Origin: an uncultured Candidatus Rokubacteria bacterium
GTDB lineage: Bacteria; Methylomirabilota; Methylomirabilia; Rokubacteriales; CSP1-6
Direction: 5' to 3'
DNA length: 64,000 nucleotides
Assembly (NCBI GenBank): GCA_963747235.1
Contig: CAVVEU010000031.1
Location: 64,001-128,000, forward strand
The notes under the pieces: model-generated
Told to the model about the DNA's origin: nothing
Seen by the model: the letters and a program-made list of their open reading frames with translations, nothing else
Databases searched by the model: none
Shown here: positions 1 through 64,000 of the stretch, piece by piece
Numbering within the stretch: the stretch's first letter is position 1
Layout of the letters: each line of letters starts with the position of its first letter
Translations under genes and position numbers: made by a program

Positions 1-1871
1 GCAGGCGCTGCTCTCGCGCGAGCTGGCGACGGTCAGCACGCGGGTGCCGATCGCGGTGGACCTGGAGGCCTTCCGGCGCCGCGAGCCCGACTGGGAGCGC
101 CTGCGCGCGCTCTGGACCGAGCTCGAGTTCCACAGCCTGCTGCGCCAGCTCCCCGCGGAGCCCGCGCCCGAGGCCACCGGCGGCGAGGTGCCGACCCTGG
201 CCGACGCGGAGGCGCTCGCGGCGTACCTGGCCAAGGCGCCCGCGGGCGAGCCGCTCGCTGTTGAAGCGATCGGCGAGGGTGGCCCTCCGGACCCGGCCCT
301 GACGGCAGTTGGCCTGTATCACCCGGAGGCGGGTCCCGCGATCCTCGAGCTCGAGGCCTGGAAGGCCGCGGTGCCCGATCTCGGCGGGCGCACGCTGATC
401 GGCCACGACATCAAGCCGCTGATCGAGTGGTGGCTGGCCCGCGGCGGCGCGCTGCCGCCGGTCGAGGACACCGCGGTGGCCGCCTACCTGCTGAATCCGG
501 CGCGCACCAACTACAAGCTCGAGGAGGTCTGCGCCGAGCTGCTCGGCCAGGGGCCGGGCATCGCGCGGCCCGGCACGCGGGCCCGGTGGATCTGGGATCT
601 CTGGGCGATGGAGCCGCGCGCGCTGCAGGAGGTGGGGCTCCACGCGCTCTACCAGGACGTCGAGCGGCCGCTGATCGGGGTGCTCGCGCGCATGGAGCGG
701 CACGGCATCCGGGTGGACCCGGTCCGCCTGGGCGAGTTCTCGCGCGAGCTCGAGGTGCATCTCGAGCGGACGACACGCGAGATCTTCACCCTGGCCGGCG
801 AGGAGTTCAACATCGGCTCGCCCAAGCAGCTCGCCCACATCCTGTTCGAGAAGCTCAAGCTGCCGCCGGTGAGGCGGACCAAGACCGGCTACTCCACCGA
901 CGCGGACGTGCTCGAGCATCTCGCGATCGGCCACGAGCTGCCCGCGCGCATCGTCGAGCACCGCACGCTCGCCAAGCTCAAGTCCACCTACGCGGACTCG
1001 CTGCCCACCTTGATCAATCCGGTGACCGGGCGCATCCACACCTCGTTCAACCAGCTCGTGGCCGCGACCGGACGCCTGAGCAGCCGGACGGTTATCCTCG
1101 AGCAATCCGAACGTTCAGAATATTCCGGTGCGCACCGAGCTGGGCCGGCGCATCCGCGCCGCCTTCGTGCCCGATCCGGGCTGGCAGTTCCTCGCGGCGG
1201 ACTACTCGCAGATCGAGCTGCGCATCCTGGCCCACGTCTCGGGCGAGGAGAGCCTGATCGAGGCCTTCCGCCGCGGCGAGGACATCCACCGCCGCACCGC
1301 CTCGGAGGTGTTCGGCGTCGCGCTGGAGGCGGTGAGCCCGGAGCAGCGCGACATCGCCAAGACCACGAACTTCGCGGTGATCTACGGCGTCACCGCCTTC
1401 GGGCTCTCGCGCGGCCTCGACATGAGCCCCAAGCAGGCGCAGGAGTTCCTCGATCGGTTCTTCGCGCGGCATCCCAGGGTGAAGGCCTACCTCGCGCGCA
1501 CCGTGGCGGAGGGCCGCGAGCGCGGCTTCGTCACCACGCTGCTCGGGCGGCGGCGCTACCTGCCGGAGCTGCGCAGCGGCAATCCGAATCTCCGGGGCTT
1601 CGGCGAGCGCATGGCCACCAACGCGCCCATCCAGGGCACCGCCGCGGATCTCATCAAGATCGCGATGGTCCGGGTGGCCCAGGAGCTGGACGCGCACCGG
1701 CTGGAGAGCCGCATGCTGCTGCAGGTGCACGACGAGCTGCTGTTCGAGGCGCCGCCCGCGGAGCTCCCGCGCCTCCAGGCGCTGGCCACCCAGGTGATGG
1801 AGTCCGCCATGTCGTTCGACGTGCCGCTCAAGGTGGACGTGAAGATCGGCGCCGACTGGGCCACGGTATGA
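1..1871 (+). CDS. polA: DNA polymerase I, 5'-truncated at window edge, reading frame broken at ~1085
   Basis: Family A motifs FNIGSPKQL, GYSTD, IHTSFNQ-ATGRLSS, then in the next frame NPNVQNIP, ADYSQIELRILAH, NFAVIYG, NAPIQGTAAD, LQVHDEL. The break is a 16-bp duplication (see findings). Confidence 0.97.
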
Positions 1872-2500
1872 GGCGCTTCCTCCTCGTCGGCCTCACCGGC
1901 GGCATCGCCACCGGCAAGAGCACGGTGAACGCCATGCTGGCGAACCCGAGCGTGCGGGTGGTGGACGCCGACGCGCTCGCCCGCGAGGTCGTGGAGCCGG
2001 GCACGTCCACCCTCGCCCTGATCGTCGCCGAGTTCGGCAAGGATGTGCTGCAGCCCGACGGCCGACTCGACCGCGCGCGCCTGGGCGAGATCGTCTTCGC
2101 GGATCCGGCGAAGCGGAAGCGCCTCGAGGCCATCACCCATCCGGCGATCCGCGCGCGGTTCGAACGGCTCATGGTGGAGCTCGAGCGCCAGGGCTTCGAC
2201 GGCATCCTGATCTGGGACGCCGCCCTGCTGGTCGAGTCCGGCGGCCACAACAAGATGGACAAGGTGGTGGTGGTGACCACCGACCCGGCCACCCAGCTCC
2301 AGCGCCTGATGGCGCGCGACGGCTCGACCGAGGAGGCCGCGCGCGCGCGCACCGCGAGCCAGATGCCGCTGGCGGTGAAGGCGCGCGTGGCCGACTACGT
2401 CATCGACAACTCGGGCACCCGCGAGGCGACGGAAGCGCGCGTGCGCGAGGTCTACCGCGCCCTCCTGGAAGATCTGCGCCACCACCAGGCGCCGCGGTGA
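1868..2500 (+). CDS. coaE: Dephospho-CoA kinase
   Basis: ATG at 1868 overlaps polA stop (ATGA); GLTGGIATGKS P-loop, DAD, LEAITHP, IDNSG. Confidence 0.96.
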   Translation: MRRFLLVGLTGGIATGKSTVNAMLANPSVRVVDADALAREVVEPGTSTLALIVAEFGKDVLQPDGRLDRARLGEIVFADPAKRKRLEAITHPAIRARFERLMVELERQGFDGILIWDAALLVESGGHNKMDKVVVVTTDPATQLQRLMARDGSTEEAARARTASQMPLAVKARVADYVIDNSGTREATEARVREVYRALLEDLRHHQAPR

Positions 2501-3360
2501 GCCCGCGCCGGAACGCGCGGGCCGCCGCGCCCCGCGCCCCGGTGTACCGGTCGGCCACGCGCGGCCGCACCCGCGCGCTCGGCCAGCACTTCCTGCGGGA
2601 CCGGTCGGTGGTGGACCGCATCGTGGACCTGGTGGCGCCCACCGCGCGCGATCTGGTCGTCGAGATCGGCCCCGGGCGCGGCGCCCTCACCGAGACGCTG
2701 GCCGCCCGCGCCGGCCGGCTCCTCACGCTCGAGATCGACGCGGAGCTGGCCGCGACGCTCCAGGCCCGCTTCGCCGCGTCGTCGCACGTGGAGGTCCGCC
2801 AGGCGGACGCGCGCGGGTTCGACTACCGGACGCTGCGCGCGCTCGCGCCCGATCCGGGCGGCCGCGTGCTGGTGGTGGGCAACCTCCCCTACAGCGTGGG
2901 CAAGCCCATCCTGGCCGCCCTGGTGGAGGCCGCCGCGGCCATCGACGAGATGGCGCTCATGCTCCAGAAGGAGGTGGCCGAGCGCGTGGCCGCCGAGCCC
3001 GGCGGGAAGACCTACGGCGCGCTCTCGGTGCTGACCCAGGTGGCGGTCGCGGCGCGTCTGGCCTTCTCGGTGCCGCCCGGCGCCTTCAGCCCGCCGCCCC
3101 AGGTGGATTCGGCGGTGCTGCACCTCGTGGCGCACCGCACGCCGCCCGTCCCGGTGGCCGATCCCGCCCGCTTCGCCACCGTGGTGCGCGCCGCCTTCGG
3201 CCAGCGCCGCAAGAGCCTGGCGAATTCCCTGGCCGCCGGCCTGAGCCTGGGGGCGGAGCGTGCCCGCCGGCTCTGCGAGGCCGCCTCCATCGACCCCGGC
3301 CGCCGCGCCGAGACCCTCTCGCTGGCCGAATTCGCCCGGCTGGCCGCCACGGCGGGCTAG
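2497..3360 (+). CDS. rsmA: 16S rRNA m6,2A dimethyltransferase KsgA/RsmA
   Basis: LGQHFL, EIGPGRGALT, NLPY, MLQKEVAER, FxPPPQVDS, RRAETLS. Confidence 0.96.
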   Translation: MSPRRNARAAAPRAPVYRSATRGRTRALGQHFLRDRSVVDRIVDLVAPTARDLVVEIGPGRGALTETLAARAGRLLTLEIDAELAATLQARFAASSHVEVRQADARGFDYRTLRALAPDPGGRVLVVGNLPYSVGKPILAALVEAAAAIDEMALMLQKEVAERVAAEPGGKTYGALSVLTQVAVAARLAFSVPPGAFSPPPQVDSAVLHLVAHRTPPVPVADPARFATVVRAAFGQRRKSLANSLAAGLSLGAERARRLCEAASIDPGRRAETLSLAEFARLAATAG

Positions 3361-3411
3361 CCCCGTTCCTTGGGCCCGGCTAGGGCCCGGTGGTAGGATG
3401 AAAAGGCCGCA

Positions 3412-5115
3412 ATGAACACCACTTACAGACCAGATCCCGTTCCGATCGATGCGCCCGGCGAGCCCGCGGTGCGGCTCATTCCCCTGGGCGGCCTGGGCGA
3501 GATCGGGCTCAACATGATGCTGATCGAGTGCGGCCCCGACATCCTGGCGGTGGACTGCGGCCTGCTCTTCCCGGACGACGAGATGCCCGGTGTGGATTTC
3601 GCCATCCCGGACTTCACGTATCTGCGCGAGCGCCGCGCCGCGTTCCGCGGCGTCGTGCTCACGCACGGCCACGAGGACCACATCGGCGCGCTGTCCTACC
3701 TGCTGCGGGAGTTCCCGGTGCCGGTCTATGGCACGCCGCTCACCCTGGCGGTGGCGAAGCACCGGCTCGCCGAGCACGGCGTGCTCGATCAGGCCGACCT
3801 GCGCACGTACGCGCCGGGCGATCGCATCGTCATCGGCGGCTTCACGGTGGAGCCGATCCGCGTGACGCACTCGATCGCCGACGGCATCGGCCTCGCGATC
3901 GAGACGCCGCTCGGCACCGTGGTCCACACCGGCGACTTCAAGCTCGACCCGCACCCGGTGGATCATCAGCAGCCGGACTACTCGCGCTTCGCGGCGCTGG
4001 GCGAGCGCGGCGTGCTCGTGCTCTGCTCGGACTCGACCAATGTCGGCCGGCCGGGGCACACCGGCTCCGAGACGCTCGTCGGCCAGGCGCTCGCGGGCCG
4101 CTTCGCGGAGGCCCCGGGGCGCATCATCCTCGCCACCTTCGCCTCTCACATCCACCGCATCCAGCAGGTGCTCGATCTCGCGGCGGACTGCCATAGAAAT
4201 GTCGCGCTGCTCGGCAAGAGCATGATGACGAACGTGGCGGTAGCGCAGGAGCTGGGCTACCTCACGGTGCCGGAGGGCCTGATCCTGCCGCTCGAGGAGC
4301 TCGCCGAGCTGCCCGCCCAGCGCCAGGTGATCGTCTCCACCGGCAGCCAGGGCGAGCCCCACTCCGCGCTCTCGCTGATCGCGGCGGGCGACCACAAGTA
4401 CGTGCATGCGGGGCCGGGCGACCTGGTGATCTTCTCCTCGCGCGTGATCCCGGGCAACGAGCGCGTGATCGGCCGCGTGATCAACGCGCTCCTGCGCCGC
4501 GGCGCGGAGGTGCTCTGGGAGGACGTGGCCTTCGTGCACGTCTCCGGGCACGCGAGCCAGGAGGATCTCAAGCAGATGCTCGCGATGACGCGCCCGCGCT
4601 ACTTCGTGCCGGTGCACGGCGAGTTCCGGCACCTGCTGCAGCACGCGCGGCTGGCCGAGGGCGTGGGCATCCCCAAGGACCGCATCTTCCTCATCGAGGA
4701 CGGCCTCGGGCTCGAGGTCACCGCGTCCGGCACGCGCGTGCTCGGCGGCTACCCGGCCGGGCCGGTGCTGGTGGACGGCAAGGGCGTGGGCGACGTGGGC
4801 AGCGTGGTGCTCCGCGATCGACAGCTCCTGGCCGAGGCGGGCATGCTGGTGATCGCGCTGACCATCGACCGCACGACGGGGTTGATCGTGGCGGGACCCG
4901 AGATCGTCTCCCGCGGGTTCGTCTACATGAAGGAGGCCGACGCCCTGATGGACGAGGTCAAGACCGCGGTGCGGGACGCCCTGGCCGGCCGGCGGGAGCC
5001 GGAGGCCTTCGACCGCGAGCTGGTCGGCGCGATGGTGCGGAGCGCGGCGCGCCGGTTCATCAACCAGCGGTTCCAGCGCAAGCCGGTGGTGCTGCCCGTG
5101 ATCCTGGAGGTCTGA
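3412..5115 (+). CDS. rnj: Ribonuclease J
   Basis: PLGGLGEIGLN, THGHEDHIG, HTGDFK, FASHIHR, TGSQGE, HVSGHA, PVHGE, SRGF. Confidence 0.96.
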   Translation: MNTTYRPDPVPIDAPGEPAVRLIPLGGLGEIGLNMMLIECGPDILAVDCGLLFPDDEMPGVDFAIPDFTYLRERRAAFRGVVLTHGHEDHIGALSYLLREFPVPVYGTPLTLAVAKHRLAEHGVLDQADLRTYAPGDRIVIGGFTVEPIRVTHSIADGIGLAIETPLGTVVHTGDFKLDPHPVDHQQPDYSRFAALGERGVLVLCSDSTNVGRPGHTGSETLVGQALAGRFAEAPGRIILATFASHIHRIQQVLDLAADCHRNVALLGKSMMTNVAVAQELGYLTVPEGLILPLEELAELPAQRQVIVSTGSQGEPHSALSLIAAGDHKYVHAGPGDLVIFSSRVIPGNERVIGRVINALLRRGAEVLWEDVAFVHVSGHASQEDLKQMLAMTRPRYFVPVHGEFRHLLQHARLAEGVGIPKDRIFLIEDGLGLEVTASGTRVLGGYPAGPVLVDGKGVGDVGSVVLRDRQLLAEAGMLVIALTIDRTTGLIVAGPEIVSRGFVYMKEADALMDEVKTAVRDALAGRREPEAFDRELVGAMVRSAARRFINQRFQRKPVVLPVILEV

Positions 5116-7370
5116 TGGCGGAGAAGGTGACGATCGAGAAGATCCTGCCCGAGAAGGGGTCGGGCGCGAACGGCCACGGCCCGCGCGAGACACCGCGCGA
5201 CGGGGCGCGCCGTCGCGGGCCGCGGCAGGGCAAGGCCGAGCCCGGCCGCTGGGTGCGCGAGGCCAAGGGCATCCTGGCCCTGGCCCTGGCCGGCTTCGGC
5301 TTCGTGGCGCTCTACGCCTACGACCCGATGGTGCATCCGCTCGATCAGTCGAGTCCGGTGGGCCCGGTCGGGGCCTGGCTCGGCTGGGGCTCCTTCCAGG
5401 CCTTCGGCTACGCCGGCTATCTCTTCCCGGTGCTGCTCGCCCTCTACGGTGTCTCGGCCTTCGTGCGGCCCCGCGTGGCCCACGGCTGGCAGGCCGGGGT
5501 CGGGCTCCTGATCCTGCTGGTGAGCGCTACCGGCATCCTGGCCCGCGCCTCCGACACGCTGGCCGAGTACCGCCTGCACAAGGGCGGCGTGGTGGGCTGG
5601 GCGGTCTCCGAAGGGCTCATGGTCTCGATCGGCACGGTGGGCACCTGGATCATCCTGCTCGCGCTCATCCCGGTCGGCGTGCTCTTCGTCACGCGCATCC
5701 CGTACGGCGTGCTCTCGCGCACGCTGCGGGCGCGCTCCGGACGGCTGCGGCGACCGGAGAGCAGGAAGGCGCTACGGGGAAGCCCGGCGTCGGCGGACCT
5801 GCCGCTGGTCGCCGCGGTGCCGCCGGGCGGCTGGCCGGCGGATCAGCCGGCCGCGCCACCGCCGTTCGTGGTGAAGGAGCAGCCGAAGGTGAAGTCGGGG
5901 CTCTCGGACAAGGGCCTCGCCTGGCAGGAGACGTTCGACTTCGGCAAGGGCGGCGCGGAGGCGTTCAAGCTGCCCGCGGTCGGCCTGCTCGCGGCGCCGC
6001 CGGCCTCGTCGCTCTCGCGCACGCGCGAGGAGCTCGAGGGCAACGCGCAGACGCTCAAGAAGAAGCTCCACGACTTCGGGGTGGACGGTCACATCGTGCA
6101 GGCGAGCCCGGGCCCGGTCATCACGTCGTACGAGTTCGAGCCGGCGGCGGGCGTCAAGGTGAGCCAGGTGGTGAACCTGGCCGACGACCTGGCCCTGGCC
6201 ATGAAGGTGGCGGCAGTGCGGATCATCGGGCCGATTCCGGGCCGCGGCACGGTCGCGGTCGAGGTGCCGAACCCGGAGACCGCGACGGTGTACCTGCGCG
6301 AGATCTTGGTGAGCCCCGAATTCGTCACGACCAAGGGCAAGCTCCCGCTGGCCCTCGGCAAGGACACCACCGGCAACCCGGTGGTCGCGGACCTGGCGGC
6401 CATGCCGCACCTGCTCATCGCCGGCTCCACCGGCAGCGGCAAGTCGGTCGGCCTCAACACCATGATCTGCTCGCTGCTCTACAAGGCCACCCCCGCGGAC
6501 GTCCGGTTCCTCCTGATCGACCCGAAGCGGCTCGAGCTCGGCATCTACGAGAAGATCCCGCACCTGCTCGCGCCGGTCGTCACCGACGCGAAGGAAGCCT
6601 CCGCGCGGCTCAAGTGGATCGTGGGGAAGATGGACGCGCGCTACAAGCAGCTCCAGGCCAAGGCGGTGCGCAACATCGAGGGCTACAACAAGGAAGTGCC
6701 GTTTGAAGAGCGCCTGCCCTACTGGGTGGTGGTGGTGGACGAGCTGGCCGACCTCATGATGGTCTCGGCCGGCGAGGTCCAGAACTCGCTGATCCGCCTG
6801 GCCCAGATCGCCCGCGCGGTGGGCATCCATCTGATCATCGCCACCCAGCGGCCGTCGGTGGACGTGGTGACCGGCCTGATCAAGGCCAACTTCCCGACGC
6901 GCATCGCCTTCCAGGTGGCGTCGAAGGTGGACTCGCGGACCGTGCTCGACGGCAACGGGGCCGAGCAGCTCCTGGGTCGGGGCGACATGATCTTCGTGCC
7001 GCCCGGCGCGAGCCGGCAGATGCGTGTGCACGGCGCCTGGGTCTCGGACAAGGAAGTGAAGGCCATGTGCGAGTTCCTGCGCACGCAGGGTTCGGCGGTG
7101 TACGAGCACGTGGAGTTGCCGTCCCAGGAGGCCGGCTTCGGCGGCAACGGAGAGGACCGCGACGACATCTACTGGGACGCGGTGAACCTGGTGATCGCGC
7201 AGCGGGCCGCGTCCATCTCGTTCCTGCAGCGGCGCCTCGGGCTCGGCTATCCGAAGGCCGCGCGCTTCATCGACATGATGGAGCAGGACCGCGTGATCGG
7301 CCCCGGCCACGGCGCCAAGCCGCGCGAGATCCTCGTCGGCCCGGAATACCTACAGAAGCGAGGCAAGTAA
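5115..7370 (+). CDS. ftsK: DNA translocase FtsK/SpoIIIE
   Basis: N-terminal TM segments, PHLLIAGSTGSGKS, IDPK, DELADLM, ATQRPS, C-terminal gamma domain (SISFLQRRLGLGYPKAARFID). Confidence 0.96.
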   Translation: MAEKVTIEKILPEKGSGANGHGPRETPRDGARRRGPRQGKAEPGRWVREAKGILALALAGFGFVALYAYDPMVHPLDQSSPVGPVGAWLGWGSFQAFGYAGYLFPVLLALYGVSAFVRPRVAHGWQAGVGLLILLVSATGILARASDTLAEYRLHKGGVVGWAVSEGLMVSIGTVGTWIILLALIPVGVLFVTRIPYGVLSRTLRARSGRLRRPESRKALRGSPASADLPLVAAVPPGGWPADQPAAPPPFVVKEQPKVKSGLSDKGLAWQETFDFGKGGAEAFKLPAVGLLAAPPASSLSRTREELEGNAQTLKKKLHDFGVDGHIVQASPGPVITSYEFEPAAGVKVSQVVNLADDLALAMKVAAVRIIGPIPGRGTVAVEVPNPETATVYLREILVSPEFVTTKGKLPLALGKDTTGNPVVADLAAMPHLLIAGSTGSGKSVGLNTMICSLLYKATPADVRFLLIDPKRLELGIYEKIPHLLAPVVTDAKEASARLKWIVGKMDARYKQLQAKAVRNIEGYNKEVPFEERLPYWVVVVDELADLMMVSAGEVQNSLIRLAQIARAVGIHLIIATQRPSVDVVTGLIKANFPTRIAFQVASKVDSRTVLDGNGAEQLLGRGDMIFVPPGASRQMRVHGAWVSDKEVKAMCEFLRTQGSAVYEHVELPSQEAGFGGNGEDRDDIYWDAVNLVIAQRAASISFLQRRLGLGYPKAARFIDMMEQDRVIGPGHGAKPREILVGPEYLQKRGK

Positions 7371-8029
7371 TGCGCTTGGCGATTCTCCTCGGGCTGTTGC
7401 TTCTGTTCGTACCTGCCGCGCCGGCGCAGGCTCAGACCCTCGACGAGGTGGTCAACGGCGTCGAGTCCACCTACGGCAAGATCGTGGACCTCCGCGCCGA
7501 GTTCACCCAGACCGCGCGCAACAAGAGCCTCGGCCAGGACATCAAGGCCGAGGGCACCGTGCTGCTCAAGAAGGGCGGCAAGATGCGCTGGGACTACAAG
7601 AGCCCCGCGCCGCAGCAGATCGTCTCGGACGGCACCTCGCTCTGGGTCTACACGCCCGAGCTGAACCAGGTGAACAAGGGCCATGCGCCCAAGGCCCTGG
7701 CCGGGCCGGCGGGCAGCTTCCTGTCCGGGCTCGGCAAGCTGCGCGAGGAGTTCACGGTGCGCTTCCTCAACCCGGCGAGCCCGCGCGACGGCGCCGGCCG
7801 CCCGGTGCTCGATCTCACCCCCAAGCAGCCGACCCCGCTCCTCACGCGCCTGGTGATCACGGTGGATCCGAAGGATTACGTCGTCCGCCAGGCGGTGCTC
7901 TACGACCAGTTCCAGAACACGGTCACGATGACCTTCAACAAGGTCGCCATCAATCCGGGCCTCAGCGACACGCTCTTCGTCTTCACGCCGCCGAAGGATG
8001 CGGCGGTGGTGCCGCTCGACCCACGCTAG
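7370..8029 (+). CDS. lolA: Outer-membrane lipoprotein carrier LolA
   Basis: Signal peptide, AEFTQ, GKMRWDY..P..Q.IVSDG..LWVY; directly follows ftsK as is typical. Confidence 0.88.
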   Translation: MRLAILLGLLLLFVPAAPAQAQTLDEVVNGVESTYGKIVDLRAEFTQTARNKSLGQDIKAEGTVLLKKGGKMRWDYKSPAPQQIVSDGTSLWVYTPELNQVNKGHAPKALAGPAGSFLSGLGKLREEFTVRFLNPASPRDGAGRPVLDLTPKQPTPLLTRLVITVDPKDYVVRQAVLYDQFQNTVTMTFNKVAINPGLSDTLFVFTPPKDAAVVPLDPR

Positions 8030-8043
8030 CCGAGGACCTCGCC

Positions 8044-8541
8044 ATGGCCGCCGAGAACAGCTTCGACGTCGCCTGCAAGATCGACATGCAGGAGGTCACC
8101 AACGCCATCGACCAGGCCCGTCGCGACATCGCGACGCGCTACGATCTCAAGGGCGCCAAGAACGAGATCGAGATCGAGAAGATGGACATCGTGATCTCCT
8201 CGACCGACGACATGAAGGTCAAGGCGGTGCTCGACATCCTGCAATCCAAGCTCCACCGTCGCGGCATCGATCTGAAGGCCCTCACCATCAACGACCCGGA
8301 GCCCGCGGGCGGGGGCCTCGTGCGGCAGAAGATCACGCTGCAGGACGGCGTGCCGATGGAGAAGGCCAAGGAGATCGTGCGCCTGATCAAGGACTCCAAG
8401 ATCCGGGTCCAGGCCTCCATCCAGGAGAAGCAGGTGCGGGTCGCGGGTAAGAACCGCGACGACCTGCAGGCGGTCATCGCGCTGCTCAAGGGCAAGGATC
8501 TGGGCATCGCGATCCAGTTCACGAACTACCGCTCCACGTAG
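8044..8541 (+). CDS. yajQ: YajQ family cyclic-di-GMP/nucleotide-binding protein
   Basis: SFDV, EVTNAIDQA..I..RYDLK, VQASIQ..VRV.GK.RDDLQ, QFTNYR. Confidence 0.94.
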   Translation: MAAENSFDVACKIDMQEVTNAIDQARRDIATRYDLKGAKNEIEIEKMDIVISSTDDMKVKAVLDILQSKLHRRGIDLKALTINDPEPAGGGLVRQKITLQDGVPMEKAKEIVRLIKDSKIRVQASIQEKQVRVAGKNRDDLQAVIALLKGKDLGIAIQFTNYRST

Positions 8542-8573
8542 ATCCCTCCACGTAGATCCGTCCCCGTAGATCC
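8533..8573. repeat. Three tandem 14-bp-period copies of TCC(A/C)CGTAGATCC spanning the yajQ stop
   Basis: tccacgtagatcc 8533-8545, tccacgtagatcc 8547-8559, tccccgtagatcc 8561-8573. Confidence 0.85.
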
Positions 8574-8593
8574 ATCTGGGTCCCCCGGCCGTA
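8569..8593 (+). promoter_or_regulatory. Candidate ECF sigma promoter (GATCC-N16-CGTA) for the fasciclin gene
   Basis: GATCC 8569-8573 and CGTA 8590-8593. Resembles promoters of SigK/RpoT-like ECF groups that often control fasciclin genes (recalled consensus, not computed). Confidence 0.4.
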
Positions 8594-8673
8594 AGCCAGG
8601 GTGAACCCGGAGAGCGGGGCGCCCGTCGGCCCCCTCCGACCGGGGCAACTCTAGCCGGAAAGGATGGGACGAT

Positions 8674-9228
8674 ATGAAGCGGACAATCGCGTTCGTGCTG
8701 CTCAGCGCTCTGGCCGTCCTGCCCGCCGTGGCGCTCGCCAAGAGCGAGCCGATGGTGGGTGGACAGGCGATGTTCCCGAGCAAGGACATCGTGGACAACG
8801 CCGTGAACTCGGCGGACCACACCACGCTCGTGGCGGCGGTCAAGGCCGCCGGCCTGGTGGACACCCTCAAGAGCCAGGGGCCGTTCACGGTCTTCGCCCC
8901 CACCAACGCCGCGTTCTCGGCGCTCCCCGCGGGCACGGTGGACACGCTGCTCAAGCCCGAGAACAAGGCCGGTCTCACCAAGGTGCTGACCTATCACGTG
9001 GTGCCCGGCAAGATGGACGCCGCCGCGTTGCAGAAGGCCATCAAGGCCGGCAACGGCACCGCCACCCTCAGGACCGCCAGCGGCGGCATGCTCTGGGCCA
9101 TGATGAACGGTGACCGCAACATCGTGCTCAAGGATGAGAAGGGCGCGGTGGCCAGCATCTCGACGTACGACGTCTACCAGTCCAACGGCGTGATCCACGT
9201 GATCGACCGCGTGGTGCTTCCCAACTAG
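8674..9228 (+). CDS. Fasciclin (FAS1, MPT70/Nex18-like) secreted protein
   Basis: Signal peptide; TLVAAVKAAGLVDTL, FTVFAPTNAAF, LTYHVV, SNGVIHVIDRV. Confidence 0.93.
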   Translation: MKRTIAFVLLSALAVLPAVALAKSEPMVGGQAMFPSKDIVDNAVNSADHTTLVAAVKAAGLVDTLKSQGPFTVFAPTNAAFSALPAGTVDTLLKPENKAGLTKVLTYHVVPGKMDAAALQKAIKAGNGTATLRTASGGMLWAMMNGDRNIVLKDEKGAVASISTYDVYQSNGVIHVIDRVVLPN

Positions 9229-9252
9229 AAGCGAGCCTGAAGAGCCTCTCCT

Positions 9253-9302
9253 CCTCACCTCCCTCTCCCCTCAGGGGAGAGGGCAGGGTGAGGGGTGGTG
9301 TC
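9253..9302. repeat. REP-like palindrome CCCTCTCCCC-TCA-GGGGAGAGGG, copy 1
   Basis: 10-bp perfect stem at 9261-9283 followed by CAGGGTGAGGGGTGGTGTC; lies between convergent genes; second copy at 46236. Confidence 0.8.
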
Positions 9303-9321
9303 AACGACCCGACGTTGTACG

Positions 9322-9882
9322 CTAGTTGCTCACCACCGGATTCCGCCGCACGGTGGGCACCCCGATCTTGATGAACGCGTGCTGCTCCGCCGCGTGGCAG
9401 GCCGTGCACGCCGCGCGCATGACCTCGATCCGCTGCTTGAACAGGGCGAGGTCCTTCGCCTTGATCGCGTCCATCACCTGCAGGTAGGGGCCCTTCAGGA
9501 AGAGTGCATCGGCGTTCTTGCGGTACTGCGGCCGCCGCTCGAGGCCAACCGAGATCGCGCCGCCCATCTGGTGCGCCATGTGCGCGGCGTACTCCCAGTT
9601 GCCGTCGATCCCGCCGAAGTACATCTCCGTGTATCGGTATGCGACCTCGGCCATCGTGGTCTCGAACCCGCGGAGCTGCCGCTCGATGGCGGCGGCCCGG
9701 GCGTCCGGCGTCAGGCGCTTGTACCACCCACCCGGGTCCGGGACCCCTGGGGAGCGCGTGTGCGAGTGGCTCGGCGCCTGCGCGCGCACCGCCTCCCAGC
9801 CCGCGGCGGCGCCCAGGCCCACCAGGGCGGCGACGACCGCCATCACGAGAAACGAGCGGATCCGGCTATCGGGTCGTGTCAT
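9322..9882 (-). CDS. Exported monoheme c-type cytochrome (C-terminal CxxCH, cytochrome c'-like layout)
   Basis: ATG 9882 with AGGA upstream, N-terminal hydrophobic segment, CTACH near the C-terminus, helical body. Confidence 0.7.
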   Translation of the reverse strand: MTRPDSRIRSFLVMAVVAALVGLGAAAGWEAVRAQAPSHSHTRSPGVPDPGGWYKRLTPDARAAAIERQLRGFETTMAEVAYRYTEMYFGGIDGNWEYAAHMAHQMGGAISVGLERRPQYRKNADALFLKGPYLQVMDAIKAKDLALFKQRIEVMRAACTACHAAEQHAFIKIGVPTVRRNPVVSN

Positions 9883-9896
9883 GAGCGGGAGTCCTT

Positions 9897-10280
9897 TCAC
9901 CGTGACGCTTTCACCGTGAACGTGAAGCGACTGTCGACGATATGGCCGTCCACCGAGAGGACGCGGTACTTGACGGTGTAGAGGCCGGACTGGCGCACCT
10001 CCACCGTGACCGAGAGCCGGCGCGGGTCGTCCGGGCCCACCGTCACGTCGCGCGCGTCCACCTGCGCGCCCGCCTCGTTCCACACCGAGACCGTGCTGTA
10101 GGCGGGCTCGAGACGCTCGTTGAACCAGAGCTGCACGCGCTCCGGCATCTGCCCCAGCACCGCGCGATGCGCGGGCGTCGAGCGCACCAGGGAGGCGTGC
10201 GCGCCGGCGGGCGGCGCGGGGCAGGCGAGACAGGCCAGGAGCGCGACCGCCAGCGCCCCGTCCCGCCAGCGGCCCCTCAC
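9897..10280 (-). CDS. copC: CopC family periplasmic copper-binding protein (copy 2)
   Basis: AGA|HASLVRSTP (His1 after cleavage), L.FNE.LE, YTVKYRVLSVDGH, F.FTV; GTG overlaps the upstream stop. Confidence 0.9.
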   Translation of the reverse strand: MRGRWRDGALAVALLACLACPAPPAGAHASLVRSTPAHRAVLGQMPERVQLWFNERLEPAYSTVSVWNEAGAQVDARDVTVGPDDPRRLSVTVEVRQSGLYTVKYRVLSVDGHIVDSRFTFTVKASR

Positions 10281-10661
10281 CGCTTCCCGGCCGGCTCCGG
10301 CGCGGTGACCGTGAAGAGCACGATGCCCTCCGTCACGTGGCCGTCGGCGGCCATCACCTTCCAGCGCGCCTGGTAGGCCCCCGGATCGAGCGGCGGCAGG
10401 GCATAGGCGAGGGTGTCGGCCGGGGTATCCGGGTCCTGGCGCAGCAGCGCGATGGTCTTCTGGCGCGGCCCGACGAGCTGCACGGAGCAGAGCGGCTTCT
10501 CGAGGCGGCTGTTGAAGCGCAGGACGAGCCGCTTCGGGCTCGCCAGCGATTCCTCGTGGCGTCGGAGCGGACTCGAGGATGATGGCGTGCGCGTGCGCGT
10601 CGGGGAGTCCCCACAGGCATGCCCCGATCATACCCAGGACCGCCAGGATCGCGAGCTTCAT
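10277..10661 (-). CDS. copC: CopC family protein (copy 1), frameshift near 10560
   Basis: AHA|HAIILESAP, then after the shift LVLRFNSRLE, YQARWKVMAADGH, FTV. Confidence 0.85.
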
Positions 10662-11894
10662 CGAGCGTTCGGGAGGCGGACCGGCTGCACCACCGTCTTG
10701 AGGAAGGGGAACTGCTCCTCGTGCCAGGCCACCAGGAACGAGCCGTCGGGGGCGAAGGCGATGTCGGGCGAGTAGGCCTTGATGGCGGTGGACAGCACGT
10801 GGATGGGGCTCAAGGTCCGCCCCGCGTCGAGGGTGTAGCGCAGCAGGATGCGGCGGCGCACCGCGGTGGACTCCTCCCACACGATCACCGCGCGGCCCGC
10901 CGGGTCCACCGCCATGCGCGCCTGGTCGGGAATGGAGGTCGCCGAGGTGTGCAGCCGCCTGGCCGGCCCGAAGCGGCTGCCCGTCCGTCGAGACGGCGAA
11001 CTTCAGGTCGGGCCGGATGTCGCTGCCCTCGGTGTACCAGCTCATGTACACGCGGCCCTTCGCGTCCAGGCCCACCGCGCCGCCGCGATGGGGACAGGCA
11101 TTGATCTTCCAGTGATCGGCGCTCACCAGCGTCGCGTCGCCGAAGGTGCGCCCGCCGTCGCGCGAGACCGCCAGCACCATGTCGCGGATATCACCCGGGA
11201 AGACGCGCCGCCAGGTGAGCGCCACCGTGTTGCCCGCGCCGGTGGCCGCGTCCACGCGGCAGCACACGCAGGTGTCGTCGCCGACCTTCCGGATGCCCTC
11301 GACCCGCGTGCCCTGCTCGGCCACGCGCGCGACCCAGGTGGCGGGATCCTTGCGGCCCTCGTGGCCGTCGATCCACGTGACCAGCACGGTGCCGTCGGCC
11401 GCCACCGCGAGCCCGTCGAACGAGTGCGAGATGGGCCGGTCCTCGTTCACCCGCAGGGGCGGCCCGAAGGTCCGGCCGCCGTCGAGGGAGCGGGAGAGCT
11501 GCAGGTCGGACGCGAAGAACGTCCCCTCCGGCTTGGCCTTGCCCGAGGACCAGGACACGTAGACCGGGCCGCCCGCGGCCACCGCCAGCCGCGGCGGATG
11601 ATGGAGCGCCTCGACGGTGAGCGCCTCGGGATTGACCCGCACCGGCGTCGAGCCGTTGCCGATCTGGAGCACGTAGAGCTGGTTGGCGTGGCCTTCCTGG
11701 GCCGCCCACGTCACGAGCGGCCGGCCGTCCGGGCCCGCCGCCACCGCCGCGCCGGAGAGGTGGAACTCGTGCCCCCGGCTCACGTGCTTGTACTCGAGGC
11801 GCGGCCCGAGCGTCAGCTCCGCGGCCGGCGTGGCGGTGGAGGCCGCCAGGACGAGCGCGACCGCCACCCCGATCCGTCTCATGCTCATCGCCAC
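10658..11894 (-). CDS. Exported BNR/Asp-box (sialidase-fold) protein with CxCC and CPHxG motifs, frameshift near 10975
   Basis: Asp boxes SLDGGRTF, SRDGGRTF, STDG, TLDAGRTL; TCVCCR and WKINACPHRG; signal peptide. Confidence 0.8.
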
Positions 11895-13980
11895 CTCCAG
11901 GAGACGCCGCCGTAGAACGAGCGGCCGTCGCCGGGGAAGAAGAAGCGCCGGTTCGCGTCGTCGGTCGCCACCGCCGCCGAGTAGCTGGTGTCGGTCAGGT
12001 TGCGGGCCTCGAAGAACACGCCGATTCCGGTCGGCTTGTGCTCGAAGCCGGCCTTGAAGTTCACGAGCGTGTACGGGTCATTGCGCGCGTCGTTCTGGCT
12101 GTTCACGAAGTAGCCCTTGGGCACGATGTCGAAGCCGGGCGCCATCCAGAACCCGGAGCCGTGATCGTAGCGCAGCTCGGTCTGGATGAAGTGCCGCGGC
12201 GCGCCGGGCAGGTCATTGTCGCCGAAGTTGACGTCGTTCACGAACACGAAGCGCGACCAGGTGTAGGCGGCGCGCGCCCGCAGCGAGTCGCCGGCGCGGC
12301 CGAGACCGATGCGCGACAGGATGTCCTTCACCAGCAGCAGGTCCACCCCCGCCTCCACGCCGGTGTGGCGCGAGCGGTCGATGTTGCGGAAGCGCGGGAT
12401 CGTGAACGGGGCGCCCGGGAAGGGCTGGACGTTCACGTTCTGGATCTCGTCCCACAGCTCGGCGTCGTAGACCGAGACGTCCCAGGCGAGCCGCTCGCCC
12501 ACGTTGCCGCGGGTGCCCACCTCGAACTGCCAGGACGTCTGCGCCGCGAGCTGGCCCAGGTTGCCGCCGAGCTGGCCGGGCGCGGTCAGCTCGAGCAGCG
12601 CGGGCGGCTCGTGGGCGTGGCTGGCGTTGCCGAAGACCTGGATGTGGGCGCCACCTTCCAGACGAAGCCGGCCCGGGGCGAGGCGGAGAAGAAGTCCACC
12701 GCGTCGGACTGGTTGCCGTCCCGCTCGAAGCGATCGCGGACTTCTCGCGTCGCGTAGTTCACGCGGCCTCCGGCCACCGCGGTGAAGGTGGAGGTGAGGT
12801 CGAGCTGCTCCTCGAGGTAGCCCGCGACGTTGTTGGCGATGTTGAACTGGTCCTTGGTCTTGGCGCCGCGGTTGCCCCGGTTGTTGGCGAAGTTCACGTC
12901 GATCTGGCGGGTGCCGAAGAACTGGAAGCCCGCGGTGAGCCGGCTGGCCAGGCCGAAGAAGGGCGCGGTCAGGATGTAGCGCGCCTCGGTGCCGTAGCTG
13001 TAGGTCGTGTCGTCGATGATCGCGAACGACAGCGGGTGGTCCATGTCCTGGTAGTTGACCTGGGTGAACCACTCGAGCGCCTGGTTCTCGCTGAGCGGCG
13101 TGCGGACGGTCAGGGCCCCGCGCGTGTAGTCGTAGTTGCGCTCCTCGCTGAACTGGCTGGTCGCCGGGTTGCGCTGGCGGCGATTGCGATCCATCTCCTG
13201 CTGGGTGAGGGCGCCGGGCAGGTTCTCCTCGTTCTGGACATAGCCGAGGTCGAGCCGGATCGTCGTCCCACCCGCGAGGCGATAGCCGAGGCTGGCGTAG
13301 GCGCGGCGCCGGATCTGATCGCCGTGCTGCCGGAACCCGTTCACCTCCGTGTCGCTCAGGCCGACGTAGAGATCGACCGGCCCGTAGACCTGGCCGGTCC
13401 CCACGTAGTTCTTGAGAAAGCCGAACGAGCCGGCCTCGCTCCGCAGCTCGATGAGCGGGGCGTCGTAGCCGGTCTTGGTGACGAGGTTGATGGCGCCGCC
13501 CAGGGTGTAGCCGCCGAAGCGCAGGGCGTTGGCGCCCTTGTAGACCTCGATGCGCTTGGTGGTCAGCAGCTCCAGCGACTCGAAGTCGCCGAACCCGTCG
13601 GCGTTGCCGTACGGGAAGCCGTCGATCAGGATGTTGAGGCCCCGCAGGTGGAAGTTGCTGCGGAGCCCGGAGCCGCGGATCGAGATCTGGCTCTCGTCCG
13701 CCGCGCCGAAGCGGGGCTGCACGAACACGCCGGGCACGAAGTCGAGCGCGTCCTTCAGATTCGCCGCGCGCGACTGCTCGATCTTCTGCTGGCCGACCAC
13801 CTCGGTGCCGCCGGGCACGCGGCGCAGCTCCTCGCGGGCCTCGGTCTCGGTCCGGGTGCGCTCGTCGGGCGCGCGGCTGCCCTCGACGATGACCGGGGGC
13901 AGCGTGGTCTCCGGCCGTGGCTGGGCCGTCGCGATGAGAGGGGTGAGCATGATGGCGAGTGCCAGGATGATGGGGCGCAT
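11885..13980 (-). CDS. TonB-dependent outer-membrane receptor, frameshift near 12650
   Basis: Signal peptide, TonB-box-like TLPPVIVEG, plug ISIRG..IDG..RIEVYKG..GGAINLVT, C-terminal NLTD..Y..PGDGRSFYGGVSW. Confidence 0.92.
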
Positions 13981-13988
13981 GGATCTCC

Positions 13989-14769
13989 TCACTGGGTGAG
14001 CCGGAATTCGACGGGGAGCAGAACCCACATGGCGACGGCGTCGGCGCCGCGGCGTGCCGGCTCGAAGCGCCAGCGCCGCACCGCCTCCATCGCGGCCTGA
14101 TCGAGGTCGGGGTGGCCGGCGGAGTGCTCCACGAGCACGTCGCCGATGCGGCCGTCCGCCAGGACGTGCACGCGCAGCATGGTCGTGCCCTGGATGCCGA
14201 GCCGCCGGGGCGCGGACGGATAGGCCGGGCGCACCTGATAGCCGCCCTGCGGCCGCGCGGTCCGGGTGACGCCATCGGGCGGCGTGGTGGAGGGCTTCGA
14301 GGCGACGTGGGGGCCGACGGCGGAAGCGCGATCGTGGTGCCGCTCGAGGCGGGGGCCGACGGGCCCGGCGCCGGCGCGGGCTCGCTGATGGCGGGCAGGG
14401 TGGCCGTCGGTGCCGGCCCCTGTCCGCGGGGGCCGGAGCGGGCGTGGGCGCCACGGCGGGCGCCGGGAGGGCGCGACGGGCTGCGGGGCGGGCTCCTCGA
14501 CCTTGGCGGCGGCGACCTCCCGCGGCTTCGGGGGGTCCGGCCGCCGGATCGGAGCCGGCCGCTCACGTCGTGGCGGCGCCGGGGGCGACCTCCCGTGGAG
14601 GCTCGACGGCGTCGAGCGTGACGAGCTGCACGGGGAGCACCGGCGGCTGCTGGGCCACCACGCTGGTCACCCATTGCTGACCCACGATGAGACCGGCGAC
14701 CAGCCCCACGTGGAGCAGGCAGGACAGGCCGATCGGCATCGCACGCCACCACGACAGCTCGTTGAGCAC
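13989..14769 (-). CDS. tonB: Energy transducer TonB, several frameshifts in the Pro-rich linker
   Basis: TM with SxxxH (LSCLLH), Pro-rich region, C-terminal YP..ARR.GIQG..LDQAAMEAVRRWRFEPAR..LPVEFRL. Confidence 0.85.
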
Positions 14770-14871
14770 GAACGCTTCCCTCCGCAAGCCAGGATTGGAA
14801 CCGCGACAGCCGGGACACCCGCACGTGGCCGCGGCGCATGGAGCGCGCGGGGCGCGGGAGACCGCGGCGAG

Positions 14872-15475
14872 CTACAGGATCGCGGAGGGAGGAGCGCGCC
14901 CCTGGTCGGGGCTGAGGAAGCGGGTCGGGATGGACGCCGGGGAGCGGCCTCTGCCGGTCCGACGACGGGGAGCACGATGGAGGACAGCCCGGGATCGTCC
15001 ACCTGCACGGCGGCCAGATGGGCGGAGGCCGCGGCCACCGTGCACGCTTCCTGCTGCTGCGGGTCGAAGCCGTGATGCACCGAGTGCAGCGCGTTCTCGA
15101 ACGCGAAGACGCAGAGGAGCAGGGCGAGCGTCACGGCCACGGCCCGCCGCGGGCGCGATACACGGCAGGGCCGGGGTTGGAGGGGGGAGGGATGGAAAAA
15201 ATAACAAATTAGGAGTAGGGTGGAACCAGAGCAGAGAGGGAAGAATGGTAACAAGCGGCCAGGGCCGCCAGCCCCAGCGCGGCCGGCAGATACCAGGGCA
15301 GCGCGGGCGCGGCGGGGGCCGCGGTCAGGGCCGGGATGGTCCCGGGGGCCTCGACGGGCTGGAAGGTCTCCGCCGGAGGCGCCGACGCGGGAACATGGGC
15401 GCCCGCCGGGCCGGCGAGGGCCAGTAGGGCCAGCACCAGCAGGAGCGACATCGACACGCGCTGAAGCCGCAGCAT
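14872..15475 (-). CDS. DUF2946/CruR-like leader protein with His cluster and C-terminal RAPP motif, interrupted near 15170-15255 and 14945
   Basis: Pieces in successive frames: MLRLQRVSMSLLLVLALLALAGPAGAHVP..; RRAVAVTLALLLCVFAFENALHSVHH..EACTVAAASAH; ..DQGRAPPSAIL-stop; directly upstream of tonB. Confidence 0.6.
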
Positions 15476-15574
15476 ACGCGACAAGGTAACCACTGAACCG
15501 GGTGACGTCAAGGAAGGTTCCGGGGCCCGTGTTTGACGCCACCGGAGGGGGTGTGGGATCATTAACGCCCCGTC

Positions 15575-16886
15575 ATGAAAGTCCATTTCACGACCCTCGG
15601 CTGCCCCAAGAACCAGGTGGACTCCGAGCTGATGCTGGGCATGCTGACCGAGGCCGGGCATCAGATCGTCGAGGCCGCCGGAGGCCGCCGATTGCCTGGT
15701 GGTCAACACCTGCGCCTTCATCGACCGGGCGCGCGAGGAGTCGGTCAACACGATTCTCGAGCTCGCGCAGCTCAAGGAGCGCGGGCGGGCGCGATCCCTC
15801 ATCGTGACGGGCTGCCTCACCCAGCGCTACGGCGGCGAGATCCGCACCGAGATCCCGGAGATCAACGCGATCCTCGGGACCTCGGAGCTGCATCGCATCG
15901 TGGAGCTCGTGAACCAGGCCGACGGGCGGCAGGCGTGGGTGAGCGCGGCGCCGCCGGGTTATCTGTACGACGCGCAGACCCCGCGGCTGCTCAGCGGCCG
16001 GGTGCCGTACGCCTACGTGAAGATCGCCGAGGGCTGCGACATGGGTTGCACGTTCTGCGCGATCCCGCAGTTCCGCGGGCGCCACCGGAGCCGCCCGCAG
16101 GCCGACATCGTGGCCGAGGTCAACGGGCTCGCGCGCCGCGGGATCCAGGAGGCGATCCTGGTCTCGCAGGACACGCTCGCCTACGGGCGCGATCTCCCGG
16201 GCAACGGCGACATCGGCGACCTGCTGCTCGCGCTGTCCGACACGACGATGCCGTGGATCCGGCCGATGTACCTGCACCCCGCGCACGTCACCGAGCGCCT
16301 CATCGCCAAGTGGCAGCGCGCGCGCGTGGTGCCGTACCTCGACATGCCGGTCCAGCACGGCGACGACGGGATCCTGCGCGCCATGCGCCGCGGCGTCACC
16401 GCGCAGCGCATGCTGGACGTCATCGCGCGGCTCCGCGACGCGCTCCCCGGCGTGACCCTGCGCACCACGGTGCTGGTGGGCTTCCCGGGCGAGACCGAGG
16501 CCGCGTTCCACAACCTGCTCGGCTTCGTCGAGGACGCGGGCTTCGATCGGCTCGGCGTCTTCACCTACTCGGTGGAGGAGGGCACGCCCGCCGCCGACAT
16601 GGCCGATCAGGTGCCGGCCGAGGTGATGGCCGAGCGCGCCCAGCAGGTGCAGGACCTTCAGGATCGGCTGGCGTGGCCGCGCCAGAAGGCGCTCTTCGGC
16701 ACCCGCCAGACCGTGCTGGTGGACGGGCCGAGCGCGGACTCCGCGTTCCCCTTCGAGGGCCGGACCGCCGGCCAGGCGCCCGAGATCGACGGCGTGGTGC
16801 TGCTGCGCGACCGCGCGCTCACCCCGGGGCGCTTCGCGGAGGTCACCATCGTCGAGGTCGAGGGCTACGAGCTCGTCGGGGAATAA
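15575..16886 (+). CDS. rimO: Ribosomal protein S12 methylthiotransferase RimO, frameshift near 15680
   Basis: TLGCPKNQVDSE, NTCAFI, GCLTQRY, radical SAM C-x3-C-x2-C (GCDMGCTFCAIP), GFPGET, APEIDG. Confidence 0.95.
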
Positions 16887-16917
16887 GCCGCTCGGCGCGC
16901 TCGATCGCCTGGCCTTC

Positions 16918-17355
16918 GTGCTGGCCAGTGTCTTCGGCGCCGGTTATGCCCCGGTGGCGTCGGGCACGGTCGGCAGCTTCGTCACCGTGGTCGCGATCTG
17001 GCTCCTGCCGCTCACTCCGCTGCGCATCCTGGTCGCGCTGGTCGTGGTCACCCTCATCGGCATCTGGTCCGGCTCCCGCGTGGAGCGGGTGCTGGGCACG
17101 AAGGACCCCGGCGTCATCGTGATCGACGAGGTGGCGGGCATGCTGCTCTCGGTGATCCTGCTGCCGCCGACCATTCCCGTGCTCGTCACCGCGTTCCTGC
17201 TCTTCCGGCTCTTCGACATCTGGAAGCCGTTCCCCGCCCGCGAGAGCCAGGCCCTCACCGGCGGCGTGGGCGTGATGGTGGACGATCTCATCGCGGGCCT
17301 CTACGCGCTGGTGCTCGTGCTGGGCGCGCGCGCCCTCTTCGGCTTCCCCCGGTGA
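16918..17355 (+). CDS. pgpA: Phosphatidylglycerophosphatase A
   Basis: P.ASGTVGS, DPGVIVIDEVAG, FRLFDIWKP, GVMVDDLIAG; the start may lie slightly upstream. Confidence 0.93.
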   Translation: MLASVFGAGYAPVASGTVGSFVTVVAIWLLPLTPLRILVALVVVTLIGIWSGSRVERVLGTKDPGVIVIDEVAGMLLSVILLPPTIPVLVTAFLLFRLFDIWKPFPARESQALTGGVGVMVDDLIAGLYALVLVLGARALFGFPR

Positions 17356-17362
17356 GCCGGCC

Positions 17363-18613
17363 GTGAGCGGCGCCTGGATCGTCACGGTGGGCGCGGCGCA
17401 GCTCGGCGCGGCGGACGACCCGACCGGGATGATGGTGGCGCGCGCGCTGCTGGCCGAAGGCGTGCCGGTGGCCTCGCGGCAGGTCGTGGACGAGGACGAG
17501 ACCGCGGTGGAGGAGGCCCTGCGCGGCGCCGTGGAGGCCGCCGCGCTGGTGGTGGTGCTGGCGCAGCCGGGCGGCTCGAGCGGCGAGGTGGTCCGGCGCG
17601 CGCTCTCGCGGCTCGGCGGCGCGCGGCTGGTGCTGAACGACAAGCTGCTGGCCTCGATGGAGGAGGACTTCGCCCGGCGCGGGCAGGCGATGCCGCGACG
17701 GCTCGATCGCCTGGCGCTGCTGCCGCAGGGCGCGCTGCTCTGGCCCGCGGCGGGGGAGCCCGCGTGGGTGATCGAGGTCCGGCGCGCCGCGGTGGCGGTG
17801 CTGCCGGCCGGCTCCGCGATGCTCGCCTCGCTCGTGGAGTCGCACCTGCGGCCGCTCGCCCGCCAGCGGCTCGGCGCGGGCGAGAGCACGGTGCTCCGCA
17901 CGCTGCACACCACCGGCCTCTCGCCCGCGGACGCCGAGGAGCGCCTCGGCCGCTGGCTGGGCGTGGAGGGCGCGGTCACCGTCTCCTGCGTGCCGGTGGA
18001 CGGCGACGTGTGGGTGCAGCTCCGCTCGCGCGCGGCCTCGCGGAGCGCGGCGGAGGCGGCGCTCGTCCCGGTGGAGCGCGAGGTGCGCGAGGCGCTCGGG
18101 CCCGACTGCTGGGGCAAGGACGAGGACACGCTGGAGGTCGCGGTGGGCCGGCTCCTGCTGGAGCGGCGGCTCACCGTGTCCATGGCGGAGTCCTGCACCG
18201 GTGGGCTGGTCGGCCACCGGTTGACCAACATCGCGGGCTCCTCCCGCTACGTCGAGCGCGGCGTGGTCGTGTACTCCAACCAGGCCAAGGAGCAGCTCCT
18301 GGGCGTGCCGGAGGCCATGCTGCGCGCGCACGGCGCGGTGAGCGCGCCGGTGGCGGAGGCGATGGCGGCGGGCATCTGCCGCATCTCCGGCTCGGCCTGC
18401 GGCATCGCGGTGACCGGCATCGCGGGGCCCGACGGCGGCACGCCCGCCAAGCCGGTCGGCACCGTGTTCATCGCGGCGGCCGCGCCGGGCGCCGACGGCC
18501 CGCGCATCGAGGTGCGGCGCTTTCGCTTCGCGGGCGGGCGGGAAGCGGTGAAGTGGCAGTCCTCGCAGGCCGCGCTCGACATGCTCCGCCGCGCCCTCCT
18601 CGCGCGGGCGTGA
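17363..18613 (+). CDS. cinA: CinA: degenerate N-terminal MoCF-like domain plus PncC NMN deamidase
   Basis: AESCTGG, YSNQAK, GAVS, TGIAGPDGG, KPVGTV; located upstream of recA. Confidence 0.9.
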   Translation: MSGAWIVTVGAAQLGAADDPTGMMVARALLAEGVPVASRQVVDEDETAVEEALRGAVEAAALVVVLAQPGGSSGEVVRRALSRLGGARLVLNDKLLASMEEDFARRGQAMPRRLDRLALLPQGALLWPAAGEPAWVIEVRRAAVAVLPAGSAMLASLVESHLRPLARQRLGAGESTVLRTLHTTGLSPADAEERLGRWLGVEGAVTVSCVPVDGDVWVQLRSRAASRSAAEAALVPVEREVREALGPDCWGKDEDTLEVAVGRLLLERRLTVSMAESCTGGLVGHRLTNIAGSSRYVERGVVVYSNQAKEQLLGVPEAMLRAHGAVSAPVAEAMAAGICRISGSACGIAVTGIAGPDGGTPAKPVGTVFIAAAAPGADGPRIEVRRFRFAGGREAVKWQSSQAALDMLRRALLARA

Positions 18614-19189
18614 TCCGCGCCTTCGTCGCGGTGGTTCTCGACGACGAGCTACGCTCGGCGATCGCGGTTGCCGTCGAGCGGCTCCGGCCGCTGGGCTCGG
18701 CGGTCGCCTGGGTGCCGCCGCGCAATCTCCACGTCACGCTGCAGTTCCTGGGCGACCAGAGTGAGGAGCGCCTGGCCGAGGCCGCGGCCGCGCTGGCCGA
18801 CGCCGCGGCCGCGGAGCGCGCCGGTCGACGTCACCTTCCACGGCATCGGCGCGTTTCCCGGACTCGAGCGGCCGCGCATCCTCTGGGTCGGCCTGGCCCA
18901 GGGCGCGCTCGAGGCGCGTGCGCTGCAGGCGCGGGTCGCGGATGCGCTCGCCTCCCGTGGGTTCGCCAGGGAAGAGCGACCCTGGCATCCGCATCTCACC
19001 ATCGGGCGCGTCTTCGACCAGCGGCGCTGGCAGCGCGAGCTGGACCCTTCGCTGCGGAGGGCACTGGCCCAGGTCGCTACGACGAGCTTCGGCACGATGC
19101 GCCTCGGCGACGTCGCGCTGATGGCGAGCGATCTCTCTCCGGGGGGTGCGCGGTACACGGTGCGGCGAGCGGTGAGCCTCGGCGCGTGA
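18610..19189 (+). CDS. thpR: 2H phosphoesterase ThpR/LigT (RNA 2',3'-cyclic phosphodiesterase), frameshift near 18815
   Basis: R.FVA start, two HxT motifs (NLHVTL, PHLTI), G.FP..PRILWVG. Confidence 0.9.
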
Positions 19190-19260
19190 GCGCGGGCGGC
19201 GACGCGTATCCAACGCGGGACATTGACACCGATTCGCGCGCTCTCGTCACACTCGCTTCG

Positions 19261-19289
19261 TTGACTTTGTCGCGACGCGCCCGTATCAT
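19261..19289 (+). promoter_or_regulatory. Sigma70-type promoter of recA
   Basis: TTGACT 19261-19266, 17-bp spacer, TATCAT 19284-19289. Confidence 0.7.
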
Positions 19290-19378
19290 GGGGAAACTTG
19301 TTGAACTATCGAACCTTTTCGTCTACCTCTCGGGCCGGTCACGAGGTCCCGTTCCACTCGTAGTCGAGGAGAATCAGC

Positions 19379-20425
19379 ATGGCTGACGTCAAGAGCGACC
19401 GCCGCCAGGCCCTGGAACTGGCCATCACCGCGATCGACCGCCAGTTCGGCAAGGGCGCCATCATGCGCCTGGGCCAGGGCGGCATCTTCGACGAGATCGC
19501 CGTCATCCCGACCGGAGCGCTCCAGCTCGACGTCGCGCTGGGCATCGGTGGGATTCCCCGCGGCCGGGTGACCGAGATCTACGGGCCGGAGTCGTCCGGC
19601 AAGACCACGCTGGCGCTCCATATCATCGCGGAGGCGCAGCATCTGGGCGGCACCGCCGCCTTCATCGACGCCGAGCACGCGCTCGATCCGAAGTACGCCA
19701 AGAACCTCGGGGTCAACACCGACGAGCTGCTCATCTCCCAGCCCGATACCGGTGAGCAGGCGCTCGAGATCGCCGAGGCCCTCGTGCGCTCCAACGCCGT
19801 GGACGTCATCGTGATCGACTCGGTGGCCGCGCTCGTGCCCCGCGCGGAGCTGGATGGCGACATGGGCGACTCGCTCCCGGGTCTCCAGGCGCGCCTCATG
19901 TCGCAGGCCCTGCGCAAGCTCACCGCCGCCATCTCCCGCTCCGGCGGGGCGGTGATCTTCATCAACCAAATACGTGAAAAGATTGGCGTCATGTTCGGAT
20001 CGCCGGAAACGACCACCGGCGGGCGGGCGCTCAAGTTCTACTCCTCTATACGGCTCGACATCCGGCGGCAGGACACCATCAAGAACGGGACGGAGGCCAT
20101 CGGGGTCCGGACCAAGGTCAAAGTGGTGAAGAACAAGCTTTCTCCGCCCTTCCGGGAGGCCGAATTCGACGTCATCTACGGCGAGGGAATCTCCAAGGAG
20201 GGGTCGGTCCTGGACCTGGCCTCCGAGCACAATGTTGTCGAAAAATCCGGCACTTGGTACACCTATAAGAGTGAGCGGATCGGGCAGGGACGGGAGACCG
20301 CCAAGCGGTACCTGAAGGACAATCCCAAGGTCTTGGCCGACCTGGAAGTCAAAGTCCGCGATGCCCTTGGCCTCAAGCCGGTTGGGGGGGTGTCGCAGCC
20401 GGCGCCGGAGAAGGTGGCCAAGTAG
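19379..20425 (+). CDS. recA: Recombinase RecA
   Basis: [51 protein letters not shown]. Confidence 0.99.
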
Positions 20426-20438
20426 GAGCGGGTAAACC

Positions 20439-21641
20439 ATGGAACTGCAGCAACTGCTGACGGAAACCGCGCAGCGCAAGGCTTCGGACCTGCACTTGAA
20501 GCCGGCCTCGAAGCCGATCCTCCGGATCCATGGTCACCTCGAGGTGCAGGACGACCTGCCGCTGATCACCCGCGAGTTCATCGACGCGATGGCGAAGACC
20601 CTCCTCGGCGAGCGTCGTCTCAACATGTTGATGGAAGGCCGGGAGATGGATCTGGGCTACATGCTGCCCGGGGTCGGCCGGTTCCGCTGCAACCTCTTCC
20701 TCGCCATGGGCGAGGTGCGCGGCGTCTTCCGGCACGTGCCGGAGCGCATCCCCGCCTTCCACGAGCTGCATCTGCCCAAGGTCCTCGAGCGCCTCTCGAT
20801 GGAGCGCCGCGGGATGATCCTGGTGACCGGCATCACCGGCTCCGGCAAGTCCACCAGCCTTGCGTCCATGATCGACTTCATGAACCGGAGCCGGAACGAC
20901 CATATCGTCACGATCGAGGACCCGATCGAGTTCGTGCACCAGGACAAGAAGTGCGTGATGAGCCAGCGCGAGATCGGTCACGATTCGGTGAACTTCGCCC
21001 AGGCCCTGCGCGCCGCCCTCCGCGAAGACCCCGACATCATGCTGGTCGGTGAGCTGCGCGACGTGGAGACCATGGAAGTGGGCCTGCACGCGGCGGAGAC
21101 CGGTCACCTCGTGCTCTCCACGCTCCACACCCTGAACGCGGCGGAGACCATCAACCGGATGATCTCCATGTTCCCGCCGCACCAGGAAGACCAGATCCGG
21201 GGTCAGCTCGCCTCGGTCATCCAGGGCATCGTCTCGCAGCGCCTCGTGGTGCGCGCCGACGGCCGCGGCCGCGTGCCCGCGGTCGAGGTCATGATCGCGA
21301 CCGGCCTCATCCGCGACTGCATCCGCGAGGCCGACAAGACGCCGCAGATCCCGAGCGTCATCGCGGCGGGCACGGCCCAGTACGGCATGCAGACCTTCGA
21401 CCAGTCGCTGCTGCAGCTCTATCGCGAGGAGCTGGTCACGTACGAAACCGCCCGCGACGCGGCGACGAACCCGGACGACTTCGATCTCAAGATCAAGGGC
21501 ATCTTCTCCACCGGAGAGATGACCTGGGAGCATCCGGGCGGCAGCAACACCGCCTCGACCGCGGCGCCCATGCAGCCGGGCATGGCCGCCCCCACGCCGG
21601 TCGCCGCCGCGCGCAGCCCCTTCGGGAAGAAAGCGGGGTAA
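20439..21641 (+). CDS. pilT: PilT/PilU family type IV pilus ATPase
   Basis: ASDLHL, GITGSGKST, TIEDPIE, ALREDPD, GELRD, AETGHLV.STLHT, GMQTFDQ. Confidence 0.93.
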   Translation: MELQQLLTETAQRKASDLHLKPASKPILRIHGHLEVQDDLPLITREFIDAMAKTLLGERRLNMLMEGREMDLGYMLPGVGRFRCNLFLAMGEVRGVFRHVPERIPAFHELHLPKVLERLSMERRGMILVTGITGSGKSTSLASMIDFMNRSRNDHIVTIEDPIEFVHQDKKCVMSQREIGHDSVNFAQALRAALREDPDIMLVGELRDVETMEVGLHAAETGHLVLSTLHTLNAAETINRMISMFPPHQEDQIRGQLASVIQGIVSQRLVVRADGRGRVPAVEVMIATGLIRDCIREADKTPQIPSVIAAGTAQYGMQTFDQSLLQLYREELVTYETARDAATNPDDFDLKIKGIFSTGEMTWEHPGGSNTASTAAPMQPGMAAPTPVAAARSPFGKKAG

Positions 21642-21704
21642 CACTGCCGCCGCCCGCACCGGACGCTGGACGCGAAGGCCGCCAAGCTGGCGGCCTTCGA
21701 CCTT

Positions 21705-22169
21705 TTGGCCCGCAAGTCCTGGAGCGGCCGCGAGCTGACCCACCGCCTCCGGCGCCGGGGCGCCCCCGCCGAGGTCGCGCAGGCGGTGGTCGCCGATCTC
21801 ATCGACCGCGGCTACGTGGACGACCAGGCCTTCGCCCGCTGGTGGGCCGAGGCGCGTGCCCGCGGGCGCCGGGTCGGCAGCCACCGCCTGCGACAGGAGC
21901 TCTTGGCCAAGGGGATCCCGCGGGCCATGGCCGAAGCCGCGATCACCGCCGCCTTCGAGGAGGTCGGCGAGTCCGACCGCGCGCTCGAGGCGGGGCGGCG
22001 CCGGCTGCCCGCCCTGCTGCGCGGCCAGGCCGGCCGGGCGCCCGCCCGCCTGGCCGACTACCTCCTGCGCCGCGGCTATCCGGCCGCGACGGTGCGCCAC
22101 GCGGTGCGGGTGCTGCTGGCCGAGCGGGGGGCCGACCTCTCCGGCATCGAGGAAGACGGCGGCGCATAA
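21705..22169 (+). CDS. recX: Regulatory protein RecX (true start probably a little upstream)
   Basis: L.R...S..EL...L.RRG, GYVDD..FA, LRQEL..KGI, YL.RRGY; located between recA and alaS. Confidence 0.85.
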   Translation: MARKSWSGRELTHRLRRRGAPAEVAQAVVADLIDRGYVDDQAFARWWAEARARGRRVGSHRLRQELLAKGIPRAMAEAAITAAFEEVGESDRALEAGRRRLPALLRGQAGRAPARLADYLLRRGYPAATVRHAVRVLLAERGADLSGIEEDGGA

Positions 22170-22205
22170 TTCCGGGCGTGATTCCGGGCGTATAATACCG
22201 GTCTT

Positions 22206-24903
<2,698 letters not shown>

Positions 24904-24920
24904 CCCGAGGTTATCCGCAC

Positions 24921-26939
24921 ATGGCCACCATCCGCACCATGTGCCCGATGAACTGCCATCCCACCCTCTGCGGGATGCTCGTCACCGTCGAGGACGGGCG
25001 GCTCGTCGAGGTCGCGGGAGACCCGGACAATCCCGACAGCCGCGGCTTCCTCTGCGTGCGCGGCCACGCCTCGCGCGAGATCATCGGCAACCCGCAGCGC
25101 CTGCTGACCCCGCTCGCGCGCGACCGTCGCGACGCGCCGTTCCGCGAGGTGACGTGGGACGCGGCGCTCGATCGCATCGCTTCGGGCATGCGGTCGGTCG
25201 GGCGCGAGGCGGTCGGGCTCTGGTCGGGACACGGGTTCTTCGCCAACAACTACGGCACCCGCGTCAACTCGGAGCTGCTCCGGCGCTTCGCCAATCTCTG
25301 GGGCTGCCAGTGGTGGGCGCCCACCATGATCTGCTGGGGCCTCGGCGGCTTCGGGATCGGACTCACCGGCCCGCTCGAGACCAATACCAAGGAGGACATG
25401 GGCGCGCACGCGCAGCTCATCCTGCTCTGGGGCGCCAATCTCGCGAGCCAGCCGAACACCGCCCCGCACCTGGTCGCGGCGCGGCGCCGGGGGGCCCACG
25501 TGGTCACCATCGACGTGCGCCGCACCGAGGCGGCCGCGCAGTCGGACGAGGTGCTGATCATCCGGCCCGGCACCGACGCCGCGCTGGCCCTCGGCATGAT
25601 GCACGTGCTGATCGCGGAGGATCTCTGCGATCGCGAGTTCGTCGCGCGGCACACCATCGGGTTCGAAGCGCTCGCCGCGCACGTGCGGCGACATTCGCCC
25701 GCGTGGGCCGCCGCGGTCACCGGCCTCGACGAGGCGGTCATCGTGGGCCTCGCGCGCCGGTACGCGGCGACGCGGCCGGCCATGATCGTGCTGGGCGGCA
25801 GCAGCATGCACAAGGGCGCCAACGGCTGGCAGGGCGCGCGCGCGGTGGCGTGCCTGCCCGCGCTCACCGGCAACCTGGGCATCGCGGGCGGCGGCCTGGG
25901 CCCGCGCCACGGCAGCAAGGGGCACGGCTTCGGCCTCACCGACATCGCGCTGGCCGAGCGGCGACCGCCCGGCGACTACGTGCCCAACCAGATGCCGCGC
26001 ATCACCGAGGCGCTCGAGGCCGGCCGGGTGCGCGCGCTGCTGCTCTTCGGCACCGACATGCTGTCGTCGTTCGCGGACAGCGCCCGGGTCGAGGCCGCGC
26101 TCGCGCGCCAGGAGCTGATCGTCAGCCACGAGCTCTTCTGGAACGACACCGCGCGCCGCTTCGCGGATGTCGTGTTGCCCGGCACGTCGTGGCTCGAGGA
26201 GCTCGGCTGCAAGGCGACCAACACGCATCTCTACCTGATGGAGCCGGCCCTGCCGCCCGCCGGGCAGACGCGCACCGGCGCGTGGGTGCTGCAGGAGCTC
26301 GCGCGGCGCCTCGGGGTCGCCGATTTCTACCCGTGGGCGGACGCGGCGGGGCCCATCGACGCGATCCTCGATCACCCCGCGACCGGGCACGCCACCGTGG
26401 CGGCCCTGCGCGCGGAGGGCGGCCTGCGCGCGCTCCGCGTCTCGCACGTGGGCCATCCGGATCTGGTATTTCCGACTCCTTCCGGGAAGGTGGAGCTCTA
26501 CTCGGCGCGCGCGGAGAGCCTGGGCCTGGCGCCGCTGCCGGTGCACGAGGACCTGCCCGCCTCACGCTTCCCGCTCGTGCTCCGCCAGGGGCGGACCCTG
26601 GCGCACTTCCACGGTTTCTACGATCACGGCCGCGCGCTGCCGTCGCTGGCCGCGCTCGAGCCCGAGCCGGTGCTCTGGCTGTCGCCCGCCGACGCGGCCG
26701 CGCGCGCGGTGGCGGACGGCGCCGCGGTGCGCGTGTTCAACGAGCGCGGCGAGATGCGCGCCCGCGCCCGGGTGACGGACCGCGTGCCCGCGCGCACCGT
26801 GTGGATGCGCGACGGCTGGGAGGGGCTCAACCGGCTCACCTCGGGGGACGCGTGCATCCCGGACGCCGCGGTGGACGTGTTCGGATTCTCGGCGGGCCAG
26901 GCCGCGTTCGACGCGGCGGTGGAGGTCGCGCCTGTCTGA
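24921..26939 (+). CDS. Molybdopterin (Mo/W-bisPGD) oxidoreductase, DMSO reductase family, uncharacterised
   Basis: N-terminal CPMNCHPTLC..C Fe-S motif, WD.ALD, IRPGTD.AL, ADVVLP, C-terminal V.V.N.RG binding domain; no Tat signal seen. Confidence 0.9.
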   Translation: MATIRTMCPMNCHPTLCGMLVTVEDGRLVEVAGDPDNPDSRGFLCVRGHASREIIGNPQRLLTPLARDRRDAPFREVTWDAALDRIASGMRSVGREAVGLWSGHGFFANNYGTRVNSELLRRFANLWGCQWWAPTMICWGLGGFGIGLTGPLETNTKEDMGAHAQLILLWGANLASQPNTAPHLVAARRRGAHVVTIDVRRTEAAAQSDEVLIIRPGTDAALALGMMHVLIAEDLCDREFVARHTIGFEALAAHVRRHSPAWAAAVTGLDEAVIVGLARRYAATRPAMIVLGGSSMHKGANGWQGARAVACLPALTGNLGIAGGGLGPRHGSKGHGFGLTDIALAERRPPGDYVPNQMPRITEALEAGRVRALLLFGTDMLSSFADSARVEAALARQELIVSHELFWNDTARRFADVVLPGTSWLEELGCKATNTHLYLMEPALPPAGQTRTGAWVLQELARRLGVADFYPWADAAGPIDAILDHPATGHATVAALRAEGGLRALRVSHVGHPDLVFPTPSGKVELYSARAESLGLAPLPVHEDLPASRFPLVLRQGRTLAHFHGFYDHGRALPSLAALEPEPVLWLSPADAAARAVADGAAVRVFNERGEMRARARVTDRVPARTVWMRDGWEGLNRLTSGDACIPDAAVDVFGFSAGQAAFDAAVEVAPV

Positions 26940-27618
26940 GCGTCCCGCGGCCGCGCTGCTCTTCGACTTCGGGGGCACACTCGACGCCGACGGGGTGACG
27001 TGGAAGGAGCGATTCTTCGCCCTCTGGCGCGCCGAGGGCGCGGCGGATCGCGCCGAGGCCTTCGATCCCGTCTTCTACCGCGCCGACGACGCGCTCGTGG
27101 ACGCGATCCCGGTCACGCTCTCGTTCGAGGAGACGGTGCGGCGCCTCACCGCGAGCATCGCGGCCGGCCTCGCGGTGCGCGACGAGCGGGTGATCGCGCG
27201 CGTCGGCGACCGCTTCCTCGACGACGCCCACCGCCATCTGCGACGCAACCAGGCGCTCCTCGCGCGGCTCGGCGCGCGCTACCGGCTCGGGCTCGTGTCC
27301 AACTTCTACGGGAACCTCGAAACCGTGTGTCATAATACGGCGATCCTGTCTCTCTTCGGCGTCATCGTCGACTCCGTGCGGGCCGGATTCTCCAAGCCGG
27401 ATCCGCGCATCTTCATGCGGGCGCTGGACGGGCTCGGGGTGGCCCCGATCGACGCCACGTTCGTGGGCGATTCGGCGGCCCGGGACATGGCGGGCGCGCG
27501 GGCCCTCGGCATGCGGCACATCTGGCTGATCGCCGACCCGCCGCCGCCCGGCGGGCCGTGCTGCCCCGGCGACGCGATGATCCATTCACTGACGGACGTG
27601 GAGGCCCTGCTGCTCTGA
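26932..27618 (+). CDS. HAD superfamily hydrolase
   Basis: In-frame motif I FDFGGTLD upstream of the called GTG, VSN, KPDPRIF, VGDS..RD..GA; probable CTG start after GGAGG. Confidence 0.88.
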   Translation: MSERPAAALLFDFGGTLDADGVTWKERFFALWRAEGAADRAEAFDPVFYRADDALVDAIPVTLSFEETVRRLTASIAAGLAVRDERVIARVGDRFLDDAHRHLRRNQALLARLGARYRLGLVSNFYGNLETVCHNTAILSLFGVIVDSVRAGFSKPDPRIFMRALDGLGVAPIDATFVGDSAARDMAGARALGMRHIWLIADPPPPGGPCCPGDAMIHSLTDVEALLL

Positions 27619-28322
27619 TGGCGGATTCGGTGCGAGGCGCGATCATCGCGGCCGGCGAGGGCAGCCGCCTGCGCGCGGACGGCTACCGGGTGCCGAAGCC
27701 CATGGTGGAGGTGGCCGGGGTGCCCCTGATCGGCGCGGTGTTGCGCAATTTCACGACCGCCGGGATCACCGCGATCACCATCATCTTGAACGAGCAGGAG
27801 CGGGAGTGCGTCGAATGGGTCCGGACGCGGTTCCCCGCGCTCGAGCTCGACTTCATCGTCAAGACCACCGCGTCCTCGCTCGAGAGCTTCCGGGAGGTGA
27901 CCGGCCGCGGGCCCGCCGGGCCGATGCTCGTGTCCACGGTGGACGCGTGGTGCGCGGCGGAGGACTTCGCGCGCTTCGCGGCGGCGGCGGCTTCCCGGCC
28001 GGACGACGCGACGGTGCTCGCGGTCACCCCGTTCGTCTCGGACGAGAAGCCGCTGTGGGTGACGCTGGGGGCGGGCGGGCGCGTGGAGGGCCTCGGTACG
28101 GTGGATAGCGGTCTGGTCACCGCGGGGGTGTATCGTGTCTCAGATCGGGCGCGGCGGCTCGCGCCCACGCGGGAGCTCGGGCGGCTGCGCGAGTACCTGG
28201 GGTGGCTGCACGAGAGCGGCGAGCCGCTCTACGGGGAGATCATCGAGACGGTGGTGGACGTGGACCGGGCACTGGATGTGGCCAGCGCGGAGGCGCTGGC
28301 GCGAGGAGCGCGACGCACATGA
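27618..28322 (+). CDS. Nucleotidyltransferase (NTP_transferase family)
   Basis: AIIAAGEGSRL..PKPM, C-terminal DVD...D. Confidence 0.88.
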   Translation: MADSVRGAIIAAGEGSRLRADGYRVPKPMVEVAGVPLIGAVLRNFTTAGITAITIILNEQERECVEWVRTRFPALELDFIVKTTASSLESFREVTGRGPAGPMLVSTVDAWCAAEDFARFAAAAASRPDDATVLAVTPFVSDEKPLWVTLGAGGRVEGLGTVDSGLVTAGVYRVSDRARRLAPTRELGRLREYLGWLHESGEPLYGEIIETVVDVDRALDVASAEALARGARRT

Positions 28323-29195
28323 GCGCGAGGAGGACGGGGGTGGCGGATCTGACATGCTGGGGACTCTTTCGCGAGCGCGAGCACTCGCCCGGCCGGGAGA
28401 GCGACGACGCGGAGATCCTGCGACTGACCGGCAAGCACCTGGAGACGTACGGCGTCCAGGTGGACCTCCGGGCCCCCGAGGACCTCGTCGCCACCGAGGT
28501 GCCGCCCGACGGCGTGTTCTTCATGTGCGAGCGCATGGAAGCGCTCGGCACGCTGCTCGCCTGGCAGGAGCGGGGCGTGCGCCTCGTCAACTCGCCGCTG
28601 GCCGTGCTCAACACCTATCGCGAGCGGATGATCGCGCAGCTCCGCGAGGCCAACGTGGCCTTCGTGCCGAGCCGGCTCGTGACCACGAGCGACGCGGACG
28701 TCGCGACCGCGGCTGCCGGTCTGGGTCAAGCGCGCCGACGTGCACAACACGCAGGACGGTGACGTGGTCTTCGCGGAGACGGAGGCCGCCGTCGCGGCCG
28801 CGCTCGCCGGCCTCGCGGCCCGCGGCATCGAGGGCGCGGTGCTGCAGCCGCACGTGGCCGGCGACCTCGTCAAGTTCTACGGTGTCGGCCCCGGCGGCGG
28901 CGGGCCGGACGGTGGGCCGCCCTGGTTCCGCTGGTTCTACCACAAGGATCAGCACCTGTCCGGCCACGCCTTCGACGCGGGCCGGCTCGCGCGCCTGGTG
29001 CGCGAGGCCGCCACCGCGCTCGGCCTCGAGATCTACGGGGGCGACGCCATCGCCTCCGCGGACGGTGGGCTCCAGCTCCTCGATCTCAACGCGTGGCCCA
29101 GCTTCGCGCTCTACCGCGACGAGGCCGCGCCGGTGATCGCGTCGTACCTGGCCCTGCGCTTCGGCGCCCGCCGGGCCGCCGGAGGCGGGCGGTGA
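28319..29195 (+). CDS. ATP-grasp fold protein, frameshift near 28710
   Basis: VNS..V, after the shift VWVKRADVH, LQPHVAGDLVKFY, YGGD, DLNAWPSF (ATP-grasp D-x-N-x-x-P ending). Confidence 0.72.
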
Positions 29196-30521
29196 GCGAG
29201 CCGCGCGAGCCCGGGCCCCGGTCGCGGGAGATCGTGGCGCGCGAGGCGCGCCACATCGCGCCCGGCTACCAGTCCTTCGCGCTCTACTCGGGGCTGGCCA
29301 TGGCGCGCGGCAGCGGCGCGACGCTCTGGGACGAGGACGGCAACGAGTACATCGACTTCATCGCGGGCATCGCGGTGGGGAGCATCGGGCACTGCCACCC
29401 GCACTACGTCGAGGCCCTGAAGCGCCAGGCCGAGCGGCTGACCTTCGGCAGCTTCACCACCGAGACCCGCGCGCGCTTCCTCGAGCTGCTGGCCTCCGTC
29501 ACCCCCGAGGGCCTCACGCGCATCCAGCTCTTCTCGGGCGGCGCGGAGGCGGTGGAGGCCGGCCTGCGCCTGGCCAAGGCCGCGACCGGGCGGCAGGAGG
29601 TCATCGGGTTCTGGGGCGGCTTCCACGGCAAGACCGGCGGCGTGCTGGGCCTGCTCGGCAGCGACTTCAAGCATCACCAGGGTCCGTTCCTGCCCGGCCA
29701 GCACTCGACGCCCTACGCGGACTGCTACCGCTGCCCGCTCAAGCTCCGCTATCCGGACTGCGGCATCGCGTGCGCGGAGTACGTCCGCGACGTCATCCGC
29801 TACCAGACCGCGGGCGAGATCGCCGCGATCATCGTGGAGCCGATCCAGGGCACCGCGGGGAACATCATCCCGCCCGACGGCTTCCTGCGGGCGATCCAGT
29901 CGGTGGCCCGCGATCACGGGGCGCTGCTCTTCGCCGACGAGATGATCACCGGGTTCGGCCGCACCGGCTCGATGTGGGGCACCGACCACGAGGGCGTCGT
30001 GCCCGACATCATGACGGTGGGCAAGGGCGTGGGCGGCGGCTTCCCGCTGGCCGGCGTGGTCTCCACCGAGAAGCTGGTCGCGCGCCAAGCCCTGGTCCAA
30101 TCCGAGCTTCAGCTCGTCGAGCTACGGCGGCAATCCGCTCGCCTCGGCGGCGGGGCTCGCCGCGCTCGAGATCATCCTGAAGGAAGACCTCGTCGAGCAG
30201 TCCAATCGCGTCGGCGCGGTCATGCTCACCGAGCTCCAGCGCCTGAAGGAGAAGTACCGCACGGTGGGCGAGGTGCGCGGCCGCGGGCTGCTGCTCGGCA
30301 TCGAGCTGGTCGAGGACCGTCAGAGCCGCAAGCCGCTCGACAAGTCCATCACCCGCGACCTCTACCTGGAGTGCCTGCGGCGCGGCCTCGTGGCGATGAC
30401 CTACTCGCCGACCATCCGGCTCAACCCGCCGCTCGTCATCACCGAGGAGACGGCGCGGGCCGGCCTCGCGATCCTGGACGAAGCGCTCGGAGTGACGCTC
30501 AAGCGCCATGGGCGAGACTAG
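29192..30521 (+). CDS. Class III PLP aminotransferase, frameshift near 30085
   Basis: DEDGNEYIDF, GHCHP, SGGAEAVE, FHG, EPIQG, DEMITGFGRTG, PDIMTVGKG, VRGRGLL. Confidence 0.92.
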
Positions 30522-31551
30522 GAGACTCCGGGGCGCGGTCATCGGCCTCGGCAACGTGGCGGTGCACGGCCACCTGCCGGGCTGGCGGCAGCGGGCCGAC
30601 GCGGTCATCGTGGCCGCCACCGATCTCCACCCGGCGCGGCAGGCCGAGTGCCGGGCCGCCCTGCCCGGGGCGCGCTGGCACGACTCGATCGAGTCCCTGC
30701 TGGCCGCCGACGATCTCGACTTCGTGGACGTGTGCACGCCTCCGTCGAGCCACGCGGCCCTCATCGAGGCCGCGCTCGCCCGCGGGCTGCACGTGCTCTG
30801 CGAGAAGCCCCTGGTGGCCTCCCTCGCCGAGCTCGAGCGCCTGGCCGGGCTCGCGCGCGCCGCGCGCGCCGTGCTCCACACCGTGCACAACTGGCACCAG
30901 GCGCCCCTCGTGCGCGCCACCGACGCCCTCATCCGCGAGGGCCGCATCGGAGCGGTGCGCGAAGTGGTCTGGCGGACGCTGCGCACCCAGCCGGCCGCCG
31001 CGGCGGGCGGGGATAGCTGGCGGGTGGATCCGGCGATCGCGGGCGGCGGCGTGCTGACCGACCACGGCTGGCACGTCTCCTACGTCGTCCCGCGCTGGGT
31101 GGGCGCCCCGCCGGACGCGGTGAGCGCGCGGCTCGAGACGCGCCGGCACCATCGCTTCGCGGTCGAGGACACCGCGACGGTGCGCCTGCAGTTCCCCGAC
31201 GCGGTGGCCGACATCGTGCTGACGTGGGCCGCCGAGACGCGCGAGAACCAGGCGCACGTGATCGGGACCGCGGGGCGCATCGACATCGAGGACGACACGG
31301 TGGTCCTCCGTACGGACGGGCGCGAGGAGCGCCACCGGCGGCCGCCCGCACTGTCCGACGGGTCCCAGCATCCGGACTGGTTCGGGCCCGTCACCGACGA
31401 GTTCATCGCCCGCGTGCTCGGCCAGGACCCGAGCAGCCGCAATCTGGACGAGGCGGCGGTGTGCATCGCGGTGGAGTGCGGCGCTCGCGAGTCGAGCCGC
31501 CGCGGCGGCGTGCTGTTCCCCCTGGCCGCGCGAGTCGGGACGGCCGGGTGA
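30508..31551 (+). CDS. Gfo/Idh/MocA NAD(P)-dependent oxidoreductase
   Basis: IGLGNVA..H, CTP...H, HVLCEKP, GGGVL.D.G.H, VED.A. Confidence 0.9.
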   Translation: MGETRRLRGAVIGLGNVAVHGHLPGWRQRADAVIVAATDLHPARQAECRAALPGARWHDSIESLLAADDLDFVDVCTPPSSHAALIEAALARGLHVLCEKPLVASLAELERLAGLARAARAVLHTVHNWHQAPLVRATDALIREGRIGAVREVVWRTLRTQPAAAAGGDSWRVDPAIAGGGVLTDHGWHVSYVVPRWVGAPPDAVSARLETRRHHRFAVEDTATVRLQFPDAVADIVLTWAAETRENQAHVIGTAGRIDIEDDTVVLRTDGREERHRRPPALSDGSQHPDWFGPVTDEFIARVLGQDPSSRNLDEAAVCIAVECGARESSRRGGVLFPLAARVGTAG

Positions 31552-32717
31552 CCACGCTCTCCTCCACGGCCGTCTCCGTGCGGAGCCTCCTCGTGATCCT
31601 GCCGGCCCCGCCCGGCGCCGGCTCCCCGCCGCCCGGGACCGTGATCGCGGGCCTTCCCCTCGTGCGGCGCATCGTCCTGGCCGCGGAGCGCGCCGGCTTC
31701 GAGCGGATCCTGGTGCATCCCCGGGCCTGCCCGGAGCCGCGTCTGCTCGCGGGCACCGTCGCCGTCCTGCTCGACGCCGACACGCCGGTGGCGTCGCGGG
31801 CCCGGCTCGTCCTGGTGCCGGCCAACGTCCTGCCCCAGGCGCGCTGGCTGCGCGCCCTGCGCGAGATGCCGCTCGATCCGGAGACGCTCGCGGTCGACGC
31901 GTCCTTGACCGCGGTGGTGGAGAGCGCCGGGATCGACGAGGTGCTGCGCTCGGCCGGCCAGGCCGCCGGCGCGCAGGACCTGATCGCCGCGCTCTCGCGG
32001 CGCCTGGCGCGCGCCGCCGAGGCGGGCGATCCGGCGGGCCGCTTCGCGCTCGGGGACGCGGCGGCGGCCCAGGCCGCCGAGGACTGGCTGCTGCGCAGCC
32101 TCATCAAGGACACCGAGGGATTCATGTCCCGCCATGTCGAGCGGCGCATCTCGCTCGCGATCACGCGGCGGCTGGTGGGCACGCGCATCACGCCCAACCA
32201 GATGACGCTCGTGAGCCTCACCATCGGCCTGCTCGGGGCGCCGTTCTTCCTGTCCGCCGAGCCCCTGCTACAGATCGTCGGGAGCCTGCTGTTCCTGACC
32301 CACTCCATCCTGGATGGCTGCGACGGCGAGCTGGCGCGGCTGAAGTTCCAGGAATCGCCCTCCGGCGCGCGCCTCGACTTCTGGGGCGACAACCTGGTCC
32401 ACGTGGCCGTGTTCGGCTGCATGGCCGGGGGCTGGACCCTGGCCGAGGCCTCCCTCTGGCCGCTGCTCCTGGGCGCCCTGGCGATCACCGGCACCGCCGC
32501 GTCCGCCTATCTCGTCGCCCACCGCGACGGCGCCGCCGCCGCGGCGGGGCCGCCCGGCCGCCTGGCCGACGCGGTGGCCAACCGCGATTTCATCTATCTC
32601 GTGCTCCTGCTCGCCTGCTTCGGCCGAGCCCACTGGTTCCTGATCCCGGTCGCGCTCGGCACACCGATCTTCATGATGCTGGTCCGGTGGGGCGCGGGGC
32701 GACGCCGGACGACCTGA
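31548..32717 (+). CDS. CDP-alcohol phosphotransferase with degenerate N-terminal NTP-transferase-like domain
   Basis: ITPNQMT and LDGCDGELAR..S..G..LD...D signature; N-terminal IAGLPLVRR soluble domain. Confidence 0.88.
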   Translation: MTTLSSTAVSVRSLLVILPAPPGAGSPPPGTVIAGLPLVRRIVLAAERAGFERILVHPRACPEPRLLAGTVAVLLDADTPVASRARLVLVPANVLPQARWLRALREMPLDPETLAVDASLTAVVESAGIDEVLRSAGQAAGAQDLIAALSRRLARAAEAGDPAGRFALGDAAAAQAAEDWLLRSLIKDTEGFMSRHVERRISLAITRRLVGTRITPNQMTLVSLTIGLLGAPFFLSAEPLLQIVGSLLFLTHSILDGCDGELARLKFQESPSGARLDFWGDNLVHVAVFGCMAGGWTLAEASLWPLLLGALAITGTAASAYLVAHRDGAAAAAGPPGRLADAVANRDFIYLVLLLACFGRAHWFLIPVALGTPIFMMLVRWGAGRRRTT

Positions 32718-32718
32718 C

Positions 32719-34263
32719 GTGTTTTCCGTCCTCGACGTCCTGCTGCGCGGCCTGATCCTCGCCGCGCAGGCTACCGCGGTGGGCGGGGTGTGCTTTCTGC
32801 TGCTCGTGGCCCGCGCGCCCGAGGCGCCGCGCTCGCTGCTGCTCATCGCCGCCGCGGCGGTCACGCTCGCGCTGGGCCAGGCGCTGTCGCTCGGCAACGA
32901 GCTGTTCGTGCTCCTCCACGAGGCGGCCTGGCCGCTGCGCGCGGCGCTCGACACGCTCTACGTGCAGGTGAGCGTCGTCCGGATCGCGGCCGGGCTCGCG
33001 CTGGCCGGGTGCGCCCTCGGACTGCGCCGCGCCCGCGGGCCGTCGCGGCTCTGGCCGGCGGTGGTGGCGCTGGCCGCGGTGCTGGTCGTGGCCGCGCCGT
33101 GGACGAGCCATGCCGCCGCGCGGCTCGACTCCCGCGTGCTGCTGCTGCTGCTCGACGGCGCCCATCAGCTTGGCGCCGCGGTGTGGGTCGGCGGCCTCGT
33201 GCACCTGACCGCGGCCGCGTTCCGGCGCGGCGATCGGCCCTGGCCGGTGGCCCTGCTCCGGCGGTTCTCGAACCTGGCCCTGGGCGCCGTCGCGGTCCTG
33301 GTGGGCGCGGGCGTCGGCCTCACGTGGAACTACGCGCCGGACCAGACCGCGATCTTCGGCACCGCGTACGGCCTCATGGTCATGACCAAGGTGGCGATCC
33401 TCGGCGGCCTGCTCGTGCTGGGGGCGCTGAACTCCCGGGCGATCCGGCGCATGGACGGCGCGCCCGAGGCCGACCAGCTCACGCTTCGCCGCTTCGTGGA
33501 GGTCGAGGTCGGCCTGGGCCTCACCGTGCTCTTCGCGGCCGCCTCGCTCACCTCGCTGCCGCCGGCGGTGGATCTCACCCACGATCGCGCCACGCTCTCG
33601 GAGGTCGCGACGCGCTTCACCCCGCGGATGCCGTCGCTGCGCTCGCCCTCGATCTCCGAGATGCCGATCGACGATCCGCTGGCGCCCCGCAACGACGCCG
33701 ATCGCGCCTGGTCCGAGTTCAACCACCACGTGTCCGGGATCCTGGTCCTCACCATGGGCCTGCTGGCCCTGCTGCACGCCACGGGCCGGGCCCGCTGGGC
33801 GCGGCACTGGCCGCTCGTCTTCCTGGGCCTGGCCGCCTTCATGGTCGTGCGCAACGATCCGGGCTCGTGGCCGCTCGGCCCGGAGGGCTTCTGGGAGGGC
33901 TGGCTCGTCGCGACGGTGGCGCAGCACCGGGTCTTCGTGCTGCTCGTGATCGTCTTCGGCATCTTCGAGTGGATGGTCCGCAGCGGCCGGCTGGCGTCGC
34001 GGCGCGCAGCCCTGATCTTCCCGCTGCTCTGCGTGATCGGCGGCGGCATGCTGCTGAGCCACTCGCATGCCGCGCAGAACCTCAAGGACGAGTTCCTCCT
34101 CGAGGTGACCCACGCGCCGCTCGGCCTGCTGGCCTTGCTGATCGGCTGGGGGCGCTGGCTCGAGCTTCGGCTCCCCGAGGGGCGGGGGCGCGTGCCGGGG
34201 GCGCTCTGGGCCGTCGGCCTCGTGCTCGTGGGCGCTCTCCTCATCATCTACCGGGAGAGCTAG
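32719..34263 (+). CDS. copD: CopD family copper transport membrane protein with C-terminal multi-TM extension
   Basis: SHA, H...AAVWVGGL, RRFS, T.YG...K; extension with SEFNHH, QH, HSH, TH. Confidence 0.8.
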   Translation: MFSVLDVLLRGLILAAQATAVGGVCFLLLVARAPEAPRSLLLIAAAAVTLALGQALSLGNELFVLLHEAAWPLRAALDTLYVQVSVVRIAAGLALAGCALGLRRARGPSRLWPAVVALAAVLVVAAPWTSHAAARLDSRVLLLLLDGAHQLGAAVWVGGLVHLTAAAFRRGDRPWPVALLRRFSNLALGAVAVLVGAGVGLTWNYAPDQTAIFGTAYGLMVMTKVAILGGLLVLGALNSRAIRRMDGAPEADQLTLRRFVEVEVGLGLTVLFAAASLTSLPPAVDLTHDRATLSEVATRFTPRMPSLRSPSISEMPIDDPLAPRNDADRAWSEFNHHVSGILVLTMGLLALLHATGRARWARHWPLVFLGLAAFMVVRNDPGSWPLGPEGFWEGWLVATVAQHRVFVLLVIVFGIFEWMVRSGRLASRRAALIFPLLCVIGGGMLLSHSHAAQNLKDEFLLEVTHAPLGLLALLIGWGRWLELRLPEGRGRVPGALWAVGLVLVGALLIIYRES

Positions 34264-34278
34264 CGCGCGAGGCGCTGA

Positions 34279-34457
34279 CGCCGCGGGTGGGCGGCGGCGC
34301 GGGGGGCGGGGCCCTCCCGGGAACACGCTGAGTCGCTAGCCGCGTCACGCCGTCGCAATCGAGCCACGAGACAGGGCCCGTCGCAGCCTTCGACAACCCG
34401 CAGAAGACACGGTTCCCGGGAGGGCCCCGCCCCCCGCACCACCGCCCACCCGCGGCG
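34279..34457 (-). repeat. Hairpin element E1: 46-bp terminal inverted repeats enclosing an 87-nt core
   Basis: Arms 34279-34324 and 34412-34457 pair with 2 mismatches; the core is nearly identical to the E2 core in reverse orientation. Confidence 0.85.
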
Positions 34458-34594
34458 CCGTGCCGGTGGTTACCTCCGCCATCTGATTCGTCCTTCATCA
34501 AGATCCAAGACCTGCTCCGCCGCTCGGCGCGCTTTGTCGGAATGTAAGACCTGACCCTGCCGATGCTTCGCGGGTTCGACTGGACGCGCGGGGA

Positions 34595-34762
34595 GGGTGG
34601 GGGTGGTGGTGCGTGGTGCGGGGGCCTCCCCAGACCCGTGTCTTCTGCGGGTGGTCGAAGGCGCGCGGGCTCTGTCTCGTGGCTCGATCGCGACGGCGTA
34701 GCGCGCATGCGACTCAGCGTGGTCTGGGGAGGCCCCCGCGCCGCGCGCCGCCGCCCCCGCCC
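34595..34762 (+). repeat. Hairpin element E2: 42-bp terminal inverted repeats enclosing an 84-nt core
   Basis: Arms 34595-34636 and 34721-34762 pair with 6 mismatches, all T-G. Confidence 0.85.
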
Positions 34763-34765
34763 GCT

Positions 34766-35946
34766 TCAGGCGGATTCGAGGAGCAAGCCGGTGAGGTAGC
34801 GGGATTCGGGGATGGTGAGGATGATGGGGTGGTCGCGGCTCTGGGTCAGGGTGGCGAGGACGCGGGTGCGGATGTTCGCGTCGCCGGCGGCCTGACGGCA
34901 GATCTCCTCGAACATCGCGGGCGTCACGTGGTGGGAGCAGGAGAACGTGGCCAGCCGGCCGCCGCGCTCGAGCAAGCGGAGGCCGCGGATGTTGATCTCC
35001 TTGTAGCCGCGCGCGGCGGCCTCGACCGCGTCCTTGCGGCGCGTGAAGGGCGGGGGATCGAGCACGACCAGCCCGAAGCGCTCGCCCTTCGAGTCCAGGT
35101 CCCGCAGGCCGTCGAAGGCGTTGCCGCTCCGCAGCTCGGCGCGGGCCTCCACGCCCGTTGAGCGCCAGATTGCGGCCGGCCAGGGCCAGGGCGTCCGCTG
35201 AGGAGTCCAGCAGCAGCGCGCGCTCGGCGCCGCCCAGCAGCGCGTGGCAGGCGAAGCCGCCGCCGTAGCAGAAGGCATCGAGCACCCGGCGCCCCTGGGC
35301 CATGCCGCGCGGTCAGGAGCCGATTGTCGCGCTGGTCGAGGTAGAGGCCGGTCTTCTGGCCGGCGCCCAGGGTCACCGCGAAGCGGCCCTGGCCTTCCTC
35401 GATGATCAGATCGCCGCTGGCCAGGTCGGCCTCGGGCGGGGTCTCGCGGACCGCGTCGAAGCCCTCGATGCGCGCCGCCGTCGGGTCGTCGAGCCGCACG
35501 ATCCGGCCGTCGGGGAAGATCGCGGTGAGCGCCTCGCGGATCCACTCCGCGTTGCGCGCCATGCCGAGCGTGAGGCACTGGATCACGCTCACGGGCCCGT
35601 AGCGGTCCACCACCAGCCCGGGCAGGCCGTCGGCCTCGCTCCAGCAGAGGCGATAGGCGGGCGTGACGAGCGACGCCGCGCGCCGGTACTCGAGCGCCGC
35701 CTCCAGGCGTCGCCGGATCAGCGCCGCGTTGACGGCCTCGTCGGTCCGCGTGAGCAGGCGGCAGACCAGCGAGGAGCGCGGGCTGTAGAAGCCGCGCCCG
35801 AGGTAGCGGCCGGTGGCGTCGGTGACCTCGACGGCGGCGCCGGCGGACCACGAGCCTTTGAGATCGGCCACTTCGCCCCGGTAAATCCACGGGTGCCCTG
35901 CCCGGATCCGGCGCTCGGCCCCTCGTTTCAGGATCAGAGTGGCCAG
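34766..35946 (-). CDS. rlmI: RlmI/YwbD-like PUA-domain SAM-dependent RNA methyltransferase, frameshifts near 35300 and 35160
   Basis: GHPWIY, SEADGLPGLVVDRY, GQKTGLYLDQRDNR, VLDAFCY.GGF, LDPPPF, TFSCS, PESRYL. Confidence 0.85.
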
Positions 35947-35955
35947 GAGGGGGCT

Positions 35956-36723
35956 CTAGCGCTTTCGCAGCACGACGACCATCAGCAGCGGATGGTGGGC
36001 CTCGTCGAGGCGGAGATGGGGCTTGAAGCCGTAGAACCACTCGACCATCTCGAACCCGCCGGCGAGCTGGACCAGGGTCCGCAGCTCCTGGGGGAAGACC
36101 ATCCGGGATTCGTGGCGCTGGCGGTAGACCCGCCGCGTGCCGTTCTCGTGCGCCTCGAGCTCCATGTCCTCGAAGAAGGTCTGCGTGACCGGGTTCAGGT
36201 CCTTGAGCGCCTCGAAGGTGGCGCGCACGGTCGCGCTGCCGCGCCGGCGCGTCCAGGACCAGCGGCGCGCGGGATCGGTCCAGGAGGAGCACATGTAGCG
36301 GTCGAAGACGTAGAGTCCGCCCTTCTTGAGCCCGCGGGCCACGCAGCGGAGATGGGCGAGCAGGGCGTCGTTGGTCAGCAGGTGGCCCTGCGAGTCCTGC
36401 ATGCAGATCGCCGCGTCCACCGAGCGCCGCAGCTTGAAGCGGGTCATGTCCGCCACGAGCAGGGTGGCGTCGAAGCCCTTGGCCGCGGTCCGCTCCTTCA
36501 GGAAGGCGATGTTCTCCGGCGAGAGATCGAGCCCCGACATGGTGTAGCCGCGCGCGGCCAGGCGGATGAGGTGCGGGCCGGTGCCGCAGGCGATGTCGAG
36601 CACCGTCTTGACCGGACGGCGCGCGTAGCGGCGGAAGCAGTGAACGAGGAAGTTCACCTCCTGCCGCCGGTTCATGTCGAAGGCGATCTCGTAGTACCGG
36701 GGGGCCGAGTATTGCGCGCTCAT
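35956..36723 (-). CDS. Class I SAM-dependent small-molecule methyltransferase
   Basis: VLDIACGTG, GLDLS, ADM..F, LKKGGLYVFD; ATG overlaps the speB stop. Confidence 0.88.
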   Translation of the reverse strand: MSAQYSAPRYYEIAFDMNRRQEVNFLVHCFRRYARRPVKTVLDIACGTGPHLIRLAARGYTMSGLDLSPENIAFLKERTAAKGFDATLLVADMTRFKLRRSVDAAICMQDSQGHLLTNDALLAHLRCVARGLKKGGLYVFDRYMCSSWTDPARRWSWTRRRGSATVRATFEALKDLNPVTQTFFEDMELEAHENGTRRVYRQRHESRMVFPQELRTLVQLAGGFEMVEWFYGFKPHLRLDEAHHPLLMVVVLRKR

Positions 36724-37580
36724 GACGTCCCGAACCAGGTCAGGATGGCCTCCCGGAGGATCCACGAGGCGGTGATGCCGGTGCGGCCCGACGGGTCCCA
36801 GGCGGGCGCGACTTCCATCAGGTCGGTGCCGACGATCCGGCAGGGCTCGAGCAGGCGGACGATCTCCACCAGCTCCGAGGCGGTGATGCCGCAGGGCTCG
36901 GGCGCGCCGGTGCCGGGCGCCTCGGAGGGATCGAGCACGTCCACGTCGATGGTCACGTAGAGCGGGTGCGCCCGGAGCTCGGGGAGCAGGCTCTTCACCG
37001 CCTCCACCGGGTGAATCCGGTGGGCCGGGAAGAGATGCGGGGCTTTCCGCTGGTACTCCTCGCGGGCGCCCGTGCGCATGCCCACCTGGAACACGCGCTC
37101 GGGGGCCACCACGTCCATCACGCGGGCCATGGCCGAGGCGTAGTTGTAGCGCTCGCCGAGGAACTCCTCGCGAAGGTCCGGGTGGGCGTCGAGCTGGAGG
37201 ATGCGCAGCTCCGGGATGGCGGGCGCCAGCACCTCGATCACCGGCAGCGTGGCGGTGTGGTCGCCGCCCAGCATGACCGGCAGCAGCCCCGGCCGCCAGA
37301 AGCCCCGGATCTCCTCCCGGGCCCGGGCGAGCTGCTCGCGCGGGGAGCCGTCGCCCAGCTCGCAGTCGCCCAGGTCGGCGATGGCGAGGTCTTCCAGGTC
37401 GCGCCCGAGGAAGGGCGAGTAGGTCTCGATGGAGTCGGAGGCCAGCCGGAGCTCGCGGGGGCCGTGGTCGGCGCCCCGGCGGAGGTTGATGCGCCCCTCG
37501 AAGGGGATGCCGAAGAGGATGATCCGGGCCTCCGGGAGGGAAGCCCGGCAGGCGATGAAGCGAGGCTCGGCCGGGATCAA
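36720..37580 (-). CDS. speB: Agmatinase/ureohydrolase
   Basis: GGDH, DAHPD, DVDVLDP..APGTG.PEP.G, D..EVAP. Confidence 0.92.
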   Translation of the reverse strand: MIPAEPRFIACRASLPEARIILFGIPFEGRINLRRGADHGPRELRLASDSIETYSPFLGRDLEDLAIADLGDCELGDGSPREQLARAREEIRGFWRPGLLPVMLGGDHTATLPVIEVLAPAIPELRILQLDAHPDLREEFLGERYNYASAMARVMDVVAPERVFQVGMRTGAREEYQRKAPHLFPAHRIHPVEAVKSLLPELRAHPLYVTIDVDVLDPSEAPGTGAPEPCGITASELVEIVRLLEPCRIVGTDLMEVAPAWDPSGRTGITASWILREAILTWFGTS

Positions 37581-37589
37581 CAGCCGGCG

Positions 37590-38072
37590 CTAGCCGAGGT
37601 CTTCGTCGGCGAGGAGCGTGACGGCGGCCAGCGCGCAGCCCGTCCGCTCGACCCGATGCTCGACCGCGAAGACCTTCATGTCCCGGATCTTCTCACCCCG
37701 GACCCGGAAGGCCTCCTCGAGCATCTGGACGATCATCCGCTCCGCTTCCTCGCGCGTGGCCTTGTCGTGGAACTCCATGATGACCCCGTTCTTGGCGGGG
37801 TCCACCGGCCGGGCCCAGCCGACGGCGGCCGCGACGACCTCGCCGGGCACCTCGCTGGTCATGGCCGCGTAGGCGGTCGGCACGAGCGCGCCCGGCTTGA
37901 TCCGCGGCAGCGCCACCAGCTCCACGCCCGGGGGCAGGATGCTGGACACCTTGATGAGGTTGATGTTGCCGATGCCGGCCGCCAGCAGGGCGTTGTCGAA
38001 GGCGTTCAGTGAGGTCGAGCCCTCGGCGTTGCCGGCCGTGCCCGCCGCCTTGGTCACCGGTGCGAAGCGCAT
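37590..38072 (-). CDS. pdaD: Pyruvoyl-dependent arginine decarboxylase
   Basis: LNAFDNAL..AGIGN.NLIKVSSILP with the Ser-Ser self-cleavage site; ATG 38072 with GGAG RBS. Confidence 0.9.
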   Translation of the reverse strand: MRFAPVTKAAGTAGNAEGSTSLNAFDNALLAAGIGNINLIKVSSILPPGVELVALPRIKPGALVPTAYAAMTSEVPGEVVAAAVGWARPVDPAKNGVIMEFHDKATREEAERMIVQMLEEAFRVRGEKIRDMKVFAVEHRVERTGCALAAVTLLADEDLG

Positions 38073-38323
38073 TCGCTCCCTCCTCGTGGCGTTGTGCGCG
38101 GAAACCGCCGCGCGTCTCTCGAGCGGAGCATCGCCTCCGCCCGTCGTGAATTGCTCGTTCATCGTAGCGGCTCGGCCCACGAACGCAAGCAAAAAGTTGA
38201 CTTCGGCGCCGCTTGGTGGTCTCGCCGAGCGGCCTCGGCGAGCGCTCGCGCCGCCGTGGGAGCGGCTCAAACGGCCATTTTTTTCTTGCAATGGAAAAAA
38301 AATAGCCCCACAGTGCAGAAAAA

Positions 38324-38348
38324 TCCGGCAAGTAGAAAAATTGCCGGA
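38324..38348. promoter_or_regulatory. Inverted repeat TCCGGCAA-N9-TTGCCGGA in the AT-rich divergent region upstream of speD
   Basis: Perfect 8-bp arms at 38324-38331 and 38341-38348; could be an operator or a leader hairpin. Confidence 0.4.
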
Positions 38349-38382
38349 GAAATCGGACCAGAACTTGGGGAGGAGGGAAAGA

Positions 38383-38793
38383 GTGCAAGCACTGGGACGT
38401 CACCTGCTGCTCGAGCTGTTCGACTGCGACGCAGAGGCCATCAACAGTCTGGACACCGTGAAGGCATCCATGGTGGAGGCGGCCAAGCGGGCTCAGGCCA
38501 CCATCGTCGACGTCGTCTTTCACGAGTTCAACCCGTTCGGCATCAGCGGAGTCGTCGTCATCGCCGAGTCGCACCTGGCGATTCACACGTGGCCGGAGTA
38601 TCGCTACGCCGCCGTCGACGTCTTCTCCTGCGGCGACGTCCTCCAGCCCCAGGTGGCCGCGGACTACCTCGTGGAGCAGCTCGGGGCCGCCCGGGCGTCC
38701 GTGGTGGAGCTCCAGCGCGGCATCTTCGTGAACCATCCCCGGAAGCTCCTGCACAAGCCGGCGGGGGCGCCCGTCGCCTCCACCCCGAGCTGA
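38383..38793 (+). CDS. speD: S-adenosylmethionine decarboxylase proenzyme (short class 1B, SpeH-type)
   Basis: LGRH, F.P.G.SGVVVIAESHLAIHTWPE, DVFSCG; GTG after GGAGG. Confidence 0.92.
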   Translation: MQALGRHLLLELFDCDAEAINSLDTVKASMVEAAKRAQATIVDVVFHEFNPFGISGVVVIAESHLAIHTWPEYRYAAVDVFSCGDVLQPQVAADYLVEQLGAARASVVELQRGIFVNHPRKLLHKPAGAPVASTPS

Positions 38794-38803
38794 TCGGGCC
38801 CGA

Positions 38804-39721
38804 ATGGCCACGCTCCAGTACAAGTGGTTCTTCGAGACCACGACCCCGGTCGAAGGGCACATGCACGCCATCGCCCGGACCATCGTCACCCGACAGACCA
38901 AGTTCCAGTTCATGGAGATCATGGACACCCACTCGTACGGCAAGTGTCTGGTGCTGGACGGGCGGATCCAGTCGAGCCAGGCCGACGAGTTCATCTACCA
39001 CGAGACCCTGGTGCAGCCCGGCATGCTGGCCCACCCCCGGCCCCAGAAGGCCATGGTCATCGGCGGGGGCGAGGGGGCCACGGTCCGGGAAATCCTCCGC
39101 TACAAGACGATCACCGACTGCCTCATGGTGGACATCGACGGTGAGGTGGTCGAGGAGTGCAAGAAGCACCTGCCCGAGATGCACCGGGGAGCCTTCGACG
39201 ACCCCCGGACCCGGCTCCTGCACGAGGACGCCCGGGCCTATCTCGAGAAGACCACCGAGCGCTTCGACCTGATCGTGGTCGACCTCGTGGAGCCCCTCGA
39301 GGAAGGGCCGGCCTGCCTGCTCTTCACCAAGGAGTTCTACACCCTGATCCGTGACCGGCTGACCGACCAGGGGGTCATGACGATGCAGGCCGGCATGACC
39401 AAGGTGAACGAGATCTTCTTCCACGGGGCGGTGAACCGCACGCTCCAGGAAGTCTTCCCGGTGGTCGCGCCGTATCAGAGCTTCATCTCCTGCTTCGGGA
39501 CTCCATGGGGCTTCATCCTGGCCTCCAAGGGCACGGACCCCCGGAAGCAGTCTCCGGCCGAGATCGATCGCCTCATCGCCGAGCGCATGAATCCCAAGGA
39601 CCTCGGGTACTGGGACGGCAACGCGCACCTGCACTGCTTCAGCCTGCCCAAGTTCCTCCGCGAGTCGATCGAGAAGAACGACCGCGTCATCACCGACAAG
39701 AACCCCCTGATCGTTACCTGA
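38804..39721 (+). CDS. speE: Polyamine aminopropyltransferase
   Basis: GK.LVLDG.IQS...DEFIYHE, IGGGEGAT.RE, VDID, D+DL.EP. Confidence 0.93.
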   Translation: MATLQYKWFFETTTPVEGHMHAIARTIVTRQTKFQFMEIMDTHSYGKCLVLDGRIQSSQADEFIYHETLVQPGMLAHPRPQKAMVIGGGEGATVREILRYKTITDCLMVDIDGEVVEECKKHLPEMHRGAFDDPRTRLLHEDARAYLEKTTERFDLIVVDLVEPLEEGPACLLFTKEFYTLIRDRLTDQGVMTMQAGMTKVNEIFFHGAVNRTLQEVFPVVAPYQSFISCFGTPWGFILASKGTDPRKQSPAEIDRLIAERMNPKDLGYWDGNAHLHCFSLPKFLRESIEKNDRVITDKNPLIVT

Positions 39722-40316
39722 GCCCGCCCCGCCTCATCCTCGCCTCGGCCTCCCCGCGCCGCCGGGAGCTGCTGGGGCGTCTCGGCATCCCGTTCGAGGT
39801 CCTGGCCAGCCACATTCCCGAAGAGCACCCGCCCGTGCCGCCCGCCCAGGCCATCGCCGCCGTCGCGCTGGCCAAGGCCCTGGCCGTCGCCGCCGACCTC
39901 GACGCCGGCGCGCGGGCCGGCGGTGGTGCTCGGGGCCGATACCGAGGTGGTGCTGGACGGCCGCCTGCTCGGCAAGCCGCGGGATGGGGCCGACGCGGCC
40001 CGGATGCTCCGCGAGCTCCGGGGCCGCGAGCACGAGGTGATCACCGGGTCTGGCGGTCGTGGACGTGGGGCCGCCGGGCTCGGCGCCCCGTCAGGAGACG
40101 GCGGCGGTGACGAGCCGGGTCCGGATGGCCGAGTACAGCGAAGCCGACATCGAGCGCTACGTGGCCACCGGCGAGCCGCTCGACAAGGCGGGCGGCTACG
40201 CGGTGCAGGGGCTGGGCGGCCGGCTGGTGGCGGCGGTGGACGGCTGCCTCACCAACGTGATCGGGCTGCCGCTCACCACCACGCGCGCGCTCCTCTCGCG
40301 CCGCGGCCTCCTCTAG
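39718..40316 (+). CDS. maf: Maf/YhdE nucleotide pyrophosphatase, frameshifts near 39915 and 40050
   Basis: [41 protein letters not shown]. Confidence 0.9.
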
Positions 40317-40326
40317 CGCGCGCGGC

Positions 40327-41262
40327 CTACTCGACCAGGAGCCGCTCGGCCTTTCGGGGCAGCTTCACCTTCGCGGGGAGCGGCGCCCGAGCCCGGATCA
40401 GCTCGAGGCTGCGCTCGAGTGTCTCCGCGGTGACTCGGCCGTCGGCGAGGAAGAGGTCACGGGCGCCTCGAAGACGCAGGGCGAAGTCGCCCGGCGAGCC
40501 GATCACCGACGACGGAAGCGAGGCCTGGAGCGCGGCCGGCTCGGCCGAGATCGTCCGGGCCACCGCGGCCTGGAGCGCGGCCCGCAGGGCCTGGATCGTG
40601 GCCGCCGACGGCTCGGCGCCGGCTTTCGCGAAGAGCGCCGCGCCCACGGTGGGGCCGCCGAGCACCGCCGCCCAGTCCTTGGCGGCGCGCAGGTCCACCG
40701 CGATCACCGCCTTGCCGCCTTCGACCAGCCGGCTCACGTGCGGTTCTCCGAGCACGCCGGCCGCCACCTCGCCGCCCTCGAGCGCCCGCACGACGCCCCG
40801 CTCGCCCAGGCTCAGGACCTTGAGATGGTGCATCGCCACGCCGGCGCGCGCGAGCAGCAGTCCGAGCGCCTGGTCCTCCGCGCTGCCGGGCGCCGGGATG
40901 GCGACGGTCTGCCCGACCAGATCGGCCACGGAGCGGATGCTGTCGGCGCGGCCGGGCGCGACGAGCAGCGCGACGGGCGGCGCGGCGGTGAGGGCCCAGA
41001 CGAGCCGCGGCGGCACGCCCTCGGTCCCGCCGAGCCGCAGCGCCGTGTCGAGCGAGGTCGCCGCGAGCTGCGCCTGCCCGGTGGCCAGCATCTCGGCCGC
41101 GGCGGCGTCCGAGCGCGTGGATCGGAGTGTCACGGTGAGCTGCCGGGCGGTGAAGAGCCCTTCGGCCTGGGCCACGTGCAGCGGCAGGTACTCGGGTGAC
41201 GTGGCCGGCCCCGCCACCGCGATCGTGAGCGAGGCCTGCAGCAGCACCAGCCAGGCGATCAT
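40327..41262 (-). CDS. SsuA/THI5/NitT-like ABC substrate-binding protein, no permease or ATPase adjacent
   Basis: YLP..VA...GLF, I.SV.DL.G..VA, GS, AL..G.V.A; EP. Confidence 0.75.
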
Positions 41263-42378
41263 GCCCCGGTCGGAGCCGCCACGTCGAAGATCACCCGCGC
41301 GATGCGATCGGCCGCGTCGGGCACGGCGAGGCTCCGGGCCCGCTCTCCCATCGCCGCGAGGGCCGTACGGTCCGACAGGAGGCGCGCCACGGCCTCTACA
41401 AGCCCGTCAGGCGTGAGCGAGACCTGGGGGAATACCACGGCCCCTCCCGCGGCCTCCACGAGGCGTGCGTTGGCCGTCTGCTCGTCCCCGCTGGTGCCGG
41501 GCAGCGGGACGTAGAGGGCGGCGAGGCCGAGCTGGCAGCACTCGTTGACCGTGCCCGCGCCGCTGCGCCCGACGACGAGCGCGGCCGCCGCGTAGACGTC
41601 GCGCAGCTCGGCCCCGACGTAGGCGGTCAAGGCGTAGCGGCGGCGGAGCGATTCCGGCAGCGCCTGGGCGCGCTCGGCGAGCCAGGCTCGATCGCCGGTC
41701 TTCGCGTTGTCGCCGCACTGGTGGATGACCTGGCAGACCTCGAGCAGGCGAGGCAGCGCGGCGCCGACGTCGCGGTTGATCCGGTGCGCGCCCAGCGCGC
41801 CGCCCGTCACGTACACGATCGGGAGCGAGGTGATCCAGGTTGAACCGACGGTGGGCATCCGCCGGGATCCCGCCGAGCAGCTCCTGCCGGAGCGGGTTGC
41901 CGGTGAGCACGGTGCGCTCCTTCGGGAACTCGGCGCCGGTGAGCGGGAACGTGAGCGCGATGCGGCGGGCGAAGCGGCCGGCCACGCGGTTGGCGAGTCC
42001 GGGCACGCTGGTCTGCTCGTGAATGACCAGCGGGATGCGGAGCGTGCGGGCGGCGAGGGCCGGCGGCAGCGCGACGAAGCCGCCGGTGGCGAGGAGCAGC
42101 GCCGGCCGCAGGCGCCGGAGCAGCCGCCACGACTGCGCCAGGCCGGCGGGCGCCCGCACCGCGAGGTCGGGCACGTTCTGCCAGTCCCAGTAGCGGCGGA
42201 GCTTACCCACCGGAATGGTGTGGAACGTGATCCCGGCCTCGGGCACGCGCTTGGCCTCGATGCCCGCCCGGCTGCCGATCCAGTGCACATCCACGCCCGA
42301 CTCGCGCAGCCGCGCCGCCACGGCGAGCCCCGGGCTCGTGTGGCCCCCGGTCCCGCCTCCCGCGATGACTACACGCAT
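41259..42378 (-). CDS. murG: MurG glycosyltransferase, frameshift near 41830
   Basis: [26 protein letters not shown], then GG..GA..IN, RSGAGTV.E, Q..NA. Confidence 0.92.
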
Positions 42379-42536
42379 GCGGACGGGTTCTTCGGCGGGG
42401 ACCTGCTGTCGTACCGGGTTCGGACGTTCTCCACGGACTCTTCAATGCGGGGGCCAGTCATGGCCCCCGCACTCTCCCCAGTCCGACGGAGCAACCGTTC
42501 CGAGCAGGCCCGAGCGCCCGCGCACCCCGCGCCCCG

Positions 42537-43655
42537 TCACCGGCGCTCGAGCGCCAGGTCGATCAGGCGGGCGATCAGCTCGGGGTAGGGGATGCCCGAG
42601 GCTTCCCAGAGGCGCGGGTAGGCGCTGGTCGCGGTGAAGCCGGGGATCGTGTTGATCTCGTTCACGAGCACGCGCCGATCGCCCTCGACGAAGAAGTCCA
42701 CGCGCGCCATGCCCGCGCAGTCGGTGGCGCGGAAGGCGCGCAGGGCCAGCGAGCGGATCTCCTCCGTGACCTCGGGCGACAGCGGCGCCGGCACCTTGAA
42801 CGTGGTCTGCCCCGCGCCGTACTTGGTGTCGTAGTCGTACCACTCGCCGGGGAAGCAGACCTCGCCGGGCACGGAGACTTGCGGCTCGTCGTTGCCGAGC
42901 ACCGCGACCTCCACCTCGCGCGCCTGGATCCCGCGCTCGACGATGATGCGGCGGTCGTGGCGCGCGGCCAGGTCGATGGCGGCGGGCAGATCCTCGGCCG
43001 CCTTCACCTTGCTGATGCCGACGCTCGAGCCCAGGTTCGCCGGCTTGACGAAGCACGGGAAGCCGATCTCCTTCGCGATGCCGCGCGCGATGGCGGCGGG
43101 CTCGCGCTCCCAGTCGTGCCGGCGCACCACCGCGTACTCCACGATGGGCAGCCCATGGGCGCGGAAGAGATCCTTCATGGCGACCTTGTCCATGCCGACC
43201 GCGGAGGCGAGCACGCCCGCGCCGGTGTACGGCACGCCGGCGAGCTGCAGGAGTCCCTGCACGGTGCCGTCCTCGCCCTGCGGGCCGTGGAGCAGGACCA
43301 GGACGACGTCGAGCCGGTCGCGGAGGCCGGGCGGCAGCCCTTCGGACGTCTCCATGCGCATGAGCGAGGTGCCGGTGGCCTGGGCGGCGGCGCGCTCGAG
43401 CAGCTCGTGCTTGGTGTGCGCGTCGGGATCGCCCGACGCCAGGGCGAGCTGGGCGGCTTCCCCGGCCAGGGCGCGCAGCGGGTCGCCGCCCATGAGCCAG
43501 CGGCCGTCCTTGGCGATGCCGATGGGCACCAGCTCGAAGCGGTTCTTGTCCATCGCCGCCATCACGGAGGCGGCGCCGGCCAGGGAGACCTCGTGCTCGC
43601 CCGAGCGGCCGCCGAAGACCACCCCTACCCGGAGCTTGCGGGGCTTTTCCGCCAT
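42537..43655 (-). CDS. ddl: D-alanine--D-alanine ligase
   Basis: FGGRSGEHEVS, LHGP.GEDG, MDK, VKP..GSSVG, YDY.TKY, NEINTIPGFT. Confidence 0.96.
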   Translation of the reverse strand: MAEKPRKLRVGVVFGGRSGEHEVSLAGAASVMAAMDKNRFELVPIGIAKDGRWLMGGDPLRALAGEAAQLALASGDPDAHTKHELLERAAAQATGTSLMRMETSEGLPPGLRDRLDVVLVLLHGPQGEDGTVQGLLQLAGVPYTGAGVLASAVGMDKVAMKDLFRAHGLPIVEYAVVRRHDWEREPAAIARGIAKEIGFPCFVKPANLGSSVGISKVKAAEDLPAAIDLAARHDRRIIVERGIQAREVEVAVLGNDEPQVSVPGEVCFPGEWYDYDTKYGAGQTTFKVPAPLSPEVTEEIRSLALRAFRATDCAGMARVDFFVEGDRRVLVNEINTIPGFTATSAYPRLWEASGIPYPELIARLIDLALERR

Positions 43656-43668
43656 GAATTTAGTTGTA

Positions 43669-44898
43669 TCAGACCACGGTTTTCCGGGGGGAGAACTCCT
43701 TGAAGCCCACCGCGAGCGGCCCGGCCAGGGCCACCACGCCCAGCACCCCGAAGGCCCAGAGCCAGCGGGAATCCGGGGAGGCGCCGAGCGCGGGCGCCCA
43801 GTCGAGCATCGCGCCGAAGACGGCCGGGCCGAGCGCGCCGGCCGCGAAGCCCGCCGAGGACTGCAGCGCCATCGTGCGGCCGAGATAGGCCGGCTCGGCG
43901 ACGTCGGCGATGCCGGTGGACACCATGGCCGACTCCGCGGTCACCAGGATCCCGTAGACCAGCCCGAGGGCCACGAGGGCCGGGAACGGCCAGCCGAGTC
44001 CCCAGCCGATCGTGAGCGAGCAGGCGGCGGAGCACAGCATCACGATGCTGATGGGCCGGGCCCGACCGAAGCGGTCCACGATGAGGCCGGAGAAGGGATG
44101 CGGCAGGGCGCCGATGGCCAGCACCGCCGAGGCGGCGTACGCGGCCTCCTGCGTGGCCGCCGCGAGGCCGGCGCCCGCCGCCATCAGGCTCGCGGTGAAG
44201 AACGGCGCGATCCAGAGGCGCATGCCCATCAGCTCGAAGGTGTGGGCCACGTAGGCGGTGATGAGCCGGAGCGCGCTCGGGTTGCGGAGCACGGGACCGA
44301 ACCCGCCGCCGCGCGACGGGCTCGCGGGCGCCGCCGGCCGCGGCGTCTCGTCGGGCAGGACCCAGTAGCCGATGAGCACGGCCACGGCGGGCCCGAGCGC
44401 GGTCACCGCGAAGGCCGCCCGCCAGCCCCAGAGGCCATTGGCCAGGCCGGTGACCAGCAGCGAGATCGAGGTGCCGAGCGTGAACGTGCCGATGTAGCAG
44501 CCCATGGCGAACCCGCGCCGGCCGTGCGCGAAGCGCTCGGCCACCATGCGCATGCCGGGCATGTAGGTGCCCGCCAGGCCCAGGCCCACCAGGGTGCGCA
44601 GCACGAGGGCCGAGAGGAAGCCGTCCGCCCACCACGCGAAGGCCACGCTGGTGAGCGCCGTCCACGCGGCGCTCGCCAGGTAGATTCGCCGCGGCGCCAT
44701 GTAGTCGGTGAGCGTGGCCAGGACCGCCACGACGCCGATGTAGCCCACCTGGTAGAAGGCGAGGATGAGCCCGGCCTCCGTGTTGGAGAGCCCCCACTCG
44801 ACCTTGAGGAGCGGCAGGAGCGCCGAGAAGCTCTGGAAGACGAGCATGGTGCCCAGCTCGGCGAGGCAGATCGCCAGGAGCCAGGCGCGATCGCTCAC
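43669..44898 (-). CDS. MFS transporter
   Basis: About 12 hydrophobic segments, G...DRFGR, R...G...AG.YMPG; GTG overlaps the rarA stop. Confidence 0.88.
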
Positions 44899-46218
44899 GC
44901 GCGCTTCTGCTTCTCCCGCCAGGCCCGCCACTTGGCCAGGCGCTCCGCGATCTCCTTCTCCGCGCCGCGCTCGGTGGGCCGGTAGTAGACGCGCCCGCGC
45001 AGGGCGTCGGGCAGGTGCTCCTGGCTCACCTGCGCGTCGGGCGCGTCGTGGGCGTACTGGTAGCCGCGGCCGTAGCCCAGGTTGCTCATGAGGCCGGTCG
45101 GCGCGTTCCGCAGGTGCAGCGGCACCGGCTCGGCCGGCTTCTCCTGGATGTCGTGGCGCGACCGCGTTCCAGGCCGCGTAGACCGCGTTCGACTTCGGCG
45201 CCAGCGCGAGGTAGCAGGTGGCCTGCGCCAGGGCCAGCTCGCCCTCCGGCGTGCCGAGGAAGTGGTAGGCCTCCTTGGCGTCGAGCGTCACGCGCAGCGC
45301 GGCCGGATCCGCGTTGCCCACGTCCTCCGAGGCGAAGCGCACGAGCCGCCGCGCCACGTAGAGCGGGTCCTCGCCCGCCTCCAGCATGCGGCCGAGCCAG
45401 TAGAGCGCGCCGTCGGGATCGGAGTCGCGCAGCGACTTGTGGAGCGCGGAGATCAGGTTGTAGTGCTGCTCGCCCGACTTGTCGTAGAGCAGGGTCTTCT
45501 TCTGCACCGCGTCGCGCACCGCCGCCTGGGTCACGCGGGCGCCCGGATCGCTCGCCGCGATCTCCAGCACGTTGAGCGCGGTGCGCGCGTCGCCGTCGGA
45601 GAGCCGCGCGATGAGGGCCAGCGCGTCGGGCTCGGCGGTGGCGCGGCCGGCGCCCAGGCCGCGCTCGGCATCGGCGAGCGCGCGCTCCAGGATGGCCACC
45701 AGGTCGGCCTCGGCGAGCGGGCGGAGCACGTAGACGCGGCAGCGCGACAGGAGCGCGCCGTTCACCTCGAACGACGGGTTCTCGGTGGTGGCGCCGATCA
45801 GCACGATGGTGCCCTTCTCGACGTAGGGCAGGAAGGCGTCCTGCTGCGCGCGGTTGAAGCGGTGGATCTCGTCCACGAAGAGGATCGTGCGCTGCCCGCG
45901 CCGGCCGCCCTCGGCTTCCGCCTCGGTCATCACCTGGCGGATCTCCTTCACGCCCGACACCACCGCCGAGAACGGCACGAAGCGGGCGCCCGCCACGTCG
46001 GCCAGGAGGCGCGCCAGCGTGGTCTTGCCGGTGCCGGGCGGGCCCCAGAGGATCATCGAGTGGAGCTGGCCCTCCTCGAGGGCGCGCCGCAGCGGCTTGC
46101 CGGGCTCGGTGAGCTGCGGCTGGCCGACGACCTCGTCGAGGCTCGTCGGGCGCATGCGGTCGGCCAGCGGCGCGGGCGCCTTCGGGGCGGAGGACGGCGG
46201 CGTGTCGAACAGGTCCAC
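44895..46218 (-). CDS. rarA: Replication-associated recombination protein RarA/MgsA, frameshift near 45160
   Basis: [57 protein letters not shown]. Confidence 0.95.
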
Positions 46219-46235
46219 GCCGCGAATTATACGCA

Positions 46236-46293
46236 CCCTCTCCCCTCAGGGGAGAGGGCAAGGGTGAGGGGCCCTGGAGGTGAGGGGTGGTGT
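46236..46293. repeat. REP-like palindrome, copy 2
   Basis: CCCTCTCCCCTCAGGGGAGAGGGC identical to 9261-9284, followed by AGGGTGAGGGG and GTGAGGGGTGGTGTC. Confidence 0.8.
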
Positions 46294-46965
46294 CTAGGCC
46301 AGCGCCGCGGGGAGATCGAGCAGCGAGTGGATCTCCGCCGCGATCACGACCCCGCGCTGCTCCATCTCGGCCCGGTCGGGGCGATAGGCGATGAAGGGCA
46401 CGCCGCCGGCCAGGGCGGCCGCGCCGTCCACCCACGAATCGCCCACGACCACGATCTGCTCGGCGTCCGGCCAGCGCTCCCGCACCACGCGCAGGCCGTC
46501 CGGATCGGGCTTGAGCCGGCGCATCTCGTCGCGGGTGACGATGAGATCGAGGTGCGGGAGCAGCTCGAAGCGCGCGAGGACGAAGTCCGCGACCACCCGG
46601 TCGTTGTTGGTCCAGATGGCGGTGGCGAAGCCGAGATCCTTCATCGCGGCCACCGTCTCGCGCGCGAAGGGCACGAGGGTCGCCTCCGCCATGGCCCGCC
46701 GCTCGTGCGCGACCGGGATCGCGAGCAGCTCGGCCTCGAGGTGCGCGGCCTCGCGCCGCACCAGGTCGAACAGCTCGGCGCCCGACCAGCGGAGCGCCCG
46801 CGCGGGCACCGCGATGCCGCGGGCGCGCACGAAGGCCTCCATGTCACGGCCCACGGCCTTCAGATCGAGCGGGGAGTTGACCAGCGTGTGGTCGAGATCG
46901 AAGACGCAGACCGCCGGCGCGGCGCCTATGCCACGGCCTCCGGCTCGTCGAGCACCAGCGCGCAC
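46294..46965 (-). CDS. HAD hydrolase (phosphoglycolate phosphatase-like), start uncertain
   Basis: FDLDHTLVNS, WTNN, KPDP, VGDS..D. Confidence 0.85.
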   Translation of the reverse strand: MRAGARRAGGRGIGAAPAVCVFDLDHTLVNSPLDLKAVGRDMEAFVRARGIAVPARALRWSGAELFDLVRREAAHLEAELLAIPVAHERRAMAEATLVPFARETVAAMKDLGFATAIWTNNDRVVADFVLARFELLPHLDLIVTRDEMRRLKPDPDGLRVVRERWPDAEQIVVVGDSWVDGAAALAGGVPFIAYRPDRAEMEQRGVVIAAEIHSLLDLPAALA

Positions 46966-47083
46966 AGGAGATCGGAGTGGGTGAGGATGCCCACGAGCCG
47001 GTCGTCCTCGGTCATGAGGGCCTCGGGCGCGCCCGCGGCGTCACGGTCAGCGGCGCCGGCGTCATCGCCTCGCGTGCGTTCAC
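46926..47083 (-). CDS. Very short single-CBS-domain ORF, frameshifted or internally deleted
   Basis: VNAREAMTPAPLTVTP, then in a shifted frame PEALMTEDDRLVGILTHSDLLCALV; GTG overlaps the GntR stop. Confidence 0.55.
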
Positions 47084-48081
47084 GCCCGCTCCCCGTCGAG
47101 CTGGGCCAGCACGTCCCGCAGCAGGTCCACGCCGCCGGTGTCGAGCCGCCGGTCGGCCAGGATCACCTCCACGTCGTGGGGCACCCGCTCGCGGATGCGC
47201 CCGGCGGCCTGCTCGGAGCAGACCACGATGCGCGTCTTCTCGAGCAGGCGGTCGATGGACCACGGATCGTCGGCCGCGGCGAGGATCGGCACCAGGTGCG
47301 AGAGCCCGGCGGACTGCACCGAGCTCAGCAGGTTCTGGCTGCCGCGCGACGTGTTGCAGATCAGCCCGACCGTCGTACCTTCCGCCAGCTCGGTCAGGCG
47401 CAGCAGCGAGGCGATGTTCGACTCCGAGAGCAGCGCGACGGTGGGCGGCCCGTCGAGCGGCAGCGCCTGCTTGACCTCGTGGATGTGGAAGAACGTGGTG
47501 ATCACCACGCGGTAGCCCGCGAGGAAGCCCGGCTCCCGCAGGCGCGCGTCGAGCTCCTCCACGAGCAGCCGGTCCACGATGATCGGCAGCTCTTCCTCGA
47601 GCTGCTCGCGATAGCGCGTCAGCTCGGGGTGATTGCACTCGACCAGCAGCGTGCGCACCTTGGCCCGTCGCGCGGAGCGCGCCGCCGGAGCCTGGCCGGC
47701 GATGGTCGCGGCGAGCTCCTCGTGCGTGAAGCCCAGGCGCCGCGCCCGCTCGAGCGTCTCCTCTACGAGCCGCTCGAGGCTGCGCGCGGCCCGGCCCTCG
47801 TGTGCGGGCGGCCGGTCGGCCACGAACGTGCCGCGGCCCTGGTGGCTCGCCAGGTACCCGTCCTGGTCGAGGTCGGCCAGCGCGCGCGCCACCGTGTTGC
47901 GGTTGATCCGGAGAAAGCCCGCGAGCTGGCGCACGGTGGGGAGCTGCATCCCCGGCTTCAGCGAGCCGATATTGATCAGGTGCCGGATCTGGGTTTGGAG
48001 CTGGACGTGGACGGGCACCGTGCTCTTCCGGTTGACCCGGAGCCCCGAGGGCGGGGTGATCTGCGAGGCTTCGCGCGCCAC
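47080..48081 (-). CDS. GntR family regulator: YtrA-like HTH plus long C-terminal effector domain
   Basis: PVHVQL..QI...I..G.L.PG..LPTVRQLA..L.INRNTV.RA...L...G, GRGTFV. Confidence 0.9.
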   Translation of the reverse strand: MAREASQITPPSGLRVNRKSTVPVHVQLQTQIRHLINIGSLKPGMQLPTVRQLAGFLRINRNTVARALADLDQDGYLASHQGRGTFVADRPPAHEGRAARSLERLVEETLERARRLGFTHEELAATIAGQAPAARSARRAKVRTLLVECNHPELTRYREQLEEELPIIVDRLLVEELDARLREPGFLAGYRVVITTFFHIHEVKQALPLDGPPTVALLSESNIASLLRLTELAEGTTVGLICNTSRGSQNLLSSVQSAGLSHLVPILAAADDPWSIDRLLEKTRIVVCSEQAAGRIRERVPHDVEVILADRRLDTGGVDLLRDVLAQLDGERA

Positions 48082-48095
48082 GTCCGCGGCTCCCC

Positions 48096-48302
48096 TCAGG
48101 CCGTAGCTCGTCGCGGTCCGGCGGCCGGCTTGGGCGCCCGCCCGGCCACCCAGTGCCCGACCTTGATGAGCGCGAACCCGACCGCGACCCGCACGGGACG
48201 GCGCGCCGGCCGGAGCTTTCGGAGGAGGGCCAGGTGGGCCGCCAACGCCCGGGCCTCGTCCAGCCGCTCTCTGACCAGTTGCTCGTGCAGGTGCGTATTC
48301 AT
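48096..48302 (-). CDS. Small 68-aa basic/amphipathic protein leading the GntR operon
   Basis: GGAG RBS, located immediately downstream of the promoter/operator, ends 14 bp before gntR. Confidence 0.6.
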   Translation of the reverse strand: MNTHLHEQLVRERLDEARALAAHLALLRKLRPARRPVRVAVGFALIKVGHWVAGRAPKPAAGPRRATA

Positions 48303-48389
48303 CTCCGATCTCCTTGATCGTGCGCCTTGGTTGCGGGAGCAGGTCGATTGTCCCTAGGACAACTAGACGTCGGCTCACCCCGCAAGGCT

Positions 48390-48438
48390 TAGTGTCTTAG
48401 TGTCCTATAACACTAAGACACTATACGGGAGATGTCAA
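48390..48438 (-). promoter_or_regulatory. Sigma70 promoter overlapped by a perfect 14-bp inverted-repeat operator
   Basis: TAGTGTCTTAGTGT-N6-ACACTAAGACACTA at 48390-48423; minus-strand TTGACA (48438-48433), 17 bp, TAGTGT (48415-48410). Confidence 0.85.
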
Positions 48439-48452
48439 GTTTTCCGCGGAGC

Positions 48453-49181
48453 CTACTCGGCGGCCAGGCGGTAGCCCACGCCCGGCTCGGTCAGTAGGTA
48501 CCGGGGCCGAGCGGGCTCATACTCGAGCTTGCGGCGCAGGGCCCCCATGTAGACGCGGAGATAGTGGGCCTGGTCGGTGTGAGATGGCCCCCACACTTCC
48601 TTTAATAGGTGCCGCTGGCTCAGGACTCGGCCGGCGTGCTTGACCAGAGCGGTCAGCAGCCGGTACTCGATCGGGGTCAGGTGGACGTCCTTGCCGTCGA
48701 GCTGGACCTGGCGCTTGACCTGGTCGACTCGGAGACCGCCCACGGTGAAGATAGGCTCGCCCGACTCGCCGCCCGCCGCGTGGCGCAACGCGACCCGCAG
48801 GCGCGCGAGCAGCTCCCCCACCGCGAACGGCTTGCTGACGAAATCGTCGGCGCCGGCGTCGAGAGCCGCGACCTTGTCGCGCTCCTGGCCCCGCGCGGAG
48901 AGCACGATGATGGGCACGCGGCTCCACTCTCGCAGCCGCCGGATCACCTCCAGGCCGTCCAGATCGGGCAGGCCCAGGTCCAGGATGACGACGTCGGGCT
49001 GGCGGCTCGCCGCCTCGATCAGCCCGTCCTCACCGGAGGTCGCCTCGTACAGCCGGTAGCCCTGAGTGCCGAGGGTGGCGCGCAGGAACCGGCGGATCTG
49101 GGGCTCGTCCTCGATGAGGACGACGACCGGCGGGGGTGCCGGTGCGGGCGTTCTCGCGGCCGGCTCGGGCTCAGGCGGCAT
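48453..49181 (-). CDS. kdpE: Response regulator KdpE
   Basis: EDEPQIRRFL, LDLGLPD.DG, ALDAGADD, LTPIEY.LL, YLRVYM..LR.KLE, TEPGVGYR. Confidence 0.95.
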   Translation of the reverse strand: MPPEPEPAARTPAPAPPPVVVLIEDEPQIRRFLRATLGTQGYRLYEATSGEDGLIEAASRQPDVVILDLGLPDLDGLEVIRRLREWSRVPIIVLSARGQERDKVAALDAGADDFVSKPFAVGELLARLRVALRHAAGGESGEPIFTVGGLRVDQVKRQVQLDGKDVHLTPIEYRLLTALVKHAGRVLSQRHLLKEVWGPSHTDQAHYLRVYMGALRRKLEYEPARPRYLLTEPGVGYRLAAE

Positions 49182-51867
49182 CGTTCTCGATCGGAATGGG
49201 AGGGGCTTCCTTCACCGGCAGCGTGAAGCGGACCGTGATCCCGCCGCCGGGGCGGTTCTCCGCCCAGATGCGTCCGCCGTGCGCGGTGACGATCCCCTCG
49301 CAGATCGCGAGGCCGAGCCCGGCGCCCCGCACCGTCGGCGTGGCCTCGGAACGATGAAATTTCTCGAAGATGCGCCGCTCCTCGCCCGGCCGCAGCCCGG
49401 GGCCGCGATCGGCGACCTCGATCAGCACGGCGCCGCCGGTGTCCGCCGCCGTCACCTCGATCGGGCTCCCCGGCGGCGTGTACTTGAGGGCGTTGTCGAG
49501 GAGGTTGATCAGCACCTGCTCGATCAGCACGTCGTCCATCGGGACGAGCGGCAGATCGGACGGCACGCGGGTGGTGAGGGCGCGCCCCGCGAGGGCCTTG
49601 CCGAAGCGGCCGAGCGCGGCGCCGACGACCTCCTCGACGGGATGCCACTCGGTGTGGAGCTGCAGCGCGCCCGACTCGAGGCGCGTCATCTCGAGGAGGT
49701 TCTGCACCAGGCGGTTCAGCCGGTCGGCCTCCTCGTGCAGGGACTCCAGCAGGTCGCGGCGGGTGCCCGCGTCGAGGTGCGCTTCGTTGTCGAGCAAGGT
49801 GCTGGCCGCCCCGGTGATCGAGGCGAGCGGCGTGCGGAGATCGTGCGAGACCGAGCTCAGCAGCGAGTTGCGCAGCCGCTCGGTCTCGGCCCGCACCTGG
49901 GCCTGCTCCGCTTCCTCGGCGAGCCGCGCCCGCTCGATGGCCAGCGCGGTCTGGCTGGCGAAGGTCTCGAGCTGGTGGAGCTGCTCCGGCGCCTGCAGCG
50001 GGCGCGGATCCTGAGGTCGGAGCCCGAGCACGCCCACGCTGCCGCGCGACCCGGTGAGCGGCAGGTAGAGCCCGGAGGCGCCGGGGAGCGTGTCGGTGCC
50101 CTGTCCCGCGACCTGCCCGTGCTCGTGAACCCACTGGCTGACCGCCAGCTCGCTGGCGTCCAGCGGGAACTGCGCGACCGCGCCCTCGTCCGGAGCCAGT
50201 CGCCCGTCCGACTGCGGGAGCAGCACCACGACCCGGGCCCCGAACACCTCGGAGATGTGCCGCACCGCCACCTCGAGCAGCCCGCGGACACCGCGGGTGC
50301 TGGCCAGCTCGCGGCTCATCGCGTAGAGCGAGGCCATGCGCCGCGCGCGCTCGCGGGCCGACTCGGCCTGGGCGCGAATGCGCACCGCGAGGCCACTGAT
50401 CACGAGGGCCACCACCAGCATGACCGCGAAGGTGACGACGTACTGCGTGTCCGAGACCGCGAAGGTGAAGTAGGGCGGCACGAAGAAGAAGTCGAAGGCG
50501 GCCACGCTCAGCAGCGTCGCGAGCAGGGACCCGCCCCGGCCGTAGCGGGTGGCCACGATGATCACGCCGAGCAGGTAGACCATGATGAGGTTGGAGACTG
50601 CGAAGTACGGGAACATGGCCCACGCGATCGCGGTCGAGATCGCGACCACCACGAGGGCGGCGACGTAGGGCGTCCACTCCGTCTGCGATTGCCACGTGCG
50701 GGGCGGCATCGGCCGCGAATCGTCCCGATCGCCGCTGATCACGTAGACGTCGATCTCGCCGCTGCCCTGGACGAGCGTGTCCACGATCGAGCCCGCGGCG
50801 ATCCGCTTCCAGAGCGGCCGCTCCGGCTTGCCCACCACGATCTTGCTCACGTTGCGCGCCCGGGCGAACGCGAGGATCTCGTCGCTCATCCGCCCCCCGG
50901 TCAGGGTGTGCGTCTCGGCCCCGAGCTGCTCGGCCAGCCGCATGGTCTGGGCCACCCGATCGCGGGCGTCCTGGGTCAGGCGAGTCTGCGCCGCGGTCTC
51001 CACGTAGGCGACGATCCACTCCGCCCCGAGCCCCTCCGCCATGCGCTTGGCCGCGCGCACCAGGCGGATCGAGGAGGGGCTCGGCCCGATGCAGACCAGC
51101 AGCCGCTCCCGCACCGGCCACGTCTCGTGGATCGCGTGGTCGCGCATGTAGTGGCGCATCTCGGCGTCCACGTGCTGCGCGGTCACCCGCAGGGCCAGCT
51201 CGCGCAGCGCGATCAGGTTGCCCTTGCGGAAGAAGTTCTCGATGGCCTCGCGGGCCTGGTCGGGGATGTAGATCTTGCCGTCCCGGAGGCGGTGGAGGAG
51301 GTCGTCGGGGGGCAGGTCGATCAGCTCGACCTCGTCGGTGTGCTCGAAGATGGAGTCCGGCACCGTCTCGCGCACGACCACGCCGGTGATCCTGGCCACC
51401 ACGTCGTTCAGGCTCTCGACGTGCTGCACGTTCATCGCCGAGTAGACGTTGATCCCGGCGTCGAGCAGCTCGACCACATCCTGCCAGCGCTTGGCGTGCC
51501 GCGAGCCGGGCGCGTTGGTGTGGGCCAGCTCGTCCACCAGCATGATGGTGGGCCGGCGCGCCAGGGCCGCGTCCAGATCGAACTCCCGCAGCGTGGTGCC
51601 CCGGTACTCCATCGGCCGCCGGGGCAGGATCTCAAGGTCGCCCACGAGGGCCTCGGTGTCGGCACGGCCGTGGGTCTCCACCCAGCCCACCACGACGTCC
51701 ACGCCCTGAGCCCGCTGCTCGCGGGCCGCCTCGAGCATGGCGTAGGTCTTGCCGACCCCTGCGGCGGCGCCGAAAAAGATCTTGAGCTTGCCGCGTCCCT
51801 GGCGGGTTTCCGCCTCCTTGACACGGGCCAGCAGCTCGTCCGGATCAGGTCGGCGCTCGGTAGTCAT
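49171..51867 (-). CDS. kdpD: Sensor histidine kinase KdpD
   Basis: GAAAGVGKTYAML, VDELAHTN, KRWQDV.ELL.AGI, Usp domain, 4 TM, GAF, SVSHDLRTPL, GLGL. Confidence 0.97.
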   Translation of the reverse strand: MTTERRPDPDELLARVKEAETRQGRGKLKIFFGAAAGVGKTYAMLEAAREQRAQGVDVVVGWVETHGRADTEALVGDLEILPRRPMEYRGTTLREFDLDAALARRPTIMLVDELAHTNAPGSRHAKRWQDVVELLDAGINVYSAMNVQHVESLNDVVARITGVVVRETVPDSIFEHTDEVELIDLPPDDLLHRLRDGKIYIPDQAREAIENFFRKGNLIALRELALRVTAQHVDAEMRHYMRDHAIHETWPVRERLLVCIGPSPSSIRLVRAAKRMAEGLGAEWIVAYVETAAQTRLTQDARDRVAQTMRLAEQLGAETHTLTGGRMSDEILAFARARNVSKIVVGKPERPLWKRIAAGSIVDTLVQGSGEIDVYVISGDRDDSRPMPPRTWQSQTEWTPYVAALVVVAISTAIAWAMFPYFAVSNLIMVYLLGVIIVATRYGRGGSLLATLLSVAAFDFFFVPPYFTFAVSDTQYVVTFAVMLVVALVISGLAVRIRAQAESARERARRMASLYAMSRELASTRGVRGLLEVAVRHISEVFGARVVVLLPQSDGRLAPDEGAVAQFPLDASELAVSQWVHEHGQVAGQGTDTLPGASGLYLPLTGSRGSVGVLGLRPQDPRPLQAPEQLHQLETFASQTALAIERARLAEEAEQAQVRAETERLRNSLLSSVSHDLRTPLASITGAASTLLDNEAHLDAGTRRDLLESLHEEADRLNRLVQNLLEMTRLESGALQLHTEWHPVEEVVGAALGRFGKALAGRALTTRVPSDLPLVPMDDVLIEQVLINLLDNALKYTPPGSPIEVTAADTGGAVLIEVADRGPGLRPGEERRIFEKFHRSEATPTVRGAGLGLAICEGIVTAHGGRIWAENRPGGGITVRFTLPVKEAPPIPIENDAA

Positions 51868-51921
51868 GAGGCAGTCCGGCGCCAGACTACGACGGAACGA
51901 GCACCCGATTCAACCGACGGG

Positions 51922-52383
51922 CTACGTCTCCGCAGGGTGACCGAACGGGTTGGGGAGCAGAAGGCGCCTGATGAGATCACTGCGGAATAGGGCGCCGGCG
52001 ACGATCCCATGGTCGACCACCGCGATGACGTTCACGGCGTACTCGTCGAATAGACGGATGGCCGACGTCGCGGGCGTGAACGGATCCACCGCGATCACGC
52101 GCCTCAGCATGAGATCGGCCGCCACCAGGGTGAACAGGTGCTCGTCCGTCCCAAGTTCTCCGCCATCGGCCACGAGCTGGCGCCACCACGGACGGTTCCG
52201 GCCGGCATGAAGCCCGGCTACCAGCTGCTCATCTCCAATCGACCCGGCCACGCGCCCACGTCCGTCGACGACGAGCACCCCTTCGACACCCATGTCCACC
52301 ATGACCTCTATGACGCGACGAGCCGGAGCGTGCGGGGGCACCACCGGCGCGTCGTATCGCATCATCTCGCCGACCGAGAGCAT
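51922..52383 (-). CDS. CBS-pair protein (degenerate)
   Basis: VGEMM, VVD..G...G, internal R.WW..L segment like the neighbouring CBS protein, G....SDL. Confidence 0.7.
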   Translation of the reverse strand: MLSVGEMMRYDAPVVPPHAPARRVIEVMVDMGVEGVLVVDGRGRVAGSIGDEQLVAGLHAGRNRPWWRQLVADGGELGTDEHLFTLVAADLMLRRVIAVDPFTPATSAIRLFDEYAVNVIAVVDHGIVAGALFRSDLIRRLLLPNPFGHPAET

Positions 52384-52391
52384 GGCTCCGC

Positions 52392-53138
52392 TCAGACCAT
52401 CTCGTGATACCGGTAGCGCGGGCCGAGCGCGAGGAGATGGTCCTCGATCGCCTGGCAGCCTGGTACGGCACGAGCCATCGTGATCAGGGCGGCCTTCTCC
52501 GCATCGCCGCCCACCACTCCCCAGAGCGTCAGGACCCCGTCGCGCGCTTCAACGGTCGGCCGCAACCTCGGGATCCAGGACTCCTGCTCCATCCGCTCTT
52601 TCATGTCAGCGACCAGATCCGCATCGGCGCGCCGGCCCGGCGCCACGGGCCTCGTCGAAAGGCCTTCCGCGAGATCCCGGCGCCCGACGGCGCCGACCAG
52701 CCGGCCGGCCGAGACCACCGGGACCAGGTCGAGTTCCGCGGCGTCGAACAGGCGGGCCGCCGCGTGCAGCGAGGTCTCGGGACTCACGGTGGTCGGAGCA
52801 CACGTCATGACTTCCCCCACCGTGATGCCGCTCGCCTTCCGGTATTCCCGGGCGAGCTGCTCGGTCTCGACGAAGAAGTGCCACCACGGCCGGCGTCGCC
52901 GGGGGGCCAGGCGCGCGATCAGATCGTGCTCGCTCAGCACGCCGACCACGCCGCCCTTCGAGTCGACGACCGGAAGGCCCGGGAGCCCCTGTTCCCGGAG
53001 GAGCCGGGCCGCCTCATGGATCGGGGTATCCGGCGAGATCGTGGTGACCTCGCGCGCCATCACGTCGGCAACGGACATTGGGTCGGGAGAGCGGCCGAAG
53101 GCCGCCCGGCGCATCGGAGTGGTCTGCAGGGCTCGCAT
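52392..53138 (-). CDS. CBS-pair plus BON domain protein
   Basis: V.DVM.REV, LPVVD..G.VVGVLSE.DL, VGEVMT, C-terminal DG.LTL.G.V...A..VPG...IED.L. Confidence 0.85.
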   Translation of the reverse strand: MRALQTTPMRRAAFGRSPDPMSVADVMAREVTTISPDTPIHEAARLLREQGLPGLPVVDSKGGVVGVLSEHDLIARLAPRRRRPWWHFFVETEQLAREYRKASGITVGEVMTCAPTTVSPETSLHAAARLFDAAELDLVPVVSAGRLVGAVGRRDLAEGLSTRPVAPGRRADADLVADMKERMEQESWIPRLRPTVEARDGVLTLWGVVGGDAEKAALITMARAVPGCQAIEDHLLALGPRYRYHEMV

Positions 53139-53173
53139 GGTTGATCCTCCTGCCTCAGTAGATGCGGGGGGCC

Positions 53174-53249
53174 CATCAAGATGGCATCAAATTGGGGTCA
53201 TAGCCGCTCAACGAACGATCAAGCCCCGATTCTTGATGGCGCCTTGACC
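53174..53249. promoter_or_regulatory. Phased TTGA direct-repeat boxes in the divergent CBS-BON/Usp intergenic region
   Basis: TCAA at 53176, 53187, 53208, 53219 (minus-strand TTGA); plus-strand TTGATG 53233 and TTGACC 53244. Confidence 0.6.
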
Positions 53250-53289
53250 GGGGTTCGGCTAGCCTCACCGCCAGGGGGGCGTACCGTCC

Positions 53290-54123
53290 ATGCTCCGATC
53301 AGCACTCGTTGCGCTCGATGGCTCGGCCTACAGCGAGACCGCGACGGCTCTCGCGATCGACTGGGCCAAACGGTACGGGGCCCGATTGATCGGCCTGGGT
53401 GTGCTCGACGCGCCCTCCATCCAGGGCGCGGAGCCGGTGCCTCTCGGGGCCGGCGCCTACAAGCAGGCGCGCGACGAGGCGCGGCTGGCCGACGCGCACC
53501 GTCGGGTGGTGGACTTCCTGACCGCCTTTCGCGCCCGCGGCGAGGCGGCCGGCATCGCGGTGGATGCGCTCGAGGACATCGGCGACCCCGCCGCCCATAT
53601 CCTGCGCGAGGCGCACCGGTGCGACCTGGTCATCCTCGCCCGCGAGACGCATTTTCACTTCGAGACACAGGAGCAGCCCGACGAGACGCTCGCCCAGGTC
53701 CTGCGGGGCAGCCCGCGGCCGGTGGTGACCGTGCCGCGCGAGCTCCCGCAGGGGCAGGGGGTCGTTGTGGCCTACGGGGGCGGGCAAGAGGCCGCCCGCA
53801 CACTGCAGACGTTTCAGCTTCTCGGCCTTGCCGCGGGCGAGGCCATCGAGGTCGTGAGCATCCACCGCGACGGCGCCGAGGCTGAGGCGCTGACGCATCT
53901 GGCAGGGGAGTACTTGACGGCCCATGGAGCCCGGCATCGACTGCGCGCCATCGTCTCGGCCGCGCCGCCGGCCGATATCCTCCTGGAGGAGATCCGGCGC
54001 GTCCGCCCCCGCCTGCTCGTGATGGGCGCTCACGGCCGCCATCCCCTGCGCGATCTGTTCGGCACCTCGGTCACTCGCGCCGTCCTGCGCGCGTGTCCCG
54101 TTCCCGCGTTCATCGGCTCGTAG
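53290..54123 (+). CDS. Tandem universal stress protein (Usp)
   Basis: LVALDGS..S, GDP...I, VVAY.G, LLVMGAHG, FG.SVT..VL...P.P. Confidence 0.9.
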   Translation: MLRSALVALDGSAYSETATALAIDWAKRYGARLIGLGVLDAPSIQGAEPVPLGAGAYKQARDEARLADAHRRVVDFLTAFRARGEAAGIAVDALEDIGDPAAHILREAHRCDLVILARETHFHFETQEQPDETLAQVLRGSPRPVVTVPRELPQGQGVVVAYGGGQEAARTLQTFQLLGLAAGEAIEVVSIHRDGAEAEALTHLAGEYLTAHGARHRLRAIVSAAPPADILLEEIRRVRPRLLVMGAHGRHPLRDLFGTSVTRAVLRACPVPAFIGS

Positions 54124-54276
54124 GCGGATATCCCCGGCCTGGCGGGTCACTGACGGGACACGTGCGGTCCCTCGGCGGGGCACGGCCGCCCCGGCGCCGA
54201 GAGTCTTGATTACCAGGTCTGCCTGAACAATAGCAATTCCGCGTGGCACGGTTGATGCCGTGCACCCACCGGCGTC

Positions 54277-54342
54277 TTGAGGTCCTCTTGATGCGGAGGG
54301 GCACCTTCTTGAGACCCCTCTGAGAGGGGCCCCGGCTAGGAT
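54277..54342 (+). promoter_or_regulatory. kdp operon promoter: phased TTGA boxes and -10-like TAGGAT
   Basis: TTGA 54277, 54288, 54309 and CTGA 54320; TAGGAT 54337-54342. Confidence 0.55.
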
Positions 54343-54400
54343 TCACGTTTGGGAGATTTGACGCGATGACCGAGACGGCAGGCGAGAAGGAGAGCGTGTG

Positions 54401-54484
54401 ATGGCGGACATTCTATACCTCGGTGTGACCCTCGTGTTCTTTTGGCTGTCGTGGCTCCTGGTCGTGCTCTGTGAGCGGCTGTAG
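54401..54484 (+). CDS. 27-aa hydrophobic peptide upstream of kdpF
   Basis: [27 protein letters not shown] with AAGGAG RBS; its stop abuts the kdpF RBS; absent from the ORF track. Confidence 0.75.
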
Positions 54485-54493
54485 GAGGCATCC

Positions 54494-54586
54494 ATGCCCA
54501 TGCTCTACGTCGTCGGCGCGGTGGTGTCCCTGGGACTTCTGGTCTATCTGGTGCTGGCCCTGCTGAAGCCGGAGCTCTTTCAATGA
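54494..54586 (+). CDS. kdpF: K+-transporting ATPase subunit F
   Basis: [30 protein letters not shown]: YL..ALL.PE.F signature, AGGAGG RBS, ATGA overlap with kdpA. Confidence 0.9.
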
Positions 54587-56389
54587 CTGCGAACGGTATC
54601 TTCCAGCTCGTCCTCTACGTGGTGGTGCTGCTCGCCCTGGCCAAGCCGCTCGGGGCATACATGGCGCGCGTCTACGAGGGACGCCGTGTCGCCCTCGATC
54701 GCGTCCTCGGCTGGCTCGAGCGCCTCATCTATCGCGCGGGCGGCGTGTGGCCGAACGCGGAGATGGGCTGGAAGACGTACGCGCTGGCGATGCTCGCGTT
54801 CAACCTGCTCGGCCTGCTCGCGGTGTACCTGCTCCAGCGGGTCCAGGGCGGCCTGCCCTTCAATCCCCAGGGGATGGCCGCGGTCTCGCCCGATTCTTCC
54901 TTCAACACCGCGGTGAGCTTCGCCACCAACACCAACTGGCAGGGCTATGGCGGCGAGACCACCATGAGCTACCTGACCCAGATGCTCGCCCTCACGGTGC
55001 AGAACTTCGTGTCCGCGGCTTCCGGCATGGCGACCCTGGTCGCGCTGATCCGGGGCTTCGCGCGGCGCTCGTCCGAGACCATCGGGAACTTCTGGGTGGA
55101 CCTGACCCGGGGGACGCTCTACATCCTGCTCCCGCTGTCGTTCGTGCTCGCCCTTGCCCTGGTGTCCCAGGGGGTCGTCCAGACGTTCAGCCCCTACGCC
55201 ACGGCCACCGTGGTCCAGCCGACCCAGTACGAGGAGCCCGAGACCGACAAGGAGGGCAAGCCCGTGCTCGACGCGAAGGGCCAGCCCAGGATGAAGAAGT
55301 CCACGCTGACCGAGCAGGTCATCGCGGTGGGCCCGGCCGCCTCGCAGATCGCCATCAAGCAGCTCGGGACCAACGGGGGCGGCTTCTTCAACGTCAACTC
55401 GAGCCATCCGTTCGAGAACTCCACACCGTTCTCGAACTTCCTCGAGCTGCTGTCGATCCTGCTCATCCGCGGCGGCGCTCTGCTACACCTTCGGCGTCAT
55501 GGTCGGGGACACCCGCCAGGGCTGGACGGTGCTGGCGGCCATGACCGTGATCTTCGTGGTGCTGCTCGGGGTCTGTTACGTGGCCGAGCAGAACGGAGCC
55601 GTCTTCGTCAAGCAGGGGGCGGATCACGCCGCGAGCGCACTCCAGTCGGGCGGCAACATGGAGGGCAAGGAGGTCCGCTTCGGCATCGCCAACTCGGCCC
55701 TCTGGGCCACCGCCACCACGTCCGCCTCCAACGGCTCGGTCAACTCGATGCACGATTCGTTCACGCCGCTGGGCGGGCTCGTGCCGCTGTGGATGATCCA
55801 GCTCGGCGAGGTCGTCTATGGCGGGGTGGGCTCGGGCCTCTACGGCATGCTCATGTTCGCCATCGTCGCGGTCTTCGTGGCGGGCCTGATGGTGGGCCGC
55901 ACGCCCGAGTACCTGGGCAAGAAGATCGAGGCCTACGAGATGAAGATGTCGTCGCTCGTCATCCTGATCACGCCGGCGCTGGTGCTGATCGGCACATCGA
56001 TCGCGGTGGTCACCGCGTCGGGGAAGGCGGGTATTCTCAACCCCGGCATCCATGGGTTCAGCGAGATCCTCTACGCCTTCTCCTCGGCGTCCAACAACAA
56101 CGGCAGCGCCTTCGCGGGGCTCTCCGCCAACACGCCGTTCTACAACACCGCGCTCGGGCTGGCCATGCTGTTCGGCCGGTACTGGCTGGCGGTGCCGGTC
56201 CTGGCCATCGCGGGCTCACTGGCCCGGAAGAAGATCGTCCCGACGGGGCCGGGGACGCTCGCGACCCACACGCCCCTGTTCGTCGTCCTGCTGATCGGCG
56301 TGGTGGTCCTCGTCGGCGCCCTGACGTTCGTGCCGGCCCTGGCCCTGGGCCCGATCGTCGAGCATCTCACCTTGATCGCAGGGAAGTAG
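54583..56389 (+). CDS. kdpA: K+-transporting ATPase subunit A, frameshift near 55468
   Basis: [54 protein letters not shown]. Confidence 0.95.
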
Positions 56390-56399
56390 GAGCTGACAC

Positions 56400-58475
56400 A
56401 TGGCTAGCACCGTGGCCCGATCGCGCTCGCTCTTCGACACCGGGATCGTCAAGCAGGCGATCGTCGATTCGTTCCGGAAGCTGACGTTCAAGCGCCAGGT
56501 GCGCAATCCGGTGATGTTCGTGGTCTACGTCGGCTCCATTCTCACGACCCTCCTCTGGTTCCAGGCCCTGGTCGGCAAGGGTGAGGCGCCGGGCTGGTTC
56601 ATCTTCTGGGTCTCGGTCTGGCTCTGGTTCACCGTGCTCTTCGCGAACTTCGCCGAGGCCATGGCGGAAGGCCGAGGCAAGGCCCAGGCCGCGGCATTGC
56701 GAAGCGCGCGCCGCGATTTGCAGGCCAAGCGGCTGCCGCGTCCGGAGCGGACGGCCCGGTACGAGGCGGTCTCGGCCTCGGACCTGCGCAAGGGCGATCT
56801 GGTGCTGGTGGAGGCGAGCGACTTCATCCCGGCCGACGGGACCGTCGTCGTGGGTATCGCCTCGGTCAACGAGGCCGCGATCACCGGCGAGAGCGCGCCC
56901 GTGATCCGCGAGGCCGGCGGAGACCGGAGCTCGGTCACCGGCGGCACCCAGGTGCTGTCCGACTGGATCATCGTCGAGGTCACCGCCAACCCCGGCGAAG
57001 CGTTCCTGGACCGGATGATCGCGCTGGTCGAGGGCGCCAAGCGGCAGAAGACCCCCAACGAGATCGCGCTCGATATCCTGCTGGCCGCGCTGACCATCGT
57101 CTTCCTGCTGGCCACCGCCACCCTGCTGCCCTTCTCGCTCTACAGCGTCGGCGCGGCGGGCCAGGGCTCCCCGGTCACGGTCACGGTGCTGGTGGCGTTG
57201 CTCGTGTGCCTGATCCCGACCACGATCGGCGCGCTCCTCTCCGCCATCGGCATCGCGGGCATGGACCGGATGATCCAGAAGAACGTCATCGCCATGTCCG
57301 GGCGGGCCGTCGAGGCCGCGGGCGACGTGGACGTGCTGCTGCTGGACAAGACGGGCACGATCACGCTGGGCAATCGCCAGGCCACCGCCTTCGTGCCCGC
57401 GGCCGGCGTCACCGAGGCCGCGCTGGCCGACGCGGCCCAGCTGGCGTCGCTGGCCGACGAGACTCCGGAAGGACGCAGCATCGTCGTCCTCGCCAAGGAG
57501 AAGTATCAGATCCGGGAGCGCGAGATCGAGAAGCTCGGCGCGACCTTCGTGCCCTTCACGGCCCAGACCCGCATGAGCGGCGTCAACCTGAACAGCCGGC
57601 AGGTCCGCAAGGGCGCGGCCGACGCCATCGAGGCCCACGTCAAGACGCTGGGCGGCACCTTTCCCGCGGAGGTCCGCCAGAGCGTGGACACGATCGCCAA
57701 GGCGGGGGCGACGCCCCTCGTGGTCTGCGACGGAGCCAAGGTGCTGGGGGCCATCCAGCTCAAGGACATCGTCAAGGGCGGTATCCGCGAGCGCTTCGCC
57801 CAGCTCCGCCGCATGGGCATCAAGACCATCATGATCACCGGCGACAACCCGCTCACCGCGGCCGCCATCAGCGCGGAGGCGGGGGTGGACGACTTCCTGG
57901 CCCAGGCCACCCCGGAGGCCAAGCTCAAGCTGATCCGGGACCTCCAGGGGCAGGGCCGGCTCGTCGCGATGACCGGCGACGGCACCAACGACGCGCCCGC
58001 GCTCGCCCAGGCCGACGTGGCGGTGGCGATGAACACCGGCACCCAGGCCGCCAAGGAAGCGGGCAACATGATCGATCTCGACTCCAACCCGACCAAGCTG
58101 CTCGAGGTGGTCGAGACCGGCAAGCAGATGCTGATGACCCGCGGCGCGCTCACCACGTTCAGCATCGCCAACGACGTGGCCAAGTACTTCGCGATCATCC
58201 CGGCCGCCTTCGCCACCACCTACCCGGCGCTGGCGATGCTGAACATCATGGGGCTGGCCACCCCGGAGAGCGCGATCCTGTCCGCGGTCATCTTCAACGC
58301 GCTCATCATCGTCGCCTTGATCCCGCTGTCGCTGAAGGGCGTGCGGTACCGCTCGCTCGGGGCGGCCGCCGTGCTGCGGCGTCACCTGTGGATCTACGGC
58401 GTCGGGGGGCTCATCATTCCCTTCCCGGGCATCAAGATCATCGACATGATCCTGGTCGCCCTGAAGCTCGTGTGA
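56400..58475 (+). CDS. kdpB: K+-transporting ATPase subunit B (P-type)
   Basis: [34 protein letters not shown]. Confidence 0.98.
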
Positions 58476-58489
58476 GTGGAGGAACCACC

Positions 58490-59059
58490 ATGGCTGCGCA
58501 CCTGAGGCCCGCTCTGATGTCGCTGTTGCTCCTCACCCTGATCACCGGCGTCGTCTACCCGCTGGTGGTGACCGGCATCGCCCAGATGGTCTTTCCCTTC
58601 CAGGCGAACGGCAGCCTGATCGTGAAGGACGGGAAGGTGGTGGGCTCGGCGCTCATCGGGCAGCCCTTCGACGACCCCAAGTACTTCTGGGGCCGTCCCT
58701 CGGCGACGAGTCCGTTCCCCAACAATGCGGCGGCCTCGTCCGGCTCGAACCTGAGCCCGACGAACCCGGCGCTGATCAGCGCGGTGCAGGGGCGGGTGGA
58801 CGCGCTGCGGGCCGCGGACCCGACCAACAAGGCGGCGGTTCCGGTGGATCTCGTGACCGCGTCCGGCAGCGGGCTCGATCCCCACATCAGCCCGGCCGCG
58901 GCGCTCTATCAGGTCTCTCGCGTCGCGCGGGAGCGCAAGCTCGCGCCGGACGCGGTGCGCGCGCTCGTCGACCGGCATACGGAGGGACGCTTCCTCGGCC
59001 TCCTCGGGGAGCCCCGCGTGAACGTGCTGGCCTTGAACCTCGCGCTGGACGGCCGGTAA
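58490..59059 (+). CDS. kdpC: K+-transporting ATPase subunit C
   Basis: [44 protein letters not shown]. Confidence 0.96.
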
Positions 59060-59083
59060 CGCGGCGAACCGGAGGGATCAACG

Positions 59084-60352
59084 ATGAAGATGACCTGTGC
59101 AGGGGTGGCCGCAGCTTTGATCGGGGCGCTCGTGAGTGCCGGGCCGGCCTGGGCTCAGACGCCGGCTCCGGCGGCGGAGGCGAAGAAGGAAGAGGAGAAG
59201 CCGAAGACGTTCTGGGAGGAGCACAAGCTCTTCGCCTACATCGAGAACAGCTTCACCGCGAACCTGAGCGGGTCCGGGCGGGGCGGGGTCAACGAGCTGC
59301 GGTTCTACGATTTCCACGAGGGGTACACGTTCAACACCGCGGAGTTCAGCATCAAGAAGGACCCGTCGGAGAAATACCCGTTCGGCTACGGCCTCGTGCT
59401 CACCGCCGGCATCGACTCGCAGAAGAACCACTCGTACGGCATCTTCCGGGATGAGACCGACGTGTTCCCGTTCCGGAACACCGAGAAGTTCGACCTCCTC
59501 GAGGCCTACGTCTCGGGCCTGGTCCCGGTGGGAAGCGGACTCACCCTGAAGGCGGGCAAGTTCGTCACGCTGCTGGGCTACGAGGTCATCGAGTCCCCGA
59601 ACAACCTGAACTTCTCGCGCGGCTATCTCTTCGGGCTCGCCATCCCGCTGACCCACACCGGCGGGCTCGCGTCGTACACGTTCACGGACTGGTTCAACAT
59701 GACCGCGGGGGTGGTGCTGGGCTGGGACGACTCGAAGAACGTCAACGACGCGGTCAGCTACACGGGCCAGTTCGCCTTCACCCCGCTGAAGGACTTCACC
59801 GCGAACCTGAACTGGATCGTGGGGCCGGAGCAGATCGACCCGCGGCGGATCGACGAGAACGTGGCGCGCGATTCGCGGACCTACGTGAACAGCCACATGC
59901 GGTACGTTCTCGACTTCGTGTTCGCCTATACCGGGGTCAAGAACCTGACGCTGGCGCTCAACGTCGACTACGGCCACGAGCAGAGCGAGCCGTTCATCCG
60001 GAGCCTGGGGACCCGTCAGAACACCGACGCGACCTGGTGGGGGTGGGCGGGGTACGCGGCGTATGACTGGACCGACAATCTGCGGACCGCGGTCCGCCAG
60101 GAGTTCATGCGGGACGCGGCGGGGGCGCGGACCGGGTCGGGGCTCGGGACGGACCTCTGGTCCACGACCGCGACGGTGCAGTACAAGATCTGGAAGGGCC
60201 TGGTGGGCCGGCTCGAGTATCGCCACGACCAGTCCGACGAGAACGTGTACCGCGTCCGCTACTCGCGGCCGGACATCACCTCGCAGGGGCTGCTCGCGCG
60301 GGGCAAGAGCATGGACACCATCTCGGTCAGCCTCTACTACTCCTTCTTCTAG
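59084..60352 (+). CDS. Outer-membrane beta-barrel, putative porin (DUF1597/BBP2-like)
   Basis: Signal peptide, EAY, GKF.T..GYEVI...N.N.SR, P.THTG, EYRHD, terminal aromatic YSFF. Confidence 0.8.
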   Translation: MKMTCAGVAAALIGALVSAGPAWAQTPAPAAEAKKEEEKPKTFWEEHKLFAYIENSFTANLSGSGRGGVNELRFYDFHEGYTFNTAEFSIKKDPSEKYPFGYGLVLTAGIDSQKNHSYGIFRDETDVFPFRNTEKFDLLEAYVSGLVPVGSGLTLKAGKFVTLLGYEVIESPNNLNFSRGYLFGLAIPLTHTGGLASYTFTDWFNMTAGVVLGWDDSKNVNDAVSYTGQFAFTPLKDFTANLNWIVGPEQIDPRRIDENVARDSRTYVNSHMRYVLDFVFAYTGVKNLTLALNVDYGHEQSEPFIRSLGTRQNTDATWWGWAGYAAYDWTDNLRTAVRQEFMRDAAGARTGSGLGTDLWSTTATVQYKIWKGLVGRLEYRHDQSDENVYRVRYSRPDITSQGLLARGKSMDTISVSLYYSFF

Positions 60353-60359
60353 TCGCGAG

Positions 60360-62168
60360 CTAGCGGAACATGAGGTGCTCGACGAGGGGCCCGAGGGCCA
60401 GGACCGGCAGGTAGCTGAGGGCGCCCACGATCAGGATGGTCGCGATCGTGAGCCCGGCGAAGAGCAGCGTGTCGGTGGGCAACGTTCCCGCGGTGACCGG
60501 CTTGCTCGGCTGCCGGGCGAACCGGCCGGCGAGCGCCAGCGCGAGGATCGCCAGGCCGAAGCGGCCGGTCACCATCGCGAGCGCGGTCGAGATGTTGTAG
60601 AAGGGGGTATTGGCGCTCAGGCCGGCGAAGTTCTGGCCGTTGTTGGCCATCGATGTCGTGTAGGCCACCAGGATCTCGCTCGAGGCCGTGCGCGCCCTTG
60701 TTCGTGGTGAGGCCGGCCAGGCCCGCGTCCGTCACCAGCGCCACCGCGGTGAGCGGCAGGATGGTGAGCGGGGCGATGATCGTGTACAGCGCGATGAGCT
60801 TCATCTCGGTGACGGTGACCTGCTTGCCGAGATACTCGGGGGTCCGCCCGATCATGAGGCCGGCGACGAACAGGCCGACCAGCGCGATCAGCACCAGGCT
60901 GTAGAGCCCGGTGCCGAGCCCGCCGAACACGACCTCGCCGAACAGCATGTTCAGGATCGTCACGAGGCCGCCGACCGGCAGTGTAGCTGTCGTGCATCGA
61001 GTTGTAGGAGCCGGTCGCGCCGTTGGAGGTGGTGACCGCGGCCAGCACCGAGCCGCCGATCCCGAAGCGGACCTCTTTGCCCTCCATGTTGCCGCCGGCC
61101 TGCAGCGCGCTCGTCGCCGTGGTCCACCCCCTGGGCGGCCAGGGTATGGCCGCGCTGCTCGGCCAGGTCGCACACCAGGAGGCCCGCCGCGAACAGCACG
61201 AGCATCACCGCGAACAGCACCCAGCCCTGCGCGGGCCGCCGGGTCATGCGCCCGAAGGTGTAGGTGAGCGATGCGGGCAGGACCACGATCGACAGCAGCT
61301 CGAGAAGATTCGCGAGGGGTGTCGGATTCTCGAAGGGGTGCGCCGCGTTGACGTTGAAGAAGCCGCCGCCGTTCGTGCCGAGGTTCTTGATGGGCTCGAG
61401 CGCGGCGACCGGGCCCATCGCGATGACCTGCTCGGTGAGCCGGGCCTTCTTCGTCTTCGGCTGCCCCTTCTCGTCGAGGACGGGCTTGCCGTCGGGGTCG
61501 GTGAGCGGCTCGTCGTACTCGACCGGCTGCACGACCGCGGCGTGCGCGTACGGGGCGAAGTTGAGGGGCACCCCCTGCCAGACGAGCACCGGGGCGGTCA
61601 CCACCGCGAGGGGCAGCAGCACCCAGAGCGTCGCGCGGGTCACGTCCACCCAGAAGTTGCCGAGCAGGGGCGTACGCTCGCGGGCCAGGCCCCGGATGAA
61701 CGCGATGCCCGCGGCGAGGCCGGCGGCTCCGGCGAGGAAATTCTGCGACGTGAGGCCGACGACCTGGCTCAGGTAGCTCATCGTGGTCTCGCCGCCGTAC
61801 GCCTGCCAGGTCGTCGTGGTCGCGAAGCTGATCGCGGTGTTCATCGCGAGGTCGGGAACGAGCGGCCCCGGCCGGTACGCCGGGTCGAACGTGTGGAGCA
61901 ACGGCTGCACTCGGAGTATTGCGTACAGCAGCAGCGTGCCGCCGAGGCCAAATCCCACGAAACACCCGGCATAGTGCTTCCAGTCCATCTCGACGCCGGC
62001 GTCCACTCCCGCGAGCCGGTAGATGATCCGCTCGACCGGACGCAGCACCGGGTCGAGCCAGGTCCGCTCACCGCTGAAGACCCGGGCGAGATAGCCTCCG
62101 ACCGGCCTGACGAGCAGGGCGACGATCAGCAGGAATGCGCCGTACTGCGCGAGGCTCACCGCGCTCAT
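60360..62168 (-). CDS. kdpA: Second, divergent KdpA without its own kdpB/kdpC; frameshifts near 61140-61110, 60980 and 60680
   Basis: [56 protein letters not shown]. Confidence 0.88.
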
Positions 62169-62268
62169 CGGATGTGACGCGGTATCGCAAAGCGTCGTTG
62201 GTCAGGTCCGTCGGGTTCCGAATCGACGGTCACGTTTTCGATAGTAGCCCACCTCCATGCCTCGGCGC

Positions 62269-62415
62269 TCAGCGCCAGCGCGCGGCCCTGCGTCCCGGGA
62301 ACCGCCGAGTGCCCGGATGCCGGCTTCCTTTTCCGAAGTCGTGGTGGCAGGCCGGGCCGCAGAACCGCGCGCCGTCGCCGGCGAACTCCTTCTTGCACGT
62401 CTCGCAGCGAGACAT
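62269..62415 (-). CDS. 48-aa Cys-rich peptide (CxxC-x11-CxxxC)
   Basis: MSRCETCKKEFAGDGARFCGPACHHDF..; treble-clef/TRASH-like Cys spacing; starts 13 bp after the upstream small ORF. Confidence 0.5.
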   Translation of the reverse strand: MSRCETCKKEFAGDGARFCGPACHHDFGKGSRHPGTRRFPGRRAARWR

Positions 62416-62428
62416 CCGTTTCGCTCTT

Positions 62429-62602
62429 TCAGGCCGCGCGCTTTCCGTCGCGATCGCGCGGCGTTCCGTCGGTGGGCCGATCGGGCTGCGACCAGGACGT
62501 CGTTGGCGCCACGGAGGCCTTGCGCGGCATGCCGGCCTCATACGCTCGCCGCCGGTACTTCGCGCGATTTCTCTTCGTCATCCGCCCCATCTTGAGATTC
62601 AT
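62429..62602 (-). CDS. 57-aa basic small protein
   Basis: GGAGGA RBS then MNLKMGRMTKRNRAKYRRRAYEAG..GKRAA-stop; absent from the ORF track. Confidence 0.45.
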   Translation of the reverse strand: MNLKMGRMTKRNRAKYRRRAYEAGMPRKASVAPTTSWSQPDRPTDGTPRDRDGKRAA

Positions 62603-62660
62603 GTCGATCCTCCTTGCCGGCCGGGTTCGGTCGGCTACCTCATCAGATGGCGGAAGGGCC

Positions 62661-62707
62661 TCAACACTGCGTCAAACCGGTGGTGGCGGACATCAAGAGC
62701 GCCTAAA
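62661..62707 (-). promoter_or_regulatory. Phased TTGA boxes upstream of the kdpA2 unit
   Basis: TCAA 62661, 62672, 62693 and TAAA 62704: the same 11/21/11 spacing as upstream of kdpF. Confidence 0.55.
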
Positions 62708-62807
62708 GACTCTGCGTCCGGACGACATCAACGGCCTGGAGCCACCGCGCGATGCTAGACTGCGTCCGCGACTAAGGTCCTAGGCTGGGCGCGACGGAGG
62801 AGGAGCG

Positions 62808-63561
62808 ATGAGGCGAGCCGACGATATTCGGGTCTGGATGGTGACGGGGGCGCTGGGCTCCATGGCGCTGGCCATCGCGCTGATCCCGCTGCGCGGGATG
62901 GTGGCCGCGTCGAATCTCGCCTTCGTGTTCGTGGCCTTCACGATCATCGTGGCCGAGCTCGGGGGCCGCGGCCCCGCGCTCGTCACCGCGCTCGTGTCGG
63001 CCATGAGCCTGAACTTCTTCCTGACCGAGCCCTATCTGACGCTCGCGATCAGCAAGACCGACGACGTGATCGCCTTCTTCGCCCTCGCCGCCTGCGGGCT
63101 CATCGCGGCCGCGTTCGGCCAGCGCCGGGAGCGGCTGTCCGAGGCGGCGGGGCGGGCCGACAAGGAGCTCGACCATCCTGAACCGGCTGGTGGAACGCGC
63201 GCGGAGCGGGCGCCCCCTCGAGGGCCAGCTCCAGGACCTGCGGGCCGAGTTCGACCTGGGCGGTCTCGTGCTCCGCGACGAGGCCGGGCGCGTGCTCGCG
63301 GCGGTGCCCACGGATGCGGGCTCGCGCCCGGTGCCGCGGATGGCGGTCGATGGCACCACGCTCTTCGCCGCGGGCGACGAGAGCCCGCGGATGGGGACGA
63401 AGGGCCTGCGGCTGCCCGAGGGCGGCGGCCGGCTGACACTCCAGACCGCCCGCGGCCCCGTGTCGCTCGACCTGTGGGAGGGCAACGACCAGGGGTTCGG
63501 ACTCGACGAGAGCCGGACGCTCGCGATCGCCGCCTCGATTCTCGGTCTCGGGATGCGGTAG
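62808..63561 (+). CDS. DUF4118 (KdpD-like TM domain) protein with GAF-like tail and no kinase domain, frameshift near 63180
   Basis: 4 TM with A..GG..PAL..A..S...NFF.T.PY.TL.I, then a soluble region ending E.R.L..AA..LG. Confidence 0.75.
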
Positions 63562-63596
63562 GGGCTTGGGTTTCGTGGTAGCGTGGTTTCATTGCC

Positions 63597-64000
63597 ATGA
63601 AGCCTACGTCGCTACGCGTCTTTGTAACGGCGCTCGGCGTGCTGGTGGCCTGGCCGTCGCTCGCGCTCGCGGTCGGAGAGCCCGAGCGGCTGTGGACCGT
63701 CGGCGACCGGGCCTTCCAGGACGGCCTCTACGGGGTGTCGCGCCGCATGCTCGAGCGCCTGGTCGAGCGCTACCCGACTGACGGGCGCGTCCCCGACGCC
63801 ACCCTCCTGCTCGGCAAGGTGCGCCTCTCGCAGGGGCAGCACGACGCGGCGCTGCAGGCATTCCGGCAGGCGCAGACCTTCTCGCCCCCGCCCGGGCGGC
63901 CCGAGGAAGCCCGATTCTGGGAGGGCGAGACGCTGTTCCGCATGAAGCGGTTCCCGGAGGCGCGGGCCATCTACGATCGGATCCTCGCCGAGAGCCCGAA
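63597..64000 (+). CDS. Exported TPR protein (CpoB/BamD-like repeats), runs off the window
   Basis: MKPTSLRVFVTALGVLVAWPSLALA signal, then L..RYP....PDA.L.LG and A.FW.GE.LF...F.EA...Y TPR patterns. Confidence 0.8.
   Translation, partial: MKPTSLRVFVTALGVLVAWPSLALAVGEPERLWTVGDRAFQDGLYGVSRRMLERLVERYPTDGRVPDATLLLGKVRLSQGQHDAALQAFRQAQTFSPPPGRPEEARFWEGETLFRMKRFPEARAIYDRILAESP

What the first reader, a model, noticed from the sequence alone, without database searches (positions are those of the whole stretch)
34279..34762. Pair of divergent ~170-180 nt elements with shared core, covarying long stems and strand-specific G-U pairs: candidate novel structured RNA or ssDNA element
Seen: E1 (34279-34457, minus) and E2 (34595-34762, plus) share a near-identical ~85-nt core (CGTGTCTTCTGCGGGT.GTCGAAGGC..CGGGC.CTGTCTCGTGGCTCGAT.GCGACGGCGT..GCGACTCAGCGT). 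Their closing stems (46 and 42 bp) differ in sequence between copies yet each pairs fully. All 8 stem mismatches (2 in E1, 6 in E2) are U-G wobbles on the strand where the cores align. The core can form internal hairpins GUCUUC/GAAGGC and CGGGCY/GGCUCG, the latter with a U-G to C-G change between copies. The two elements point away from a 137-bp spacer between convergent genes. Inference: selection on a single-stranded fold (multibranch head on a long rod), so an ncRNA, ribozyme-like RNA or non-autonomous mobile hairpin element. I do not recognise it as a known family.
Basis: partly seen in the sequence, partly recalled or inferred. Interest (0 to 1): 0.78.

Follow-up and report, generated by a model that had tools for sequence, protein, structure and literature searches.

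The report
Old hairpin mini-transposon copies, conserved tip
The two elements are old copies of a small non-coding hairpin repeat that spreads as a miniature transposon in uncultured Rokubacteria-type soil bacteria; the kind is known, but the stem has stayed paired and the tip conserved long after insertion, and that is unexplained.

Summary
E1 (34279-34457, minus) and E2 (34595-34762, plus) are about 170-nt hairpins with 46- and 42-bp stems, a shared core of about 85 nt, and 2 + 6 stem mismatches that are all U-G on one strand. They are not a unique pair. The genome has 8 copies, all 20 same-genus genomes searched have 3-16, and one related genome has about 100 near-identical copies.

In that burst genome the repeat extends beyond the hairpin into terminal inverted repeats flanked by CTAG. 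The same terminal repeats end a complete IS630-family insertion sequence in a related genus. The family therefore spreads as an IS630-type MITE that lands on CTAG, often a TAG stop codon.

The window's copies lack these terminal repeats and look like old, immobile relics. Across 8 orthologous E1 copies the arms change about as fast as synonymous sites yet always pair, and the core is clearly more conserved. Some constraint, or arm-to-arm and copy-to-copy conversion, still acts. The G-U bias persists across the family (46 G-U against 11 A-C). The proposed core hairpins have no covariation support, and no Rfam family matches.

Verdict: a new member of a known kind, with an unexplained conserved core.

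The parts
34277..34459 (-). E1: hairpin repeat copy. It has a 46-50 bp GC-rich stem and an apical core of about 85 nt with the invariant blocks. It lies next to the stop of the CopD-domain gene.
   Evidence: I3; 140.5 bits. Orthologous copies occur in 7 other same-genus genomes.
34593..34764 (+). E2: second copy in the opposite orientation. It has a 42-bp stem with six U-G pairs and ends 2-4 nt before the stop codon of the minus-strand gene.
   Evidence: I5; 128.6 bits. At this locus a full copy is found only in G000, G014, G012 and G020, with remnants in G005 and G001.
34458..34594 (.). 137-bp spacer between the two 5' ends. It is not part of the repeat and is homologous only to the orthologous locus of relatives.
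   Evidence: spacers of 9 head-to-head pairs share no sequence except between orthologous loci and a short REP motif.
34533..34557 (+). One unit of a different, shorter repeat family (about 27 nt, REP-like) that lies inside the spacer.
   Evidence: 54 exact 12-mer hits in the genome; inverted units flank a Y1 transposase gene in two same-genus genomes.
34260..34263 (+). It is a candidate ancestral insertion target.
   Evidence: CTAG is kept at this stop in 16 of the 17 orthologous loci read (G013 has TTAG; the G003 locus is cut at its contig end before the stop). Kept also where E1 is missing.
32719..34263 (+). Flanking gene with a CopD (copper resistance protein D) domain. It gives context only.
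   Evidence: PF05425, 74 bits; GC3 frame analysis.
34766..35871 (-). Flanking PUA/SAM-methyltransferase-like gene. Its coding signal moves between reading frames. It gives context only.

Best explanation
E1 and E2 are two old copies of a non-coding, long-hairpin repeat family confined to one lineage of uncultured Rokubacteria/Methylomirabilota-type bacteria.

Shown: the family multiplies as a miniature inverted-repeat transposable element (MITE). In one related genome about 100 near-identical copies of about 215 nt carry the same hairpin and core. There the hairpin sits between roughly 15-25-nt terminal inverted repeats, each abutting CTAG. A complete IS630-family insertion sequence in another genus of the same family ends in the same terminal repeats, also between CTAGs.

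Inferred: an IS630-type transposase supplied in trans cuts and pastes the element into TA within CTAG. In a 70% G+C genome, tolerable CTAG sites are mostly TAG stop codons, which would explain why copies hug gene ends.

Shown: the window's copies, like nearly all copies in its genus, lack these terminal repeats, and many sit at orthologous loci across the genus.

Inferred: they are immobile relics inherited vertically.

Shown: in these relics the arms diverge about as fast as synonymous sites but stay complementary. The apical core is markedly more conserved, and mismatches are preferentially G-U on the core strand.

Inferred, with least certainty: the retained hairpin works as a very stable stem-loop at the 3' ends of the neighbouring transcripts, as an end-protecting or insulating structure between convergent genes. 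The conserved core would be a recognition module, for a protein or as RNA, read on the core strand.
For: Family and copy number:
- 8 copies in the genome at 128-145 bits; opposite-strand scores are 47-54 bits.
- 20 of 20 same-genus genomes have 3-16 copies.
- Only 4 of 16 other genera of the family and 2 of 21 genomes of a sister family have any copy.
- One genome has 118 model matches.
- A pattern scan of one genome per species found 46 loci, mostly in MAGs titled Rokubacteria or Methylomirabilota.

Burst copies and the autonomous partner:
- Burst copies are near-identical. They extend into terminal repeats, with CTAG at both ends in most of the 19 copies read.
- The 18-mer terminal motif occurs 255 times in that genome, against 0 for the reversed control.
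- The junction TAG closes a long high-GC3 ORF at the 5' end in 2-3 copies and at the 3' end in 3-4 copies, out of 19.
- L192 holds a 1.16-kb IS with a 376-aa transposase (NF033545, IS630 family, 264 bits against a cut-off of 100). It has the same terminal repeat and CTAG on both sides.
- IS630 has a 2-bp duplication and a CTAG target (Table 1 of PMC2577343, passages seen).

Relic status of the window's copies:
- The full-length profile matches copies in G000 only over the hairpin and core.
- The terminal 15-mer is absent from 19 of 21 genus genomes, including G000.
- At the orthologous locus E1 and E2 are variously present, truncated, recombined, or reduced to arm remnants.

Constraint:
- 36 of 40 stem pairs show changes on both sides, 97.9% of cells are paired, and 0 of 500 shuffles reach this.
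- Across 8 orthologous E1 copies, invariant columns are 14/41 and 17/40 in the arms and 56/89 in the core. copD third positions give 64/167. All 8 copies fold at -118 to -136 kcal/mol.
- With symmetric criteria there are 46 G-U against 11 A-C stem mismatches in 38 copies.
- The core strand is the more stable in 35 of 46 full elements.
Against: - No terminal repeats could be recognised on E1, E2 or other copies of the genus. Their descent from a TIR-bearing MITE is inferred from the shared hairpin and core. The hairpin module could instead have been captured by a MITE in the other lineage.
- No IS630-type transposase (DDE_3) was found in the burst genome (81% complete), in G000, G009 or G023.
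- No clean empty site was obtained. The loci without E1 carry arm-like remnants or are too diverged.
- Whether the duplication is TA or CTAG cannot be separated from a palindromic terminus.
- The proposed RNA-level role is untested. The scan found no terminator-like T-run and no promoter-like site.
- Arm-to-arm or copy-to-copy gene conversion could keep the stem paired without selection.
- The burst consensus folds equally well on both strands.
Confidence: 0.6

Rival explanations
1. The element is chiefly a structured non-coding RNA, a stand-alone small RNA or cis-acting RNA and possibly catalytic, read from the core strand. The hairpin rod and conserved multibranch head are the functional product, and MITE-type spread is incidental.
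For: - Four invariant sequence blocks are separated by variable segments that can form hairpins.
- One-sided changes in the core are wobble-compatible only on the core strand: UA to UG 12 times, GC to GU 18 times.
- There are 46 G-U against 11 A-C stem mismatches.
- The core is more conserved in situ than neutral sites, 56/89 against 64/167 invariant.
- One metatranscriptome contig covers the spacer end plus all of E2 and stops at its 3' end (record 16). This contig is unstranded.
Against: - No core helix has a change on both sides, and RNAalifold on a realigned core finds almost nothing.
- No promoter-like site was found in the spacer, and no conserved 5' flank.
- No Rfam family matches, only spurious miRNA-hairpin hits far below threshold.
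- The burst-genome consensus shows no strand preference.
- RNA contigs are unstranded and may derive from DNA carry-over.
Confidence: 0.2
2. The family is a REPIN-type element moved as single-stranded DNA by a REP-associated tyrosine transposase (RAYT). This would explain a strand-specific fold with G-T pairs.
For: - The genus has a true REP/RAYT system: a Y1 transposase gene flanked by inverted 27-nt REP units in G008 and G009.
- REP units are abundant in G000.
- REPIN spacers also show compensatory changes (PMC3116915, passages seen).
- The burst-type 3' end and the REP unit share two short words (TGTCGG and CTGAC), seen by eye.
Against: - REP units lie near only 9 of 49 copies, always on the 5' side and never as a flanking pair.
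- No Y1 transposase was found in G000 or in the burst genome.
- The terminal repeats of the burst subfamily match an IS630-family IS, not a REP.
- Opposite orientations within 300 nt at convergent genes rule out a simple link to replication direction.
Confidence: 0.07
3. The hairpins are ordinary host 3'-end stem-loops (factor-independent terminators or mRNA stabilisers) that only look like a repeat family because of G+C-rich low complexity.
For: - They sit within 60 nt of a stop codon on at least one side in 42 of 49 copies.
- Metatranscriptome contigs run from the copD 3' end into E1 and from E2 into the neighbouring gene.
Against: - The asymmetric 85-nt core has invariant blocks shared across genera, which is homology, not composition.
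- Copy number ranges from 0 to about 100 among related genomes.
- One subfamily has terminal repeats and CTAG flanks.
- No T-run follows the stem in the window.
Confidence: 0.05

Closest known systems
IS630-family insertion sequences and MITEs derived from them (CTAG target, TA duplication; Tenzen and Ohtsubo 1991, as listed in Table 1 of PMC2577343)
   Same: The burst subfamily (G026, G045) is non-coding, about 215 nt and high-copy. It ends in inverted repeats identical over about 11-15 nt to those of a complete IS630-family IS in L192, and it is flanked by CTAG on both sides.
   Different: The window's copies have no such terminal repeats. Across the family the interior (hairpin and core) is more conserved than the termini, the reverse of the usual MITE pattern. 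Relic copies keep their pairing and core in situ. No IS630-type transposase was found in the burst genome or in G000.
REPINs / REP elements with RAYT transposases (Bertels and Rainey 2011, PMC3116915)
   Same: Both are extragenic, hairpin-forming repeats with compensatory changes between the two sides, and both are proposed to fold as ssDNA or mRNA. A real REP/RAYT system coexists in this genus.
   Different: REPINs have conserved ends and a variable middle. Here the middle is conserved and the ends vary or are lost. No flanking REP pair and no RAYT is linked to this family.
ERIC/IRU and Correia-type long palindromic intergenic repeats of enterobacteria and Neisseria
   Same: They are non-coding repeats of 100-170 nt that fold into long hairpins, sit in transcribed intergenic regions near gene ends, occur in either orientation, and differ in copy number between relatives.
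   Different: There is no sequence relation. This family has a much longer, G+C-rich stem, an asymmetric conserved apical core, and an identified candidate transposase family for one subfamily.

Membership tests
MITE of the IS630 family | Terminal inverted repeats matching those of an autonomous IS630-family element | tested here: not met
   Not met for E1, E2 and the other copies in G000. The full-length profile matches only the hairpin and core, and the terminal 15-mer has 0 hits in G000 and in 18 other genus genomes out of 21. It is met for the sister subfamily in G026 and G045, against the IS in L192.
MITE of the IS630 family | Insertion at TA within CTAG, seen as CTAG on both flanks | tested here: inconclusive
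   For E1, CTAG holding the copD stop lies 15 nt from the hairpin on one side, and there is no CTAG on the other side. E2 abuts a TGA stop, although some orthologs have CTAG there. The burst subfamily has CTAG at both ends in most of the 19 copies read. No clean empty site was obtained.
MITE of the IS630 family | Short, non-coding, multi-copy, with presence/absence differences between relatives | tested here: met
   Copies are 160-180 nt and lie between genes. There are 8 copies in G000, 3-16 in the genus, and 0 to about 118 matches elsewhere. The locus states differ among 17 orthologous loci.
MITE of the IS630 family | A cognate transposase available in the same genome | tested here: not met
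   DDE_3 (PF13358) was not found in G000, G009, G023 or G026. It is present in 30 of 81 genomes of the family, a count that includes the unpublished G029 and G067. These assemblies are incomplete, so absence is not shown.
REPIN / REP-RAYT | Two inverted REP units as conserved ends, and a RAYT gene flanked by the same REPs | tested here: not met
   REP units lie near 9 of 49 copies, on the 5' side only. The Y1 transposase genes in G008 and G009 are flanked by the 27-nt REP, not by this hairpin. G000 and G026 have none.
Any Rfam RNA family | Match at the family's gathering score | tested here: not met
   The best hit is MIR1437 at 42.5 bits against a gathering score of 168. It is a generic G+C hairpin match on both strands.
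Intrinsic (factor-independent) terminator | G+C-rich stem followed by a T-run | tested here: not met
   No terminator-like sites were found in 33900-35100. The flanks of copies in G000 have no T-run. The burst subfamily has only TTT or TTTT after the stem on the core strand.
Integron attC site | Tandem array of cassettes, each with one site, next to an integron integrase | not tested
   This was considered because attC sites fold strand-specifically and follow ORFs. Copies here are dispersed over contigs, next to ordinary genes, and often in head-to-head pairs. No integrase search was run.

The most novel reading that the evidence does not exclude
The conserved apical core is a functional nucleic-acid module in its own right. 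It would be a structured RNA, or a single-stranded DNA site, read on the core strand and recognised by a host or element protein, or even catalytic. It rides on a MITE, and the host has kept it at gene 3' ends long after the transposon ends decayed. This would be a bacterial counterpart of ribozyme- or RNA-motif-bearing mobile repeats.
Probability: 0.2. Interest if true: 0.75.

Novelty: new member of a known kind. Interest (0 to 1): 0.4.

Why it matters
For annotation, it explains a recurrent, very stable hairpin at gene ends in an uncultured soil phylum. The hairpin breaks assemblies and even produces fold-back chimeric contigs. The work also links it to an identifiable transposase family.

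For biology, the interesting part is what happens after insertion. The transposon ends are gone, yet the stem has been re-paired many times and the core is held nearly fixed. That makes these relics a natural test of whether bacteria domesticate MITE hairpins as 3'-end RNA structures, or whether palindromes maintain themselves by conversion. It also offers a candidate conserved motif to probe.

Tried and rejected
- Rfam scan of the region at a permissive E-value gave only generic miRNA-hairpin matches far below threshold.
- blastn of E1 against the plasmid and phage collections gave no match.
- Literature search for 'Rokubacteria, repeat, hairpin' returned 3 unrelated papers (listing only). 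I therefore found no description of this family in the library searched.
- Spacers of 9 head-to-head pairs share nothing beyond orthology and a REP motif, so the pair is not a composite element.
- 5' and 3' flanks of 49 copies show no shared motif by eye.
- Genes between nearby copies in the burst genome are ordinary (nucleotidyl transferase, carbamoyltransferase, LigB), not transposases.
- A 0.94-kb interval between terminal-repeat hits (L173) has no transposase-sized ORF.
- The single DDE_3 gene of G045 (L170) does not carry the terminal repeat.
- An empty-site search at a burst-genome insertion found relatives only 73-78% identical, so no junction could be read.
- Core structure: RNAalifold on the 8-copy, the 50-copy and a realigned core alignment gave three different, weakly supported folds. 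I report no core fold.
- Orientation rule: the 3' end lies within 60 nt of a stop in 36 of 49 copies and the 5' end in 12 of 49. Between tandem genes I count 11 antisense against 7 sense, with several loci orthologous. I do not claim an orientation rule relative to transcription.
- RNA evidence: only assembled contigs of metatranscriptome runs could be laid. They bridge gene ends and elements but carry no strand, start or end, and DNA carry-over is possible. Parts without cover mean nothing.
- Promoter and terminator scan found nothing.
- Complex prediction, structure prediction and the large protein searches were not used, because nothing here is protein-coding.

Full report
**1. The observation**

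- The repeat finder gives two inverted repeats: 34279-34324 with 34412-34457 (46 nt, 96%) and 34595-34636 with 34721-34762 (42 nt, 86%). The loops of the two are reverse complements of each other (I1-I5).
- Listing the pairs shows 2 non-Watson-Crick pairs in E1 and 6 in E2. All are U-G on the strand where the cores align, and C-A on the other strand.
- Folded as RNA, the two elements reach -157 and -143.8 kcal/mol. Shuffles average -101 and -94, and 0 of 200 shuffles are as stable.
- A CopD-domain gene ends at 34263. A minus-strand gene ends at 34766. The two elements therefore lie head to head between convergent genes, each a few bases from a stop codon.

**2. It is a repeat family, not a unique pair**

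- The window's genome (5.57 Mb, 42 contigs, 70.7% G+C, 88% complete) has 8 copies, including a second head-to-head pair on another contig.
- I built a covariance model from the 8 copies. It scores them at 128-145 bits and their opposite strands at 47-54 bits.
- An exact-pattern scan of one genome per prokaryotic species found 46 loci, mostly in MAGs titled Candidatus Rokubacteria or Methylomirabilota. The model confirms 44 true-strand copies of at least 80 bits in them.
- Among 61 related genomes, all 20 of the same genus have 3-16 copies. Only 4 of 16 other genera of the family have any, and 2 of 21 genomes of a sister family.
- One genome, G026, has 118 model matches. Another, G023, has 22.
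- Many copies lie at contig ends. One short contig of a relative is a fold-back chimera around the hairpin.
- No Rfam family, plasmid or phage record, or paper in the library searched matches.

**3. The stem covaries; the core does not**

On 50 copies aligned to the model, the long helix has 40 pairs. Of these, 36 show changes on both sides and 97.9% of cells are paired. Control values are 76.7% in shuffles and 44-55% with slid partners, and 0 of 500 shuffles reach any measure.

The core consists of four invariant blocks separated by variable segments. As read from those calls, the blocks begin CCGUGUCUUCUGCG, then CGAAG, then UCUCGUGG, and finally end in UCAGCGUG.

The variable segments can usually form small hairpins. 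However, three alignments gave three different consensus folds, and no core helix has a change on both sides.

I therefore report no core fold.

**4. Strand asymmetry**

- I extended the stems with criteria that treat G-U and A-C alike. The 38 copies that could be anchored, of the 49 in hand, then hold 46 G-U and 11 A-C pairs on the core strand.
- The core strand folds more stably than its complement in 35 of 46 full elements (Wilcoxon p about 5e-6) and in 34 of 50 cores (p about 0.003).
- One-sided changes in the core are also wobble-compatible only on that strand.

The core strand is richer in T than in A, so a strand-biased C-to-T process is an alternative to selection. The consensus of the burst genome folds equally on both strands, which means the wobbles accumulate in old copies.

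**5. How the family spreads**

The copies of G026 are nearly identical along their whole length, distal stem included.

Their similarity continues about 32 nt beyond the hairpin on each side, into imperfect terminal inverted repeats. Both ends abut CTAG in most of the 19 copies read.
- The 18-mer terminal motif occurs 255 times in that genome, against 0 for the reversed control.
- A 65-nt derivative keeps the two ends without the hairpin.
- The single copy in G045, from a sister family, has the same ends and CTAG flanks.
- In 19 G026 copies, the junction TAG closes a long high-GC3 reading frame at the 5' end in 2-3 cases and at the 3' end in 3-4 cases. Insertion therefore sits exactly on stop codons, in either orientation.

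I then looked for a matching autonomous element.
- I searched the family for IS630-type transposases (PF13358). They occur in 30 of 81 genomes, a count that includes the unpublished G029 and G067.
- I scanned the returned loci for the terminal repeat.
- L192 holds a complete 1.16-kb insertion sequence. Its 376-aa transposase matches NF033545 (IS630 family transposase, 264 bits, cut-off 100). It has CTAG on both sides and terminal repeats that align with the ends of the G026 and G045 copies.
- IS630 is listed with a 2-bp duplication and a CTAG target (PMC2577343, Table 1, passages seen).

I reached the CTAG reading. Earlier notes of this scan on other genomes, read afterwards, say the same of similar Rokubacteria repeats. 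They are not independent evidence.

**6. The window's copies are relics**

- The full-length G026 profile matches the copies in G000 only over the hairpin and core.
- The terminal 15-mer is absent from 19 of 21 genomes of the genus, G000 included.
- The flanks of 49 copies share no motif.
- Many copies lie at orthologous loci in different MAGs.

I read the copD locus in 17 genomes of the genus. The states are:
- E1 and E2 both present in G000 and G014.
- E1 alone in G013, G011, G008, G004 and G009.
- An E1/E2 recombinant in G015.
- E1 (masked by N) plus the 3' half of E2 in G005.
- E2 alone in G012, and E2 alone with an extra half copy in G020.
- Arm remnants only in G001.
- No element in G019, G002 and G007. 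G019 carries a possible arm remnant.
- The G010 locus is the fold-back chimera mentioned in section 2, and the G003 locus is cut off at its contig end.

This is the pattern of an old insertion that is being eroded by deletions within the palindrome and by recombination between copies. It is not the pattern of current transposition.

CTAG is kept at the copD stop in every genome read except G013, which has TTAG. That fits an ancestral CTAG target, but no clean empty site was found.

**7. What is retained**

I compared the 8 orthologous E1 copies.
- Invariant columns are 14 of 41 in the 5' arm and 17 of 40 in the 3' arm. This is about the same as copD third codon positions (64 of 167).
- The core has 56 of 89 invariant columns. 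copD first and second positions have 279 of 334.
- All 8 copies still fold at -118 to -136 kcal/mol.

The arms have therefore been rewritten at roughly the neutral rate while staying complementary, and the core is under additional constraint. Either selection or conversion, arm to arm or copy to copy, must act.

E1 and E2 of G000 share a core variant that their orthologs in G014 lack. This hints at conversion between the neighbouring copies.

**8. Position and orientation**

With a simple GC3-based gene caller, a stop codon lies within 60 nt of the 3' end in 36 of 49 copies and of the 5' end in 12 of 49. All 9 pairs seen are head to head.

Between tandem genes I count 11 antisense against 7 sense, and several of those loci are orthologous. 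I therefore do not claim a rule relative to transcription. The asymmetry is unexplained; an unmodelled 5' extension or differential survival could cause it.

**9. Expression**

Only assembled contigs of four metatranscriptome runs could be laid.
- Two contigs from different studies run from the copD 3' end into E1.
- One contig runs from the core of E2 into the neighbouring gene.
- One contig covers the spacer end and all of E2.

These contigs have no strand, and DNA carry-over cannot be excluded. They are compatible with read-through of the neighbouring genes into the hairpins, and nothing more.

**10. Verdict**

Best explanation (0.6): E1 and E2 are old, immobile copies of a hairpin-bearing MITE family. 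Its active form is moved by an IS630-family transposase into CTAG sites. The hairpin and core persist under constraint, most plausibly as a stable stem-loop at transcript 3' ends, with a recognition module in the tip.

Rivals:
- A structured RNA as the primary function (0.2).
- A REPIN moved by a RAYT (0.07).
- Plain host terminators (0.05).

This is a new member of a known kind. The unexplained conserved core and the in-situ compensatory evolution are the parts worth following up.

Noticed in passing
window 34533-34557 (+); genome-wide in G000; L171 967-979 and 1942-1954; L172 1368-1380 and 2344-2356: A second, shorter repeat family (about 27 nt, ending in AAGACCTGACCCC). It has 54 exact 12-mer hits in G000, or 173 hits allowing up to 2 mismatches in the 13-mer. 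Units often form inverted doublets next to stop codons. In G008 and G009 two inverted units flank a Y1 (HUH) transposase gene, the hallmark of a REP/RAYT system. No Y1 gene was found in G000.
   Followed up: partly
window 34766-35871 (-): In the PUA/SAM-methyltransferase-like gene next to E2, the coding signal (GC3) and the Pfam hits move between three reading frames. This points to a frameshifted pseudogene or to assembly errors.
   Followed up: partly
L115 (G010:C641): This short contig runs from the copD 3' end through the hairpin and back into the reverse complement of the same copD 3' end. It is a fold-back assembly chimera caused by the hairpin, and the orientation of the element there is unreliable.
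   Followed up: no
L192 1369-2534 (-): A complete IS630-family insertion sequence is inserted exactly at the TAG stop of a host ORF. Its own transposase stop codon is the TAG of the CTAG at its far end.
   Followed up: partly
L174 181-246 (G026:C148): A 65-nt mini-element consists of the two terminal repeats of the burst subfamily with the whole hairpin missing. It is either a deletion derivative or the bare vehicle.
   Followed up: no
L108 (G005), downstream of copD: The orthologous E1 position reads as a run of N (withheld or masked bases) between recognisable outer arm ends, so that copy could not be examined.
   Followed up: no
L207/L209 (G020:C64:6854-7070): One same-genus genome has a 216-nt interval bounded by the burst-type terminal repeats. 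A TIR-bearing copy may therefore exist inside the genus through recent transfer or contamination of the bin.
   Followed up: no
G000:C33:75879-76039, C3:62427-62581, C24:747397-747554, C40:473290-473444: Four weak model matches (34-38 bits) elsewhere in the genome. They may be unrelated G+C-rich hairpins or very decayed copies.
   Followed up: no
window E1/E2 against L106 (G014) E1/E2: E1 and E2 of G000 share the core variant GCGAC where both copies in G014 have GAGAC. This suggests gene conversion between the neighbouring inverted copies.
   Followed up: no
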